Shown here in pieces: positions 1-64,000 of a DNA stretch of 64,000 bases (its first letter is position 1; every line of letters starts with the position of its first letter). The position numbers were made by a program, and so were the translations under genes. The DNA comes from Eledone cirrhosa (Eukaryota). Location: NCBI GenBank assembly GCA_964016885.1, contig OZ024741.1, positions 362,886,001-362,950,000 on the forward strand. The letters are read 5' to 3'. The notes under the pieces are model-generated. The model searched no databases. It had not been told where the DNA came from and was given only the letters and a program-made list of their open reading frames with translations.

Positions 1-305
1 AGACAAGGTCAGCCGACTGAGCACTGCCCACAACAGGACAACCGGTCTAACCCATGCTAGCGTAGAAGAACGGACGTAAAACGGTGATGATGAGGATGAT
101 GCACGTGCATATAGATAGAGACACAGATAACAACATTAGCAGAGAATGTTTTGTAACATTTGCCTCCACCCATTTTTATCTTATATTTGTGTTCCTTGAA
201 TTCTAAATATAAAAAAAATTAGAATATTTTTGATAGATTATAGCATAAAATAGATCTTTATTTCTGCTATTGTCGCTATACCTTTTACTATTAATCTTTA
301 CTCAG

Positions 306-396
306 GTAATGCACCTTATTGGATTAGCCCTTCATGAACAGAAGGCAGCCTATGAAAACAACGAGTCTTTTGATTTTCTTTTGAAAGCCACAAAAG
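306..396 (+). CDS. UBR2: UBR1/UBR2-family E3 ubiquitin ligase, internal exon 1 of 19 in window (gene starts upstream)
   Basis: ag|...|gt; VMHLIGLALHEQKAAYENNESFDFLLKATK, resembles the UBR1/2 'LHLIGxAL' segment; ends phase 1. Confidence 0.85.
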
Positions 397-1090
397 GTAT
401 TTCAAATTCATTTCTGTTTTTCATGATATAGCAAAAAGTGTGAGAGAAAAAGAACTAATTACCTTTATATATTTGCTTAAACTAGATCTAACTTTTCTAA
501 CTTTGTTAATAGTTTTTCTACATCTATTAAGTATTTGTTCACTCTATTCTTCTATATGGTTGCAAGACATATCTAAGGAGTGGGCTGTATTTATGCAAGC
601 TGGAAAGTTTTGATCACTTTTTGCCTTTCCAGAATCTTCCATTTTCATATTGGATTTTGTGCCAAACTCTGAAATTCATCGTCTCGGCCAGATCAATTCA
701 CCCCAACAGCTCCTACTAAAAAGGGACCATTTTTGGTTTGATCTTACATTCCACCAACCACAAGGTGAACTCATCTGCGATGCAGTTGCACCAGAACCCC
801 TCCTGGGATAGCATAAACGCAATGGTGGGCAATTGAAAACCTGGATTGACGTGATCATGTTGGATTTTGAGTTAACATTTGACTTTTGCATATATGGTGT
901 CATGACTAGCTAACAATATCTACATTGGATATCTGTGATCACCATGCAGGAGTGGCTTCTGTTCACAATATTGTGGAACTGGCTCAATTCATCCTTGGTG
1001 AAATCTGACACAAGTACAAGTTATACATTATTACATTGTTTCTGTCTCCTCTAGTTGCAGTTTTACTACATACTTTATTTCTATTTCTAG

Positions 1091-1185
1091 AGGGTCAAAG
1101 TATTCTGAAGTTACTACATAGTGTTGTTGGCAGTGAACATCTTACTCATGAGTATCAGAGTAAGCTCCTCAAATGGGTTCTTAAT
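1091..1185 (+). CDS. UBR2: UBR1/2 exon 2
   Basis: ag/gtaag boundaries; EGQSILKLLHSVVGSEHLTHEYQSKLLKWVLN; phase 1->0 fits neighbours. Confidence 0.85.
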
Positions 1186-2052
1186 GTAAGTATAATGAGC
1201 CTTGTTCTTTCCTTCTAGAATCAATTCTGTATTCTTTTACAAGTTTGTCATTAGACTGCAACCATGTTGGAGCAATGTTGGGGCACCACCTTGAAGAGAT
1301 TTAGTTAATATCGACCCAAGTACTTTTCTTTCAAGTATGGTACTTATTTTATCAATCTCTATTTGTCTGACTAAGTTATGGGGCATAAACAGTAAATGTA
1401 AACATTAACACAAGCAGACACGGGCACGCATATATATATATACATACATTTATATATATGATACAAAGCTGCTGATTTTAAGTTGTTCATATGTATTTAA
1501 ATTAACACCTCTTGTATCAAATTTAGAATAGATACACCTTATTGTAAAAGGCGATTAAAATGGTTGACCCCCATTATTTATTATTTTTAAAATTAATTGA
1601 AATACACAGCAAGTGTATTTCGTTAGTAAAATAGTCATGAAAGGTTTAAAAACTTTGGAAGGTAAATAGATTTTCACTGCTTGCATATTTGTCTTATTGT
1701 TAGGCAAACAAAAACTTTTGGGGGTTCAGTCCCACAGCGTGGCAGTTTAGGAAAGTGTCTTCTGCTATAGCCTTGGGTTGATCAATGAGTTGTGTGTGGA
1801 ATTTGGTAAATGGAAACTGAAAAAGCTTGCATGTTTGTGTTCCATAACATTGTGGTTTGATAAAATAAGTATAAAACTGGGGAGGGGGATATTAGGATCA
1901 ATATGATTGACTAAATCCCTTTAAAGTGGTGCCCCAGCATGACTGCTGTGTAATGAATGAAACTTGTAAAAGAATAAAAGAATCACATATGCTTCTATTC
2001 CAACCACTTGTGAGTTGTAGACTGATGGTTTAATGTATTCATTGTCTTACAG

Positions 2053-2300
2053 AAATTTTCTGCTGTGAGGAAAATGGAGAATGGATTTGAAAATATTTCT
2101 AGTGTTAACAATTTGAGCAGTACTTTTGATGTTAAAAGAGAACAGGAGAAGAAGAAGAAGGCTGAGTTGGCTGCTAAACGACGGCAGCGAATTATGTCCC
2201 AGCTGTCTGCAATGCAACGAAGCTTTATTCAAGACAATCCTACTCTCTGTGAAATGGCAACCTCTGACCTCACCCCAGCTTGGTCAGATATGGATCTGAG
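2053..2300 (+). CDS. UBR2: UBR1/2 exon 3 (basic-rich region)
   Basis: KKKKAELAAKRRQRIMSQLSAMQRSFI is the basic-rich region preceding the UBR RING; phase 0->2. Confidence 0.92.
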
Positions 2301-3504
2301 GTTTGATTCAGTTATTATTTTCTACATTTATAGGTAGCAAATTATATGCCTTTGTATTTGTCCTGATTCTTTGCACTTTGAGTTCAAATCCTCCCAAAGT
2401 CAACTTTGCTTTTTTGAGGGTCAATAGATCAAATAGTAGTCCAGCTGGGCTACACAATCACTTTAGTGTAGACTGGATGTTCTGTGGTAGCAACATAACT
2501 TTACAGAGAAAGGGTGGTGTAGGTGGGAGTGGATGCTCTGCAGTCTCTAATCTAAACTAGTCCTTTTAAATAGGACAGATGATCATCAAGTTGACTCCTA
2601 TGACACACTATGTAAGACTTGCAACACCACTATACAGATATATATTGGAAGATTATTTTCTGAATTAATAACACAGAAGGCCCGCCTTCCCTTACGTACA
2701 AAGTTAAACCTACAGTCAATAGGCAACTCTTAACCAAATATACACTCCATCCTCCTACTCCTACCCACATCACCCTTTCTCTGTAAAGTTATGTTGGTAC
2801 CACAGAACATCCAGTCCACACTAAAGTGATCATGTAGGTATCACGATAAAAAGCACCCAGTCCACGCTGTAAAGTGGTCGTGTAGGAGACACGGTAAAAA
2901 AGCTCCCAGTCCACAATATAAATGTGGTTGGTGTTAGGAAGGGCATCCAGCTGTAGAAAACCTGCCAGATACAGTCCTATACGAGTGAGACACAGTCACC
3001 CGATCAATCTTGCCTCAAGTGGGACACTTCCCATCTAACCCATGCTAGTGTGGAAGATAGACGTTAAACAATGATGATGAAGGATATCATCATCATCCAT
3101 CGTTATTTTACATACGTTCCAGTTTTGACATGGTTTCTATAGTTGAATGCCATTCATCATCATTTAATGTCCATCTTCCCTGTTAGCAAGAGTTGGACAG
3201 GTCTTCACAGACAAAGTCACTACCTAACAGAGCTATTGACCTCTCAGCACTAAGGAGGTTATCATGTTCTTGATACAACTGAAGAGTTGATAAACTGTTG
3301 TAATTGACATTAACAATATTAATGAAACACTTGATTTCCAATCATGCAAACATGGAATATATGTGTAGCCAATTTGGTAGGAACCAGTAAAAGAATATGC
3401 CACCCAAAGTAGTTTAATGTTCTATAAGATTATGTATATTCACTTTTATTACTGTAATATGTTGTTTAACTTCATTAACTGATATTTTAATTTTATTCTT
3501 CTAG

Positions 3505-3660
3505 TGAAATTTCAAGTACTCCTTTCCCTGTTGCATTGGGTTGTGGACAGACTAGCACCAGCTACATTATACCCACTAAAGCTGTGTGTATTCTGTGTCA
3601 GGAAGACCAAGAGATTTCATCCAATGCTCGTGTAATGGTTCTTTCAGCCCTTGTACAAAG
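3505..3660 (+). CDS. UBR2: UBR1/2 exon 4 (RING-H2 start), GC donor
   Basis: CILCQEDQE...MVLSALVQ; donor AG|gcaagt required to keep frame with the next exon. Confidence 0.92.
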
Positions 3661-6405
3661 GCAAGTATACATCTGTGCTAAATGTTTAAATATAAATATC
3701 TCAACTCTTTTGATATCGAACCATCTGAAATTGCTCGGGGATCTATGATATTAAGCTCTTTATATTTATTTAAACACCTGCCATAATAATTTTATGAAAG
3801 AAACTTTAAGCTATGCTCTAGACACCAGCTTAGTTTTTGATTATTTTCATTATGATTTAAAAATTATAAGCACTTGTGGGTCATTGGCTAGCGTACTAGA
3901 CTAGGAAACTGGTGGTTACGTGTTCGATTCCTGTCAACCTCAACTAGCTTGCAAGCAGGGAAAAAGCAGACGTAAAATGAAATGATGATGATGAGGCAGT
4001 GTCTTTCATTCGAAATATGGTAACTTCATAAACTGAAAATATTTCTGAATTAATTGATATAAGAATTATCTTTTGAAGATGAAGCTGTACAGTTAAAATA
4101 GTGTCATATAATTGTTTCTACTTTTTGGCACAAAGCCAGCAATTACCCAGTGCATTACTGGTACTTTATTTTATCGACCCCGTAAGGATGAAAGGCAAAG
4201 TTAACCTCGGCGGGATTTGAACTCAGAATGGCAAATCTAATTTGTGCAAGTGGAATTGCAAATAGTTTGTAGTGTAATCAGTAAGACAACCGCCTGGCAC
4301 ATGATATGTTACATGGGTTAAAAGTTTTGTCAGTGAACCTGTTTTTCTTTTCTATCTTGGTACTTATAATGTCTGAAAACTGTTATTAGTTTACACAGTT
4401 TGTAATTCTTACATTGAAAAGGCTTTTAAAAAATGTTCAGTCACATGTGTGACCATGTGGTTTTGGATTCCCTTTTGCTATGTAGTACATTGAGCAAGTG
4501 TCTTTTACAGTAGCCTTGGGTTGACTAAAGCTTTGTGAATGGAATTTAGTTGACAGAAACTGGATGCAAAAGCCCATTGTGTATGTATGTGTGTGCATTT
4601 GTCTGTGTTTATGTTTTATGTTTGTGCTTATGTCTGGTAACTTAGTGGTTCAACAAAAAAAATCAATAAAATAAGTATCAGACTTGAAAAAACTAAATAC
4701 AGAGGTTGATATGATCAACTAAAGGAAGTGACCCAGCATAGCTGCTGTCTAATGACTGAAACCAGTAAAATAGTATAAAAAGAATTATTTAGAAAATATT
4801 ACATAGAACAACTGTATGTTTTGTCTTATAACATATATGATGAAAACACTGATTTAAACTGTTGGGATTAGTGCTTTTAGATAAATCAACACTTAATACA
4901 GGAGTTCCTAACTTTTTTTTTTACCCTTTTACCCCAACACAACTTTTCGAATGTAAATTTAACTGCCACCGTTTTGTTCACTAATTTGAATTTACCTCTA
5001 CCATAATACAGCAACTGAAAAAGGGGATATTTTAAAATATTGTTTCTAACACTATTATTTTATGTCCAAATAATAATGATAGCTCAAAACAACATTATTT
5101 CATCTACTTATGAACAACTAATGTTGATCAGATACTGGTACTAGGATCATTGTAAATAGTAATTAAGAAGTATAAAATACAGATTAACTCTTTTAGTACC
5201 AGCCCAGCCAAAACTGGCTCTAGCTCTATGGAACAAAACCACCCATTCAAAAGGGTTTCTATTTATATAAGAACTATATGTTGAGATAGTATCTATGTAA
5301 TGGAATAATTAATGATTTTAGTAAATACCACAAAATTCTTCATTAATTAATAGTGTATTTCATTAAAAATACAAAAGAAAACTAATTAGTATTTGAATTA
5401 ACAAAGCAGACTTACTTCAAATTTTAATTATAATTGAAAAAATATGTACACATCTGGAATCAGCAAATTTACCCACTTGTAGGTAAATTTACCTCAGGTT
5501 GCGAACCTCTGATTCTATACACTTGACCTTTCTGGTCAGCCAAGATACTCATTAGTTCAGATAAAATTTCTTTACATCAAATAATTAAGAATCACTTTAA
5601 AAGTAATTGTGGAACTTTAAAATCCTTGTATTGACCAGACAATCAGATGTCTTCATATATTGCAGGTGACAATATGCTTTTATTCATCCTTGGTTGTACC
5701 CTTCTCTTCTATTTTGACCTGAATCCTTAGCAGCCTAGAGGTACCCAAGATTTTAAGCACACGGCCAACAATTTTGGGCAAGGGGAAAATCAAAGATTTC
5801 TACCCCAGCACTCAATTTCTACTCTACTTTCAGCAGGATGTAAAGCAAAGCTGACCTCATTTGGATTTGAACTCAAAACATAAAGAGCTGGAGCATATAC
5901 ATCTTGCCTGATAACTCAACGATTTCATCAATCCACCACCGTCTGGTCACTTGGATTTTACTCTGCTGCCGTAGCGTGGTTCAATTGACTCACAGATGTG
6001 GTTAATCATTTCATTATCATATTTGGCATTAGGAAATGCATCCAGCTGTAGAAACCAAGCCCAAAACAGTTCTGTGTGAGCAAGACACGGTCACCTGACC
6101 TGACTTGTCTCAAATGGGACACCTCATCTAACACATGCTAGCATGGCAAAATGGATGTTAAACGGTGCTGATGCTGATGATTTCTGTATTTCAATTAACT
6201 AATGAAGAATTTTGAGAGATTTACTAAAATTATTATTACATTAAAATGTAGTAAAATTATATTGGAAGGTTTTAATTTAGATGAGTGATTTTGTTTCATA
6301 GAACAAGAACCACTTTTGGCTTGGTGGGTAATAAAAGGGTTAATGTTTTTGAAATTTTTATGTTGTAAATTTTTGTTTATATTGTTAAAATTTTCTAAAT
6401 TTCAG

Positions 6406-6543
6406 GTCTTCTGTCTTATCTCAGTCAAGAGGCAAACATATAAACAACGAAGATGAAGATCCCTTATTTATGTCTTCAGACCTTTTTTGTGGAACTCACA
6501 CCAGCTCCTGTGGTCATGTGATGCATGCTGACTGTTGGCAAAG
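6406..6543 (+). CDS. UBR2: UBR1/2 exon 5 (RING-H2)
   Basis: (R)SSVLSQSRG...[28 protein letters not shown]; phase 2->2. Confidence 0.95.
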
Positions 6544-7494
6544 GTTATTTATTTATAAAATCTTCAATTATTTCTATATATTTTATATTTGTATATTTTA
6601 TATATGATCAATTTGGTAGTCATAAGGGCGTTGGATATTTGTTCCAGATTTTTACATTTTGAATTCAAATCCTGCTGAGGTCTACTTTGCCTTTCATCCT
6701 TTCAGGATTGATAAAGAAAGAACCAGCCCAGTTCTGAGAGGGAGGAGTGTCGAGAAGGTATCTGTGACTACTCATGATTCTGTGGACACCTAAAACCCTT
6801 AACGAAAGCATGGTACATACTACCAAGTCATATTTGATTGCGAGTAACAGCTGTAGTTTTTTTGTAATTGTAGTAGATGTGTATGTGGTAAATTCTATTT
6901 AATCCGATAATGCTATAATGTTTAACATTATAGCATTGATTCCTTTCATACCATCTCATCACATCTTTGAAGTATTCTTCTATTATGCAGATATATCCTC
7001 TACATTTGTGGGTTTAATTCCAATTAGAAGCATTAAGTACCTCATTTTCTATATACCTTGTAAAAAGAGTTGGATTAGCTTTGCAGCATTTACTTATGAC
7101 CTTTTATGTTCTGAGTTCAAATCACACCAAAGTCAACTTTGTCTTTCATCTTTCTAGGGACAGTAAAATAAAGTGCCAGTCAGGTACTATATTCGACTCT
7201 CTCTTCTAAATTGCTGGCCTTGTGTCTAAATTAAACATCATTATTATATCCTTCTTTTGATAGTTATTTTGATGGTGAATGCATGTAGCCTAATGGTTAT
7301 GATGTTTGACTCATGATCATATGGTTGTGGGCTTGATTCTTGGATCAGGTGGTGTGTTGTTTTTGCATTATTTTTTATGCTAGGACTGGGATCCTTGTCA
7401 TTATAACACTCAAGAAACCCTCTATGAGATGCAACCTCATAAGAGACCAATTAAACCTACAAGCTGTAAATATTTTTCTTTTTTTCTCATCCAG

Positions 7495-7674
7495 ATATTT
7501 TGATGCCATCGCAGCAAAAGAACGTCGCAGACCTTTTAGGTACAGAAATACTTGTAGTTACAACATTGAAAAGTTGGAATTTTTGTGTCCCCTTTGTGGG
7601 GCAATTAGCAATACTGTGATCCCTATGTTACCTCCTTTGAGCACATTAAGGACAGTTGCTACAGGATGTGACAT
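7495..7674 (+). CDS. UBR2: UBR1/2 exon 6 (RING-H2 end)
   Basis: YFDAIAAKERRR...EFLCPLCGAISNTVIP; ag/gtaagt. Confidence 0.95.
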
Positions 7675-7784
7675 GTAAGTTAACACTTAATGATTTGCTG
7701 TTTTGTTGTCATTTTTTTGTCTTTACTGCTTTTTTTAATATTAGTACTGGTATCACAATACAATGCACCCAATATACTTTAAAT

Positions 7785-8516
7785 CAGAGGTTCTCAAACT
7801 TTTTGGGCCCCTGCCCAACTCACGGCCACATAATACCCTCAGTGCCCCCACCCCTATTTCCAGAGACCTGTCTACACGTAAATTGTAAATGATATATAAT
7901 AAATAAAATTGTTAATTTATAAATAATATAATATATACTATGTATAAATAAATATATATTTATTATTTTACTATATTTATATATATCATCATCATCATCG
8001 TCATCATCATTTTACGTCCGCTTTTCCCTGCCTGCAAGGGTTGGACGGGTCCTATTCAGCACAGCATCTCTCCACTTGTCACGGTCCTTCGTCATCTCCT
8101 CGGTGAGTTTCAGCGATCTGAGGTCTGCTCTCACCACCTCCGCCCATGTTTTTCATGGTCTACCTCTACTGCGTCTTCCTTCTACTGGGATTTCTTGGCA
8201 CTTTTTTACCCAACGGTCATCCTCCATGCACATCACATGTCCATACCATCTCAGCCTTCTCTCCTGCACACCACAAATTATCCCTCTTATACCCAGTTTC
8301 TTTCTCAACGCGTCTATGCTTGGTCGTTCACGCACATTGACATTGCACATCCAACGGAACATACTTGCTTCATTTCTCTCCAGCCATCGCATATCCTCTG
8401 CATATAATATGTATCATTTGATATTTAATATACTATTATATCATCTCTATACCCCCCCCCCCCCGGACCATCACAATGCTTGCCAGGGGCGATAGTACCA
8501 ACTTTAAGAACATCTG
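7785..8516. mobile_element. hAT (Charlie-like) MITE interrupted by RTE fragment
   Basis: TIR CAGAGGTTCTCAAACT / CAGATGTTCTTAAAGT; 8-bp TSD ctttaaat / ctttaagt. Confidence 0.65.
7985..8402 (-). mobile_element. RTE LINE 3' fragment nested in a hAT-like MITE
   Basis: RNEASMFRWMC...RLRWYGHV...RGRP, (GAT)n tail. Confidence 0.88.
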
Positions 8517-10666
8517 CTTTAAGTGGTTGGTATTTATGAAGGACATCAGTCACATTACAGACACAACAATCTCTCTAGTGCTGACACAGTTCCCATGACC
8601 TTTTTTAAGCCTCTGATATTGGTAGGGAGGAAGGAGGAAGATATCCTCAAACTAAAGAACTGACTTAAATGTTTGCAACAGAGTGGACTCTGCTAAAGTT
8701 ACCCAAGGACCTGGTGGTGGTGTTAAACTGGGAGATAGATTTTTATCTATTTTGAAATCACTACCTGGTTTTGTGTCTCTGTCTGAAAGAGTGACCAATT
8801 GTGTGGTGTAATTTAAACTTTTGATTCAACACAAATGAATTAAATATAACAATTTTTTTAGTGAGCTGGGCAACCCCTATATAGCTTCTTCACCTGCTAG
8901 AAATACCAACCAAATACCCCTTAAATTATACTTTTGTGTTTAAAAAAGGGCACATTATGTCGTGTATTCGTAGATAACACTTATATTTAAAACATGGGAT
9001 GGTCATGGTTAAACAACAACAAAAAATTTATTTTAAAAATATCTCTTCATTGGTAAAAGAAAAATATTTGTATGTTTTATCTAATAATGAGGGGTTTTAC
9101 AAAAGATAAGTTGTCTGTCAATAATATCTGTGTGTGTGTGGTTGTCATTGTCTCCTCCTCTTCCTAAACTGGAACCACTTGACTGACTTTGGGAGAAGCA
9201 ATTATCTGGGTGATCTACTGACCTACAAATTACATTATATATATCACAATACATAATAATAAAGAAAATTATTATTATTATTGTGTACAATACTCAGGTG
9301 GACTGATAAAAGACACCCAGTACAACCTGTAAAATGGTAGTGGTTGTGCCATGATAAAATGTGCCCAATGCACTCTGTAAAAGAAGGGCATGCAGCTGTA
9401 GAAATCATGCCCAAATGGAATATATAAGCAAGATGTAGTCATCTAACCTGCCATAGACTCATAAAGTGACAAATCTTCCAACTCATGCCAGCATGGAAAA
9501 CAGATGTATAACAGTGGTTATGGTGATAATTATGGAAGTATGAAACACCATTTTGGAAATTGTTACAAAAATGTTGTCAAATTTATTCGGGATAAACTAA
9601 AGTTGTAAGAGTGAAAATATTATTGCTAGTGGTAATTTTTTTCACTCTTATATCATTTTCCTAATTTAACTCTTGATACCAAACTGCATAAAATTGCTCA
9701 TTATTTTATGATACGAAATTGTTTAGTATAAAGCGTTTCTATTTATCTCAAATCTTCCCATCATAATTTTATGCAAGAACTCTTAAGCTATGTTCCATAC
9801 ACCAAATTAATAATGAGGAAGTTATATTTCTAAATCCCTCCAAATTCTTGATTATTTTCAAAATGATTTGAAGATTATAAGCACTGTCTTTCATTAACCT
9901 ATATTTCTAATGAAAGACACTACTTATAATTTTCAAATAATAATGAAAATAATGAAGAATTTGGAAGGATTTAGTAATATAACTTTCTCTTTATCAATCT
10001 AGTGTAAGGAGCATAAAGGTTCTTATATAAAATTATGATGGAAGGTTTTTAGGTAAATACAAAACACTTTAAAACCTAGTTTGTATCATAAAATCAGGAG
10101 CAGTTTCAAGCATGTTGAAAATTTACTAACAAAGGGGTTAAATATTTTTCTTTACTTGTTAACCCTTTTGATACAAAACCATCTGAAATTGGCCATAGCT
10201 CTATTGCACAAAACTGTTTATTTTAATATGTTTATATTTATCTAAAACTTCTCCATCATAATACTATGCATTAACCTTTAACCCTTTAGCATTTACATTA
10301 CTCTATATTTACTATTATATTTTTACGGTAAAGGCTTTACCTCACATAATATCGAATCTATGAGATTTTGATATTATTTATTTTGAGAATAATACCTTAA
10401 CATCAGTATGAATGATCGATTACAGCCGGTTTGAACAGAAATAGGAGAAAGAGTTCTGGTCGGGTGTGGTTTAAATGCTAAAGTGTTGTTATATTCCAAG
10501 GAACCAGCTTGATAAGTTTGGTTATTTTCAAAATTATTAAAAAAATTATAGGCAATGCCTCATTAGAAATATAGTAAAAAAAAAAAAAAATGGTTAATTT
10601 TTACTGTTTGTCTTTTTGTTGATTACGATCTGTAAATTGATATCTTGGCTTCCATATGTATTTCAG

Positions 10667-10770
10667 TGACCAACAAAAGGCAGTAGATCTCAGCTTCAAT
10701 GATTGGTTAGATGGCATTCAGAAAACTGTACAAGCCAGTGTTAAAGCTGCTGTCGATAAAGAGACTGAAG
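10667..10770 (+). CDS. UBR2: UBR1/2 exon 7
   Basis: DQQKAVDLSFNDWLDGIQKTVQASVKAAVDKETE; phase 2->1 fits both neighbours. Confidence 0.8.
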
Positions 10771-11924
10771 GTTGTAACATTTTGTTCTCGTTTTGCTTTT
10801 TTTTTTTTCTTATTTGTTTTTATTGATTCAATGAGGTGAAATGGCAGAGTTGTTACGGTTCTTTGTGTTCTTCAGTAAGGTCAAATTTGCCTGTCATCCT
10901 TTTGGATTGTGGCATTGACGAAATTTGATGAAGAGTTGAGAGGGTGCTTTGCAGTGTCTGATCTGGCTCTGAGCATTTTGGATTCCCATTCAACCTCCTC
11001 CTGCAAAGAGTTGTAACAGAAATATCAGCAATGGAAAGATCGATGGAAACGTAGTTTCCATGGTCCGAACTTTTCCTTTTTTTATTTTGCAGCTCTGAAA
11101 TTCATATTTTAATATATATTTATATTTATTTATATTATATTATATATATATTTATTTGCCCTTCCATTTGACTGAAGTAAGTTTGTCTCACAACTAATAT
11201 TTTATTTATTAGAGATTTAGCCATGTCAGAGAAAAGCAATCTCTAGTATCAGTGCCATCATAAACTGTACCCAATCCAATGGAGACACTGTAGGGTAAAG
11301 AAGAGTCTTGTTGAGGGCTTGACAACATCTGTAGTGCTGGAAGCTCAATAAATTGCACCCAGTTCACTCTGTAAAGTGGTTCACAATCAAATGGAGACTG
11401 TAGGGTAGAGAAAACACTTTAGTCATGTCAAGGACATGTTAGCCTCTGTAGTGATAAAATGCACCCACTTCATTTTGTAAAGTGGTTGGTGTCTGGAAGG
11501 CTCCCAGCTTAGAAACTATACTAAAATGGAACATGTCTGAATGAGATGCTGTCTCCTAACTTGTCTCAGAGGACGGTAACTCCAATTAAGTGTTGACTTA
11601 GTCTGTAATGACAGCATGGCAAGGTGAATGTAAAATAATGATGGTGATGAAACTGATACCAATCATTATGCCAAAAATCTAATCTTAATGTTTTCAATAT
11701 ATTTCTTTTTAGATGGCAGCTAGAAGAATCAATTTAAGTTATATTCCAAACACCAGCTTATTAATGAGAAAGTTAGTTATATTACTAAATACTTCAAAAG
11801 TCTTGATTATTTTCAAAATTATTTGAAAATCATAGGCAGTGTCTTTTATTAGAAATATGGTACTAAAAGCTTTAAACATTGATATTTAGTTGTTTTTTAT
11901 CATGAACTTTACTTTACATTGTAG

Positions 11925-12036
11925 ATGAGAGCTTACTGTTTCAACCCTGTCCTATTTCTACAATAACAAAATTAATGGCTGAAAGTGTTGCCAAAAACTT
12001 CACTCTGTTATGGAATTATGTCTATGATGACAACAG
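11925..12036 (+). CDS. UBR2: UBR1/2 exon 8
   Basis: DESLLFQPCPISTITKLMAESVAKNFTLLWNYVYDDN; ag/gtaagg; phase 1->2. Confidence 0.8.
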
Positions 12037-13320
12037 GTAAGGATTTCTTAAGGTATTCTATTTTAGCTACATACATTGCACTTTACAATGTTTTCACATT
12101 CATTTTTTTTCTTTTATTCTTTTATTGGTCACAGTCATTAGACTGCAACCATGCTGGAGCACCACTTAGAAAGTATTTGGTCCATCATGTTGACCGCTGT
12201 GCATATATTTTCAAGTTTGGTACTTAATCGATCTCTTTTTCTTGAACCACTAGGTTATGGGACATAAACACACATGCACACATACATGGTGGGCTTCTGC
12301 TATTTACATCTACCAACTGTCACACACAAAACATTTGTCCACCAGGGGAACTGAGCCTGAAACCACATGGTTATGAAGCAAACACCTTAACTGCACAGCC
12401 ATGCTTTTGCTTATATAAGTTATTTTAACTATTTAATAATAATATTAAAACTGGGTTTGTGATAGAAATAGTTTGGCACTGGAGTAAATGACTTATAGGA
12501 CCCTTCAGTCATGTCAAAGGACATAACAACCTCTCTAATGCTGCTGGCATTATAACTGGCACCCTGTACACTCTGTAAAGTGGTTGGTGTTAGGAAGATT
12601 ATTTCACTGTAAAAACCATGTCAAACAAAGCGTTGAGAGGAATTTTCAGTTTTCTCGAGGACATGACAACACCTAGTGCTGATGTCATGTAAAGTGGTTG
12701 GTGTTAGGAAGTGTAAGCAAGATGTACTACAGCCCATCTAGGAGGGCTTTAGCTTCCATTAATCACTGACTTGGTCTGTAACAAATTGTCCAACCCATGC
12801 CAGCATGGAAAAAAGGCAATTAAATGAGGATGAGGGTTTAATATTTCAAATCCTACCAGAATCAATGAAAAAAGAACCAGAAATATGCTGTGGTCAATTC
12901 AATTCTATATCTATCTATAAGGTAAATTGGTAGAGTTGTTAGAGCACCATATTAAATGCCTGAGTATTTGTTCTGGTTTTCTGTGCTCTGTATTTCAATC
13001 TAGCAGAGATCAATTTTGCTTTTCATCCTTCTAGGGTCGAAAAAATAAAGTAATAGTCCAGAACAGGTAGATTGACAGAATTATTTCTTTAGTCAGATAA
13101 AAAGCTTTTTTTGGTATCTGATCTGGTTATGTGCATTCTGAGTTCAAATCCTACCTCCTTCTGCTAATAATACTATCTGCTAGCAGTAGATAGTATTAGC
13201 AATGAAAAAACAGTTTCCTTGGTCAGATCTTTTAGCCCCCCCCCCCATAAAAATTAACTCTGTACATCAAATTTCACTAATGTTTTACTAAATACAAGTA
13301 ACATATTTTATATTTTATAG

Positions 13321-13381
13321 TGGCCACTTTTCAGATAGCATGAGAGAAATGATGAAAAAGTTTGCTACAGATGTATATACT
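13321..13381 (+). CDS. UBR2: UBR1/2 exon 9
   Basis: GHFSDSMREMMKKFATDVYT; ag/gtaagt; phase 2->0. Confidence 0.85.
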
Positions 13382-15291
13382 GTAAGTATATGATAATACC
13401 GGCTTTCAATGTGTGTGTGCTTAGCCCTTTTAATACCAAACTGTCTGAAACTCCCTCCAGTTTTATGATAGAAAAACAGTTTGTTTTTAAGTGTTTACAT
13501 TGATTTAAAAACCTTCCATCACAATTTTATCTAAGTTGTGCTCCAAACTTTAACTTAATAACAATAAAGTTAGTTATTTTCTTAAATCCCTCCAAATTCT
13601 TTATTTTCAAAATTTTTTGCAAATCATAATCAGTGTATCATTAGAAATATGGTAATATGATAATGAAAGTATTAATATATTAATAAATGCAAAAGTTATT
13701 TTACAAAACCACTTTAAATTCTCAATTATTTCAGAATTTAATTGAAGCACATATTTTAGTTTTAAACATAATAACAAAAGATGACTAGATCTAATGTAAT
13801 CTAGAAGCTGTATGTTTAATTAAAAGATAAATAAGGTTTTGATAAATGTTTTATTAGAAAATGAATAAATTAGGTCTAGGCATATGTTTAATTTTTTAAA
13901 AAAATTACGTCTAGACGTTTAATTAGAAGATGAATAAATTAGAATGAGAGTAGAAATCATATGATTAATTAAAAAATGAATGAAAAAAGTGGATCATTGC
14001 AATACAATAGATTTGAAGTTTTTGTCTTATTTAGAACATCAAATTATATATTTATTATTTCAACAATAATATAGTGTGGTGTTAGTGACACCTGACTAGT
14101 ACAACTAACTACAGCTATCACTATGAAGGTTTAGCCAGCTTTCTACAAGGTTGTATCTCATGTGAGGCTTCTTGGTCTCAATTATATCATGGGGTTAACT
14201 CCCAGTTGCTGGTCCTGGTACACATTTTTCTCAGATGAGTGTACAAGAACAGCATGAAATGAAGTGTCTTGCTCAAAGGCACAATATGCTACCCAAACCA
14301 AGAATTGAACCCATGGCTTTATGATCATTAGTTCAACATCCTAACCTCAAGGCTGCTGTTGCTAAAACTCAGGCCAGTCATGATGAAACAAAATTCTGAT
14401 CTAAGATGTTTTACTATGTGTTCATTTTTAAAAACATTTGGGTGGGATTGAAAAAGATTTGGCTCTATTCTAGTAGGACCACATACATGGGCCTTTATTA
14501 CTATTAGTGGTGTTTTGATAAGATGTAGCTAACAAATTGGCAGTCATTAGAGTGTTGAATTAAAATACTCTGAAGTATTTATTCTGGTTCTTTGCTATCT
14601 AAGTTCAAATCTTGCCATGGTAAATTGGCAGAATTGTTAGGAAATAGAATGTGATGCCTTGCAATATCTCTTTTGGCACTTTGTGTTTGAGTTCTCTTGT
14701 GATGTCACTGCTGTCAAGATGTATTGGTGGTGTGAACAGGGAAGAGTTGCATGTATGGGCAATTGCTGGCTTTCTGCTAAAACACCTTGCCTAGGCCAGT
14801 GCTTTGGAGAGGAATTTTCCAGGTGCACACACATGGTCAGCCAAGAACAAAGGACAACTTATATAAATAGTATGTAAAACATCAATGATGTAACATCTTT
14901 GATCATAAGCATATTGGATGAGGGCTTATTTGGCTCTTAACTGAAGTGTTATTTGACCCTTTTATTACCATATTTCTAATGAAAGACATTGTACATAATT
15001 TTAAAATAATTTTGAAAATAATCAAGAATTTTGAGAGATTAATAACATAACTAACTTAATCATTATTTAGGCTGGTGTTTGGAGCAGAACTTTCTAACAT
15101 GAAATTGTGATGGAAGGTTTTTGGTAAATATAAACATCTTAAAACAGACCGTCTTGTATTGTAGAATCAGAGATGGTCTCAGACGGTATTATCAAAGGGG
15201 TTTAAAATGTTAGTGTGGTATTTATTAAATTCTAATTCTTGAAAATAATCTAAAGCTGTTTTTTTTAAATTTATTTATTGCATCGTTTTAG

Positions 15292-15379
15292 TTTGGATTA
15301 GCAAAGGACCCTGATGGTGAGAACCCCTGTGTTCCTATTATGGTTTGGAATACCTGTGCCTACACAATTCAAGTAATAG
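15292..15379 (+). CDS. UBR2: UBR1/2 exon 10
   Basis: FGLAKDPDGENPCVPIMVWNTCAYTIQVI (conserved VPIMxWxxCAYTIQ); phase 0->1. Confidence 0.92.
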
Positions 15380-15932
15380 GTAATTATGGTTTTATTTTTA
15401 CAGTGTAGGTATTCTAATTGCAGGCTTGGCTTTGTTGTTCACTTTACAACAGGTGGTTTCCAGTTCAGTCTTACCACTTGGTACATTGAGCAATTGTCTC
15501 CTACTATAGTCTCAGCTTCAAATTAACTGATATGAAGGAAATTTGGTAGACAGAAACTGTATAGAAGCCTGTTTGTGTGTGTGTGTATATATGTATATAT
15601 ATATTCTCAATTCTCAGACCAGGTGATGTGTTGTTTCCTTGAGCAAGATACTTTATTTCACATTTCTCCAGTTTACTCAGCTGTGGAAATGAGATGATAG
15701 GACAGGCGTCCATATCATTCCACTGCAAAGTGGTCGTAGAGATGCCACGGCAAAAAAAAGCACCCAGCCCACACTGTAAAGTAGACGTGTAGGCGCCACG
15801 GAAAAAAGCACCCAGCACTCACTGTATATGAGGTTGGTGTTAGGAAGGGCATCCAGCTGAAGAAATCAAGCCAGAATCAGTTCCCGTCTCACCCTTGCAA
15901 GCAGGGAAAAGTGGACGTAAAATGATGATGAT

Positions 15933-15952
15933 TATATATATATATATATATC

Positions 15953-16038
<86 letters not shown>
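15933..16038. repeat. (TA)n microsatellite with TACA interruptions
   Basis: direct reading. Confidence 0.95.
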
Positions 16039-16041
<3 letters not shown>

Positions 16042-17030
16042 GTAGAACACTGGAAGGTAATATCCGTAGTGGTAGAGCAGTCGGTCCATGGGACGAGTTA
16101 GGTAGAAGTGGCTACACAACAGTTAGTTCACCATACCGAGAACATTTGTTTCACCTTAGCGGATCCTTAGCTCGTAATGGACATGGTTATACGGAACAGG
16201 AAGGACAACCATGCGAATGCGCATGCGCAGAAACGATCACTTCACACAGGCAATACTAAATTGCGTGCGAGAGGTGTAAGGGAGATAACTGCAAAAGTCC
16301 GAAAGTTTCTAGTTGATAAGAAAATTAGGATGTAATTTAATCCGGAGCTTTGTAGTTATGTAAGAGGTGTTTCCAGACATGTGGACAACGTGTGAAGAAT
16401 TCATTTCTTGTGTTTAGGCAATCACTATTGCATAATCTCTTTAGAATATTTATTCGTTCATCAATACATAGTCCACACCACGGATTTCCCTTTGCGTATG
16501 GCTTTCCATTGAATGGAGTAGTCTATACTTGAGACAGACGTTCATCCACGAAACTCGCGAGCAACGTATGGTCCCTCAAGGACTCAAGTTTAGACTAATT
16601 GCATTCATAGGAAAGCTATCACTAAGTCCAAGCCATACGCAAGGGGCAATCCGTCGTGTGGACTATGTATTGATGAACGAACAAATATTCTAAAGAGATT
16701 ACGCAATAGTGATTGCCTAAACACGAGAAATGAATTCTTCACATGTTGTCCACATGTCTGGAAACACCTTACATAACTACAAAGCTTCAGATTGAATTAC
16801 AACATCTTAATTTTCTTATCAACTAGAAACTTTCGGACTTTCGCAGTTATCTCCCTGACACCTCTTGCACGCAATTTAGTATTGCCTGTGTGAAGTGATT
16901 GTTTCTGCGCATGCGCGTTCGTACGGTTGTCTTTCCTGTTCCGTATAACCATGTCCATTACGAGCTGAGGATCCACTAAAGTGAAACAATTGTTCTCGGT
17001 ATGGTGAACTAACTGTTGTGTAACCACTTG
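16038..17030 (+). mobile_element. Penelope-like element 3' end with inverted duplication (fold-back), in (TA)n
   Basis: arms ~16106-16533 and ~16583-17029; + strand reads STKLASNVWSLKD...KPYARGNPSCGLCIDERTNIL...CLNTRNEFFTCCPH*, a PLE endonuclease C-terminal pattern; hammerhead motif downstream. Confidence 0.8.
16961..16998 (+). ncRNA. minimal type I hammerhead ribozyme motif
   Basis: CGAG-CUGAGGA-(weak stem II)-GAAAC-AAUU-GUU-CUCG; palindromic stem III ACAAUUGU; stem I CGAG/CUCG extended by CCAU/AUGG. Confidence 0.65.
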
Positions 17031-17498
17031 TATATATATATTACCATTTATCCATGCTAGCATGGAATTTTGGATGTTAAACAGTGATGATAATGATTCC
17101 ACTGTTAGCAAGGGTTGGATTGATCTTCACAGACTGAATCAATACCGAGTGCCATTTATCATAACACCAATAGCAGTGAGAGAGTTGTCATGTCTTTGAC
17201 ACAGCTGAAGAGTCTTTTCAACCCTTTGTTTGGTAGGGAAACGGGTGTTAAATGATGACAGTATATGTGTGTGTGTATGTATTTATGTGTCTGTTTGTTT
17301 GTGTCCCTTAACTTACTGGTTCAACAAATAAGAGATTGATAAATTAAGTACCAGACGAGCAAAGTATAATTATTTGCATTGATATGATCAACTAAAAACA
17401 CTTTTCTTTGTTACTGAAGCCAGTAAAAGGATACAGGAGTAAATTTTAACATTTCAATAGTTTGAATTATCTTAGAAACATTTCTGCTTTCTTTTCAG

Positions 17499-17651
17499 AA
17501 CAAAGTTTGCAACACAACAACAAACCATTGTTTGGTTCTTTACCCAGTCGCCGTTCTGATTGTTTGGTTGCACTAGTGAAGTTTGCTGCAGTTTGTGGCC
17601 AGGTGATGTCTGCAGACACAGTCAAGCAACATTGCATACGATTGTTAACAG
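17499..17651 (+). CDS. UBR2: UBR1/2 exon 11
   Basis: EQSLQHNNKPLFGSLPSRRSDCLVALVKFAA...; phase 1->1. Confidence 0.92.
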
Positions 17652-17697
17652 GTAAAGCTTCAACACTGTTCAGATGCCTTCAGTATTTTCAATTCCT

Positions 17698-18068
17698 TTA
17701 ACTCTTTAGCATTTACATTACTCTATATTTACTATTATATTTTCATGGTAAAGTCGTTACTTCACATAATTATCCCACATAATATCGAATCTGAGATATT
17801 GATATTATTTATTTTGAGAACAATACCTTATGATCTGAGTTCAAATCCCACCGAAGTTAACTTTGGTTTTCATCCTTACGGGGTCGATAAAATAAAGTAC
17901 CAGTAATACACTGGGTAATTGCTGGCCTTGTGCCAAAAGTAGAAACAATTATTTATTTTGAGAACAATACCTTAACATAAGTATGAGTGGCCTCTTATAG
18001 CCAGTTTGAACAGAAAGAGGTGAGAGAATTCTGGCTGGATACAGCCAGTTTAAATGCTAAAGGGTTAA
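17698..18068. mobile_element. TTAA-flanked MITE (piggyBac-like ends) interrupted by a SINE
   Basis: TIR TTAACYCTTTAGCATTTA; sister copies at ~10278-10487, 29275-29493, 44415-44615, 54674-54854, 55802-56028. Confidence 0.75.
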
Positions 18069-18179
18069 ATGTCAGTTAGCATGAAAATATATATCTGGAA
18101 AGAAATTGTTTGTTTTTGACTTCTATGCAGCGAGTGTTTTATGGCTATTTTTTCCTGCTGAAGCAAGAGGTAGCCTTAT

Positions 18180-18280
18180 AATAATAATGAAAATATTGTG
18201 TACAATGCTCAGGTGGACTACAACTCATCAAAAGTGTATGTATAGTACATAGGGTAATGTACAAACGTCAGGAAAATGAA
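18180..18280 (-). mobile_element. CR1 subfamily B 3' UTR fragment
   Basis: matches 59643-59742 including tail. Confidence 0.8.
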
Positions 18281-18619
18281 CCTTATGGGCCTCATGATAG
18301 GTTTCATGTTCATCATGGGATCTTTCTTTGAGGCAATGTTTTATAGCCAGAAGCCTTTCTGGCTTCAAACCTTTTAGCTGCCTTTTATGACATGCAGGGA
18401 TATTGTGTATCTATCCTAAACCTACATACATAACTGTTTTTGACTTCTAAATAATTGGGAAAAAATTCAAGCAGTGACTTGGTAGAGGTGTTAAAGCAGC
18501 AGGTTAAATGCCTTGTGGTATTTGTTCCAGTTCTCCCTTTTATTTTTTCGGAGGGCCTTTTGGTAATTGTTAAAACTTTGTGCATTCCGAGTTGAAATCG
18601 GTTGGCAGAAGAGATGGTA

Positions 18620-19255
18620 GCATTGGCATCCATCAGATGATTGCGATGTCATGGGATGGGATTTATCCTGAAACCTCTTGGAGCTGGTCGTAGTAATCTT
18701 CCTGTATCAGTGGAGAAAACAGGCGGAGAGCAAGTGGTTGCTCACCGGTTTCCAGCTGATGAGCGACTTGTGAACGTGCTTGAGTATGGCCAGTGCCATG
18801 ATGCAGAGGCCTGTCCAGTCCTTGGGGCCACTCCAGATGAGGCAGTGGTCTCCTGTGATGAATTCACCAGTGTGATATAGAGGGGTAGCTCTCTCGAGAG
18901 CAGAGTGGCTGCTCCAGTGTGAAGGAGCAACAGGACATTCCATGTAGCAACACAAATTGTATAGCGTAAGTTGATTTCTTGCTGGTTGAGGACATGCAGG
19001 GGTCTGTTCCAAACTTGGGCAGTCCAGTTTCTCCTGGTCGGTGTCGTAACAAGTTCAGAGTTCATCTGGGCAGGTTGTTAGCCCTCAACAGAATAGTCAA
19101 ATCATGGAGTTGCCAACACACCATGGGTCACCATTGGTCTGGAACCTCCCCAGGAGACTAGCCTCCCTAGGGTGGCCTTACCAGGAGCAAAGCTCTAAAC
19201 AGTTATGCTCTCTCAGATTTATGAAACATGCAAGCCCCTCACCACAAGGCCAGAC
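18620..19255 (-). mobile_element. 5' portion of a different RTE-clade LINE (5' UTR + start of endonuclease)
   Basis: VATWNV...GAATLLSREL, LIWSG...MALAI; upstream GTGGTGAGGGGCTTGC...CTCCTGGTAAGGCCACCC resembles RTE 5' UTRs from memory. Confidence 0.65.
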
Positions 19256-19704
19256 TCAGGAAGGTGACCTAGATATACTGTCTCTGAAAAAAGAATCACC
19301 ATCCTCTGCTTTGATGTTGCATTACAATAATCTCAGATACTGGATTGCAACATTCTATATACAACTTGCACTGCAGGACATTCCCTTCAGCTGTTAACTG
19401 TAGACTCTAACAATGTTGGCTCCTCCCGACAGTATTACTCCCTTCATCTGTCAATGCAGCATTGATGCTACTAGAAAATGTCATGGTTTTATAGTTAACT
19501 CTGTTGCACAATTTCCCTTTCATTTTCCATCCAGTCAAATAAGAATCCTTCAGGAATTATTCCATTTATTCTTCAGTTACATTTTGCTTACCATATAGGT
19601 CTTTCTCTCAAATGCTTCTACCATATCCATAAGGAAGTATTTTCTGATTCACCACACAACTCTTGGAAAATACAAATTTAATATTGGCTTATTTCTATTT
19701 TCAG

Positions 19705-19938
19705 CATTAATTCCTGATGGTTTGGAGAAAAAACATGAACCACCCTGCATTCTTGACTTAGATATGTTTCACTACTTAACTGTGTTGGTAATGTCGTTGC
19801 CAACACTCTATGCTGAGGGGCAAACTTCACTGCTTACCACTTTCCCCACAGGTAGCCTCAATGATCAACATGCTCTGCATTTGGTTCTCACTGCTCACTT
19901 GGTTCAGATCCTCCTTGTCTATGAACCAGAGTCACAAG
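19705..19938 (+). CDS. UBR2: UBR1/2 exon 12
   Basis: PCILDLDMFHYLTVLVMSLP...HLVLTAHLVQILL; phase 1->1. Confidence 0.92.
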
Positions 19939-19955
19939 GTATGTATATATATATG

Positions 19956-20276
19956 GAGGCACATGGCTTAGTGGTTAGAGCATTGGCCTTGCAATCGAAA
20001 GGTTGTGAGTTCAATTCATAGACCGGGTGATGTGTTGTTTCCTTGAGCAAGACACTTTATTTCATATTACTCCAGTTTACTCAGCTGTAGAAATGAGATG
20101 ATCGGGACTGGGGTCCATATCATTCTACTGCAAAGTGGTCATGGAGGTGCCACGAAAAAAAGCACCCAGCACTCACTGTAAATGAGGTTGGTGTTAGAAA
20201 GGGCATTGAGCTGTAGAAATCAAGCCAGAATCAGTTCCCGTCCCACCCTTGCAAGCAGGGAAAAAGCGGACGTAAA
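19956..20276 (+). mobile_element. tRNA-derived SINE with RTE-like 3' tail
   Basis: A box TGGCTTAGTGG, B box GAGTTCAATTC, core CCTTGAGCAAGACACTT, tail shared with RTE 3' ends; partial copy at 15605-15932. Confidence 0.8.
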
Positions 20277-20391
20277 ATAATAATAATAATAATAATGAAA
20301 TTATTGTGTAAAGTGCTCAGGTGCACTACAACTCGTCAATATAGTACATAGAATAATACACAAATGTCAGGGAAGTACATGTTTGTATGTG

Positions 20392-23213
20392 TTAGCTGTA
20401 GTGTTGGCGGATCTCGGGAAGCATGGAGGCCTTAAAGGATGCAGTGTCTCGACAGCTAACAACTGATGCAGGTAGTTTATTCCATGCTTCAGCAACTCTG
20501 AGAGTGAAAAAATGTTTCCGAAAGTCATGGGAACTGTGCTGTTTTCTTACTTTGTGGGCATGTCCACGTGTGTTAGACACATGGAAATCGAAAAGGCACT
20601 CAGGGTTGTTGTTGGCAACATGGTTAACAATTTTGTGGGTGTTTACCAAGTCAGTTGCCAGGCGTCGGAGCTTCAATGAATCCATGCCCAGGGAAGCAAG
20701 GCGCTCAGAGTATGGTAGATGCCTGATGGAGGGTATTCGCTTGGTTGCACGTCTCTGAACAGTTTCCAGGCGGTCAATGTCCTGAGCAAGATAGGGGTTC
20801 CAGACTGGTGATGCAAATTCTAAGTGTGGTCGCACCATAGCTGTATACAGCCTTAAATAGATATCTGGAGAGCGGCTGACAAAGGTCTTGCTGAGTGATG
20901 CTAAGACACCCTCGGCCCTCTTGACAATTTTAGAGACGTGCCTCGTCCAACGCAAATCGCTGCTGACCGTAATGCCCAGGTCACGTTCACAGGAAGACTT
21001 CTTGATATTAGTGCTGTGGAGGGAGTATGTGGACGCTGGGTTTTTACTCCCAAAATGCATGGTGGTGCACTTGTCCACAGCTAGCTTGAGTTGCCAGTCT
21101 GAGATCCACTGTTGCATTGTGTCCAGGTCAGACTGCAAGCAAGATCTATAGTGTTCAGGATCTGTCCTTTTTATCTCAAGGTACAGCTTGATGTCGTCTG
21201 CGTACTTTAGTACTGTGGCATTCCTTAAGTTGGCATCTATGTCATTAATATATGCCACAAACAAAAGGGGGCCAAGAACAGATCCCTGAGGTACACCAGA
21301 TGACATCTCATATGGTGAGGAATGCTGTCCCAGAACCGTGACTACCTCTCTTCGACTGAGAATGAAGGACTTCAACCAGTTAAAAAGATCATCCTTCACA
21401 CCCATTGCAGAGAGTTTTGCCATAAGCCTTTTGTGTGGCACAGAATTGAAGGCCTTCGCAAAGTCAAGGTAAACAACATCCACCCATGAGCCGCCATCAG
21501 TGATCCGGGTGATGTCCTCAAGAAACTCTATAAGTTGATCACAGCAGCTGGAGTTGGGGATAAATCCAAATTGCGAGGGCCGGATAAGACTGTGAGAGCT
21601 CCAGAAGTTCCAAAGTGTTTCTCTGACACAGGATTCCATCAGTTTGGCGATGCAACTAGTAAGACTGACTGGACGATAGTTCACAGGTGATGTGCGGTCA
21701 CCCTTTTTGAACAGAGGAATGACACTGGCAGTTTTCCACTGTTCTGGAGTAGCACTGTTGTTCAGACAGAATTGGAAGAAGCGTGATAACTGGTGTAGAA
21801 GGAAGTACCCACCACGTTTAAGAAGCAGGTACGTAACACCATCAAGACCAGGAGAGGCATGGTTGCGTTTATTTTTTAGGTGACGTCGCAGCATTGCAGG
21901 TGTAAATTCCATGGTTGTAATAGAGTCCGGTGTCATAGGTGGTGGAGATGGTACACTCTGGTCTTCAATGGTGAAAATGCCTGCATAGCATTCAGCAATG
22001 AGCTCTGCGCATTCCTTGGGGTCGTCAGTAACCTGGCTTGTGTGGGGATTGCGAAGAGGACCAACTGAAGAGTGAGGCCTCTGCTTTGAGTGAACATACT
22101 TCCAGAACACCTTACTGTCAGGGCTGGTTGCTATGCGCTGCTCAAATTGAAGCACTGCCTTTTTTGTCACCGGTTTGAGGTGGTTGGACGATCTAATTCG
22201 CCTCTTCCTATTAATGTCTGATTTGTGAAGTTTGTACTCACGTTCAGCATTGCGCCGTTCTTTTCTGGCAAGACGGACTGCTGCAGTCTCCCAAATTGCG
22301 CTTTTAGGATGTTTTTTCTGCTTACGTGGCACCGATGCTGCACATGCTGTCCATATTGAGCTCAGGATGTTCTGGAGTACAGTGTTGACATCTCCAGAGT
22401 CATAGAACTCAAGCCAGTTTGGCCGTTGCAACTCGGTGCAGTAACAGTTCCAGTCTGCTTTATTCCAGTCAAAGTGAGCAGTTTGGAGATGGTTGTGGTT
22501 CTTGTTACTGCCCATGAGGGATAGATTGGCAATGATCATAGCATGATCAGAGTCACCTAAAGGTTCCTCAGCCTAATGACCGTTTCAGGAGTAGTGGTGA
22601 AGAGTAGGTCCAAAGTGTTGTGACCTCTCGTTGGGGAGGTGACCACCTGGGACCAACTCGAGTCCAGCACCAGCTCAAGGAAGTCATTTGCACTTGGCGG
22701 CCAACGAAAGGTCTCCCAGTCAATCTCAGGGTGATTGAAGTCACCTGCAATGAAAACATAAGTGGCTGTCTTCCTGGCAGCAGCTCTGAGGATATCACAA
22801 AGTTGAGTGTCCTGATGGTAATTTGGGGGACGGTAAACGACTCCAAGTAGCAGTGTTGACATGGTCATACGTATATCGCAGAAAAAAACTTCCTGCTGTG
22901 ATTGGTTCAAATCAGCACAAGGAATTGCCGACAGATTTGACCGAACGTAGACCATTACACCACCACCACGACGATTAATACGGTCTTTACGAAACAGGTT
23001 GTAGCCAGTCATGCTGAAAACCCCATCACAGAGTAAGGGATGTGCCCAAGTTTCCGTGACTGTAATGAAGTCCGGGTTGATACTTTTGACGTAGGAGTCA
23101 AAAAGATGAATCTTATTGCATAGACTACGTGCATTCAAGGACAACAGTTTGTACTTTGATTCCAGTCTATGATTATGTGCAGGGGATGGCAGGTTGTTCT
23201 GATTTAGTTTCCC
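20392..23213 (-). pseudogene. CR1 ORF2 (APE endonuclease + reverse transcriptase), broken by a 7-nt deletion near 22571
   Basis: ORFs 22557..23144 and 20392..22539; the copy at ~61580 reads TTTPEVVISCTTEEPLGDSDH and is 7 nt longer at this point. Confidence 0.9.
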
Positions 23214-24058
23214 AGAGTTTTTTCAGTTTCTTTATTGTCAGTTGTTGTGGGTACACTGTTTTCAGACCAGCTGGTGTCTCTTTTCCATGATTCGCCAGCC
23301 TTAACAAACTTCCATATCTGCCCATCATCTCGTAGGCTGAAGCTTTCATGTTCTGCCGAGCTGCGGTTTAGGGAAGCTGCAGCACGCAACTTTGGGCGGA
23401 CATCAGGTGGAAGACCAGGACGTGTTCGGAAAGCAATCCGACTTTCACGCCTAGCTTTATCAGAGGCTACAAGGTATGAACGTGCCTCAGTTGAGTTTGA
23501 AAACGACAGTCTAATTAACCTGGGTTTCGGGCCTGGTCGGCCAAGGCGTAGAGCACCCTTTGCGGAAGCACAGCCCAGGTCTTTGGATGAACTGGCAGCA
23601 AATGCCTGAAGATCAACTATGTCTTCCGGCACACCAATGGCAATCACTTCGTGGTTTGCAGATTCAGTGGCATTCTCAATGCGTCTAGGTTCAACATGAG
23701 GTACGCGGAGATTTTTTAACAAGGCACTCCGGTAAGATCCCTCATTGTGCGGTTCTACACGAACGCTTGATTTTATTTCCGCTATTTCTTGACTTAAAGC
23801 GGAAATCATTTGCCGTATTTCCTCAAACTCCGTATTGACGGTCGGTTTTTGTTGTTCTTCTCCTTCAACAGGCATGGTAGAAGACACAGTCGTCGGTTGT
23901 TGTTGTTGAAAAGTAACGGGTGAGGAAGACATGGGTTGCTGTTGTTGATGAAGTCCTTCAACGGGGGTAGTAGCAGAAGCTACGGTCGTTGGTTTTTGCT
24001 GTTGTTCAGCGACAATGGTAGAGGAAGACACGATCCTCGGTTTTGATGATATATTCAC
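23204..24058 (-). CDS. CR1 ORF1 protein (possibly 5'-truncated)
   Basis: 284 aa; Q/T/P-rich N-terminal repeats, coiled coil, RLGRPGPKPRLIRLSF motif typical of LINE ORF1; ends TLGN*. Confidence 0.8.
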   Translation of the reverse strand: MNISSKPRIVSSSTIVAEQQQKPTTVASATTPVEGLHQQQQPMSSSPVTFQQQQPTTVSSTMPVEGEEQQKPTVNTEFEEIRQMISALSQEIAEIKSSVRVEPHNEGSYRSALLKNLRVPHVEPRRIENATESANHEVIAIGVPEDIVDLQAFAASSSKDLGCASAKGALRLGRPGPKPRLIRLSFSNSTEARSYLVASDKARRESRIAFRTRPGLPPDVRPKLRAAASLNRSSAEHESFSLRDDGQIWKFVKAGESWKRDTSWSENSVPTTTDNKETEKTLGN

Positions 24059-24439
24059 TTGATATATATAATAATCGTTTTAAGACCCTTACTGAAGCAG
24101 TGAGCTTCATAACAAGCTTTTTCATTTTGCCTTATTGTTTGTATTCCTCCTCATTTTAACCATGATTTTCTCGGTCTTCCTTTATTTCCTTCCACATCAT
24201 TTGTCATCACTCCTCTCATCCAGTCACTTTCATTCTTCCTCAACACATGAACTATCTCGTTCCATTTCTCTTCTCTACATTCATCGCTGGCTCTATTGTC
24301 CTTAGCCTCTTCAATTAATTGATTCTCTCTCTTTCTCTCATATACTTGCTTCATGTATACATGCATTTCATATATTTCTAAGATGTTTCTCTCCTCTATA
24401 ATTTGCCTAATGTTATACTGTTAACTTTTACACTTTTAG

Positions 24440-24515
24440 ATATGATGGAGATAGAATATGATACTGATGACGATGGTTTGGTCATGATATATAAGAAACT
24501 AAGGGAAAAGGCTGG
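24440..24515 (+). CDS. UBR2: UBR1/2 exon 13
   Basis: DMMEIEYDTDDDGLVMIYKKLREKAG; phase 1->2 fits neighbours. Confidence 0.8.
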
Positions 24516-25329
24516 GTAATTATCAAATGTTATTTACCATCATCATCATTGTTTTTGCATCTGCTTTTTTTATGCTGGTTTAGGTTGGATGAGACTTTTT
24601 AGGGATTTTTCTCCAGCTAGATATTTTTCTGATGCCAACCAATACTTGTTTTTTAAGTAAAGTATTTGTTCCACTGAATTTCACGCATCAAATTACTCAG
24701 CTTCTTGAATATATTGTTTATGCTGGACATAAACTAATGTTACTGACTATCCCAGCAGTGTTAATGCAAAGTCATGCTGATACAAATATATATGCATGCA
24801 AATACATACAAACACACATACACAGGTGTGCATAGACACACACATGCGTACAAGTGCATTCACACACACACACATATATGTGTCATTATCAATATCAGTT
24901 TTATATCTGCTTTTTTGTGGCAGTATACCATGACTAGATACTCTTTCTGGCACCAGCCCTCACTTTTTTTAAAGCAAAGTACAGATCTCCATGCATCTAA
25001 TTCGCAGTGTATGCAGAACACAAACAAATATCACTGCCGGCAATGTTGGTTATGAAGAGAAAAACACACACACACATGATTGACTTCTGCATAGTTTCCC
25101 CTCTACCAAATTCACTTATATGGCAATGGTCAGTAAAAGACACTTGATGAAGTTGCCACACTGGGATTGAACCTAAAACCACATGGTTCTGAAGCAAACT
25201 TCTTAACCAGACAGCCATATCCACACCTTCATCATGTATTCCATGTTCATCACATCATCTGTGGTCCTAACAGTATTTTATGTTGTTACACTGCTCTTTT
25301 CAAACTTGTATCTTATTTATTTATTCTAG

Positions 25330-25463
25330 GTTGAGTTGTAATGCCCATGTGTGTTCTTGGATGCTATCTTCTCATCTCAAACAAGCTTGTCTGCCTTTCC
25401 TGCGATGTGCTGCACTTATGTATCATTGCATTACAGGTGTTTCCGCACCACCCGAGCTTCAAG
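25330..25463 (+). CDS. UBR2: UBR1/2 exon 14
   Basis: LKQACLPFLRCAALMYHCITGV (conserved PFLRCAAL motif); phase 2->1. Confidence 0.93.
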
Positions 25464-26002
25464 GTAAATAACTTAACCCTTTTGATAACAAACTGCCCGA
25501 AATCACCACTGTTTGTTTTAAAGCGTTTATATTTATCTAAAAGCCTTTCATCATTTTATGTAAAACCTGTTACATTACGTTCAAATCAGCAACTTAATGA
25601 ATTATATGACTAAATCCCTTCAAATTCTTAATTACTTGAAAATCTTAGGCAGAAATCTTCATTAGAAATATAACAAAAAGTATGTTAGATATTAACTTTT
25701 GTGGAATAAAAATACTTTTAAGTATCTACATAATGATGGTAGATACTTAAAAATATTTATTATTGAAATTATTAAATTACAAAATTAATAAATTATAAAG
25801 GTAATTAAGTCGATTTATATTTTTTATATAAATTGACTAAATTTTCATTTGTATTAGACCAGTAGTTCCCAAAGTGAGTATAATGCCTTCTTGGTGGGCT
25901 GGAAGGCAAGGGGCACGGAGTGGGAGTGCATTGAAAGGCAAGAGATGTTCAGGAATAACATGACTATAAATAGTCGAATCAAGTGATTTAAGGATGTTAT
26001 TT

Positions 26003-26556
26003 CATCATCATCATCATCATCGTTTAACGTCCATGTTCCATGCTTGCATGGGTTTGGACGGGAGTTTTCCCACTTGAGGCAAGAGTGGTTGTCGTTGCTC
26101 GCATAGGACTGTCTGGCGGGTTTTCTACAGCTGGATGCCCTTCCTAACACCAACCACATTTACAGTGTGGGGCTGGGAGGTTTTTACCGTGTTGCCTACA
26201 CGGCCACATTACAGCGTGGACTGTTTTTTTTTTTGTCGTGACACCTACACGATCTCATTTGTTTCGGCCTGGATGTTGTGGCACCAACATAACTTTACAT
26301 TGAAAGGGGCGGTGTGGATGGGGTGGGGGTGGTGGGACGGGGGTGTATTTTGTTAGAGATGCCTACTGACTGTAGTAGGTTTTACTTTGTATTTAGGTAA
26401 GGCGGGTCTTCTCTATTACTGAGTACCGCCAAAGGTCTCGGCCCAGTGACATTGTCTTGGAGAGGTGTAAGTGTGTGAGGTCGGAATTTATCAGCTCGTC
26501 CCAGGTTTTTCTGGGTCTGCCTACTCCGTGGCTACCGTCTATCTTTATTGCCCTGC
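26003..26556 (-). mobile_element. RTE LINE 3' end fragment
   Basis: reverse complement of ~63515-64000; (GAT)n tail. Confidence 0.85.
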
Positions 26557-27627
26557 TAATATTAAGTCAGATGTGGAAAAATTAGTCTTATCACATCAGA
26601 CCCATAATTCATATGAATAAATCAATTAATTTTAGATACTTTTATATAATTTTATTTTATAATAGACGCCAAACAATTTAGATACCAAACTGCCTGAAAC
26701 TGTCCCTGGTTCTATGATACAAAACTGTTTTAAAGAGTTTATCATTTAATATCTGTCTTCCCTGCTCACAAGGTTTGGATGGGTCTTCACAGACTAAGTC
26801 AGTACTCAAGTACTGACCTCTCAGATGATCTGAAGGCCTACATCTCACATATATTCCCCTGCTCTATTGAGAGATATTTATCATGTTACTAGTACTAGGG
26901 AGATTGTCATATTTTTGTCACAGCTGTAGAGCTCTCCTGACCTTTTGTTTGACAAGTTTTCTAAGGCTGGATCTCCTTCCTAACATCAACCACTTTACAG
27001 AATGTAGTGGGTGCATTTATATTTATCTAAAATCATAATTTTATGTAAGAACATATAAATTATGCTTTGAACATCAGCTTGATAACGGGAATTAGTTAAG
27101 CTACTAAATCTCCACCAAATTCTTCATTATTTTCACAATTATTTGAAAATCACAGGCAGTATCTTTCATTGAGGTTAAATGAAAAAAAAAAAAATTTTTA
27201 ATTTTCAATATATCATTGAACTTGAGTCCCGCCAAGGTCAATTTTGCCTTTAATCCTTTTGGGGATTGATAAATAAAGTACCAGTCCAGGGCTGATGGAT
27301 TGGCAGAATTGTTTAAAGAATTGAACAGAAAGCTTACAGGCATATAATTTGGAACTGTGTGTTAAATCCTCTCCTGCCAGGAATCATAGCTGGACAATAG
27401 TATAGTAATGGAAAAATGACTAATAGAAACATTTAATTTAATGATTAGCCCCTTTCTTTCAATATATGACCATTTTTGTCAGGAGGATAGGAGAGTCACT
27501 GATGAAATGTATTCTCAAAAGAAAGGGGGGAAATAAAAAAATGTTTGTGACACTACTGTATTAGATTATTATTTGTTTTCTATTTTTGTGTAAGATGTTA
27601 TAAACTCTCTTGCTTCTCTGTTTTCAG

Positions 27628-27736
27628 AGAACTCCAGCAACCAGTTTGAATATATTTGTCGATTTTTAGCTCTGCCTTCTAAATTGACTTCATTATTTGA
27701 AAATCAAGGGGAGATTATTTCTGAACTCATGGCTAG
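27628..27736 (+). CDS. UBR2: UBR1/2 exon 15
   Basis: ENSSNQFEYICRFLALPSKLTSLFENQGEIISELMA; phase 1->2. Confidence 0.88.
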
Positions 27737-28660
27737 GTTAGTTAATCTTTCTGTTTAACACACATAATAGCAGCAAGTGTTTTAAGGCCATTTTTTCCTG
27801 CTGAGGCCTTGTGGCTCCCCATAACAGTTTCCATACCCATCATGAGGTACTTTTTAAAATAATGTTTTATGACTGAATGCCCTTCCTAACACCAACCCTT
27901 TTAATCACCTCTTACAACATGCTGTAACTATTCTAAACTAGATACCCACATCTGGTTAATGTTTCAAAAAGCATTATTAAAAGAAACAGTAGGACTGGTG
28001 GATTGGCAGAGTTGTTTTGAGCATCAGACAAATGCCTAGCAGTATTTGTTTTGACTGTATGTTCTGAGTTCATATTCCACCAAAGTTTATTCTGCTTTCC
28101 ATCCTTCAGAAGTCGATAGAATAAAGTACCAGTCAAGTACTGGGGTCAATATAATCGATTTTCCCTTCTTTCCAAAATTGATGTTTTGTGCCAAAATTAG
28201 AAACCATTATTAAAAGAAACAGTTAATGTTTTTTTTAATAATGCTTGTTTATTATATAAATCCTTTTAGCTGCCTCTTACAGTACACAGGGATACAGTGT
28301 ACCTATTCAAAACCGATTTTACACAGATAAATTATGTATATCTTCAGAATTTGGAACAGGTGTGGAAGGTGAAGAGCCTAGAATTAGGATGTTGAACTCA
28401 CAATTATATGGTTGTGGGTTTTACTCCTGGACTGGTTGGCATGTGTTCTTGTGTAAGACACTTTATTTCATGTTGCTTTTCATGATAGGACTGGAACCCC
28501 TATCATTAAAACTGTAAAGAAACCTACTAGAGGCAAACTCAGAATACACCTGCACAGGTGTGAGCTGTAACCCCCCCCCCCCCACATTTGCAACGCTTTT
28601 TTTTTTTTTGTTCTCTTTTTTTTTTTTTCTTTTTTTTTAAATTTTTATTTTGTCCTGCAG

Positions 28661-28798
28661 GTGGTGTAGCCATCCATCCATCCAAGACCACTTCACAGCC
28701 AGTAACCAGAAAGTTATCAGATATCCTTTACCACTGAATCATTTGGTTAACTTACCTGAAGATTACAGTGAACTAATGAATCAAGTTTCAAGTTACAC
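28661..28798 (+). CDS. UBR2: UBR1/2 exon 16
   Basis: WCSHP...IRYPLPLNHLVNLPEDYSELMNQVSSY; phase 2->2. Confidence 0.93.
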
Positions 28799-29607
28799 GT
28801 AAGTTAAATTATACAAATTATTCAAAATGTTCCTTTTAAACCTTTTAATACCAAGCTGCACCTGTCTCTATGCTACAAAGCTATTAATTTTTAAATATTT
28901 ATATTTATCTAAAAACCTTCCATCATTATTTTATGTTCTTAGAAAAAAAAAAGGATGCTTAATTTTATTGTTAAATCCCTCCAAATTTTCAAAATGATTT
29001 TAAAATTATATGCAGTAAATTTCATTAGAAATATTGTAATGAAGAGCTTAACTTTTTCATTGCCGTATTTTAAAGAAAAGATACTGCCTGTGATTTTGAA
29101 AATATTGAAGAATTTGGAAACACTTAATAGTATAATTAACTTTATTATGTTAGTGTTTGGAACATAACTTAATAAAGGTTCTTACATAAAATTATGATGG
29201 ATGGTGTTTAGCTAAATATAAGCACTTTAGAATAAATGGCTTTGTATCGTATAATCCAACTTGGTTTCAATGGCTTAACCCATTAGCATTTAAACTGGTT
29301 GTATCTATCCAGAATTTTCTCACCTCTTTCTGTTCAAACCAGCTGCTCATACCTATGTTAAGGTATTGTTCTCAAAATAAATAATATCAAAATCTCATAG
29401 ATTTGATGTTATGTGAGATAATTATGTGAAATAAAGTGTTTTCCATGAAAATACAATAGTAAATATAGAGTAATGTAAATGCTAAAGGGTTAAAAAGCAG
29501 AAATGGTTATTTCTTTACTATTCTTGTCTAGTTGAAACACTCAACTGTTTGGTGGTTCTACAGTTGAAATACCATTGTATATTTGTAATTTTTCTTTACT
29601 TTCACAG

Positions 29608-29778
29608 CTGTCCTCGGTCATCTGGAGATGAGAGCCGTGTACCAACAATGTGCCTTGTCTGTGGTCAAGTCCTCTGTTCCCATAGCTACTGCTGTCAAGT
29701 AGAAGTGGATAAGAAATTAGTTGGTGCAGCTACTGCACATTCACATGTTTGTGGCGCTGGCATAGGAATATTCCTCAG
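29608..29778 (+). CDS. UBR2: UBR1/2 exon 17 (C-terminal Cys/His domain)
   Basis: CPRSSGDESRVPTMCLVCGQVLCSHSYCCQ...HSHVCGAGIGIFL. Confidence 0.95.
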
Positions 29779-30681
29779 GTAAATATGATTTACACACACA
29801 CAAACCTTGTAATTAGATTGACATTAATTTGTCCCCATGCTTTTCTCATTAACAGGAGGCTTGTTTAATATTTATAAGCCCGATAACATCACTGTGCTGT
29901 GAATATCATCATCACCGTTTAATATCCATTTTCCACACTATACAATAAGTACACCATATCCCTCTGTTGTAAGAGACAGCTAAAAGGATTGGTGTCAGGT
30001 AAGGCATCCAGCTGGAAAACATTGCTTTGGGAAGGAGCCTATGATGAGTATGAGGCCTGTCATGGGGCCTTCAAGACTTAAGCAGAGGAAATGACCTTAA
30101 GATGCTTGCTGCTGCTTGGTAACATCAATCTGATTATAAACTTGTAACTACATTATAGTGAGAACATATTCAGGTCAAAACAGTAGAATTGCTGCAGATT
30201 GTCAAAATTAGATAGTGAAGTGGGAAGGCAGTTTTGGCTTTGTCCAATGTTGTTTCGCCCAACGTTAAACCTGGTCAAAGATATTCCAGTTATGTCCATT
30301 TTGTGATTCACTCATACTGTATGTTGGACCACATTTTTCAATGTGACCTTCGTTTTTTTAAGAGTGATGGATCCTCTGTCAGTTTTGTTAAAGAACATTC
30401 AATTGTTTGATCAATATTTTGTTCAACTTGTGAATTAACATCTAAGTGGTTGAGTATTCTACAGACATGTATCGTAAACATAATTCCCAAGCTGAATCAA
30501 TGACAATATGTAACAAGGCTGAACCTTTGAATTACAGGTACAATAATTTAACAGGCTTCTGCACAGTTTCCTTCTACTCAATTTCGCTTATAAGACTTGG
30601 GTCGACCCAAGGCTAAGGTGAAGACACTTGCCCAAAATGATACACTGTGGGATGACTATTGTGGATTTTTTTTCTTTACAG

Positions 30682-30783
30682 AATACGTGATTGTCAAATA
30701 TTTTTGCTAGCTGGCCAGAATAAAGGCTGTTTTCAGACAGCTCCCTACCTAGATGATTATGGGGAGACTGATCAGCTGCTAAA
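30682..30783 (+). CDS. UBR2: UBR1/2 exon 18
   Basis: IRDCQIFLLAGQNKGCFQTAPYLDDYGETDQLL (conserved PYLDDYGETD). Confidence 0.95.
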
Positions 30784-30869
30784 GTAAGTTCACCAACACT
30801 CTCTTGTAATTTCTACATTTATTTATACTGACCTAGTAGACCTAAGAGAACAGCCATCACAGTTAACTG

Positions 30870-31560
30870 CAGTATAGTAGATAAAGCAATTAAGGATATG
30901 AAATTTTTGCTGAGATGTTTAAATTGTTGGATATAACCGGTCACAAGATAGTCACACATAGTTAATCGTGTAGTGCAGGAAAGTGTCATACCTAATGACT
31001 GGTATAGCAGCATCATTGTCAACTGTTACAAGGGCAAAGGAAATGCATTAGAGAGAGGGGAAATTACCAAAGTATCAAACTTTTGGATCAAGTTATGAAG
31101 GTCACAGAAAGAGTTATTTTAGTGCTTTTCCGAGGCACAAAGCTGAACTGCATCTCAACAAGATTAATTCTGTCCCAATTAATTGTGTAACAATGCTACA
31201 TGTCAGTGAAACATAATGCCCTGTTTGCTGAAGACCTGCAATGGCTAGAAAGAAATGAAGCAAGTATGCTCTAAAGGATGTGTAATGTCTGTGTGCATGA
31301 ATGATATAGTATAAGTGAGCTGAGAGTAATATTTGACATAAGAAGAATTGGATGTAGTGTGCAAGAGGGAAGGTATATGGAAGAGGACAGCTGTATAAAG
31401 AAGTGCAGAGGAATTTCAGTAATTGGGACTCATGGAAGAGGCAGATCCAGGAATATATGGGATGATAGAGTGAAGACAGACCTTAAGAAGCTAAAACTCA
31501 CAACAAAGATCATAAAGGACCAGGAGAATAGGCAGCATGCTGCACTGGAGAAATATGACC
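30870..31560 (+). mobile_element. degenerate RTE LINE fragments
   Basis: IPNDWYSSIIVNCYKGKG and RNEASM...GRGRSR..W segments matching the 36648-39890 element. Confidence 0.8.
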
Positions 31561-32838
31561 TGACCTTTTCAGATCTCTTCTTCCACTTTTCACTCCTTCA
31601 TAGCTATTCTCACCAACACTGTACACCCCCACCCACTCATTCTCCTCTCCACAATCACTTCTTAGTAGTTATTCTCACCATCATGAGACAACCCCAATCT
31701 TCTTCATTCCTAACACCCATTCTCTATCCAAGGTCAACCCCCCTCCCATTCTACCTAGGATCACTCCTCCATCTGAAATCCTGACACATCAGTCATAACC
31801 CCTTAGTAGCTGTTAGCACAGTACTTCAAATTCTATCAGCGGTCACTCCTTACCTCCAACTGATTACCTTGTCAAATCCCACCACACCACCATACTTGTC
31901 ATACATCCATAGCATCACACTCATCATTTCTCTTTCTTGCCTTCCTATTTCCTGTAGAGTAGAGAGAGCTCTTCAGTTGAGTCAATGATTGAGGACTCTT
32001 CAGCTGTGTAAAAAACATGACAATCTCCTTAGTGTTGGTGCCACTATAAAATGCACTCAGATGTTAAACCTAGTACTTTATTTCACCTCTTAAAACAAAA
32101 AAAAGCCTACTTTCCAATCTTGTTTGTCTCTTTTTCCATGGCAAATTTCTACAATTGGATGCCCTTCCTGTCTCCAATCCATATGTTTTAATATGGTAGA
32201 GATTCACCTAACTAATTGTTTGGGATGTGAAGACACCTAAACACAGGCACACACACATAAAGCGTCCACATTCCACATAATTCCCTACCAATTTCACTTA
32301 TATGGCAATAGTTGACCTGCAGTTATATTAGAAGACACCCAATGTGTCATGCTGAAACCACATGTTTTAGAAGTGAACTTCTAAATTACACTACCATGCC
32401 TACATAGAAAATCTTCATTTCATTTGTTTGAAGAGGAACAATAATCGTGGCTATTTAGACCCTTCTGTTAAGAAGGGATGTAATTGGGTTAGGTGTTCAG
32501 TTTGAAGCACTCAGGAAACATTTGCAGTAAAATGTTCAGTTTAATGTGATGTGTAAGAAGTATCAAAACCTCTTTGATGTCAAACCGTCTGAAACTGCCC
32601 TGGTTCTATGATACAAAACTGCATATTTTAAAATGTTTATATTCATCTAAAAACTTCCCATCATAATTTTATATAAGAATCTTTAAGTTACACACCAACT
32701 CAATTATGAGTTATTTTCGAAATTGTTTGAATATCAAATGCAGTCTTTCATTAGAAATGTGGTTATAAAAGAGTTAGTCATATAATAAATTTTTATTTAG
32801 TTCCTGAAATCTAAAATCATTATTAATTTCCTTTTCAG

Positions 32839-32980
32839 GAGAGGCAATCCCCTCTGTCTCAGTGAAGAACGCTATAAACAATTGCACCGTCTTTGGTTCC
32901 AGCATGAAATTCCAGAGACTATTGTTCATAATCTGGAGTCCAATAATAGCCAAGTCAGCTATGAATGGTGGAATTTATAA
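32839..32980 (+). CDS. UBR2: UBR1/2 terminal coding exon
   Basis: RGNPLCLSEERYKQLHRLWFQHEIPE...YEWWNL*, TAA at 32978-32980. Confidence 0.95.
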
Positions 32981-33973
32981 ATGAACTTTTTACTTAATAA
33001 GAAAAAAGCCAGATAAGAAGAACCTGTTGGGGTTAATATTTGGTCACTATTTGCCCATACAACAGGAAACCAGAAAAATTACCTGCCATACCATACATGA
33101 AAAATGACTTCTAGGCCCAGACCTTGTCCATTGATGAACTTTCTACCTACTCCTGCACACACCTGTGAGATGTCAGCCAGCCACTATTCTCAGGACAAAA
33201 TCAACCAACCTACAACTTTGAAGGGCTTTATGATTTATTTAGGAAGTGACATAGTACTTACTGAAGGTCATATCCATCCTTCCTTCACTCTCTACTCAAC
33301 CATTTGTTGTGTTGTTATTTATTTATTTACTTGTTGAGCATTTACATTTGTGATACTTACATTTGTGATAGACATGACACATTTGTAACAATTACATACG
33401 TAATACTTTTTAAAAAAGTGTGAAATGTTTTGGAAGGTTAACTTATGCTGACACTATCAGGAAATCAATTTGTTGTTCTTCTCCTCCTCCTCCCCATACC
33501 ATACTGCAGTGTATATGTGGGTGTAGTTTGATGGGAGGAGGAGGGGCAGGTGTTCTGCCAATATACAAACTCTTCATATTTGCTATTACCATCAAGAAAA
33601 ATGCTTGATATTCTCTACATTGTTTTAAATATTGTGTATTAAAACAATTTTTTTTTTTCCGTTTTTTTTTTTCTTCCTTTAAAAAAAGTAACATTTCTAT
33701 TTATTAATTAATATATTTTTGTCGGTATTTTTATTTTATTTATTTCTTTTCTCCCTTTTCCTTTCGTTTTAACCATCACCACCCTTTCCCCACTTTAAAA
33801 AAAAATCATGTTTCGGAATCTCTATGATGTTCAAACCCAAATTTGCTGGGAGAAGTTACTTCCCTTGTGATCAAACTTCTCATTGCTTTATAATTCACTT
33901 TGATTTTTGCTGTTTTCTTGGCTACTGCGCCTTCTCCCTCTACACACACACACAGGGAACAGCCTTTCTTTTA

Positions 33974-34277
33974 TACTTCCAGTTACAATTTCTTTATTGG
34001 AATATTCTCATATTTTCTAATATAACCTCTGCAATTTGTTTAGAATAATAAAGTTCCTAAGTCCATAATTTTGTCAATATTTCCAGACCTTCGTAATCTC
34101 ATCATCAGGAGTGTTGACTTATTTTTACTGCCTCTTTTATTATAGACATATGTATGATGATGAGACTGAGGGTCTGCTTCAAACATTGACAAAATTATGG
34201 ACTTATGAACTTTATTCTAAAGGAACTGTAGAGGTCATACTAGAAAATTCTAATAAAGAAACTTAAACTGGAAAGTA
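33974..34277. repeat. imperfect inverted repeat in putative UBR 3' UTR
   Basis: 33974-34107 is the reverse complement of 34155-34277, e.g. TAAGTCCATAATTTTGTCAAT / ATTGACAAAATTATGGACTTA. Confidence 0.85.
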
Positions 34278-34517
34278 ATTGTCTTCTTCTCATGTCTTTG
34301 TCCTTGATTATTATAATTTCTCACTTTGACTGGAGATATATATATATATATATATATAACACCTCTTCTCTTGTCTTTGTTTTGGATTATAATTTCTCAC
34401 TTTGAATGGAGAGATTGACGGACTGAACTTCATATTCGAACTTTTTCTATTTAATGTACATAATAATATTTAATTTATAATTTTTATTTATAAAAGTATC
34501 ATTTTGAATCTTATTGT

Positions 34518-34523
34518 AATAAA
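34518..34523 (+). promoter_or_regulatory. candidate polyadenylation signal of the UBR gene
   Basis: AATAAA about 1.5 kb past the stop, in AT-rich context, followed by an A-run and GT-rich sequence; other AATAAA exist nearby. Confidence 0.35.
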
Positions 34524-36295
34524 TTTTGTTAACTCTAAAAAAAAAAAGTTGTTGAATTTTCAGTCGTTACAGTGAGATGGAATGGACCTCTGTTGATTTT
34601 GAGTTGTTCACTCAGCAGAACAGCCTGCTTAAGTGGCTGAGTAATCCAGTATTCCACTGACGTGTAACCTTCATGTAATTTTTGGGAGATTCAGCATGAC
34701 TTGGTGTGTAACAAGGCTGGCTCTTTGAATTACAAGTACAATCCATCCAAACAGTTTGTCTAGTTTCACTCACAAAACTTGGATCGACTCAAGATGCCAC
34801 ATAGTGAGATTGAAGTTGGATCCTAATAATCCTGGCCATACTGTATCCACAGTTGTGGTAGGGAATTATTGACCATGTTGTTACTAAGGCAGTTTTAAAT
34901 ATACAAGGTATCTGCTAATTACATATAAACTTTGGAGTCATGCCTCTATTTTTATATACAATACTTTTTCTTTATGGGGTTGATAAAATAAAGTACCAGT
35001 AACACACTGGGTCGATTTGACTTTCCCCTCCCCCAAAATTGTTGGCCTTGTGCCTAAATCAGAAACCAATATTTACAGTGCACCATACATTTTAGATTGA
35101 GGTCCAATAGATATGTTGCATGCTGGTTTTTCGCGTATAATTATGAATTTATAATTAGAGTCCACAAAATTGCCACAAATCATAGACCTCACTATCACTA
35201 ATGATTTTACATTTGTAACATAGCAAAACCTGCACCTTTCTTCAGATCAAGACAAAACTTCAGTTCTATACAGTTGCTGATTCACTACAAATATTAAGTT
35301 AGACCCATATCTGGAACGGTGGTGGAGGTGCTGCTGCACATGCACAAGTTTACTTCACTGCACAAATGACTGCTGATATGAACTAACACACAAATTGTAG
35401 ATGCTCAACTGAGGAATATATGAAGATTAGTATAGGGCCTTCAATAATAAAGCTTATTGTATAGAACTTTTAACAAAAACTTACAAAGTTAAATTTGGTA
35501 TTAAAGTGACAATTTCTGATAGTAAATATAACCTTTATTCAGTTTAAATGTTTTATCTTGATTTTATTTTAAAGGGAGATAATACAAGTTCATGAGAATT
35601 CCAATTGTAATCAACCAAATTGATATGGTATTTCAACTATGTATTATTAAAGTTTGAATGGATACGGTGTCAATATATGTTAGATACTTATGTTCATATT
35701 ATTGAGTTATTAACTCCTCATGCTCAGATTATCAATCTGGAATAATAGCTGCAAGAAACCAGTGTCCTATCCAGGTGGAAGTTTAGATAATCATCTTTAA
35801 GTTGTAGCTCGAGAAAAGACTAATTTCATGGTATGAATAGTTAAAAAGTTCATTTAAATTATTTGGCTTGAGGAAGAGGAAAAATCGTTTACAGGTTAAA
35901 TATTTTGCTGGAGAAGTTTTTATTTCATTTTTTTTTTTAACTGGTTATAATCACATGATGTAGACCATCACGAATCTCCTCCACTAATTTAACCCTTCTG
36001 ATACCTGCCTAAAATTGATCCCCTGGTTCTATGATGAAAATCAGTTGTTTAAATCTTCCATTTTACTTTAATATAAAAAATATTTAAGTTATATTCCTAA
36101 ATCCATCAACATTTTTATTTTCAGTATTATTTGAAAATCATAGGCAGTGTGTTTTATTAGAAATTTGGTAATGAAAAGATTGAGAGTTTGCAGTTATTGT
36201 AATTTGAATGGCACTTCCATATAAAAAAAATGTAAAGTACTAATTTTAGAAATTACAATAAACTATTTTGGTTTAGTTGAAGAAGTAGTCAGTCA

Positions 36296-36487
36296 TTAGG
36301 CTGACTGTTCAGGTGAACATTTGGGTGAGTTTTTATCGAATAAACTATGAGCTTCAAATGAAAAGTCCATGTGATTTGCTGAATGTTTCGAAGGAGTTAG
36401 ATCTGTCTGGGATACAGTAGGTTTTTTGTCATTTTGATTCATATTTGTAGAAGTGCTGTCAAGAGTTATCAGACAGTTTTCCTTTTG
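36296..36487 (-). CDS. unnamed gene, putative terminal coding exon
   Basis: ttttatttctag|QKENCLITLDSTSTNMNQNDKKP...SPKCSPEQSA*, 63 open codons in AT-rich DNA; phase 0 matches the 44035 exon. Confidence 0.6.
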   Translation of the reverse strand, partial: QKENCLITLDSTSTNMNQNDKKPTVSQTDLTPSKHSANHMDFSFEAHSLFDKNSPKCSPEQSA

Positions 36488-36647
36488 CTAGAAATAAAAA
36501 TAAAATGAGACAATGTAAATTTTAATTCAGATAGAAAATTTTAGTGTTACTATTTTATCATTCAATTTGTTGAGCAGTGGTTTATTTTTTACTCCATGCC
36601 CCATTATGACACCTAAAAATTTGATCCCTCCACCATTAACATAAAAA

Positions 36648-39600
36648 CATCATCATCACGATTTTACGTCCGTTCTTCCACGCTAGCATGGGTTAGATGG
36701 GTTGTCCTGTTGTGGGCAGTGTCCGGTCAGCTGACCTTGTCTTGCTCATATGGGAACTGATTCTGGCTTGATTTCTACAGCTGGATGCCCTTCCTAACAC
36801 CAACCTCATTTACAGTGAATGCAGAGTGCTTTTTTTCTGTGGCACCTACACGTCCACTTTACAGTGTGGGCTGGGTGCTTTTTTGCAGTGGGAGGGTTTG
36901 GGGGCATATTGTCTATATGCTTCAGCTTCGGCTTGTACCCGTGGGCTCGGGTCTTCTGTATTACTGCGTGACGCCAGAGGTGACGGTCGTGTGTCATCGC
37001 CTTTGAGAGGTGTAATTGGATAAGGTCGACTTATCACCTCATCCCAGGTGTTCTTGGGTCTCCCCACTCCGCGCTTTCCATCAACTTCTAGTGCTCTGCA
37101 CCTTTTTATGCAGCTGTCATCCTTCATACGCATCACATGTCCATACCAACGCAACTTCCTCTCCTGCACACAGCATTTGATTCCTCTTATGCTCAGTCTC
37201 TCTCTCAATTCATTTATGCTTTGCTGTTCGTATACACACATCATACAGTCTGCCTTTCATTTTGAGGGAAAAGCCTTTTGCAGCTAGCAGTGGCAGTAGC
37301 TCCCTGAACTTCTTCCATCCCGTTCTTACCCTAGTTATTGTACTTTCCGAACACACACCTCCGCTGCTAATTCGGTCAACTAGGTAGCAGAAGCTGTCTA
37401 CTGTTTCTACAGAGCCCTCCCAGAGTTTGGTGGTACTTATTTCCTGTGGCTGTTTGTTGATTGCTGTCCCAGCACAGCTGCTACATGTGAAGCCTACATT
37501 CTTAGTTAAGCTTCCTGAGATCCTGCTACATCTCTTGTGTACCCATTGTTTGCATTTGGGGCAGAGAATGGAGTTCCGACCTACACCTTTCCTACATACT
37601 CAGCAAGGCCATTTCCCTGAAGGGATCTGGGTTCTGTTTTCTCGTCTACTTACAAGGACCTTAGTCTTTGTCATGTTGACTTTGAGACCCTTTCTTTCTA
37701 GTCCCTGCTTCCAAGTTTGGAATTTATTCTCTAGTTCTACCATAGATTCAGCTATAAGTGCGAGGTCATCTGCATACAGGAGTTCCCATGGGCATCCGGT
37801 CTTAAACTCCTCCGTTATTGCCTACAGGACTATGATGAACAGGAGAGGGCTAAGAACAGAGCCCTGGTGGACACTGACCTGTACGCTAAATTCCTCGCTA
37901 TACTCATTGCTAATCCTAACTTTGCTGACTGCTCCCTTATACATGGCTTGTACAGCTTTCACAAGCCATTCATCTACTCCTAGTTTTCTAAGAGCCCACC
38001 AGATTACAGCACGTGGAACTCTGTCAAAGGCTTTCTTGAGATTGACGAATGCCAGGTAGAGTGGCTTACTTTTAGCTAGGTACTTTTCCTGTAACTGCCT
38101 CACAAGAAAGAGGGCATCAGTGGTGCCACTTCCTGGCACAAACCCAAATTGCATCTCGTCTATATTCACCCGGTCCCTAATCAGCTGTGCTATAACTCTT
38201 TCTGTTACTTTCATGACCTGGTCCATCAGCTTTATACCTCTATAGTTTCCTCTATCTAGTGCATCACCTTTACCTTTGTAGCAGTTGACAATGATGCTAC
38301 TGCACCAATCCTTTGGTATGACACCTTCTAGTATTACCTCGTTAACAATACGTGTGGTTATGGTGTGACCTACCGACCCAGATGCCTTCAGCATCTCGGC
38401 AGCTATACCTGATGGACCGGTTGCCTTCCCCGTCTTCATATCTTTGATTGCCTTACTTACTATGCTGCTGCTGACTTGTACTGCTGGCCCCTCTATAGGG
38501 TCTACTTGGGGTAGGGTCATTTCTTCCCATGCATTCTCCTCATTTAATAATCTATTATAATGGCTCTTCCACGCATCTTTCTTCTCAGCACTTGTAAAGG
38601 CAAGCTCACCTTTATCATTCTGGATACACTTCTCTCCAATGACATCACAATTCTCTCTGACACACTGCCTCGCAATATGTTTCTGGTCCTCGCGTTGCAA
38701 AACATGCTTGAATTTTCTATCCTCTGCTTCTCTTCTAGCTAAGTATACTTGTCGCCTAGCTTCCCTCCTGGTCTCTATGTAATGTACTCTGCTTCCCCCG
38801 TCTTTCCATGCCTGTCTCTTGGCCTTAACTGCCTCATCTACCTTATTGTTCCACCACCAAGTCACTCTCCTCCTGCCTGTGGTTTTACTCCAGCCACAGA
38901 TCTCATCCGTCGCCTTTAGTAAGTTATTTTTTAAGAACTCCCAGTGCTCTTCTACATTGAATGTCTTTATCTGTTCTTCTTTACTGTCATAGGCATTGAG
39001 TAAAATATCTTTAAATCTGTTACTGGCTGAGGTGTCTTTCTTCTCCAGGTTCGTCTAGTTCTGACCGTGAGGCCGCTGACAACTAAGCTATGTTGGGAGG
39101 TACATTCCTCACTAGGGAAGGCTTTTGTGTTTACGACTGTCCATCTGTCACGTCGTCTGATGAGGATAAAATCTATTTGACTAGAATGCTCCCCTGATCT
39201 ATAGGTGATCAGGTGGCTGTCAGGTTTTTTGAAGTTTGTGTTACATATCGACATGTCATTGGCGTCGCAGAATTCTAGAAGCCTGAATCCTTCTTCATTT
39301 CTTGTGCCAACCCCATGGCCTCCATGGACTCTATAGAAGCCGTCACGGTGTTTACCTACGTGTCCATTAAAATCTCCTGCAATGATTAGGAAGTCATTAT
39401 CGTTTGTTAGGGCAGTAATGTGCATTAGGGACTCGTAAAACCTATCCGTAAGTTCGTCTGGCAACCCCGATTGGGGTGCATAAGCTGATATTGTGGTAAT
39501 TGTTTTATTCGGGACTAGTCTGAGTTTAATGATTCTTGCATTCACCCTGTTCACTGAGATTACCTTATCTACCCACATGTTAGCTAGTAGGATACCTACA

Positions 39601-39890
39601 CCACCCATCCCATCGTCAGAAAAATTTGTAGCACTGATTTTTTTTCCTACAAGGACTCTAGCAGACTCTCCTCTCCATCTAGTCTCTTGCACACAGCATA
39701 CATCAATTTCCTTTCGCTCTAGCATCTCTACGATTTCTCCTGCTCTTCCTTTCATTGTGCTTATATTGATGGTACCAACTCGGAGTTTTGGGCATTTGTC
39801 AACATTCGTGGGAAAGATTTTTGCAGGGGTGTGTGTATGCTTCCTGTCTCTGAATTGAAACTTCACATGGGTGCTTGGTAGCTCGCGGAT
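36648..39890 (-). mobile_element. near full-length degenerate RTE-clade LINE
   Basis: APE (VQETRW, GDFNGHVG, SQH), RT (NYRGIKL, QFGF, LKKAFDRV, HQGSVLSP), RTE C-terminus (RLRWYGHV, GRPKNTW), (GAT)n tail; several stops and frameshifts. Confidence 0.92.
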
Positions 39891-40458
39891 TCATATTCAT
39901 TTTCATTTATTAATTCGGGGTTGCTCCATTTATTCTCTATAATATTCAGTTACTCCTTGATGCTTTTAAATAAGCCTTATATATATAAGGTTTATTTAAA
40001 AGCATTTGAAGGAGTTAAACGTGTTTATGTCCAAAATTATTTGCATAGATATACAGAGGAGGTTTTACAATATAGATATATATCAATTGAGCATTCAGCT
40101 CACCAGTGACATTGGATATACAGAAAATAGAGTGTAAATACAATTTAATGACATGTAAGCCCTATGATCAAGCTTAAGCCATTATAGGCTTGACCGTAGA
40201 ACTTACCGGACTTTAAACAGTATATGTGTGTGTGTGTATATATATATCCAGTCCACCCAGTCAATGCTATAAGATGGTCGTTAGAATACCAAGCTAAGAT
40301 CTATATGAGTAAGAAATAGTCCGGACTTGACTTGTCTCATAACACAACAACCCATGTAAGCGTGGAAAATGGATATTAAACGATGATGATTATATATATA
40401 TATATCATCATTTAATGTCCATTTTGCATGGGTTAAATAGGTTATTGTTCTTTATATA

Positions 40459-41328
40459 CGAGGTGTGTCAGAAAAGTTCCAGGACTGATGTCACAAAAGA
40501 TTTATTTCAAACCCAAACTTCACACTAAGAGTTTTCTCCTTCAAAGTAATCCCCCTGGAGTATGTTACTGTAATCTTAGCTCTCTGCAGTGATCAAACTT
40601 TTTTCTTCATAATTTTATATACATGGCCTCTGCTTCAGGTCGTCAAGCAATGAGCACAGAACAACGAACAAACTTGAAGTTTCTGGTACGGTTGGGGAAA
40701 ACTCCGTCAGAAGCACTGTGATTGCTGCAGCAAGTGTATGGAGATGAGACGATGTCACGCTCACGTGTTTTTGAGTGGTGCAAGATGACTCCAGGAGCGG
40801 AAGGCCCTCAACAACCAGGACTGAGGTCAACGTTGAACGCGTCAGGCAGATGGTGTTCAGGCAGCTGACTGTTCGACTGATGGCAAATGAGCTGGGCATG
40901 AATCGGGACAGCCTCTGGAAGATTCTCACTGAAGATTTGGACATGCTGTGCGAAGATGGTGCCAAAACTGCTGAAGGATGACCAGAAGGGTCGACGCATG
41001 CAAGTGTGCCAGGACATCCTCGAGCGTCTTGAAACTGAACCAGACTTGCTAGGGACAGTCATCACCGGTGATGAGTCATGGATCTTCAAGTACGACCCGG
41101 AGGGGACCCGTTTTGAAGACGTGGACGACATCAAAAAGGCCGTGACAATAGAACTGGAGGATCCCGGAAGAATCCTTCCAGGTGTGCATGCAAGGGTGGC
41201 AGAAAAGGATGGAAAAGTGCATTAGACTCCAGGGGGATTACTTTGAAGGAGAAAACTCTTAGTGTGAAGTTTCAGTTTGAAATAAATCTTTTGTGACATC
41301 AGTCCTGGAACTTTTCTGACACACCTCG
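40459..41328 (+). mobile_element. non-autonomous mariner derivative with ~103-bp TIRs
   Basis: TA TSD; TIR CGAGGTGTGTCAGAAAAG...; transposase relics EQRTNLKF, RSGRP, MVPKLL, ITGDESW, GDYFEG; catalytic middle deleted. Confidence 0.93.
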
Positions 41329-41652
41329 TATATATATATATATAATTTTTGTTCTTTATATCTATACATGTAAATAAAGAACAAAAATTAACAAGGATTT
41401 TAAATTAAAGTGTTTAATTGATTTATGACCATTTTGTTAGAGTAACTGGAATATTCTATTCCTGTTAGAATGAACTCATCAATCAATTAAATACAAATAA
41501 TATATACCTCACAGATCTTCAGTGAAAGAAGGAAAAACATAACTAATAGCATTGAAATATTTTAATGCTATTGTTTACATAATATAAATTAAATGCTGTA
41601 ATTTAAAATCCTTGTTTACCTTTATTCTTTATATATATATATATATATGTGT

Positions 41653-43204
41653 GTGGCGGGTACTTCTTTTTGCATCAGCTTTCTTTCTTCTTTCAATACT
41701 GTCTCAACAATGGTGCTACTCCGGAGCAGTGGAAAACTGCCAATGTCATTCCCCTGTTCAAAAAGGGCGACTGCACGTCACCTGTCAACTATCGTCCAGT
41801 CAGTCTTACTAGCTGTATTGCCAAACTGATGGAGTCCTGTGTCAGAGAAACACTTTGGAACTTCTGGAGCTCTCACAGCCTCAGCCGGCCCTCGCAATTT
41901 GGATTTATCCCTAACTCCAGCAGCTATGATCTGCTTATCGAGTTCCTTGAAGACATTACCCAGATCACTGACAGCGGCTCATGGGTGGATGTTGTTTACC
42001 TTGACTTTGCTAAGGCTTTTAATTCTGTGCCACACAAAAGACTTATGGTGAAACTCTCTGCAATGGGTGTGAAGGATGATCTTTTTAACTGGTTGAAATC
42101 CTTGATTCTCAGCCGAGAAGAGGTAGTCACGGTTCTAGGACAGCATTCTTCACCATATGAGATGTCATCTGGTGTACTACAGGGATCTGTTCTTGGTCCC
42201 CTTTTGTTTGTTACATACATTAATGACATAGATGCCAACTTAAAGAATGCCACGGTACTGAAATATGCAGATGACATCAAGCTGTACCTTGAAATCAAAA
42301 GGACAGATCCTGAAATCTATAACTCTTTCCTACAATCAGACCTGGGCACAGACTGGCAACTGAAGCTGGCTGTGGACAAGTGTACCACCATTTTGGGAGG
42401 AAAAATCCAGCGTCCACATACTCCCTCCACAACCCTGATATCAAGAAGTCCTCTTGTGAACGTGACCTGGGCATTACTGTCAGCAGCGATTTGCGTTGGA
42501 CAAAGCACGTCTCTAAAATTGTGAAGAAGGCCGAGGGTGTCTTGGCATCACTCAGCAAGACCTTTGTCAGCCGTTCTCCAGTTATCTATTTAAAGCTGTA
42601 TACAGCTATGGTACGACCACACTTGGAATTCGCATCATCAGTCTGGAACCCCTATCTTGCTCAGAACATTGACCTCCCGAAAACTGTTCAGAGACGTGCA
42701 ACCAAGCGCATACCCTCCATCAGACACCTACCATACTCTGAACGCCTTGCTTCCCTGGGCATGGATTCATTGAAGATCCGACGTCTGGCAATGGACTCGG
42801 TAAACACGCACAAAGTTATTAACCATCTCGCCAACAATAACCCTGAGCACCTTTGATCTCCATGTGTCTAACACACGTGGACATGCCTACAAAATCAGAA
42901 AACAGCACAGCTCCCATGACTTTCGGAAACATTTTTTCATGCTTAGAGTTGCTGAAGCATGGAACAAACTACCTGCGTCAGTTGTTAGCTGCCGAGACAC
43001 TGCATCCTTTAAAACCCTCATGCTTACTGAAATTCGCCAAAACTACACCTGATGTCTCCCTTCCATACACATGCACACATGTGTATATCATTACCCATGT
43101 ACTGTTCACTTTCCTGACGTTTTTACATTACCCTATGTACTATACATACACTTTTGATGAGTTGTAGTGCACCTAAGCACTGTTCACAATATTTTCATTA
43201 TTAT
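41653..43204 (+). mobile_element. 5'-truncated degenerate CR1 LINE, subfamily B
   Basis: RT ORFs 41649..42524 and 42380..42856 with frameshifts; longer 3' UTR; starts next to (TA)n. Confidence 0.93.
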
Positions 43205-43441
43205 ATGCTCTTTGAGATTGTAACTGGAAGCTTACTCATCACATTAAACTCTGAAATATTGTTTACCTATCTTGTTGTGGACGATAACATCACACTGAGC
43301 TTTAAAAAAGTTATTTTCCTTCATATGGTTGTATTATAAACATATTTAATATATATATATATATATATAAAAACATGTCATCATGCCCCCACCCTCTGTT
43401 TTTCCATACAGGCACATATTTCATGGGACACATACACACAG

Positions 43442-43484
<43 letters not shown>

Positions 43485-44034
43485 CCATTCCACCTAGCCT
43501 GTCATCATTTCCCACTCAGAAGAGCTGATATCAATACTCTTTGCCCAATCAACCTTTCAGCCTACTAACATTAAGAGCAGCAGCTCTGAAATGGATTGAC
43601 TTTCCTTACAGAAGGGAGATTGGAGGCCTGATGTGTGTTTAATCATCATCATCGTTTAACATTCATCTTCCACGCTTGCATGGGTTTGGACGGGAATTTT
43701 CCCACTTGAGGCAAGATTGGTTTTTACCGTGTTACCTACACGGCCACATTACAGCGTGGACTGTGTTTTTTTTGTCGTGACACCTACACGACCTCATTTA
43801 TTTAGGACTGGATGTTGTGGTACCAACATAACTTTACATCGAAAGGGGTGGTGTGGATGGAGTTGGGGTAGTGGGACGGGGGTGTATTTTTGTTAAGAGG
43901 TGCCTACTGACTGTATAAACAAAGCTTTATAATAAACAGGTTATGTACTAATTAATTAGTATTAAATGTGTTAAAACCCATAAATGTAAAATGAAGCAAT
44001 GACAAACATTGATGTAGTCTGTTTAAAAACCAAC

Positions 44035-44098
44035 CTTTTCTGAGGCTGGGGCTGGTAAATCCAGTTCCTGTTGCAATGATCTCATGGTTTCTTGCAAC
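44035..44098 (-). CDS. unnamed coiled-coil gene exon (tentative)
   Basis: ctaac branch point + polypyrimidine + tag| G LQETMRSLQQELDLPAPASEK|gttggt; needs an unlocated phase-shifting exon upstream. Confidence 0.5.
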
Positions 44099-45420
44099 CT
44101 ACAAGGCAAAGAAAATTACAGTTAGTTCTGTTGTTAAACAAGCATCATATATTATTTTATTATTTTACTGGCTTCAGTCATTAGACTGAGGCCAAGCATC
44201 TATTCTTAATAAATATGTTAGTCCAAAATATTATGTCCTTACTTTAGATATCGTTTTTCTATTCTTCCTCTCTCAATTTCCTATAAAGAAATGAAACATA
44301 GAAATACACACTTTACTATCTGTAAATAGAGTAGTTTTCTTATCTCACAACATGTACTACAAGTGCTTTATGGCCATTTCCCTTGCTAAACCAGAGGTTA
44401 GCTCTATGGGCTTTTTAACCCTTTAGCATTTACATTACTCTATATTTACTATTATATTTTCATGGTAAAGGCTTTACCTCACATAATATCGACTCTATGA
44501 TATTTTGAGAACAATACCTTAACATCAGTATGAGGGACAGGTTACAACTGGTTTGAACAGAAAGGAGGGAGAGAATTCTGGCCGGTTACAGCCAGTTTAA
44601 ATGCTAATGGGTTAACAGGTTTGCTCATCATGGAGGGGTATTTAAGAAAATGTTTTATGACCAGATGCCCTTTCTGGTGCCCCATATGATTCAAGGATAT
44701 GGTGTACTTATTCTAAACAGGGCACACACAGAATTTCATAGCATGTACCAAAGATTTTTTTTGCCTTAGTTTATATGCACCTATAAACAGTTATTAAGGC
44801 AAGAGAAAGACTTTAAATGTAATTTCCTACTCTGTCCATTCCTCAAAAATCATTTAACATTCAAACATTGATTTAGTGTTCACACATAAAGCTAGCATTG
44901 CATCTAAATCTGGATATGTAGGGTAACAATAACAGAATTATACATAACACTGTTGTATTGTTGGACATCTGACAGTTTTAACAACAAATGTTTCAAGTGG
45001 TTGACCCTTCCACAGACATATGCACCCATAACGTAATCTTCAGCAAGATTCAGTCCTTTGAATGACGGGTACAACTATTTTTTTTTCTAGCTGAGTAGAC
45101 TGGAGCAGTGTGAGATAAAGTATCTAGCTCAAGGACACAATGTGCCACCGGGTCTGGAAATTGAACTCATGATCTTACAATCATGAACCGAATGCTCTAA
45201 CCACTAAGCCACACACATAGCACTGAGCACCTAATGTAACACTATTACATGTGATCTATTAGTGAGAAATATATCACTGGAGGTCAGAGGTAAGTTGGAT
45301 TTAATGTGACTGAGGGGTGAAGTTAAAAGAAATTAAAATTTACTCAAACCTTTTTTTTCTTTTTATGCTTGTAATATGTGTTTTTTCTACTGTTTAAATA
45401 AGGAGAGAAGGGCATTGTTT

Positions 45421-47535
45421 ATAATAATGAAATTATTGTGTAAAGTGCTCAGGTGCACTACAACTCGTCAATATAGTACATAGAATAATACACAAATGCC
45501 AGGGAAGTACATGTTTGTATGTGTTAGCTGTAGTGTTGGCGGATCTCGGGAAGCATGGAGGCCTTAAAGGATGCAGTGTCTCGACAGCTAACAACTGATG
45601 CAGGTAGTTTGTTCCATGCTTCAGCAACTCTGAGCGTGAAAAAATGTTTCCGAAAGTCATGGGAACTGTGCTGTTTTCTTACTTTGTGGGCATGTCCACG
45701 TGTGTTAGACACATGGAAATCGAAAAGGCACTCAGGGTTGTTGTTGGCAACATGGTTAACAATTTTGTGGGTGTTTACCAAGTCAGTTGCCAGGCGTCGG
45801 AGCTTCAATGAATCCATGCCCAGGGAAGCAAGGCGCTCAGAGTATGGTAGATGCCTGATGGAGGGTATTTGCTTGGTTGCACGTCTCTGAACAGTTTCCA
45901 GGCGGTCAATGTCCTGAGCAAGATAGGGGTTCCAGACTGGTGATGCAAATTCTAAGTGTGGTCGTACCATAGCTGTATACAGCCTTAAATAGATATCTGG
46001 AGAGCGGCTGACAAAGGTCTTGCTGAGTGATGCTAAGACACCCTCGGCCCTCTTGACAATTTTAGAGACGTGCCTCGTCCAACGCAAATCGCTGCTGACC
46101 GTAATGCCCAGGTCACGTTCACAGGAAGACTTCTTGATATTAGTGCTGTGGAGGGAGTATGTGGACGCTGGGTTTTTACTCCCAAAATGCATGGTGGTGC
46201 ACTTGTCCACAGCTAGCTTGAGTTGCCAGTCTGAGATCCACTGTTGCATTGTGTCCAGGTCAGACTGCAAGCAAGATCTATAGTGTTCAGGATCTGTCCT
46301 TTTTATCTCAAGGTACAGCTTGATGTCGTCTGCGTACTTTAGTACTGTGGCATTCCTTAAGTTGGCATCTATGTCATTAATATATGCCACAAACAAAAGG
46401 GGGCCAAGAACAGATCCCTGAGGTACACCAGATGACATCTCATATGGTGAGGAATGCTGTCCCAGAACCGTGACTACCTCTCTTCGACTGAGAATGAAGG
46501 ACTTCAACCAGTTAAAAAGATCATCCTTCACACCCATTGCAGAGAGTTTTGCCATAAGCCTTTTGTGTGGCACAGAATTGAAGGCCTTCGCAAAGTCAAG
46601 ATAAACAACATCCACCCATGAGCCGCCATCAGTGATCCGGGTGATGTCCTCAAGAAACTCTATAAGTTGATCACAGCAGCTGGAGTTGGGGATAAATCCA
46701 AATTGCGAGGGCCGGATAAGACTGTGAGAGCTCCAGAAGTTCCAAAGTGTTTCTCTGACACAGGATTCCATCAGTTTGGCGATGCAACTAGTAAGACTGA
46801 CTGGACGATAGTTCACAGGTGATGTGCGGTCACCCTTTTTGAACAGAGGAATGACACTGGCAGTTTTCTACTGTTCTGGAGTAGCACTGTTGTTCAGACA
46901 GAATTGGAAGAAGCGTGATAACTGGTGTAGAAGGAAGTACCCACCACGTTTAAGAAGCAGGTACGTAACACCATCAAGACCAGGAGAGGCATGGTTGCGT
47001 TTATTTTTTAGGTGACGTCGCAGCATTGCAGGTGTAAATTCCATGGTTGTAATAGAGTCCGGTGTCATAGGTGGTGGAGATGGTACACTCTGGTCTTCAA
47101 TGGTGAAAATGCCTGCATAGCATTCAGCAATGAGCTCTGCGCATTCCTTGGGGTCGTCAGTAACCTGGCTTGTGTGGGGATTGCGAAGAGGACCAACTGG
47201 AGAGTGAGGCCTCTGCTTTGAGTGAACATACTTCCAGAACACATTACTGTCAGGGCTGGTTGCTATGCGCTGCTCAAATTGAAGCACTGCCTTTTTTGTC
47301 ACCTGTTTGAGGTGGTTGGACGATCTATTTCGCCTCTTCCTATTAATGTCTGATTTGCGAAGTTTGTACTCACGTTCAGCATTGCGCCGTTCTTTTCTGG
47401 CAAGACGGACTGCTGCAGTCTCCCAAATTGCGCTTTTAGGATGTTTTTTCCGCTTACGTGGCACCGATGCTGCACATGCTGTCCATATTGAGCTCAGGAT
47501 GTTCTGGAGTACAGTGTTGACATCTCCAGAGTCAT
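45421..47535 (-). mobile_element. 5'-truncated CR1 LINE, subfamily A
   Basis: near-identical to 20290-22403; TGG>TAG stop at 46868-46870; same 3' UTR and (ATT)n tail. Confidence 0.95.
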
Positions 47536-47878
47536 GATCCTTTTCAGGGCCTCTGAGATTGTTGGGAGACAGAAAGGAAAGTATCTGCAAACTGGAGACT
47601 ACTGGGAGAGGATTAGGAAGGTGTCCTAAAACCAGAGACCGCATTCAAAAGCTTGCATAAGATTATTCTAATGTTAAGAACATTCATAAGAGTATATTCT
47701 GTTTTCCACAGGGGCATGGTTTGGATGTGCTGTCATGGCATGAAACTAGACTGATCAGGAGACTAAACCTTATTCATATGTTCTATTTTGGGCACAGGTT
47801 CTACAGCTTGATGTCCTTCCAAATGCCAACCCTTCTACAGAGAGTACTGGGTGCATTAGATATTAAAATTATAGATAC

Positions 47879-48007
47879 CCGGAAATCTTCCATTTCATCA
47901 ATGATGTGTTGCCTTTGTTCTAAAGGTGATTTTTCTGAGGGTGTTAGTAGCATTGGGCTTGTTTGTTGACTTTTCACCAGACAACCAGATACATTGGTTA
48001 TATTTTC
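47879..48007 (-). CDS. unnamed coiled-coil gene exon
   Basis: ttgtag|ENITNVSGCLVKSQQTSPMLLTPSEKSPLEQRQHIIDEMEDFR|gtatct; only open frame is phase 0. Confidence 0.6.
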
Positions 48008-50195
48008 CTACAAATATTAATGGTGAAGCTAAGAAAAAAGGTAACCTGTTTTTTGTGAGCATGAACTCCATCCTGACACTAAATTAGACTTGATGTGACC
48101 AGTTTAATCCTTTCATTACCATAATTCTAATGTAATACACTGTCAATGTGTTTCAATTAATTTAAAAAATAATAAAACATTTGGTGTAATCTAGCTAGTA
48201 AATTGAATAACTTTCTTGTCATTAAGCTGAGCATTATTTAACAAAAGGTTCTGACATTAAATTATGATAGATTTTTAGATAAATATAACAATTATAAATA
48301 AACAGTTTTGTACAATAGAACCAGGGCTGGTTTCAAGCAGTTTGGTATCAAAAGGATTACCATATATACACTCAAATATAAGCCAACCCTCTATTTTATG
48401 TCTGAGCAATGGGCAAAAGTCCAAACACCATGTATAAGCTGAGGCAGCTAAGCAATACATTATTTTCAGATGATATAGTTTTGAAATTATCATGAGTGTG
48501 GAGAATGTATTTATGAAATTTTAATATTTTGTCGTTTAAAATATAGTTTTTGTTTCACAACTCCATTATGAAATGATTTTTTACCATTTCATTCATTTTA
48601 TAAAGTTTCAACAAGTTTCTCGAATTTTTATTACTTCCAGCTGGGACTGTTAAGCCTTTTCTTTTTTAGCAGATAACAACAGCTATCTGAATGTAATAGA
48701 TATTTACTTAATACACACATCGAATAAAATGTATGCCTCAAAATCTTAGAAACCACTTGCATCGTACAAGTATTAAAGCTTTAAGTAGATTTTTTTTTCA
48801 GTTACATCTGTCTTGTGCCAGCATACCTCCTCTCTCAATCAGCTAAGAAATGAATAATTTCTGATCATTCTGAAGGCAATATTTATTTAAATCACATCAA
48901 AAACAATAAGAAAAACAAATTTCACCTCCAAAGTGAAACTGGAGGTGAAATTTGAATATTATGACGTGTATGCATGTATGTGTTTATCTGTAGGGGATAT
49001 TTATCATTAAAAAGTTTAAATTATAAAAATTTGTTGAGAATGTTCTCAATGTAATGCATAAGTAACACTCATGATGATATAGCAAATATAGAAAAAGTGT
49101 TTCATTGTCAAATAATCACTCCAGATATTTTAGCACCTTATCTATATAGAATTTGAAGTTGCTGAAAATTGACAAAATATTGGCCTTGAATATAAACTGA
49201 CCCCCATTTTGCCATCAATTGTTCGTCACATATTTCTTGGCTTATATACAAGTATATACAGTACCCCCCCACCCCACCCCCCAAAAAGGCAGTCTTTATA
49301 GCAAAAAAAGTAGGTACCTTACAGCAACTAGAAATAAGCTAAACACAAATTACTTCTGTGATGTAAACAAATGTGTGCAAAGGCGATGTTATATGATGTG
49401 ACATAAAAGCATCAAAGTGGTTAGTACATGTAACAACTGACAGCATTGTAATAGAAGATTGTATTAGATGAAAAACCACACAGTATTAGTAGATAGAGAA
49501 ATCAAATCTTAGAAAACAAAAGACAAACAAATAAAACTACATTTTATGTACCTAACTCCCAACAAATGTAGAAAAACTGTTTTATAGTTTTCTATTAAGC
49601 TTTTTTAAATGATATTCTTGATTGTTACGGAGTTAAAACGATGAAAGCTAAGTCCTCCTTCATCAGAAAAACCTTTGGCAATAATAAATTACATCACTGC
49701 TAAATATTGTTTCTTTTACTAATAGATATTCTGTGTTTTATTCTTTTACTGGCTTCAGTCATTAGATTGTGGCCATGCTGAGGTACCACCTTAAAGAGAT
49801 TTTTGGTTGATCATACTGACCTCAGTACATATTTTTTTTAAATCTGGTATTTATTTTACCAATCTCTTTTTCTTGAAGTTACAAGACATAGACACATACA
49901 TAAATGTAAATACAAACACATATACATGACGGACTTTTGCAGTTTCCATCTACCAAATTTCACCCATAAGGCATTGGTCAACTCTGTAGGAAGACACTTG
50001 CCCAAGGTGCCTCATAGTGGGACTGAACCTGAAACCATGTGGTTGTAAAGTGAACTCTTTAACCATACTATACGGCATATACTGTTGTATATAATCTTCT
50101 TCACAAATATATATTTCTTCACTGTACTCAATATATTATATATACATATATATTTCTTCAGTACACTACTTACACCAGTTCCTTCACTATCTCAC

Positions 50196-50236
50196 CTTCA
50201 AAGGTCTTCCAGATTTCATTCCTTCAAAATTAATTC
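50196..50236 (-). CDS. unnamed coiled-coil gene exon
   Basis: gtcag|(G)INFEGMKSGRPLK|gtgaga; phase 1->0. Confidence 0.62.
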
Positions 50237-50374
50237 CTGACAATAGATAAACAGAAATAACAAACATCTTAACCTTCCAAGAATTTAGGTAGTAAATATA
50301 GTGACACAGAGACAGACAACAAACATCCACACACTCACAGGTATAAATTTCTATAGTGTCTGGATAATACAAAC

Positions 50375-50525
50375 CTGCTTTAGCTGTTGCTGATTCTGGA
50401 GACTTGATAGTATCTATGTCTTTAAAGGATTTCTCTGAAGCATTCTGGCCAGTTGACAGCAATGGTTCTCTCTTCTGTTGACTACTGGAAAGTTGCATTT
50501 CACACTGAAGCCAGCGTAGCTTGTT
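50375..50525 (-). CDS. unnamed coiled-coil gene exon
   Basis: aag|NKLRWLQCEMQLSSSQQKREPLL...ATAKA+G|gtttgt; phase 0->1. Confidence 0.65.
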
Positions 50526-51253
50526 CTTTACAAATAGATAAATGGTAAAGACAGACAAGTCAAGTATTGAATGTATACATATAAATATCAAGAACTATCA
50601 ACTTCTCCTATGTTGGTGTCATAGTAAAATGCATCCAGTGAACACTGTAAAGTGGTTGACAATTAAATGGAGACAATACAGGGTAGAGAGGATAGTTCAT
50701 TTTAACCAAGCATATGACAACCACTCTAATAGTAATACCACAATAAAGTGAACATAGTATATTCTGTAAAGTGGTGGTGGTACCATGCTAAAATGCACAC
50801 AGTAAGGTGGTTGGCATTAGGAAGAGCCTCCAGCTGCAGAAAACCATGTTAAATATGGAATATATGAGCAAAATAAGGTCTGGCAGACCTATCTAGTCTT
50901 GGACCATGACAACCTATTCAGTCCATCCCAATAGAGAAAGTGGATAGAAAATGATGATGATGAGTGGAAGACACTTATTGTGATCACTTTAGGTAAAAGC
51001 CGTTCTGATAACAACAATTTTCTGATGACAAACACAGAGTACGGGACTTACTGATTTTTATAACAATAATTGAATGATTGCATAATTTGTTATAATAAAC
51101 ACCTCTCACTGTATTTCTGAAATTCCATCTCTGCCCACATTTCATCCTTTAGACATCTATAAGGAATTTATTGCATTGACCAGACCAGACTGAGTAAATC
51201 TTCTAAAAGGAAACTTCACTCTTCCAACAGAAATGTGTGTATGTATGTATATA

Positions 51254-52240
51254 CAGGGTGCATCAGGTTTTGAGGATATTTGCATAAATTTAGAAAAAGA
51301 CTTATAGCACATCAAATAATGCTATATTTAGATACAAATTGGTACAAATATTATTTACAATACATTTATAATATCTAGTCAATGAATCCTCCATTAGCTT
51401 CAATGACTTCTTCAAAATGGGGTCTGAAGCATTGGCATGACGCAAATGACCTGTATCAATAAAGGACATTGTGCTGGTAATGGCGGACTTGAGAGATTCT
51501 AAAGTGCTGTGAGAGTGATGATTGACCTCTTTTTAAACTACACCCCATATGTAATAGTCCAGAGGATTGAGGTCTGGTGAAATAGACGGCCATGTGACTG
51601 GGAGAACGTGGTTATGGAGATTGTCACACATCCATGTTTGTGTCATTCTGGCCTTATGAGAGGGTGCAGTCTTGTTGGCAGATGAACAGTCTTCTGTTTC
51701 TTACTCTATCTATCCAGAGCTTTACAACAGTCTCCACCACTTATTTGTAGACAGCAGCATTGACCCTTAAGCCCCGAGGAAAAAAATGAGGAGGCATGAC
51801 ATCTTCCTTGTTGCTAACGATACCCAGAACCATCACAATCACTGGAAATTTGGTGTCTATGACCGTTGGAAACTCGTTTGGGTCTCTGCATAGCCATCTA
51901 TCATTCCTTTGGTTTACCTTTTGGTCCTGATCAAAGTTTTTCTCATCAGAAAAGAACCAAAGCATTCCAGCTTCTTGATGTTTTATCTTATTCAGTAAAC
52001 ACTTTGCATGGACCAAATGATTTTCTTTTGTCACATCCAACATAAACTGGTCTCTACGCATCACATATGATTTGTATCAGATGTCTTTATGGACAACTCT
52101 TCTGATGGAGCATTCTGAAACTTTAAGGTCCTTTGCAATGACTCTGATTGACTTTCTTGGGGTTTTATCAATTAATTTTTGAACTTTTTTTACACACTTA
52201 GGTGTTCTCATTGTATTAGGACCAGAAATTAAAGACACCC
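51254..52240 (-). mobile_element. Tc1/mariner (maT/DD37D-like) transposon relic, one end retained
   Basis: TA + CAGGGTG end; FFSDEKNF, SPDLNPLDYYIWG, IEANGGFID motifs. Confidence 0.82.
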
Positions 52241-52810
52241 ATGCAGTCCTTTCCCTATCAAACACAATACATCAGTGTTGCTTCTATAAATGTGGGCAGA
52301 TTGAAGAGTAGATCTAGTAAGATTGTGAAGATGCTAAAATAGAAGTATGTAGATGTGTACTGTGTACAAGAAGTAAAGTGGAGTGAAGCTTCACTCAGAT
52401 TCCTCAAAGGCAAGGAATATAGGTACAAGTTCTTCTGGGTAGGTAGCAGTGACTGTGTTGGAGGGGTATGAATACTACTGGTAGAGAATTGAGTGGTCAA
52501 GGTAATTGAGGTAGTCAAAGAATGTAATAGAATAATCAAACTCAGACTAAACTTGGACAATACAACAGCTACTATAATCTCTGCATACACTCCACAAGGA
52601 CCACTTTTTTAGGTCCTCTTACTTATTACATTAATGACAAATTATGGTCATCTTATTATTATGGCTGGTGACTTCAATGGATATGTTGGGAAACATCATG
52701 GTGGCTATCTTGGAGTCATAGAAGCCAAATAGATTATATCCTCACCAGGAATTGGGACTGACAATTGGTTATAAATGCCAAATCTTTCCCTGGTAACAAA
52801 TGTACCTAAC
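52240..52810 (+). mobile_element. degenerate RTE endonuclease fragment
   Basis: INVGRLK, CVQEVKW, ISAYTPQ, AGDFNG motifs with stops. Confidence 0.75.
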
Positions 52811-54069
52811 ATCAGGAACACAACACTCATTGTCGGAACCAACACACACACACACCAAGGAGAAAAAAAAACTTACTTTTATTTCAGCGACCCACAAATT
52901 TGGATCATCAAACTGGTGTGCTATAGACAGTGATGGTTCAGTCTGCAGAAGATAAGATATATATAATAAACAATAATAGACAATATAGAATTTCTAGTGT
53001 CTTCCATGTTTAAGAGAGTGGATTTTAGCTGAAGGAGATTTGGCTACTTTGAGTAGATTGAGTGATCACCTAAAGATTCCCCTCAATGGTTCATATTGCA
53101 AAAATAGATGACAAAGGTAAATAGAGTGATGTCATTTTACTAGGTAGCAGACTATAAGTCAGTAGTCCAATCATTTCATCCCCAACTATTTCCAATGAGT
53201 CACTCATCAATACATTATAACCATGGCTCAGACACACCATTAGGTATCTCTGTTTCTTCTGTCACTACTACAAAGACTTTTGTGCTTCTAAGCTAGCCAG
53301 CCCTATATTACATCTACTCAATCTTTCTTTATGTTGTAACCTTCCACTCTGTCTCATCTCTTCTCTCAATTCTCAGAACACTCTTTTAGAGGCTTCACCA
53401 TCTGAGTTGTTTCTATTTACAATTCTCTCCCTTGTTCCTATTTTTCCTACAGTCATTCAAACTGAATATTGACTCACAAGCTTAGAAGAGCTTACAAATA
53501 GTAATGGATACAGCCCCCTCTGCTTCTAATTAATACATAAAATAAAATACTAAGTCAGTTAGACAAGAAATAACAAAGGAATTTGCAATGGAGTGAATCT
53601 CTGCCAGTTTTGACAATAAGCATTCTAGTTGTTTGATCAACGAAACAGCCCATTTGTGAAAGTGACTAAGCATTCCACAAACATGTGCACCCCTAACGTC
53701 ATTCTTAAGGATATTCAGCATGACACAGTGTATGATAGATTTGTCCCTTTGAATTATGGGTACAATTCATCCAACAGGCTTCTAAGCAATTTCAGTCTAC
53801 CCATTTTCACTCCTACAGCTTGGGTCAACCCATGGCTAAGGAAAATGACATCGGCCCAAGAAGCCATTTACCATAGCCTTGGGTCCTTATGATTGCAAAG
53901 CAAACTTCTTAACCATCCAGTCATGTTGCATCCATAGAAATATAGACAAACAAAATTAATAAATATATGACATGTTCAAATGTTTTCAATAATTGACTAA
54001 CCAAATAACAACCACTATCACACACTCACAACAACAACAAAACCAAAAGTTTAGAAAGTTAACACAAAC

Positions 54070-54156
54070 CTTGAAGCTGTCTTGATAGGAGGCATTCTGT
54101 AGTTTCAGTGAATGTAGAACAGAGTCAACACTGGAGGATAAAGTTTTCAAGTAATC
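54070..54156 (-). CDS. unnamed coiled-coil gene exon
   Basis: accag|DYLKTLSSSVDSVLHSLKLQNASYQDSFK|gtttgt; phase 0->0. Confidence 0.7.
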
Positions 54157-55801
54157 CTGGTAAATATCACATTGAAAATGTTAAAATCAGTTAAATGAAA
54201 TTATTTCTTATTTCTGATATCATCATCATCATTTTAATGTCTGTTTTCAAAGATGACATGGATTGGATATGTTGTCACATTCTGAGAAAAGTCATGGTTG
54301 GATAATTATGTTATGCTCATAGATAATTATGTTATGCTCATAGATTCTATGGCTGAATGCCTTTACTAATGCCAACCACCTTAGAGAGAATCCTGTGTGC
54401 ATTTTATCATGACATCAGCAGTGTAATAATGTGTATATTGAATTTCTTAAGTTTGTATTATTACTTAAGTGTCAAATAACAAGTTGGCTAAGATGAACCT
54501 ACCATACCTTTCTAGTTTATTGGCTACAACAGGACCAAAATACAAAATGGGAGCAAGAAATGTATGAACATCACATCTCCATCATTTTCAGATTCGGGGC
54601 CAATGTCCATGGGACATTGAAATGTCAATGTGGCAAGCTCATTGATTCCAAGGGTCTTCATAGAAGACACTGATTAACACTTTAGCATTTAAACTGGCTG
54701 TAACCGACCGCTTATACTTATGTTAAGGCATTGTTCTCAAAATAAATATCAAAATTTCATAAATTTGATATTATGTGAGATATTATGTCAGAAAAAGCTT
54801 TAACTGCAAAAATATAATAGTATATATAGAGTAATATAAATACTAAAGAGTTAAAACTAATCATAAAATGGGCCCTAACCAGTCAATACCCCCTCAAATC
54901 TGGAGCCAGCCAGATTTTCAAGAGCCTTATCATTTGCCCTAGTGACTCTTTCATTTCTGCTCTCATCCTAGATGTGCATTGAATGTCTGGGGAGGAGGGA
55001 AGGGGTCATTACATTCCTAGCCAAACAGAATAAACTACAAAAATACCATGATTTTTAATAACAATGTTATTACAAAATAAATTAAAGGTGGATATAAGAG
55101 TATATATATGTATGATTTAAATGGCTCTAACTTTATGATGATGTAATTGTTTCAGTTTCAATACATCTCCTCAAGTCAAATACCTTGCTAAACATGTAGA
55201 ACTCTATAATACATACTACTATGTATGAATATCTATACCATGCTTGGAATAAAGAGAATTCTAATTTAAATTGTCATTTTTTTCATCTATTTTCTATGCT
55301 GGCATAAGTTGAACAGGTCATCACAGTCCGAGACAAGATATAAGTTCTATTTTGGGCTTAATTTCTACAGTTCGATGCTCTGTATTATGGTACCAGTAAT
55401 TCAAAGAGGCACCAATACTAAAGCTTGTTATGTCTGTAGCAGAGTGAGAAGCATCAGTAATAATGATGGGTAAGAGGGAAGAGACTCTGGATATACTGAA
55501 TATGTGTCTCCATGCTATATGAAGAGTAAAACAAATAAATATATATAATAAAATACTGTGTTTAGCATAGGCACACCATTTCTTTGTATTTTGTAAGAGA
55601 CGACTAAAGGAGTTGGTACGATGAAAAGCATCCAGCTGAAAATATTGCCTCAAAAAGGACCCTATGATGAATATGATTAAGGTTAACCCATCTTTAGCAG
55701 GGAAAATGGCTATAGTTCTACAATATAAAACTGTTTGTTTCAAAGTGTTTATCTTCATTTTAAAAAAAACCTTCCATCATAATCTTATGTAATAACATTT
55801 G

Positions 55802-56028
55802 TTAACCCTTTAGCATTTACATTACTTTATATATACTATTGTATTTTCTCTGTAAAGGCTTTATCTTACATAATATCTCACATAATATTGAATCTATGAG
55901 ATTTTGGTATTATTTATTTTGAGAACAATACCTTAACCTAAGTATGAGTGGCTAGTTACAGCCAGTTTGAACAGAAAGAGGTGAGGGAATTTTGGCCGTT
56001 GTGGCCGGCTTAAATGCTAAAGGGTTAA
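55802..56028. mobile_element. intact TTAA MITE (~225 bp) nested in an older TTAA MITE
   Basis: TTAACCCTTTAGCATTTA...TAAATGCTAAAGGGTTAA; flanks 55682-56165 match the older dispersed family. Confidence 0.8.
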
Positions 56029-56208
56029 TCTATGTTCCAAACACCAACTTAATAATGAGAAAGTTAGTTATATTCTAAATCCCTCCAAATTTTTGATTAT
56101 TTTCAAAATTATTTGAAAATTATAGGCTGTGGTTTTCATTATAAATATGGCAATAAAAGGGTTAAAGTGATTGCTGTTGTTGTTTATTTCTTTATTAAAA
56201 TTACTCAC

Positions 56209-56278
56209 CATTTCATTTTTCTCTATTTTCTTCATTTTGCTAAAGGCTTCATACAACTGTTCCTCTAAATCTCTAATT
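56209..56278 (-). CDS. unnamed coiled-coil gene exon
   Basis: ttccag|(R)IRDLEEQLYEAFSKMKKIEKNEM|gtgagt; phase 2->0. Confidence 0.72.
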
Positions 56279-56375
56279 CTGGAATAGAATTGAAACTCAA
56301 GTCAATGGATCAATGAAATATTATTATACTGAAAATTTGTTATAACGGAATTTTACCTGTATTAATATATATATA

Positions 56376-56937
56376 TATAATCAAAGAAAATGAAGAAAGA
56401 GAAGCAGACTGTTAAAATATACTTTATATGGAGCTCTTACACATGTTACGCCTAAGTTGGGCTCGTCAGAGGCTCAGAGGGAGGTAAAAGTTTTAATTAT
56501 GGACCCTGTATGGGTACGAATACAATGTTCACATCGAAATTCATATCGAGTGTTACAGAGTTAGTAAGCAACTAACTCTGTAACACTCGATATGAATTTC
56601 GATGTGAACATTGTATTCGTACCCATACAGGGTCCATAATTAAAACTTTTATCTCCCTCTGAGCCTCTGACGAGCCCAACTTGGGCGTAACATGTGTAAG
56701 AGCTCCATATAAAATATATTTTAATGGTCTGCTTCTCTTTCTTCATTTTCTTCGATTATAATTGCTCTGCTTATCTTCGCACATTAAATATTAATGCTTC
56801 TAATATTTAACCCCGTCTGTATAAGCACCGAACACTAAAGCACTTGCTGCTGGCAATTAATTATCTGTATCGTCTCCTCCTATGACGTTTCTTCTTTTCT
56901 TCTCTCTATATTCTTTCTCACGATACTATAACATTTT
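56376..56937 (+). mobile_element. fold-back element with 190-bp arms and single-copy tail, probable Penelope-like end, in (TA)n
   Basis: arms 56376-56565 and 56571-56760, loop AAGCA, tail to ~56937; hammerhead-like motif in each arm. Confidence 0.7.
56661..56705 (+). ncRNA. hammerhead-like ribozyme motif with GUAA core variant (mirror copy 56431-56475 on -)
   Basis: GAGCCU-CUGACGA-GCCCA(ACU)UGGGC-GUAAC-AUGU-GUA-AG(A)GCUC. Confidence 0.6.
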
Positions 56938-56956
56938 ATATATATATGTATATATA

Positions 56957-57640
56957 TCATCATCATCATCATCGTTTACGTCCATCTTCCACGCTAGCAT
57001 GGGTTAGACGGTTTTGTTCCATTTGATGCGTGAATGGTCAGGAGACCATACCTCGCTCACATGGAAGCAACTCCAGCAGGTTTTTTACAGCTGGATGCCC
57101 TTCCTAACACCAACCACATTTACAGTGTGGACTGGGAGCCTTTTCACCGTGTCTCCTACACGACCACCTTACAGTGTGGACTGTTGTGTCATCGACACAG
57201 TGGACAGAACGGGAGAGGGGGGATGGGGTAGAGGTGTGGGGGTGGGGTGCACATTGAGTTAAGAGGTGCCTACTGACTGTAGGCTTGTATGCAATGGCAG
57301 TCAGGTCTTCTGTACAACTGCATGGCGCCAAAAGTCTCAATCCAGTGTCATTGTCTTAGAGAGATGTAGGTGAGCAAGGTCAATTTTTATCACCTCGTCC
57401 CAGGTTTTTCTTGGTCTACCCACTCCGTAGCTTCCATCAATTTTCATTGCCCTGCATTTTTTTATACAGCTGTCATCCTTCGTACACATCACATGTCCAT
57501 ACCAACACAGTCTCTTCTCCAGAACACAACATTTGATAACTCTTATGCTTAGTCTCCCTCTTAATTCGTGTATGCTACGCCTTTCGCGTACATTACTATT
57601 ACACATCAGAGCATGCAAGCTTCATTTCTTTCTAATCTAC
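56957..57640 (-). mobile_element. RTE LINE 3' fragment with 3' UTR
   Basis: ORF 57337..57618 RLCWYGHV...GRPRKTW, tandem UTR units, (GAT)n tail. Confidence 0.85.
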
Positions 57641-58307
57641 ACAGTATAAATTCAGGATACCAAACTGCCTGCAACTACCCCTGGTTCTATTATGCTAAGG
57701 TGTTTATCATCATCATTATCATTTAACATCCATTTCCCCTGCTATTTATCTAAAAAAAAACGTTCATAGTTTTATGCAAGAACCTTTAAGTTATATTCTA
57801 AACACCAACTTGATATATATATATAAGTGGTCGTGTAGGTGTCACGACAAAAAAAGCACCCAGTCCACATTGTGAAGTGGTTATGTAGGTGTCATGACAA
57901 AAGCACCCAGTATACAGTGTAAATGTGGTTGGCATTAGGAAGGGCATCCAGCCGTAGAAACTAAGACAAAATCAGTCCAGTGCGAGAAAGACACAGTCAT
58001 CTGATCTGGCTTGACTCACATCTGGACAACTTGTCTAAGCCATGCTACCGAGGAAAAATGGACGTTAAACGGTGATGATGATGATGATGATGATGATATA
58101 TATGAGACACATATTTTTTCTTTGTTAATATCCTATAACTTAGCAATTTCAAAAAAGAGATTTATAAAATATGTATCAGATTTTGAAAAAATATCAAATA
58201 CTGGGGTTGATATGATTGACTAAATCCCTTCAAGGTGGTACCCCAGCATGTCCAGAGTCTTATGTGTGAAACCAGTAAAAGAGTAAAATGCATTATTGCC
58301 ACCTTAC

Positions 58308-58333
58308 CTGTTAATATCAGCTGCCAATAGTTC
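58308..58333 (-). CDS. unnamed coiled-coil gene, 26-nt micro-exon
   Basis: tttctcag|ELLAADIN+AG|gtaagg; phase 0->2 exactly bridges the flanking exons. Confidence 0.65.
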
Positions 58334-59049
58334 CTGAGAAATAAAGCAAATGTGGTAAATCAGACATTTATATAAATTACAGGTGTGTGTATTATTTTAC
58401 TGGAGCTGACTTACCTGGGAGGAGATGGAGGAGGCATGGTGAAAGAAGAGAGAAATATGTCATGAGTTGGTAGAGGATTAGATGCAAGCCAGTGAAAGAT
58501 GGCAATCCAGGGCTTGCAAGTCATTCCCTTAGGAAAGCCTATGGAAACCCAGGTATTGCAGGTGTGAGCAAGAGTAGAGCCACCATGACACCATGAACAA
58601 AATGGAAGCAGCAGAGAGAGCAACTAGATTACTATGGTTGAAGAGATGTGACTGGCAGGATTAGTAGAACCAAAACACCCAGTTTCATACAAGCAGTATA
58701 GAATTCTCTGTTCCAGAATTGCTATACTATGTAATTAACACTATATCATAGATTAGAATAAGGCAGATAGGTAGGTAAATAGGTAGGCTGATAGGTAGGT
58801 AGATAGATAGATGGATGGAATGTAGTACAATGTATACAATAAAATAGCATAGTACTGTCACATTGACCAACAGACAAATATAGATAAATACACTGTAGTA
58901 CAATATAGATTATATGTATTATCTGTATTACATGTTGTATGAGGCAATATGCCAGCATAGAAAAGTAGATGTAAATATGATGATGATGATATAATTTAAT
59001 TTTGAGTTCAAATCTTTTATAGAACTGCCTTACTATGTATTCATGAGTT

Positions 59050-59304
59050 ATTGAAGCATGGAACAAACTACCTGCATCAGTTGTTAGCTGCTGAGACATT
59101 GCATCCTTTAAAACCTCCATGCTTTCTGAAATTCGCCAACACTACACCTGATATCCCCCCTCTGTACACATGCACACATATATATCATGACTCATACACT
59201 GTTCAATTTCCTGACATTTGTACATTATTCTATGTACTATACATACACCTTTGATGAGTTGTAATGCACCTGAACACTGTACACAATATTTTCATTATCA
59301 TTAT
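59050..59304 (+). mobile_element. CR1 subfamily B 3' fragment
   Basis: EAWNKLPAS plus 3' UTR matching 42950-43204. Confidence 0.85.
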
Positions 59305-59342
59305 TTCATGATTTTTAATATTATAATAATATCATAATATTA

Positions 59343-59534
59343 TTTGTTTCTACTTTTGGCACAAGGCCAGTAATTATTCCAGTGCATTACTGGTACTTTA
59401 TTTTATCGACCCCGTAAGGATGAAAGGTAAAGTTAATCTTGGCAGGATTTGAACTCAGACCATAAAGGGACGTAATTCTATGCTGGAAATCTAGGCGTCC
59501 AACCCTCTACCGATACTGCCAATCCACCGCCCTT
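59343..59534 (-). mobile_element. second SINE family, near full-length copy
   Basis: head GGCGGTGGATTGGCAG...GAGTTCAAATCC, core CCTTTCATCCTTACGGGGTCGATAAAATAAAGTACC; other copies at ~4110-4228, 17831-17947, 27990-28210. Confidence 0.75.
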
Positions 59535-59642
59535 AATATCATATTATTAATATTCGTTTTGTTTGATTGTTTTCTCTCAGCTACCACTGGAACAAAAGGA
59601 TGAAGTTGTTCATCTACCACGTGGTGTTTTATGAGGCTGTTT

Positions 59643-62400
59643 AATAATAATGTAAATATTGTGTACAGTGCTCAGGTGCACTACAACTCATCAAAAGTGT
59701 ATGTACAGTACATAGGGTAATGTACAAACGTCAAGAAAATGAACAGTGCATGAGTCATGATATACACATGTGTGCATGTGTATGGAAGGGGGACATCAGG
59801 CGTAGTTTTGGCGAATTTCGGGAAGCATGAGGGTTTTAAAGGATGCAGTGTCTCGGCAGCTAACAACTGACGCAGGTAGTTTGTTCCATGCTTCAGCAAC
59901 TCTAAGCATGAAAAAATGTTTCCGAAAGTCATGGGAGCTGTGCTGTTTTCTGATTTTGTAGGCATGTCCACGTGTGTTAGACACATGGAGATAAAAAAGG
60001 TGCTCAGGGTTGTTGTTGGCGAGATGGTTAATAACTTTGTGCGTGTTTACCAAGTCCATTGCCAGACGTCGTAGCTTCAATGAATCCATGCCCAGAGAAG
60101 CAAGGCGTTCAGAGTATGGTAGGTGTTTGATGGAGGGTATGCGCTTGGTTGCACGTCTCTGAACAGTTTCCAGGAGGTCAATGTTCTGAGCAAAGTAGGG
60201 GCTCCAAACTGATGATGTGAATTCCAAGTGTGGTCGTACCATAGCTGTATACAGCTTTAAATAGATGGCTGGAGAGCGGCTAACAAAGGTCTTGCTGAGT
60301 GATGCCAAGACACCTTCGGCCTTCTTGACAATTTTAGAGATGTGCTTTGTCCAATGCAAATCGCTGCTGACAGTAATGCACAGGTCACGTTCACAAGAGG
60401 ACTTCTTGATATCAGTTAAAAAGATCATCCTTCACACCCATTGCAGAGAGTTTCGCCATAAGTCTTTTGTGTGGCACAGAATTAAAAGCTTCAGCGAAGT
60501 CAAGGTAAACAACATCCACCCATGAGCCACTGTCAGTGATCCGGGTAATGTCTTCAAGGAACTCGATAAGCTGATCACAGCAGCTGGAGTTAGGGATAAC
60601 AACAAATTGCAAGGGCCGGATGAGGCTGTGAGAGCTCCAGAAGTTCCAAAGTGTTTCTCACAGGATTCCATCAGTTTGGCAATACAGCTAGTAAGACTGA
60701 CTGGACGATAGTTGACAGGTGACGTGCAGTCGCTCTTTTTGAACAGGGGAATGACACTGGCAGTTTTCCACTGCTCCGGAGTAGCCCCATTGTTGAGACA
60801 GTATTGAAAGAAGAAAGAAAGCTGGTGCAAAAGGAAGTACCCGCTACGTTTGAGAAGCAGGTATGTAACACCATCAAGACCAGGGGAGGCATAGTTGCGC
60901 TTATTCTTAAGGCGATGTCGCAGCATTGCAGGTGTAAATTCCATAGTTGTTATGGAATTTGATGTTAGAGATGGTGGAGATGGTACATTCTGGTTTTCAA
61001 CAGTAAAAATGCTTGCATAGCACTCAGCAATGAGTTCTGCACATTCTTTGAGATCGTCAGTGATCTGGCTTGTGTGGGGATTGCGAAGGGGACCAACTGG
61101 AGAGTGAGGTCTCTGCTTTGAATGTACATATTTCCAGAACACCTTACTGTCAGGATTGGTTGCTATGCACTGTTCAAATTCAAGCACTGCTTTTTTTTGT
61201 CACTTGCTTGAGATGGTTGGAAAGATTTATTCCGCTTTTTTCTGTTGGCATCTGATTTATGCAGTTTATATTCCCATTCAGCAAGTCGGACTGCTGAAGT
61301 TTCCCAAATTGAACTTTTGGGGTGGGTTTTTTTCTGTCACGTGACACTGATGCTGCACACGCTATCCATATTGAGTCCAGGATGCTCTGGAGTATAGTGT
61401 TCACATCTCCAGAGTTATACATCTCATGCCAGTTTGGGCGCTGTAGCTCAGTGCAGTACAAGTTCCAATCTGCTTTCTTCCAATCAAAGCAAGCAGATTG
61501 GAGATGGTTCTGGTTTTTGTTGCTGCCCACAAGAGCCAGATTGGCAATGATCATAGCATGATCAGAGTCGCCTAGAGGTTCCTCAGTAGTACAACTGATA
61601 ACTACTTCAGGAGTAGTGGTGAAAAGCAGGTCCAAAGTGTTGTCACCTCTTGTTGGAGAGGTGACTACTTGTGACCAGTTTGAGTCCAGCACTAGCTCAA
61701 AGAAATCGTTTTCACTTTGTGGCCAACGAAAGATTTCCCAATCGATCTCAGGATGATTGACGTCACCTGGAATAAACACATAAGTGGCTGTTTTCCTGGC
61801 AGCAGCTCTGAGGATATTGCAAAGCTGTGTGTCCTGATGCTAGTTTGGGGGCGATAAACAACACCAAGCAGAAGTGTTGACATGGTCATACATATGTCAC
61901 AGAAAAAAATTTCTTGTGATTCGTTCGAATCAACACAAGGAATTACCGAAAAATTTGAATGAACGTAGACCATCACACCACCACCACGGCGATTAATGCG
62001 GTCCTTACGGAACAGGTTGTACCCAGTAATGCTGAAAACCCCATCACAGAGTAAGGAATGTGCCCATGTTTCCGTGACTGTGATGAAGTCAGGGTTGATG
62101 CTTCTGACATAGGAGTTAAACAGATGTATCTTGTTGCATAAACTGCAAGCATTTAAGGACAACAATTTGTACCCTGCTTGCAGTTTATGATGGTGTGTAG
62201 AGGATGGCAGGTTGTTCTGGTTTAGTTTCCCAGAGTTGTTGCAGTTTTTTCATTGCCAGTTATTGTAGGTAGAGCGCACTCAGACCAGCTAGTATCTCTC
62301 TTCCACGTTTCACCAGCCTTAACAAACCTCCAGATCTGCCCATCATCACGCAGACTAAAACTTTCATGTTGTGCTGAGTTCCGATTCAAGGAAGCTGCAG
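59643..62400 (-). mobile_element. degenerate CR1 LINE, subfamily B, retaining ORF1 end, APE and internally deleted RT
   Basis: ORFs 61692..62165, 61180..61779, 60432..61187, 59796..60428; deletion joins DDLFN to DIKKSS, removing YADD. Confidence 0.93.
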
Positions 62401-62551
62401 TTTACTTGTAAACAAACTGAATATTAATAATATCATTATAATATTATTATAATATTATTATTATTCATTCAGGAATACATTTAGGTATCCACCACATTAA
62501 GAGCGAAAACAAATTTTGTTTTTCCTTACTATGTAATTAATAAAAGCTCAC

Positions 62552-62618
62552 CTTAGACTTCAGATCTTCAAATGATTTTTCTAGTTTTTGTATTAATTTG
62601 GTATTTTCCTCTTCTAAC
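62552..62618 (-). CDS. unnamed coiled-coil protein gene, internal exon (gene starts beyond window)
   Basis: ttttag|G LEEENTKLIQKLEKSFEDLKSK|gtgagc; phase 2->0. Confidence 0.7.
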
Positions 62619-63177
62619 CTAAAAGGTAACAGAAATATAATGAGCTATATATAAAACAGTAGTTTTGTTGGCTGTACAGTTTATTGTATTCAACTTTCAG
62701 TTTTGTGAGAGAAGAGCAGGTCTGAAATTTGTATTTTCTGGCATGTTTACATGTCTACATATTAAATATATGTATATTTATATACACACTAGTGCAGTCT
62801 TGGCTACATACTCTATATGTATACAGATATATCGTACACTTTTGCTGTTGGTGCACTCCTTAATATACAATTGAATATATTACCAACATGAGTGCTAATT
62901 ATATGCAAATTAATATGTCTATTCCAGAATAATACTAAAAGCAAATGAGTATATAAGTTCATCAAATACATGTTTCCTTGTGGTTGATTGGATGATATAC
63001 ACATCTGATGAGGACCCTTTTAAGTTAAAAAATCGATTAAATGTGTTTATCATATTTTCAATTTACAGGGAAATTCATATTTTATGATATAACTTTATTG
63101 TACACTTCAGCTACTGGTGCACTCATCATCATTATCGTTATCATTTTTATGTCCACTTTTCCAAGCTTGCATAGGTT

Positions 63178-63212
<35 letters not shown>

Positions 63213-63214
<2 letters not shown>

Positions 63215-64000
63215 CCGCTAAAGGGTTCTCTCTAAAAATGAAAGGCAGGCTGTATGATGCTTGCATATGAACAGCAATGTTACATGGCAGTGGGACCTGG
63301 ACATTGTGTGCAGAGGATATGCGCAGACTGGAGAGAAACGAAGCTTGCATGCTCCGCTGGATGTGTAATAGTAATATACGTGAACGGCAAAGCATAAATG
63401 AACTAAGGGAGAAATTAGGAATAAGAGGGATCAGATGTTGTTTACTCGAGAGAAGACTACGTTGGTATGGTCACGTGATGCGCATGAAAGACGACAGCTG
63501 TATAAAAAAGTGCAGGGCGATAAAAATAGATGGTAGCCACGGAGTAGGCAGACCCAGAAAAACCTGTGACGCCTTGATAAATTCCGACCTCACACACTTA
63601 CACCTCTCCAAGACAATGTCACTGGACCGAGATCTTTGGCGCTACACAGTAATACAGAAGACCCGCCTTGCCTAAGTACAAAGCGAAACCTACAGTCAGT
63701 AGGCACCTCTAACAAAATACCCCCCACACACACACACACACACTACCCCCCACCCCATCCACACCACCCCCTTAAATGTGAAGTTATGTTGGTACCACAA
63801 CATCCAGTCCGAAACAAATGAGGTCGTGTAGGTGTCACGACAAAAAAACACAGTCCACGCTGTAATGTGGTCGTGTAGGTAACACGGTAAAAACCTCCCA
63901 GTCCACACTGTAAACATGGTTGGTGTTAGGAAGGGCATCCAGCCGTAGAAAACCCGCCAGACAGTCCTATACGAGCAGGACAACCCATGCAAGCGTGGAA
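63213..64000 (+). mobile_element. RTE LINE 3' fragment with 3' UTR
   Basis: ORF 63277..63675 RLERNEACMLRW...RLRWYGHV; starts after (TA)n. Confidence 0.9.

What the first reader, a model, noticed from the sequence alone, without database searches (positions are those of the whole stretch)
16038..17030. ~1-kb intronic palindrome is a fold-back Penelope-like retroelement end with a hammerhead ribozyme
Seen: ~430-bp inverted arms between (TA)n tracts, one with a ~70-nt extension (16038-16105). The + strand from ~16534 gives a decayed peptide STKLASNVWSLKD...KPYARGNPSCGLCIDERTNILKRLRNSDCLNTRNEFFTCCPH*, missed by the ORF track. A CUGAGGA...GAAAC-AAUU-GUU motif closed by CGAG/CUCG follows at 16961-16998; the mirror copy has CUAAGGA (core mutated). 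Established: PLEs carry minimal type I hammerheads with palindromic stem III, form inverted partial repeats, and some target microsatellites. Inference: what looks like a MITE is a PLE relic whose intact-core ribozyme is sense to the UBR pre-mRNA but could be masked by the long hairpin.
Basis: partly seen in the sequence, partly recalled or inferred. Interest (0 to 1): 0.75.

Follow-up and report, generated by a model that had tools for sequence, protein, structure and literature searches.

The report
Decayed Hydra-clade Penelope fold-back insertion
This 1-kb mirror-image stretch in an intron of a UBR ubiquitin-ligase gene is an ordinary, decayed back-to-back insertion of a very abundant Penelope-like jumping gene, and its self-cutting RNA motif is damaged and predicted to be masked, so it likely does nothing here.

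Summary
The palindrome is real: arms 16106-16533 (-) and 16533-17029 (+), 93% alike, inside UBR1/2 intron 15380-17498. Both arms are 5'-truncated 3' ends of a Penelope-like retroelement with 3,768 exact matches of a 34-mer in this genome. Long copies (unit about 2.55 kb) encode RT plus C-terminal GIY-YIG with the diagnostic motifs of the Hydra clade (Craig 2021); it is a different family from Hydra-1_Obim. The 67-nt extension is the known PLE tail: in tandem copies it runs on into the 5' UTR. The hammerhead is clade-typical, but the sense copy is not intact: two G>A changes leave a 1-bp stem II, and the hairpin pairs 34 of its 38 bases. The mirror copy has G5A. Best extra: 52 of 55 inverted pairs carry exactly one tail, which points to coupled use of two RT start sites. 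No RNA data. The scan has reported this class of palindrome on other DNA of this genome. New member of a known kind.

The parts
15292..15379 (+). UBR1/2 exon upstream of the element (donor GT at 15380)
   Evidence: matches UBR2 1316-1343 and UBR1 1305-1332; splice site read from sequence
15933..16038 (.). (TA)n target tract, left
16039..16105 (-). 67-nt PLE tail = first part of the element's 5' UTR, ending at an internal TATATA
   Evidence: tandem copies read pLTR end > tail > TATATA > 5' UTR > ATG
16106..16533 (-). left arm: inverted 5'-truncated 3' end (endonuclease C-terminus, 3' UTR/pLTR)
16137..16174 (-). mirror hammerhead, G5A and broken stem III palindrome
   Evidence: self-dimer -0.7 vs -6.4 kcal/mol
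16533..17029 (+). right arm: 5'-truncated 3' end without tail; 1-nt overlap with left arm at 16533
16533..16773 (+). frameshifted remnant of the GIY-YIG C-terminus with CxxC..E..N..CxH
16906..16917 (.). palindromic GC motif in the pLTR (also 16218-16229); resembles an NRF-1 site (recalled, untested)
16961..16998 (+). minimal type I hammerhead, Hydra-type (U..U flanking stem II); core intact, stem II reduced to 1 bp; predicted cut after 16994
17031..17041 (.). short (TA)n, right
17499..17647 (+). UBR1/2 exon downstream (acceptor AG at 17497-17498; 3' end approximate)
   Evidence: matches UBR2 1344-1393, E 9e-6; joins in frame to the upstream exon

Best explanation
The element is a decayed head-to-head pair of 5'-truncated 3' ends of a Hydra-clade Penelope-like retrotransposon sitting in a (TA)n tract of a UBR1/2 intron, likely made in one insertion event, and its hammerhead is predicted to be inactive here. 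Shown: family membership, copy abundance, tail identity, two fixed 3' end points, decay. Inferred: the element's GIY-YIG nicked both strands of the (TA)n; reverse transcription began at the distal start site (giving the tail) on one strand and at the proximal site 67 nt upstream on the other; both copies read through the uncut hammerhead, stopped early in the endonuclease region and were joined at 16533. Since then both arms have decayed independently, about 3.5-3.8% each. In UBR pre-mRNA the left arm is made first and would zip up the ribozyme in a 400-bp duplex that leaves with the intron.
For: 3,768 exact matches to the 34-mer 16996-17029, control 0. Long copies: 585-aa open RT+EN frame, N-terminus with RWR and SDKT, unit about 2.55 kb between pLTR ends. 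Hydra motifs per Craig 2021 section 11 seen in alignment. Tail continues into 5' UTR. All 30 position-ordered matches end at +36/38 or +103/104 from the cut. Exactly one tail in 23 of 25, 17 of 18 and 12 of 12 inverted pairs, against 8 tailed of 16 single copies. Frangieh 2024: two internal RT start sites delimit the tail, both strands are cut and extended, hammerhead cleavage not needed. 34 of 38 ribozyme bases paired to the left arm at p>0.9; stem II pair probability 0.001 vs 0.46 in a majority-type copy.
Against: Single-event origin is not shown by shared variants: the arms share 1 derived change (a CpG), near the between-locus background of 0.26. Three pairs break the one-tail rule (two at L087, one at L167/169). 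A cDNA fold-back with later trimming could give the same ends. No tree against named Hydra families was built. Pfam gave no hit for either peptide. Inactivity rests on folding models only.
Confidence: 0.88

Rival explanations
1. The sense hammerhead cleaves the UBR intron, or a transcript started in the right arm's pLTR, and so affects UBR processing.
For: All core letters, stem I and the stem III palindrome are intact. 5' ends of short copies cluster 29-52 nt upstream of the cut (11 of 28 loci), where an RNA start may lie; such an RNA would lack the masking arm. PAc hammerhead is protein-assisted.
Against: Stem II is 1 bp; hammerhead-like fold +3.6 kcal/mol vs ensemble -13.0. Minimal hammerheads were inactive as monomers and weak as dimers (Cervera 2014); the only nearby partner is antisense and G5A. 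The copy is more decayed than its relatives, not less.
Confidence: 0.04
2. The palindrome arose by fold-back of one truncated cDNA onto itself, the second end being trimmed by the endonuclease to the proximal site.
For: Craig 2021 attribute the one-sided tail to EN-mediated resolution. The right arm has a 50-nt unique stretch that could be a loop.
Against: Only 1 nt of overlap at the junction. The tail lies on the shorter arm in 16 and on the longer arm in 7 of 23 pairs, so no fixed polarity. Single copies also use both end points.
Confidence: 0.3
3. Two independent insertions into the same (TA)n tract happened to land head to head.
For: The family targets (TA)n and is abundant; nested insertions occur; no shared derived variants beyond background.
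Against: No (TA)n or other spacer at the junction; inverted pairs are common (14 of the first 30 loci) and follow the one-tail rule; both arms have the same age.
Confidence: 0.03
4. A MITE or fold-back DNA transposon with long terminal inverted repeats.
For: Inverted arms and TA flanks.
Against: Copies vary freely at the 5' side, reach into an RT-EN ORF and have asymmetric ends.
Confidence: 0.01

Closest known systems
Hydra clade of C-terminal EN+ Penelope-like elements (Craig et al. 2021, PMC8557442; passages, section 11, supplement part 2 and search hits seen)
   Same: Under 3 kb, single ORF, RT then GIY-YIG, DKT, CxCX5C linker, CxxC and CxH around E and N, no CCHH, (TA)n targets, hammerhead in the pLTR; U..U around stem II as in 14 of 25 listed families and U at the cut as in 10 of 25; inverted truncated copy and one-sided tail.
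   Different: RWR instead of RWK; stem II of 2 bp is shorter than any listed (minimum 3); tail 67 nt against the 30-40 bp quoted.
Hydra-1_Obim (Octopus bimaculoides; Craig et al. File S1/S2)
   Same: Same clade, similar length (2,507 bp), (TA)n preference, similar N-terminus by eye.
   Different: Different hammerhead sequence and visibly diverged protein (compared by eye only); listed without pLTR, whereas this family has tandem pLTR copies.
Minimal PLE hammerheads (Cervera and de la Pena 2014, PMC4209133; parts 1-2 of 4 read)
   Same: Type I, short stem I, palindromic stem III suited to dimers; pairs on opposite strands 100-700 bp apart were already noted.
   Different: Lacks the G10.1-C11.1 pair they call highly conserved; stem II much shorter than their 7-8 bp.
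PAc/Poseidon of Anolis (Frangieh et al. 2024, PMC11167929; parts 1-2 of 4 read)
   Same: Two fixed 3' ends bounding a tail; uncut hammerhead copied through.
   Different: PAc starts lie in the ORF and are not homologous to the target; here both lie in the 5' UTR, end in ACCACT, and are followed by TA or TATATA like the target.

Membership tests
Penelope-like elements (EN+) | single ORF with RT and C-terminal GIY-YIG | tested here: met
   585-aa open frame in L008; 308 relatives at E<=1e-20; Pfam gave no hit
Penelope-like elements (EN+) | partial tandems (pLTR), inverted truncated copy, optional tail | tested here: met
Hydra clade | length under 3 kb | tested here: met
   2,550 (L071) and 2,563 (L074) nt between pLTR ends
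Hydra clade | RWK and DKT motifs | tested here: met
   SDKT and RWR in L034, L035; RWR also in 2 of 9 aligned relatives
Hydra clade | CxCX5C linker; CxxC and CxH flanking E and N; no CCHH | tested here: met
Hydra clade | insertion into (TA)n | tested here: met
   28 of 30 position-ordered matches run into TA repeats at the 3' end or nearly so; L181 does not, L178 after 3 nt
Hydra clade | phylogenetic placement with named Hydra families | not tested
Minimal type I hammerhead | CUGANGA and GAAA core, UH cut, stem I, palindromic stem III | tested here: met
   family and sense copy; core mismatches 22 of 913 vs 464 of 8798 in non-CpG upstream sites, subfamily change at N7 in 12 of 83 (copies not independent)
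Minimal type I hammerhead | stem II of at least 2 bp | tested here: not met
   met by the family majority (2 bp), not by the window's sense copy (1 bp)
Minimal type I hammerhead | self-cleavage | not testable with these tools
   no copy ends within 3 nt of the cut among 28 and 30 examined; two copies begin 1-2 nt after it
MITE | fixed length, symmetric TIRs, no retroelement body | tested here: not met

The most novel reading that the evidence does not exclude
The near-strict one-tail rule (52 of 55 pairs) is the footprint of a coupled reaction in which a Hydra-clade RT-EN dimer primes both strands of a (TA)n cut from two different RNA start sites 67 nt apart, each followed by TA letters that pair with the target; this would make Hydra-clade priming target-homologous, unlike PAc, and explain PLE inverted ends.
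Probability: 0.4. Interest if true: 0.55.

Novelty: new member of a known kind. Interest (0 to 1): 0.28.

Why it matters
The locus itself matters little: one decayed copy among thousands. The family is useful because its ends are sharp enough to count. One tail per inverted pair constrains how PLEs build inverted ends, which Craig 2021 list as open, and a young sister family with intact 714-aa frames offers a protein to test it with. The 400-bp intronic duplex could be an RNA-editing substrate, untested.

Tried and rejected
Rfam scan at E<=10 gave no hammerhead family, only repeat-driven noise. Pfam: 0 families for both peptides. No RNA holder listed; the three runs laid behave as DNA of one sample and say nothing on expression, editing or cleavage. 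Shared derived variants between arms: uninformative. Fossil A-to-G editing in this copy: not seen; 1 of 19 and 2 of 14 changes are A>G or T>C, 12 of 19 and 9 of 14 are C>T or G>A. First core-versus-flank comparison was discarded because its selection pattern included core letters; redone. The 190-nt mini-palindrome family was looked at as a sister for covariation and gave no recognisable hammerhead. Search of earlier findings by sequence: nothing. O. vulgaris repeat paper (PMC13282606, 3 passages) names no family and no hammerhead; its supplements and Dfam/Repbase were not seen, so the family may already be catalogued. Four paper searches were run; none was aimed at the one-tail count, so I do not claim it is unpublished.

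Full report
Observation. The palindrome is as described. The arms align at 93% over 405 nt, the left arm reaches 16533 across a short deletion, and the region folds at -724 kcal/mol, z -82. The left flank is a 105-nt (TA)n, the right an 11-nt one. The peptide is there in two frames and runs past CCPH to VWKHLT*. The arms differ from the family majority at 19 of 496 and 14 of 397 sites and share one change, so this is old DNA and not an assembly fold-back.

Host context. Exons on either side match human UBR2 1316-1343 and 1344-1393 and join in frame across a GT-AG intron at 15380-17498; two further exons match UBR2/UBR1. The element fills 47% of the intron, 659 nt from the donor and 469 nt from the acceptor; the right arm is sense. 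The genome is a 3.0-Gb animal assembly; octopus is suggested by earlier notes and the nearest named family, not tested by me.

Family. The right arm gave 3,488 candidates, 40 scored; a 34-mer from its end has 3,768 exact matches, control 0. Several copies extend upstream into RT and GIY-YIG coding sequence; L008 has a 585-aa open frame with 308 relatives at E<=1e-20. The window's own peptides hit 86 and 103 of the 120 stored relatives at E<=0.01. The ORF has SDKT, RWR, a CxCX5C linker, CxxC and CxH around the conserved E and N, and no CCHH, the features that define the Hydra clade in Craig 2021 section 11. The unit is about 2.55 kb. It is not Hydra-1_Obim: the hammerhead differs and the protein is visibly diverged (by eye). 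No tree was built.

Tail. In tandem copies the pLTR end is followed by the same 67 nt, then TATATA, the rest of the 5' UTR and the start codon. So the extension is the PLE tail. Copies end at only two places, +36/38 or +103/104 from the predicted cut, in 30 of 30 position-ordered matches; both ends finish in ACCACT and are followed by TA letters. Among inverted pairs with both outer ends visible exactly one arm has the tail in 23 of 25 (seven loci with one end only and three without inverted arm left out), 17 of 18 (chosen on a tailed arm; two duplicate rows dropped) and 12 of 12 (one duplicate pair, one pair with a lost end and two minor partners, both also one-tailed, left out). Single copies were 8 tailed of 16. 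Craig 2021 state qualitatively that the tail is often at one end only; Frangieh 2024 show that two RT start sites bound the tail and that both strands are cut and extended. I infer one coupled event with a different start site on each strand; fold-back with trimming remains a live rival. Earlier scan notes proposed twin priming for other families in this genome, so this reading is not independent of them.

Hammerhead. The family majority has a 4-bp stem I, CUGANGA, an unpaired U on each side of a 2-bp stem II, GAAA, an 8-nt palindromic stem III and U at the cut. U on both sides of stem II occurs in 14 of 25 Hydra families in File S2 and U at the cut in 10 of 25; the shortest stem II there is 3 bp. 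Across 83 distinct arms the 11 core positions differ in 22 of 913 cells against 464 of 8,798 in non-CpG upstream sites, and subfamily variation falls on N7 and loop II (copies are related, so this is indicative). Rfam did not detect it. In the window the sense copy has G>A at 16975 and 16980, leaving one stem II pair (probability 0.001 vs 0.46) and a competing hairpin that takes G12; it fails a descriptor that family copies pass. The mirror copy has G5A and a broken palindrome. In the pre-mRNA context 34 of 38 bases pair with the left arm at p>0.9. Cervera 2014 found such motifs inactive as monomers and weak as dimers. No copy's 5' end lies within 3 nt of the cut among 28 and 30 examined (the first query was biased against ends just after the cut), while two copies begin 1-2 nt after it; many short copies end 29-52 nt upstream (11 of 28), in line with an RNA start there as earlier notes suggested. 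The enzyme therefore mostly copies uncut RNA.

Verdict. It is an ordinary, decayed member of a described clade with a described architecture, reported by this scan for other families of the same genome. The ribozyme is probably dead at this locus (about 4% chance of a host effect). The countable one-tail rule is the only feature of wider use. Interest 0.28.

Noticed in passing
L110-L137 (e.g. G000:C24:20523438, C12:27137475): A young sister Hydra family with many near-identical copies and open frames of 714 aa, 53% identical to this family's ORF, often in inverted pairs; its hammerhead-like motif has G at the cut position and it carries microsatellite inside its UTR.
   Followed up: partly
L088-L107: A roughly 190-nt mini-palindrome with one-sided tail in (TA)n, 5,211 candidates; same architecture, no hammerhead recognised.
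   Followed up: partly
L014:616, L076, L087 and others: Several further repeat families with Hydra-type hammerheads and different stems in the flanks of fetched loci.
   Followed up: no
window 16218-16229 and 16906-16917: Palindromic GC motif about 40-50 nt upstream of the clustered 5' ends; resembles an NRF-1 site (recalled). Each arm may hold an outward-facing promoter remnant.
   Followed up: no
L173, L176, L179/180, L185/186, L188: An older subfamily, 82-88% identical, with changed N7 and loop II, obeys the same two end points.
   Followed up: partly
window 20392-24079 and 45524-47644 (-): Two near-identical LINE-type RT copies, the first with endonuclease and upstream ORF; more decayed relatives at 41607-43052 and 59681-62249; an RTE-like element at 37210-39890 (classes judged from the translations, not searched).
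   Followed up: no
G000:C1:35171285 and C1:36101400: Two identical palindromic insertions 930 kb apart, probably a segmental duplication.
   Followed up: no

Follow-up and report, generated by a model that had tools for sequence, protein, structure and literature searches.

A slippery heptamer and an AUG-less −1 frame at the ORF1-ORF2 junction of octopus CR1-type LINEs point to probable programmed frameshifting

Two copies of a LINE lie on the minus strand of the window, as we call the whole 64,000-nucleotide stretch of DNA analysed here. The region of interest in both, named copy A and copy B, is the junction between ORF1 and ORF2, where positions (+n) are numbered from the last base of a slippery heptamer. 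The features considered are as follows, (−) indicating the minus strand.

59642..62400 (−): whole copy B, CR1-type LINE, 5'-truncated, internally deleted and frameshifted, with ~93% identity to young subfamily B2
62232..62400 (−): ORF1 3' remnant of copy B, with the 5' truncation point at ~62400
62225..62231 (−): copy B slippery heptamer G_GGA_AAC, in the ORF1 frame, read from the sequence
62222..62224 (−): copy B ORF1 stop codon TAA, abutting the heptamer, likewise read from the sequence
62205..62219 (−): copy B segment +6..+20, identical in A and B, predicted unpaired, containing the in-frame CUG (62210-62208); candidate linear stimulator
62175..62189 (−): 5' arm of the copy B hairpin (+36..+50); 62185 is the A/G position of the compensatory pair
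62137..62151 (−): 3' arm of the copy B hairpin (+74..+88), within the endonuclease NARSLC codons; 62141 is the U/C position of the compensatory pair
62147 (−): copy-level CpG C-to-T change in the 3' arm of copy B, turning NARSL into NACSL
61692..62231 (−): copy B −1 frame, start of ORF2 (APE endonuclease), open for 179 codons
62153-62151 (−): Asn27 of copy B, −1 frame, endonuclease
62072-62070 (−): Glu54 of copy B, −1 frame, endonuclease
61973-61971 (−): first ATG of the copy B −1 frame, residue 87
20283..24044 (−): copy A, CR1-type LINE, 5'-truncated, a 99% member of young family A
23204..23213 (−): copy A heptamer and stop, the heptamer at 23213-23207
23119..23171 (−): copy A helix, 23171-23163 with 23127-23119 (8 Watson-Crick pairs and one G-U)
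23012-23010 (−): first ATG of the copy A −1 frame, residue 68

The initial annotation had recognised most of this layout in copy B, and its letters and coordinates proved correct: the heptamer GGGAAAC (62231-62225) is followed by TAA (62224-62222) with the same spacing as in copy A (heptamer 23213-23207), and over 15 bp the arm 62189-62175 is the exact reverse complement of 62151-62137. The substitution of Met-68 of copy A by Ile in B and a compensatory pair at +40/+84, G-C in A and A-U in B, were also confirmed. The open −1 frame without AUG stood as far as the absence of ATG until residue 87 is concerned, but copy B is a dead, decayed, 5'-truncated element whose −1 frame is open for 179 codons only. 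Other repeats were seen in the window. Two CR1 3' ends lie inverted, with 340 nt between them, at 59045-59305 (+) and 59642-59902 (−), an arrangement which could give a long double-stranded RNA if transcribed. A LINE from a different clade, RTE-like to judge by its motifs, occupies 37822-39890 (−); it is decayed but has frames for endonuclease and RT. A 190-bp inverted repeat (97%, 5 nt separating the arms) is found at 56376-56760 and a MITE-like nested inverted repeat at 16088-17047.

ORF2 carries the Pfam domains Exo_endo_phos and RVT_1, that is, an APE endonuclease followed by an RT. A profile search with the endonuclease matched L1 ORF2p (E 2e-51); a single-sequence search of the PDB gave no match for it. 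ORF1 spans ~409-457 aa from its AUG and has a Cys-rich N-terminus. When an AlphaFold model of ORF1 (mean pLDDT 70) was submitted to Foldseek, the top 10 hits were all L1 ORF1p (2yko/2ykp, E ~5e-6), and the predicted fold is a coiled coil-RRM-CTD arrangement, L1-ORF1p-like. A Cys/His pattern is visible at the N-terminus; no Pfam PHD match was obtained in the octopus protein, and a single one of 31 homologs gave one (E 0.0013). Four more distant LINE proteins (P0041, P0045, P0048 and P0061) have PHD and endonuclease in a single ORF, with RT in three of the four, and by this domain arrangement are natural N-terminal fusions to ORF2. In a midpoint-rooted FastTree of 99 ORF2 sequences, built without curated CR1/L2 references, the octopus element groups with two bird CR1-like proteins (0.915). 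We describe it as a two-ORF CR1-type LINE. The CR1-lineage LINEs with type II/IIC ORF1 (PHD plus transposase-22-like) described in parts of PMC4120745 likewise have an APE + RT ORF2.

To place the two window copies in the genome, 152 loci were fetched, yielding 130 distinct copies: 53 of family A, 32 of the older B subfamily (B1) and 45 of the young one (B2), a non-random sample since copies were chosen by query similarity or intact frames. The genome contains ~1,300 first-look candidates with the junction region, and an exact 25-letter junction pattern gave 774 matches. Families A and B2 are 86% identical, their intact copies have the same junction layout, and each has copies in which ORF1 starts with AUG and ORF2 measures 942-943 aa. 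Intact copies end in ATT repeats and have a short 3' UTR and no LTR. Protein searches of the genome with three outside relatives gave solely A and B among the loci fetched, and a search of this genome for other families, using a heptamer-upstream pattern with a non-Cys NARSLxNK motif, returned one decayed A copy; as a consequence, the helix analysis below is a comparison of three subfamilies. Three copies (L092, L197 and L191) have ORF1 and ORF2 joined in one frame, two of them as 1381-aa frames. A fused, single-frame subfamily was rejected because each of the three owes its joining to a different, independent private indel. In L191, which is B2-type, the region upstream of ORF1 matches the family A 5' UTR, and A and B2 may have a common or exchanged 5' end.

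Within the sample, heptamer and TAA are intact in 125 of the 130 copies, and a hand tally of the first 100 of the 774 genome matches found them intact in 62 of the 67 rows outside a tandem array. ORF1 ends Gly-Asn-stop upon the heptamer and ORF2 is open one base back. The first Met of the −1 frame (residue 68 in A, 87 in B) lies in both cases downstream of Asn27 and Glu54, which align with N14 and E43 of the L1 endonuclease, so that initiation at an AUG would remove the first active-site residues. The 16 nt spanning heptamer and stop are identical in A and B2. The stretch +4..+20 shows one A/B2 difference, versus 22 in 60 at other linker sites (P ~0.005); both stretches were chosen post hoc, and 6.7% of 33-nt windows across the whole element are equally conserved. 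An in-frame CUG at +15..+17, with A at −3, is kept in 129 of the 130 copies. Stop read-through was rejected, as the zero frame closes 22 codons on and is not the endonuclease frame. Altogether, the sequence comparisons argue strongly that the slippery site and the −1 frame lacking an AUG are under constraint, well past the two copies that the initial annotation had compared. For the selection on RNA structure which that annotation had proposed, support from the helix is weak.

Because ORF1 ends on a shared heptamer and the −1 ORF2 has no AUG ahead of its first catalytic residues, the enzyme is likely made by ribosome slippage. We consider it probable that the CR1-type ORF2 (endonuclease-RT) is produced by −1 programmed frameshifting at G_GGA_AAC, the hairpin being real, restricted to one lineage and probably not the trigger. 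Most ribosomes would stop at the UAA and release ORF1p, and a minority would slip back one base with the Gly- and Asn-tRNAs, giving an ORF1p-ORF2p fusion of ~1,350-1,400 aa. The slip would fix a high ORF1p-to-enzyme ratio, and the fusion would tether the enzyme to the ORF1p particle. More tentatively, help for the slip may come from the unpaired +6..+20 segment and from the stop next to the heptamer, and not from a stem 5-9 nt away. G_GGA_AAC and A_AAA_AAC are listed among the most shifty heptamers in passages of PMC5009743. Canonical −1 frameshifting in retroviruses, LTR elements and RNA viruses, as outlined there, shares with the octopus junction the X_XXY_YYZ heptamer in the upstream frame and the same gene order, a structural gene upstream and a polymerase in −1 without a start of its own. 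It differs in that the octopus host is a non-LTR element and that no stem or pseudoknot is predicted at 5-9 nt, the spacer given in the same passages for −1 stimulators (11-15 nt for a minority). When the octopus junction was folded without pseudoknots, no stable structure was predicted 5-9 nt after the heptamer, and the defining feature of textbook −1 signals is therefore missing; +1..+35 is essentially unpaired in the prediction and the hairpin starts at +36. With a spacer of 35 nt, beyond 5-9 (rarely 11-15) nt, it is too far away for a classical stimulator.

Relatives of the octopus element gave additional information about the site. In L093 (55-56% ORF2 identity), ORF1 ends CAG GGA AAC TAG and the −1 frame has no near-cognate start ahead of codon 24. 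Among the matches listed, 80 metagenome loci were analysed, 73 of which could be anchored and 40 of which had an ORF1 of at least 200 aa overlapping ORF2 in −1. These loci are mutually related and their counts are not independent events. Of the 40, 33 had the heptamer in phase, versus 0 and 2 in the other phases, using a pattern (GGA allowed as XXX, last base C) fixed after L093 had been seen. Thirty of the 33 in-phase heptamers lie no more than 33 nt from the last stop of the −1 frame, and at 25 metagenome sites the heptamer is G_GAA_AAC, which is less classical. A second anchoring, on the downstream ORF1 peptide, was possible for 43 of the 80 loci. In these, the wobble base preceding the site was G before GAA in 24 of 24 (background 170/538, 32%), A before AAA in 9 of 9 (126/569, 22%) and G before GGA in 2 of 2, and the Asn of the site was encoded by AAC in 37 of 37 (194/465, 42%). 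In distant relatives the heptamer is preserved as a nucleotide sequence, over and above what the protein requires. Six of the 43 have G_GGG_GA(C/A) instead and two match neither form. The TCG GGG GA(C/A) that replaces the heptamer in L102, L109, L124, L128, L134 and L150 is possibly a single-tRNA slip site. In 25 of the 43 loci (L094-L166, with the site inside ORF1) an octamer, GTGGTAGG, is fixed 12 nt past the heptamer, Val wobble positions included, and is a candidate linear stimulator.

The tails of ORF1 point in the same direction at the protein level only. Among ORF1 homologs less than 50% identical to each other, the C-terminal motif was present in 63 of 74, and 48 of those 63 had Gly-Asn in the variable low-complexity tail (mean 8.9, maximum 19 in 2000 shuffles); in all 48 the residue before Gly-Asn has a codon able to end in G. 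In many relatives ORF1 continues 20-140 codons beyond the slippery site. Similarity between metagenome and octopus ORF1 is weak (probability 70%, one locus tested), and in 9 of 72 metagenome loci the long upstream ORF is in another frame, in two of them via breaks within ORF1. In the ORF2 tree, one group (support 0.915) unites the slippery loci with the octopus elements and the two bird CR1-like proteins, and most loci of other layout fall outside it, L143 being an exception. Scans of viral and bacterial contigs gave nothing relevant. A stable structure after the slippery site was not general among the relatives (median z −0.38, 5 of 43 below −2). L093 has a hairpin of its own (L093:1293-1365), starting ~9 nt after G_GGA_AAC, at the classical distance, with a z of only −1.47. 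Taking these comparisons together, we lean towards a broad CR1 clade, from octopus and other invertebrates to bird-type elements, that makes its RT as a −1 transframe fusion without a textbook pseudoknot, relying on either short linear 3' elements or the neighbouring stop; the B hairpin would then be a recently grown distal tuner.

Other ways of expressing ORF2 have to be set against frameshifting. Termination-reinitiation at the CUG (+15..+17), with the hairpin 18 nt further on helping, would be the solution of SART1 and L1. The octopus element resembles the SART1 UAAUG coupling (passages of PMC3894237) and L1 ORF2 reinitiation (passages of PMC5009743) in having a bicistronic LINE mRNA, a low ORF2 output and RNA structure at the start of ORF2. 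That CUG is the one kept in 129 of 130 copies, within the conserved +6..+20 segment; downstream structure affects SART1 ORF2 initiation and L1 ORF2 initiation is AUG-independent, according to the same passages. Unlike SART1 and L1, however, the octopus element has no AUG at or near the stop, and its ORFs overlap in −1 on a slippery heptamer. Reinitiation also leaves unexplained the phase-specific heptamers, the covariation of the wobble base and the Gly-Asn tails, L093 has no such codon, and in many relatives ORF1 extends 20-140 codons beyond the site; we consider it improbable. Splicing or a separate transcript, with the heptamer being incidental, would not account for the wobble covariation, the Gly-Asn tails or the in-phase heptamers either, and is scarcely credible. 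Programmed −1 frameshifting is the reading we favour.

The hairpin downstream of the junction is real in lineage B. In copy B it reaches −27.5 kcal/mol (z −4.93), a value that none of 200 shuffles equalled, and in B2 its 15-bp stem is the longest perfect stem of the element (next 10 bp; z −5.72). The same region of family A, in which 11 perfect stems of at least 8 bp occur, is non-significant (z −0.46, 62 of 200 shuffles equally good). Pair states were counted by script over the 130 copies. At +40/+84, 50 of 53 A copies have G-C; A-U is found in all 32 B1 and in 38 of 45 B2, with G-U in 6 of the 45. The pair +46/+78 is A-C in all 53 A and in 22 of 32 B1, A-U, the state of the window copy, in 6 of 32 B1, and G-C in 43 of 45 B2; a hand tally of the first 50 of 395 genome loci gave G-C 25, A-C 21, A-U 3 and G-U 1. 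The A-U of the window copy is due to a C-to-T change at a CpG (62147), a change scattered over the tree, which replaces by Cys an Arg29 that is invariant in a 14-sequence endonuclease alignment, indicating decay and not selection. In a tree of 78 of the 130 copies, from which helix and CpG columns had been removed, B2 is nested in B1 via intermediates keeping A46, and the ancestral T21 never occurred with G46 in the first 100 of 380 pattern matches (hand tally: 27 T/A, 12 C/A, 61 C/G). Both observations suggest that B stood at 14/15 pairs and that B2 closed the last pair by one A-to-G change at the A-C mismatch, keeping the Arg; the hairpin (+36..+88) would thus have grown stepwise in lineage B. 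We rejected one template switch as the origin of the last pair, whose closing was a separate step of the B ladder. By the same reconstruction, the window copy reached 15/15 separately, by CpG decay after insertion. The annotation had reckoned with a perfection peculiar to one copy, and this is true of the 15th pair in the window, which is copy-level decay, yet B2 is itself perfect over 15 bp. It had also reckoned with subfamilies devoid of pairing, and L093, the nearest outgroup with DNA, has no helix. Though secondary in importance, the helix illustrates how a dead copy may, through CpG decay, come to look perfectly structured.

All 7 arm differences between A and B2 are Watson-Crick compatible in B2; those of the 5' arm are amino-acid changes in the free linker and those of the 3' arm are synonymous. 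Among the three subfamilies of this one genome, compensatory changes amount to one pair, one G-U/G-C change and one later G-U state, and several independent compensatory pairs across lineages were not found in the three subfamilies and L093. When the A-B divergence was simulated without structural constraint, the direction of A-B changes being unpolarised, one or more compensatory pairs arose by chance in 16-20% of runs. All nine core pairs were kept in ~10%, and together with a compensatory pair in 2-3%, a figure to be read with the post hoc choice of the helix; 14/15 pairs were reached from an A-like start in 0.04% and from a B1-like start in 5%. The NARSLC codons of L093 have no upstream pairing, its different hairpin beginning at ~+9, and the P0001 linker could not code for the 5' arm in register. 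Contigs from other organisms (eight runs) cover the junction piecewise; one contig end of organism B, which shows the 5' arm alone, differs at three bases of that arm, and a pattern matching this arm variant found only 2 decayed B copies in the octopus genome. No convincing conserved duplex was found between +4..+24 and long-range partners.

As to its role, the hairpin is unlikely to be part of a selected frameshift stimulator, be it stem 2 of a pseudoknot or a distal barrier queuing ribosomes over the heptamer. Both strands of the candidate stem 1 (+7..+14 with +62..+69) are invariant between A and B and begin 6 nt after the heptamer, the seven arm differences are all pairing-compatible in B2, and 14/15 pairs are rarely attained from an A-like start without constraint (0.04%). 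A distal barrier would also fit the spacing, as a ribosome footprint added to the usual 6 nt comes to roughly 35 nt. This stem 1 is nevertheless weak (7 bp plus a mismatch, −3.7 kcal/mol), with no covariation, and freeing its 3' strand would cost ~5 kcal/mol; family A is young and abundant, yet its helix is non-significant; L093, with its different hairpin at ~+9, and P0001, whose linker cannot encode the 5' arm, do without the helix; and past the UAA the hairpin would be reached only by already-shifted ribosomes. A functionless mutational by-product, that is, an inverted repeat improved by template switching, by CpG decay and by A-to-I editing of the paired RNA with its return into DNA, is quite conceivable, if somewhat short of an even chance. 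Amino-acid changes on the linker side and synonymous changes in the 3' arm are what would be expected if the linker had been copied from the 3' arm, the two later B changes are both A-to-G, that at +46 falling on an A-C mismatch and that at +40 reducing a pair to G-U, and the helix is dispensable in A. The closing of the last pair within the B ladder, rather than via one switch, speaks against it, as do the 9 core pairs that A retains through 3 changes (2-3% by chance) and the lack of a clear strand skew among B2-derived changes (11 A-to-G, 8 T-to-C), which leaves an A-to-I (ADAR) origin hypothetical. The rest of the probability falls to some other role, e.g. RNA packaging or reverse transcription. 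Selection on the hairpin is, in sum, plausible but unproven.

How LINEs translate ORF2 is described as an open question in passages of PMC3894237. The text searched in PMC5009743 deals, among non-LTR elements, with HeT-A, TART and L1 only and does not mention CR1, and the words 'frameshift' and 'overlap' are absent from the available main text of PMC4120745 and PMC13343379. Where frameshifts are mentioned in PMC1925062, PMC4700185 and PMC5405496, the subject is decay, LTR elements or a +1 shift proposed for Paramecium. Our literature searches returned no paper proposing −1 frameshifting for CR1 by title or abstract. The early literature on CR1 of chicken and turtle and on T1/Q of mosquito reportedly described ORFs that overlap or lie close together, and frameshifting may have been suggested there. 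Answers to the question of ORF2 translation exist, to our knowledge, for L1 and SART1 only. The nearest published statement, from the passages seen of PMC5911963, is that the Dictyostelium elements TRE5-A and TRE3-A are said to require a −1 frameshift for ORF2. These are, like CR1 here, APE-type two-ORF non-LTR elements, and unlike it are amoebal, target tRNA genes and have a zinc finger in ORF2. If our reading is true, a major animal LINE clade would use a retrovirus-like (Gag-Pol) solution, with a fused ORF1p-ORF2p enzyme predicted, and annotated CR1 ORF2s that start inside the endonuclease would be explained. The clade would also provide a large natural set of frameshift signals seemingly lacking the usual stimulator, and the young octopus families offer a short junction cassette that is directly testable.

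A junction of this kind was also found in a tandem array of ~33 units of ~890 bp (G000:C1:135629328-135657811), each containing the CR1 junction, with the heptamer altered in 31 of the 33 listed units.
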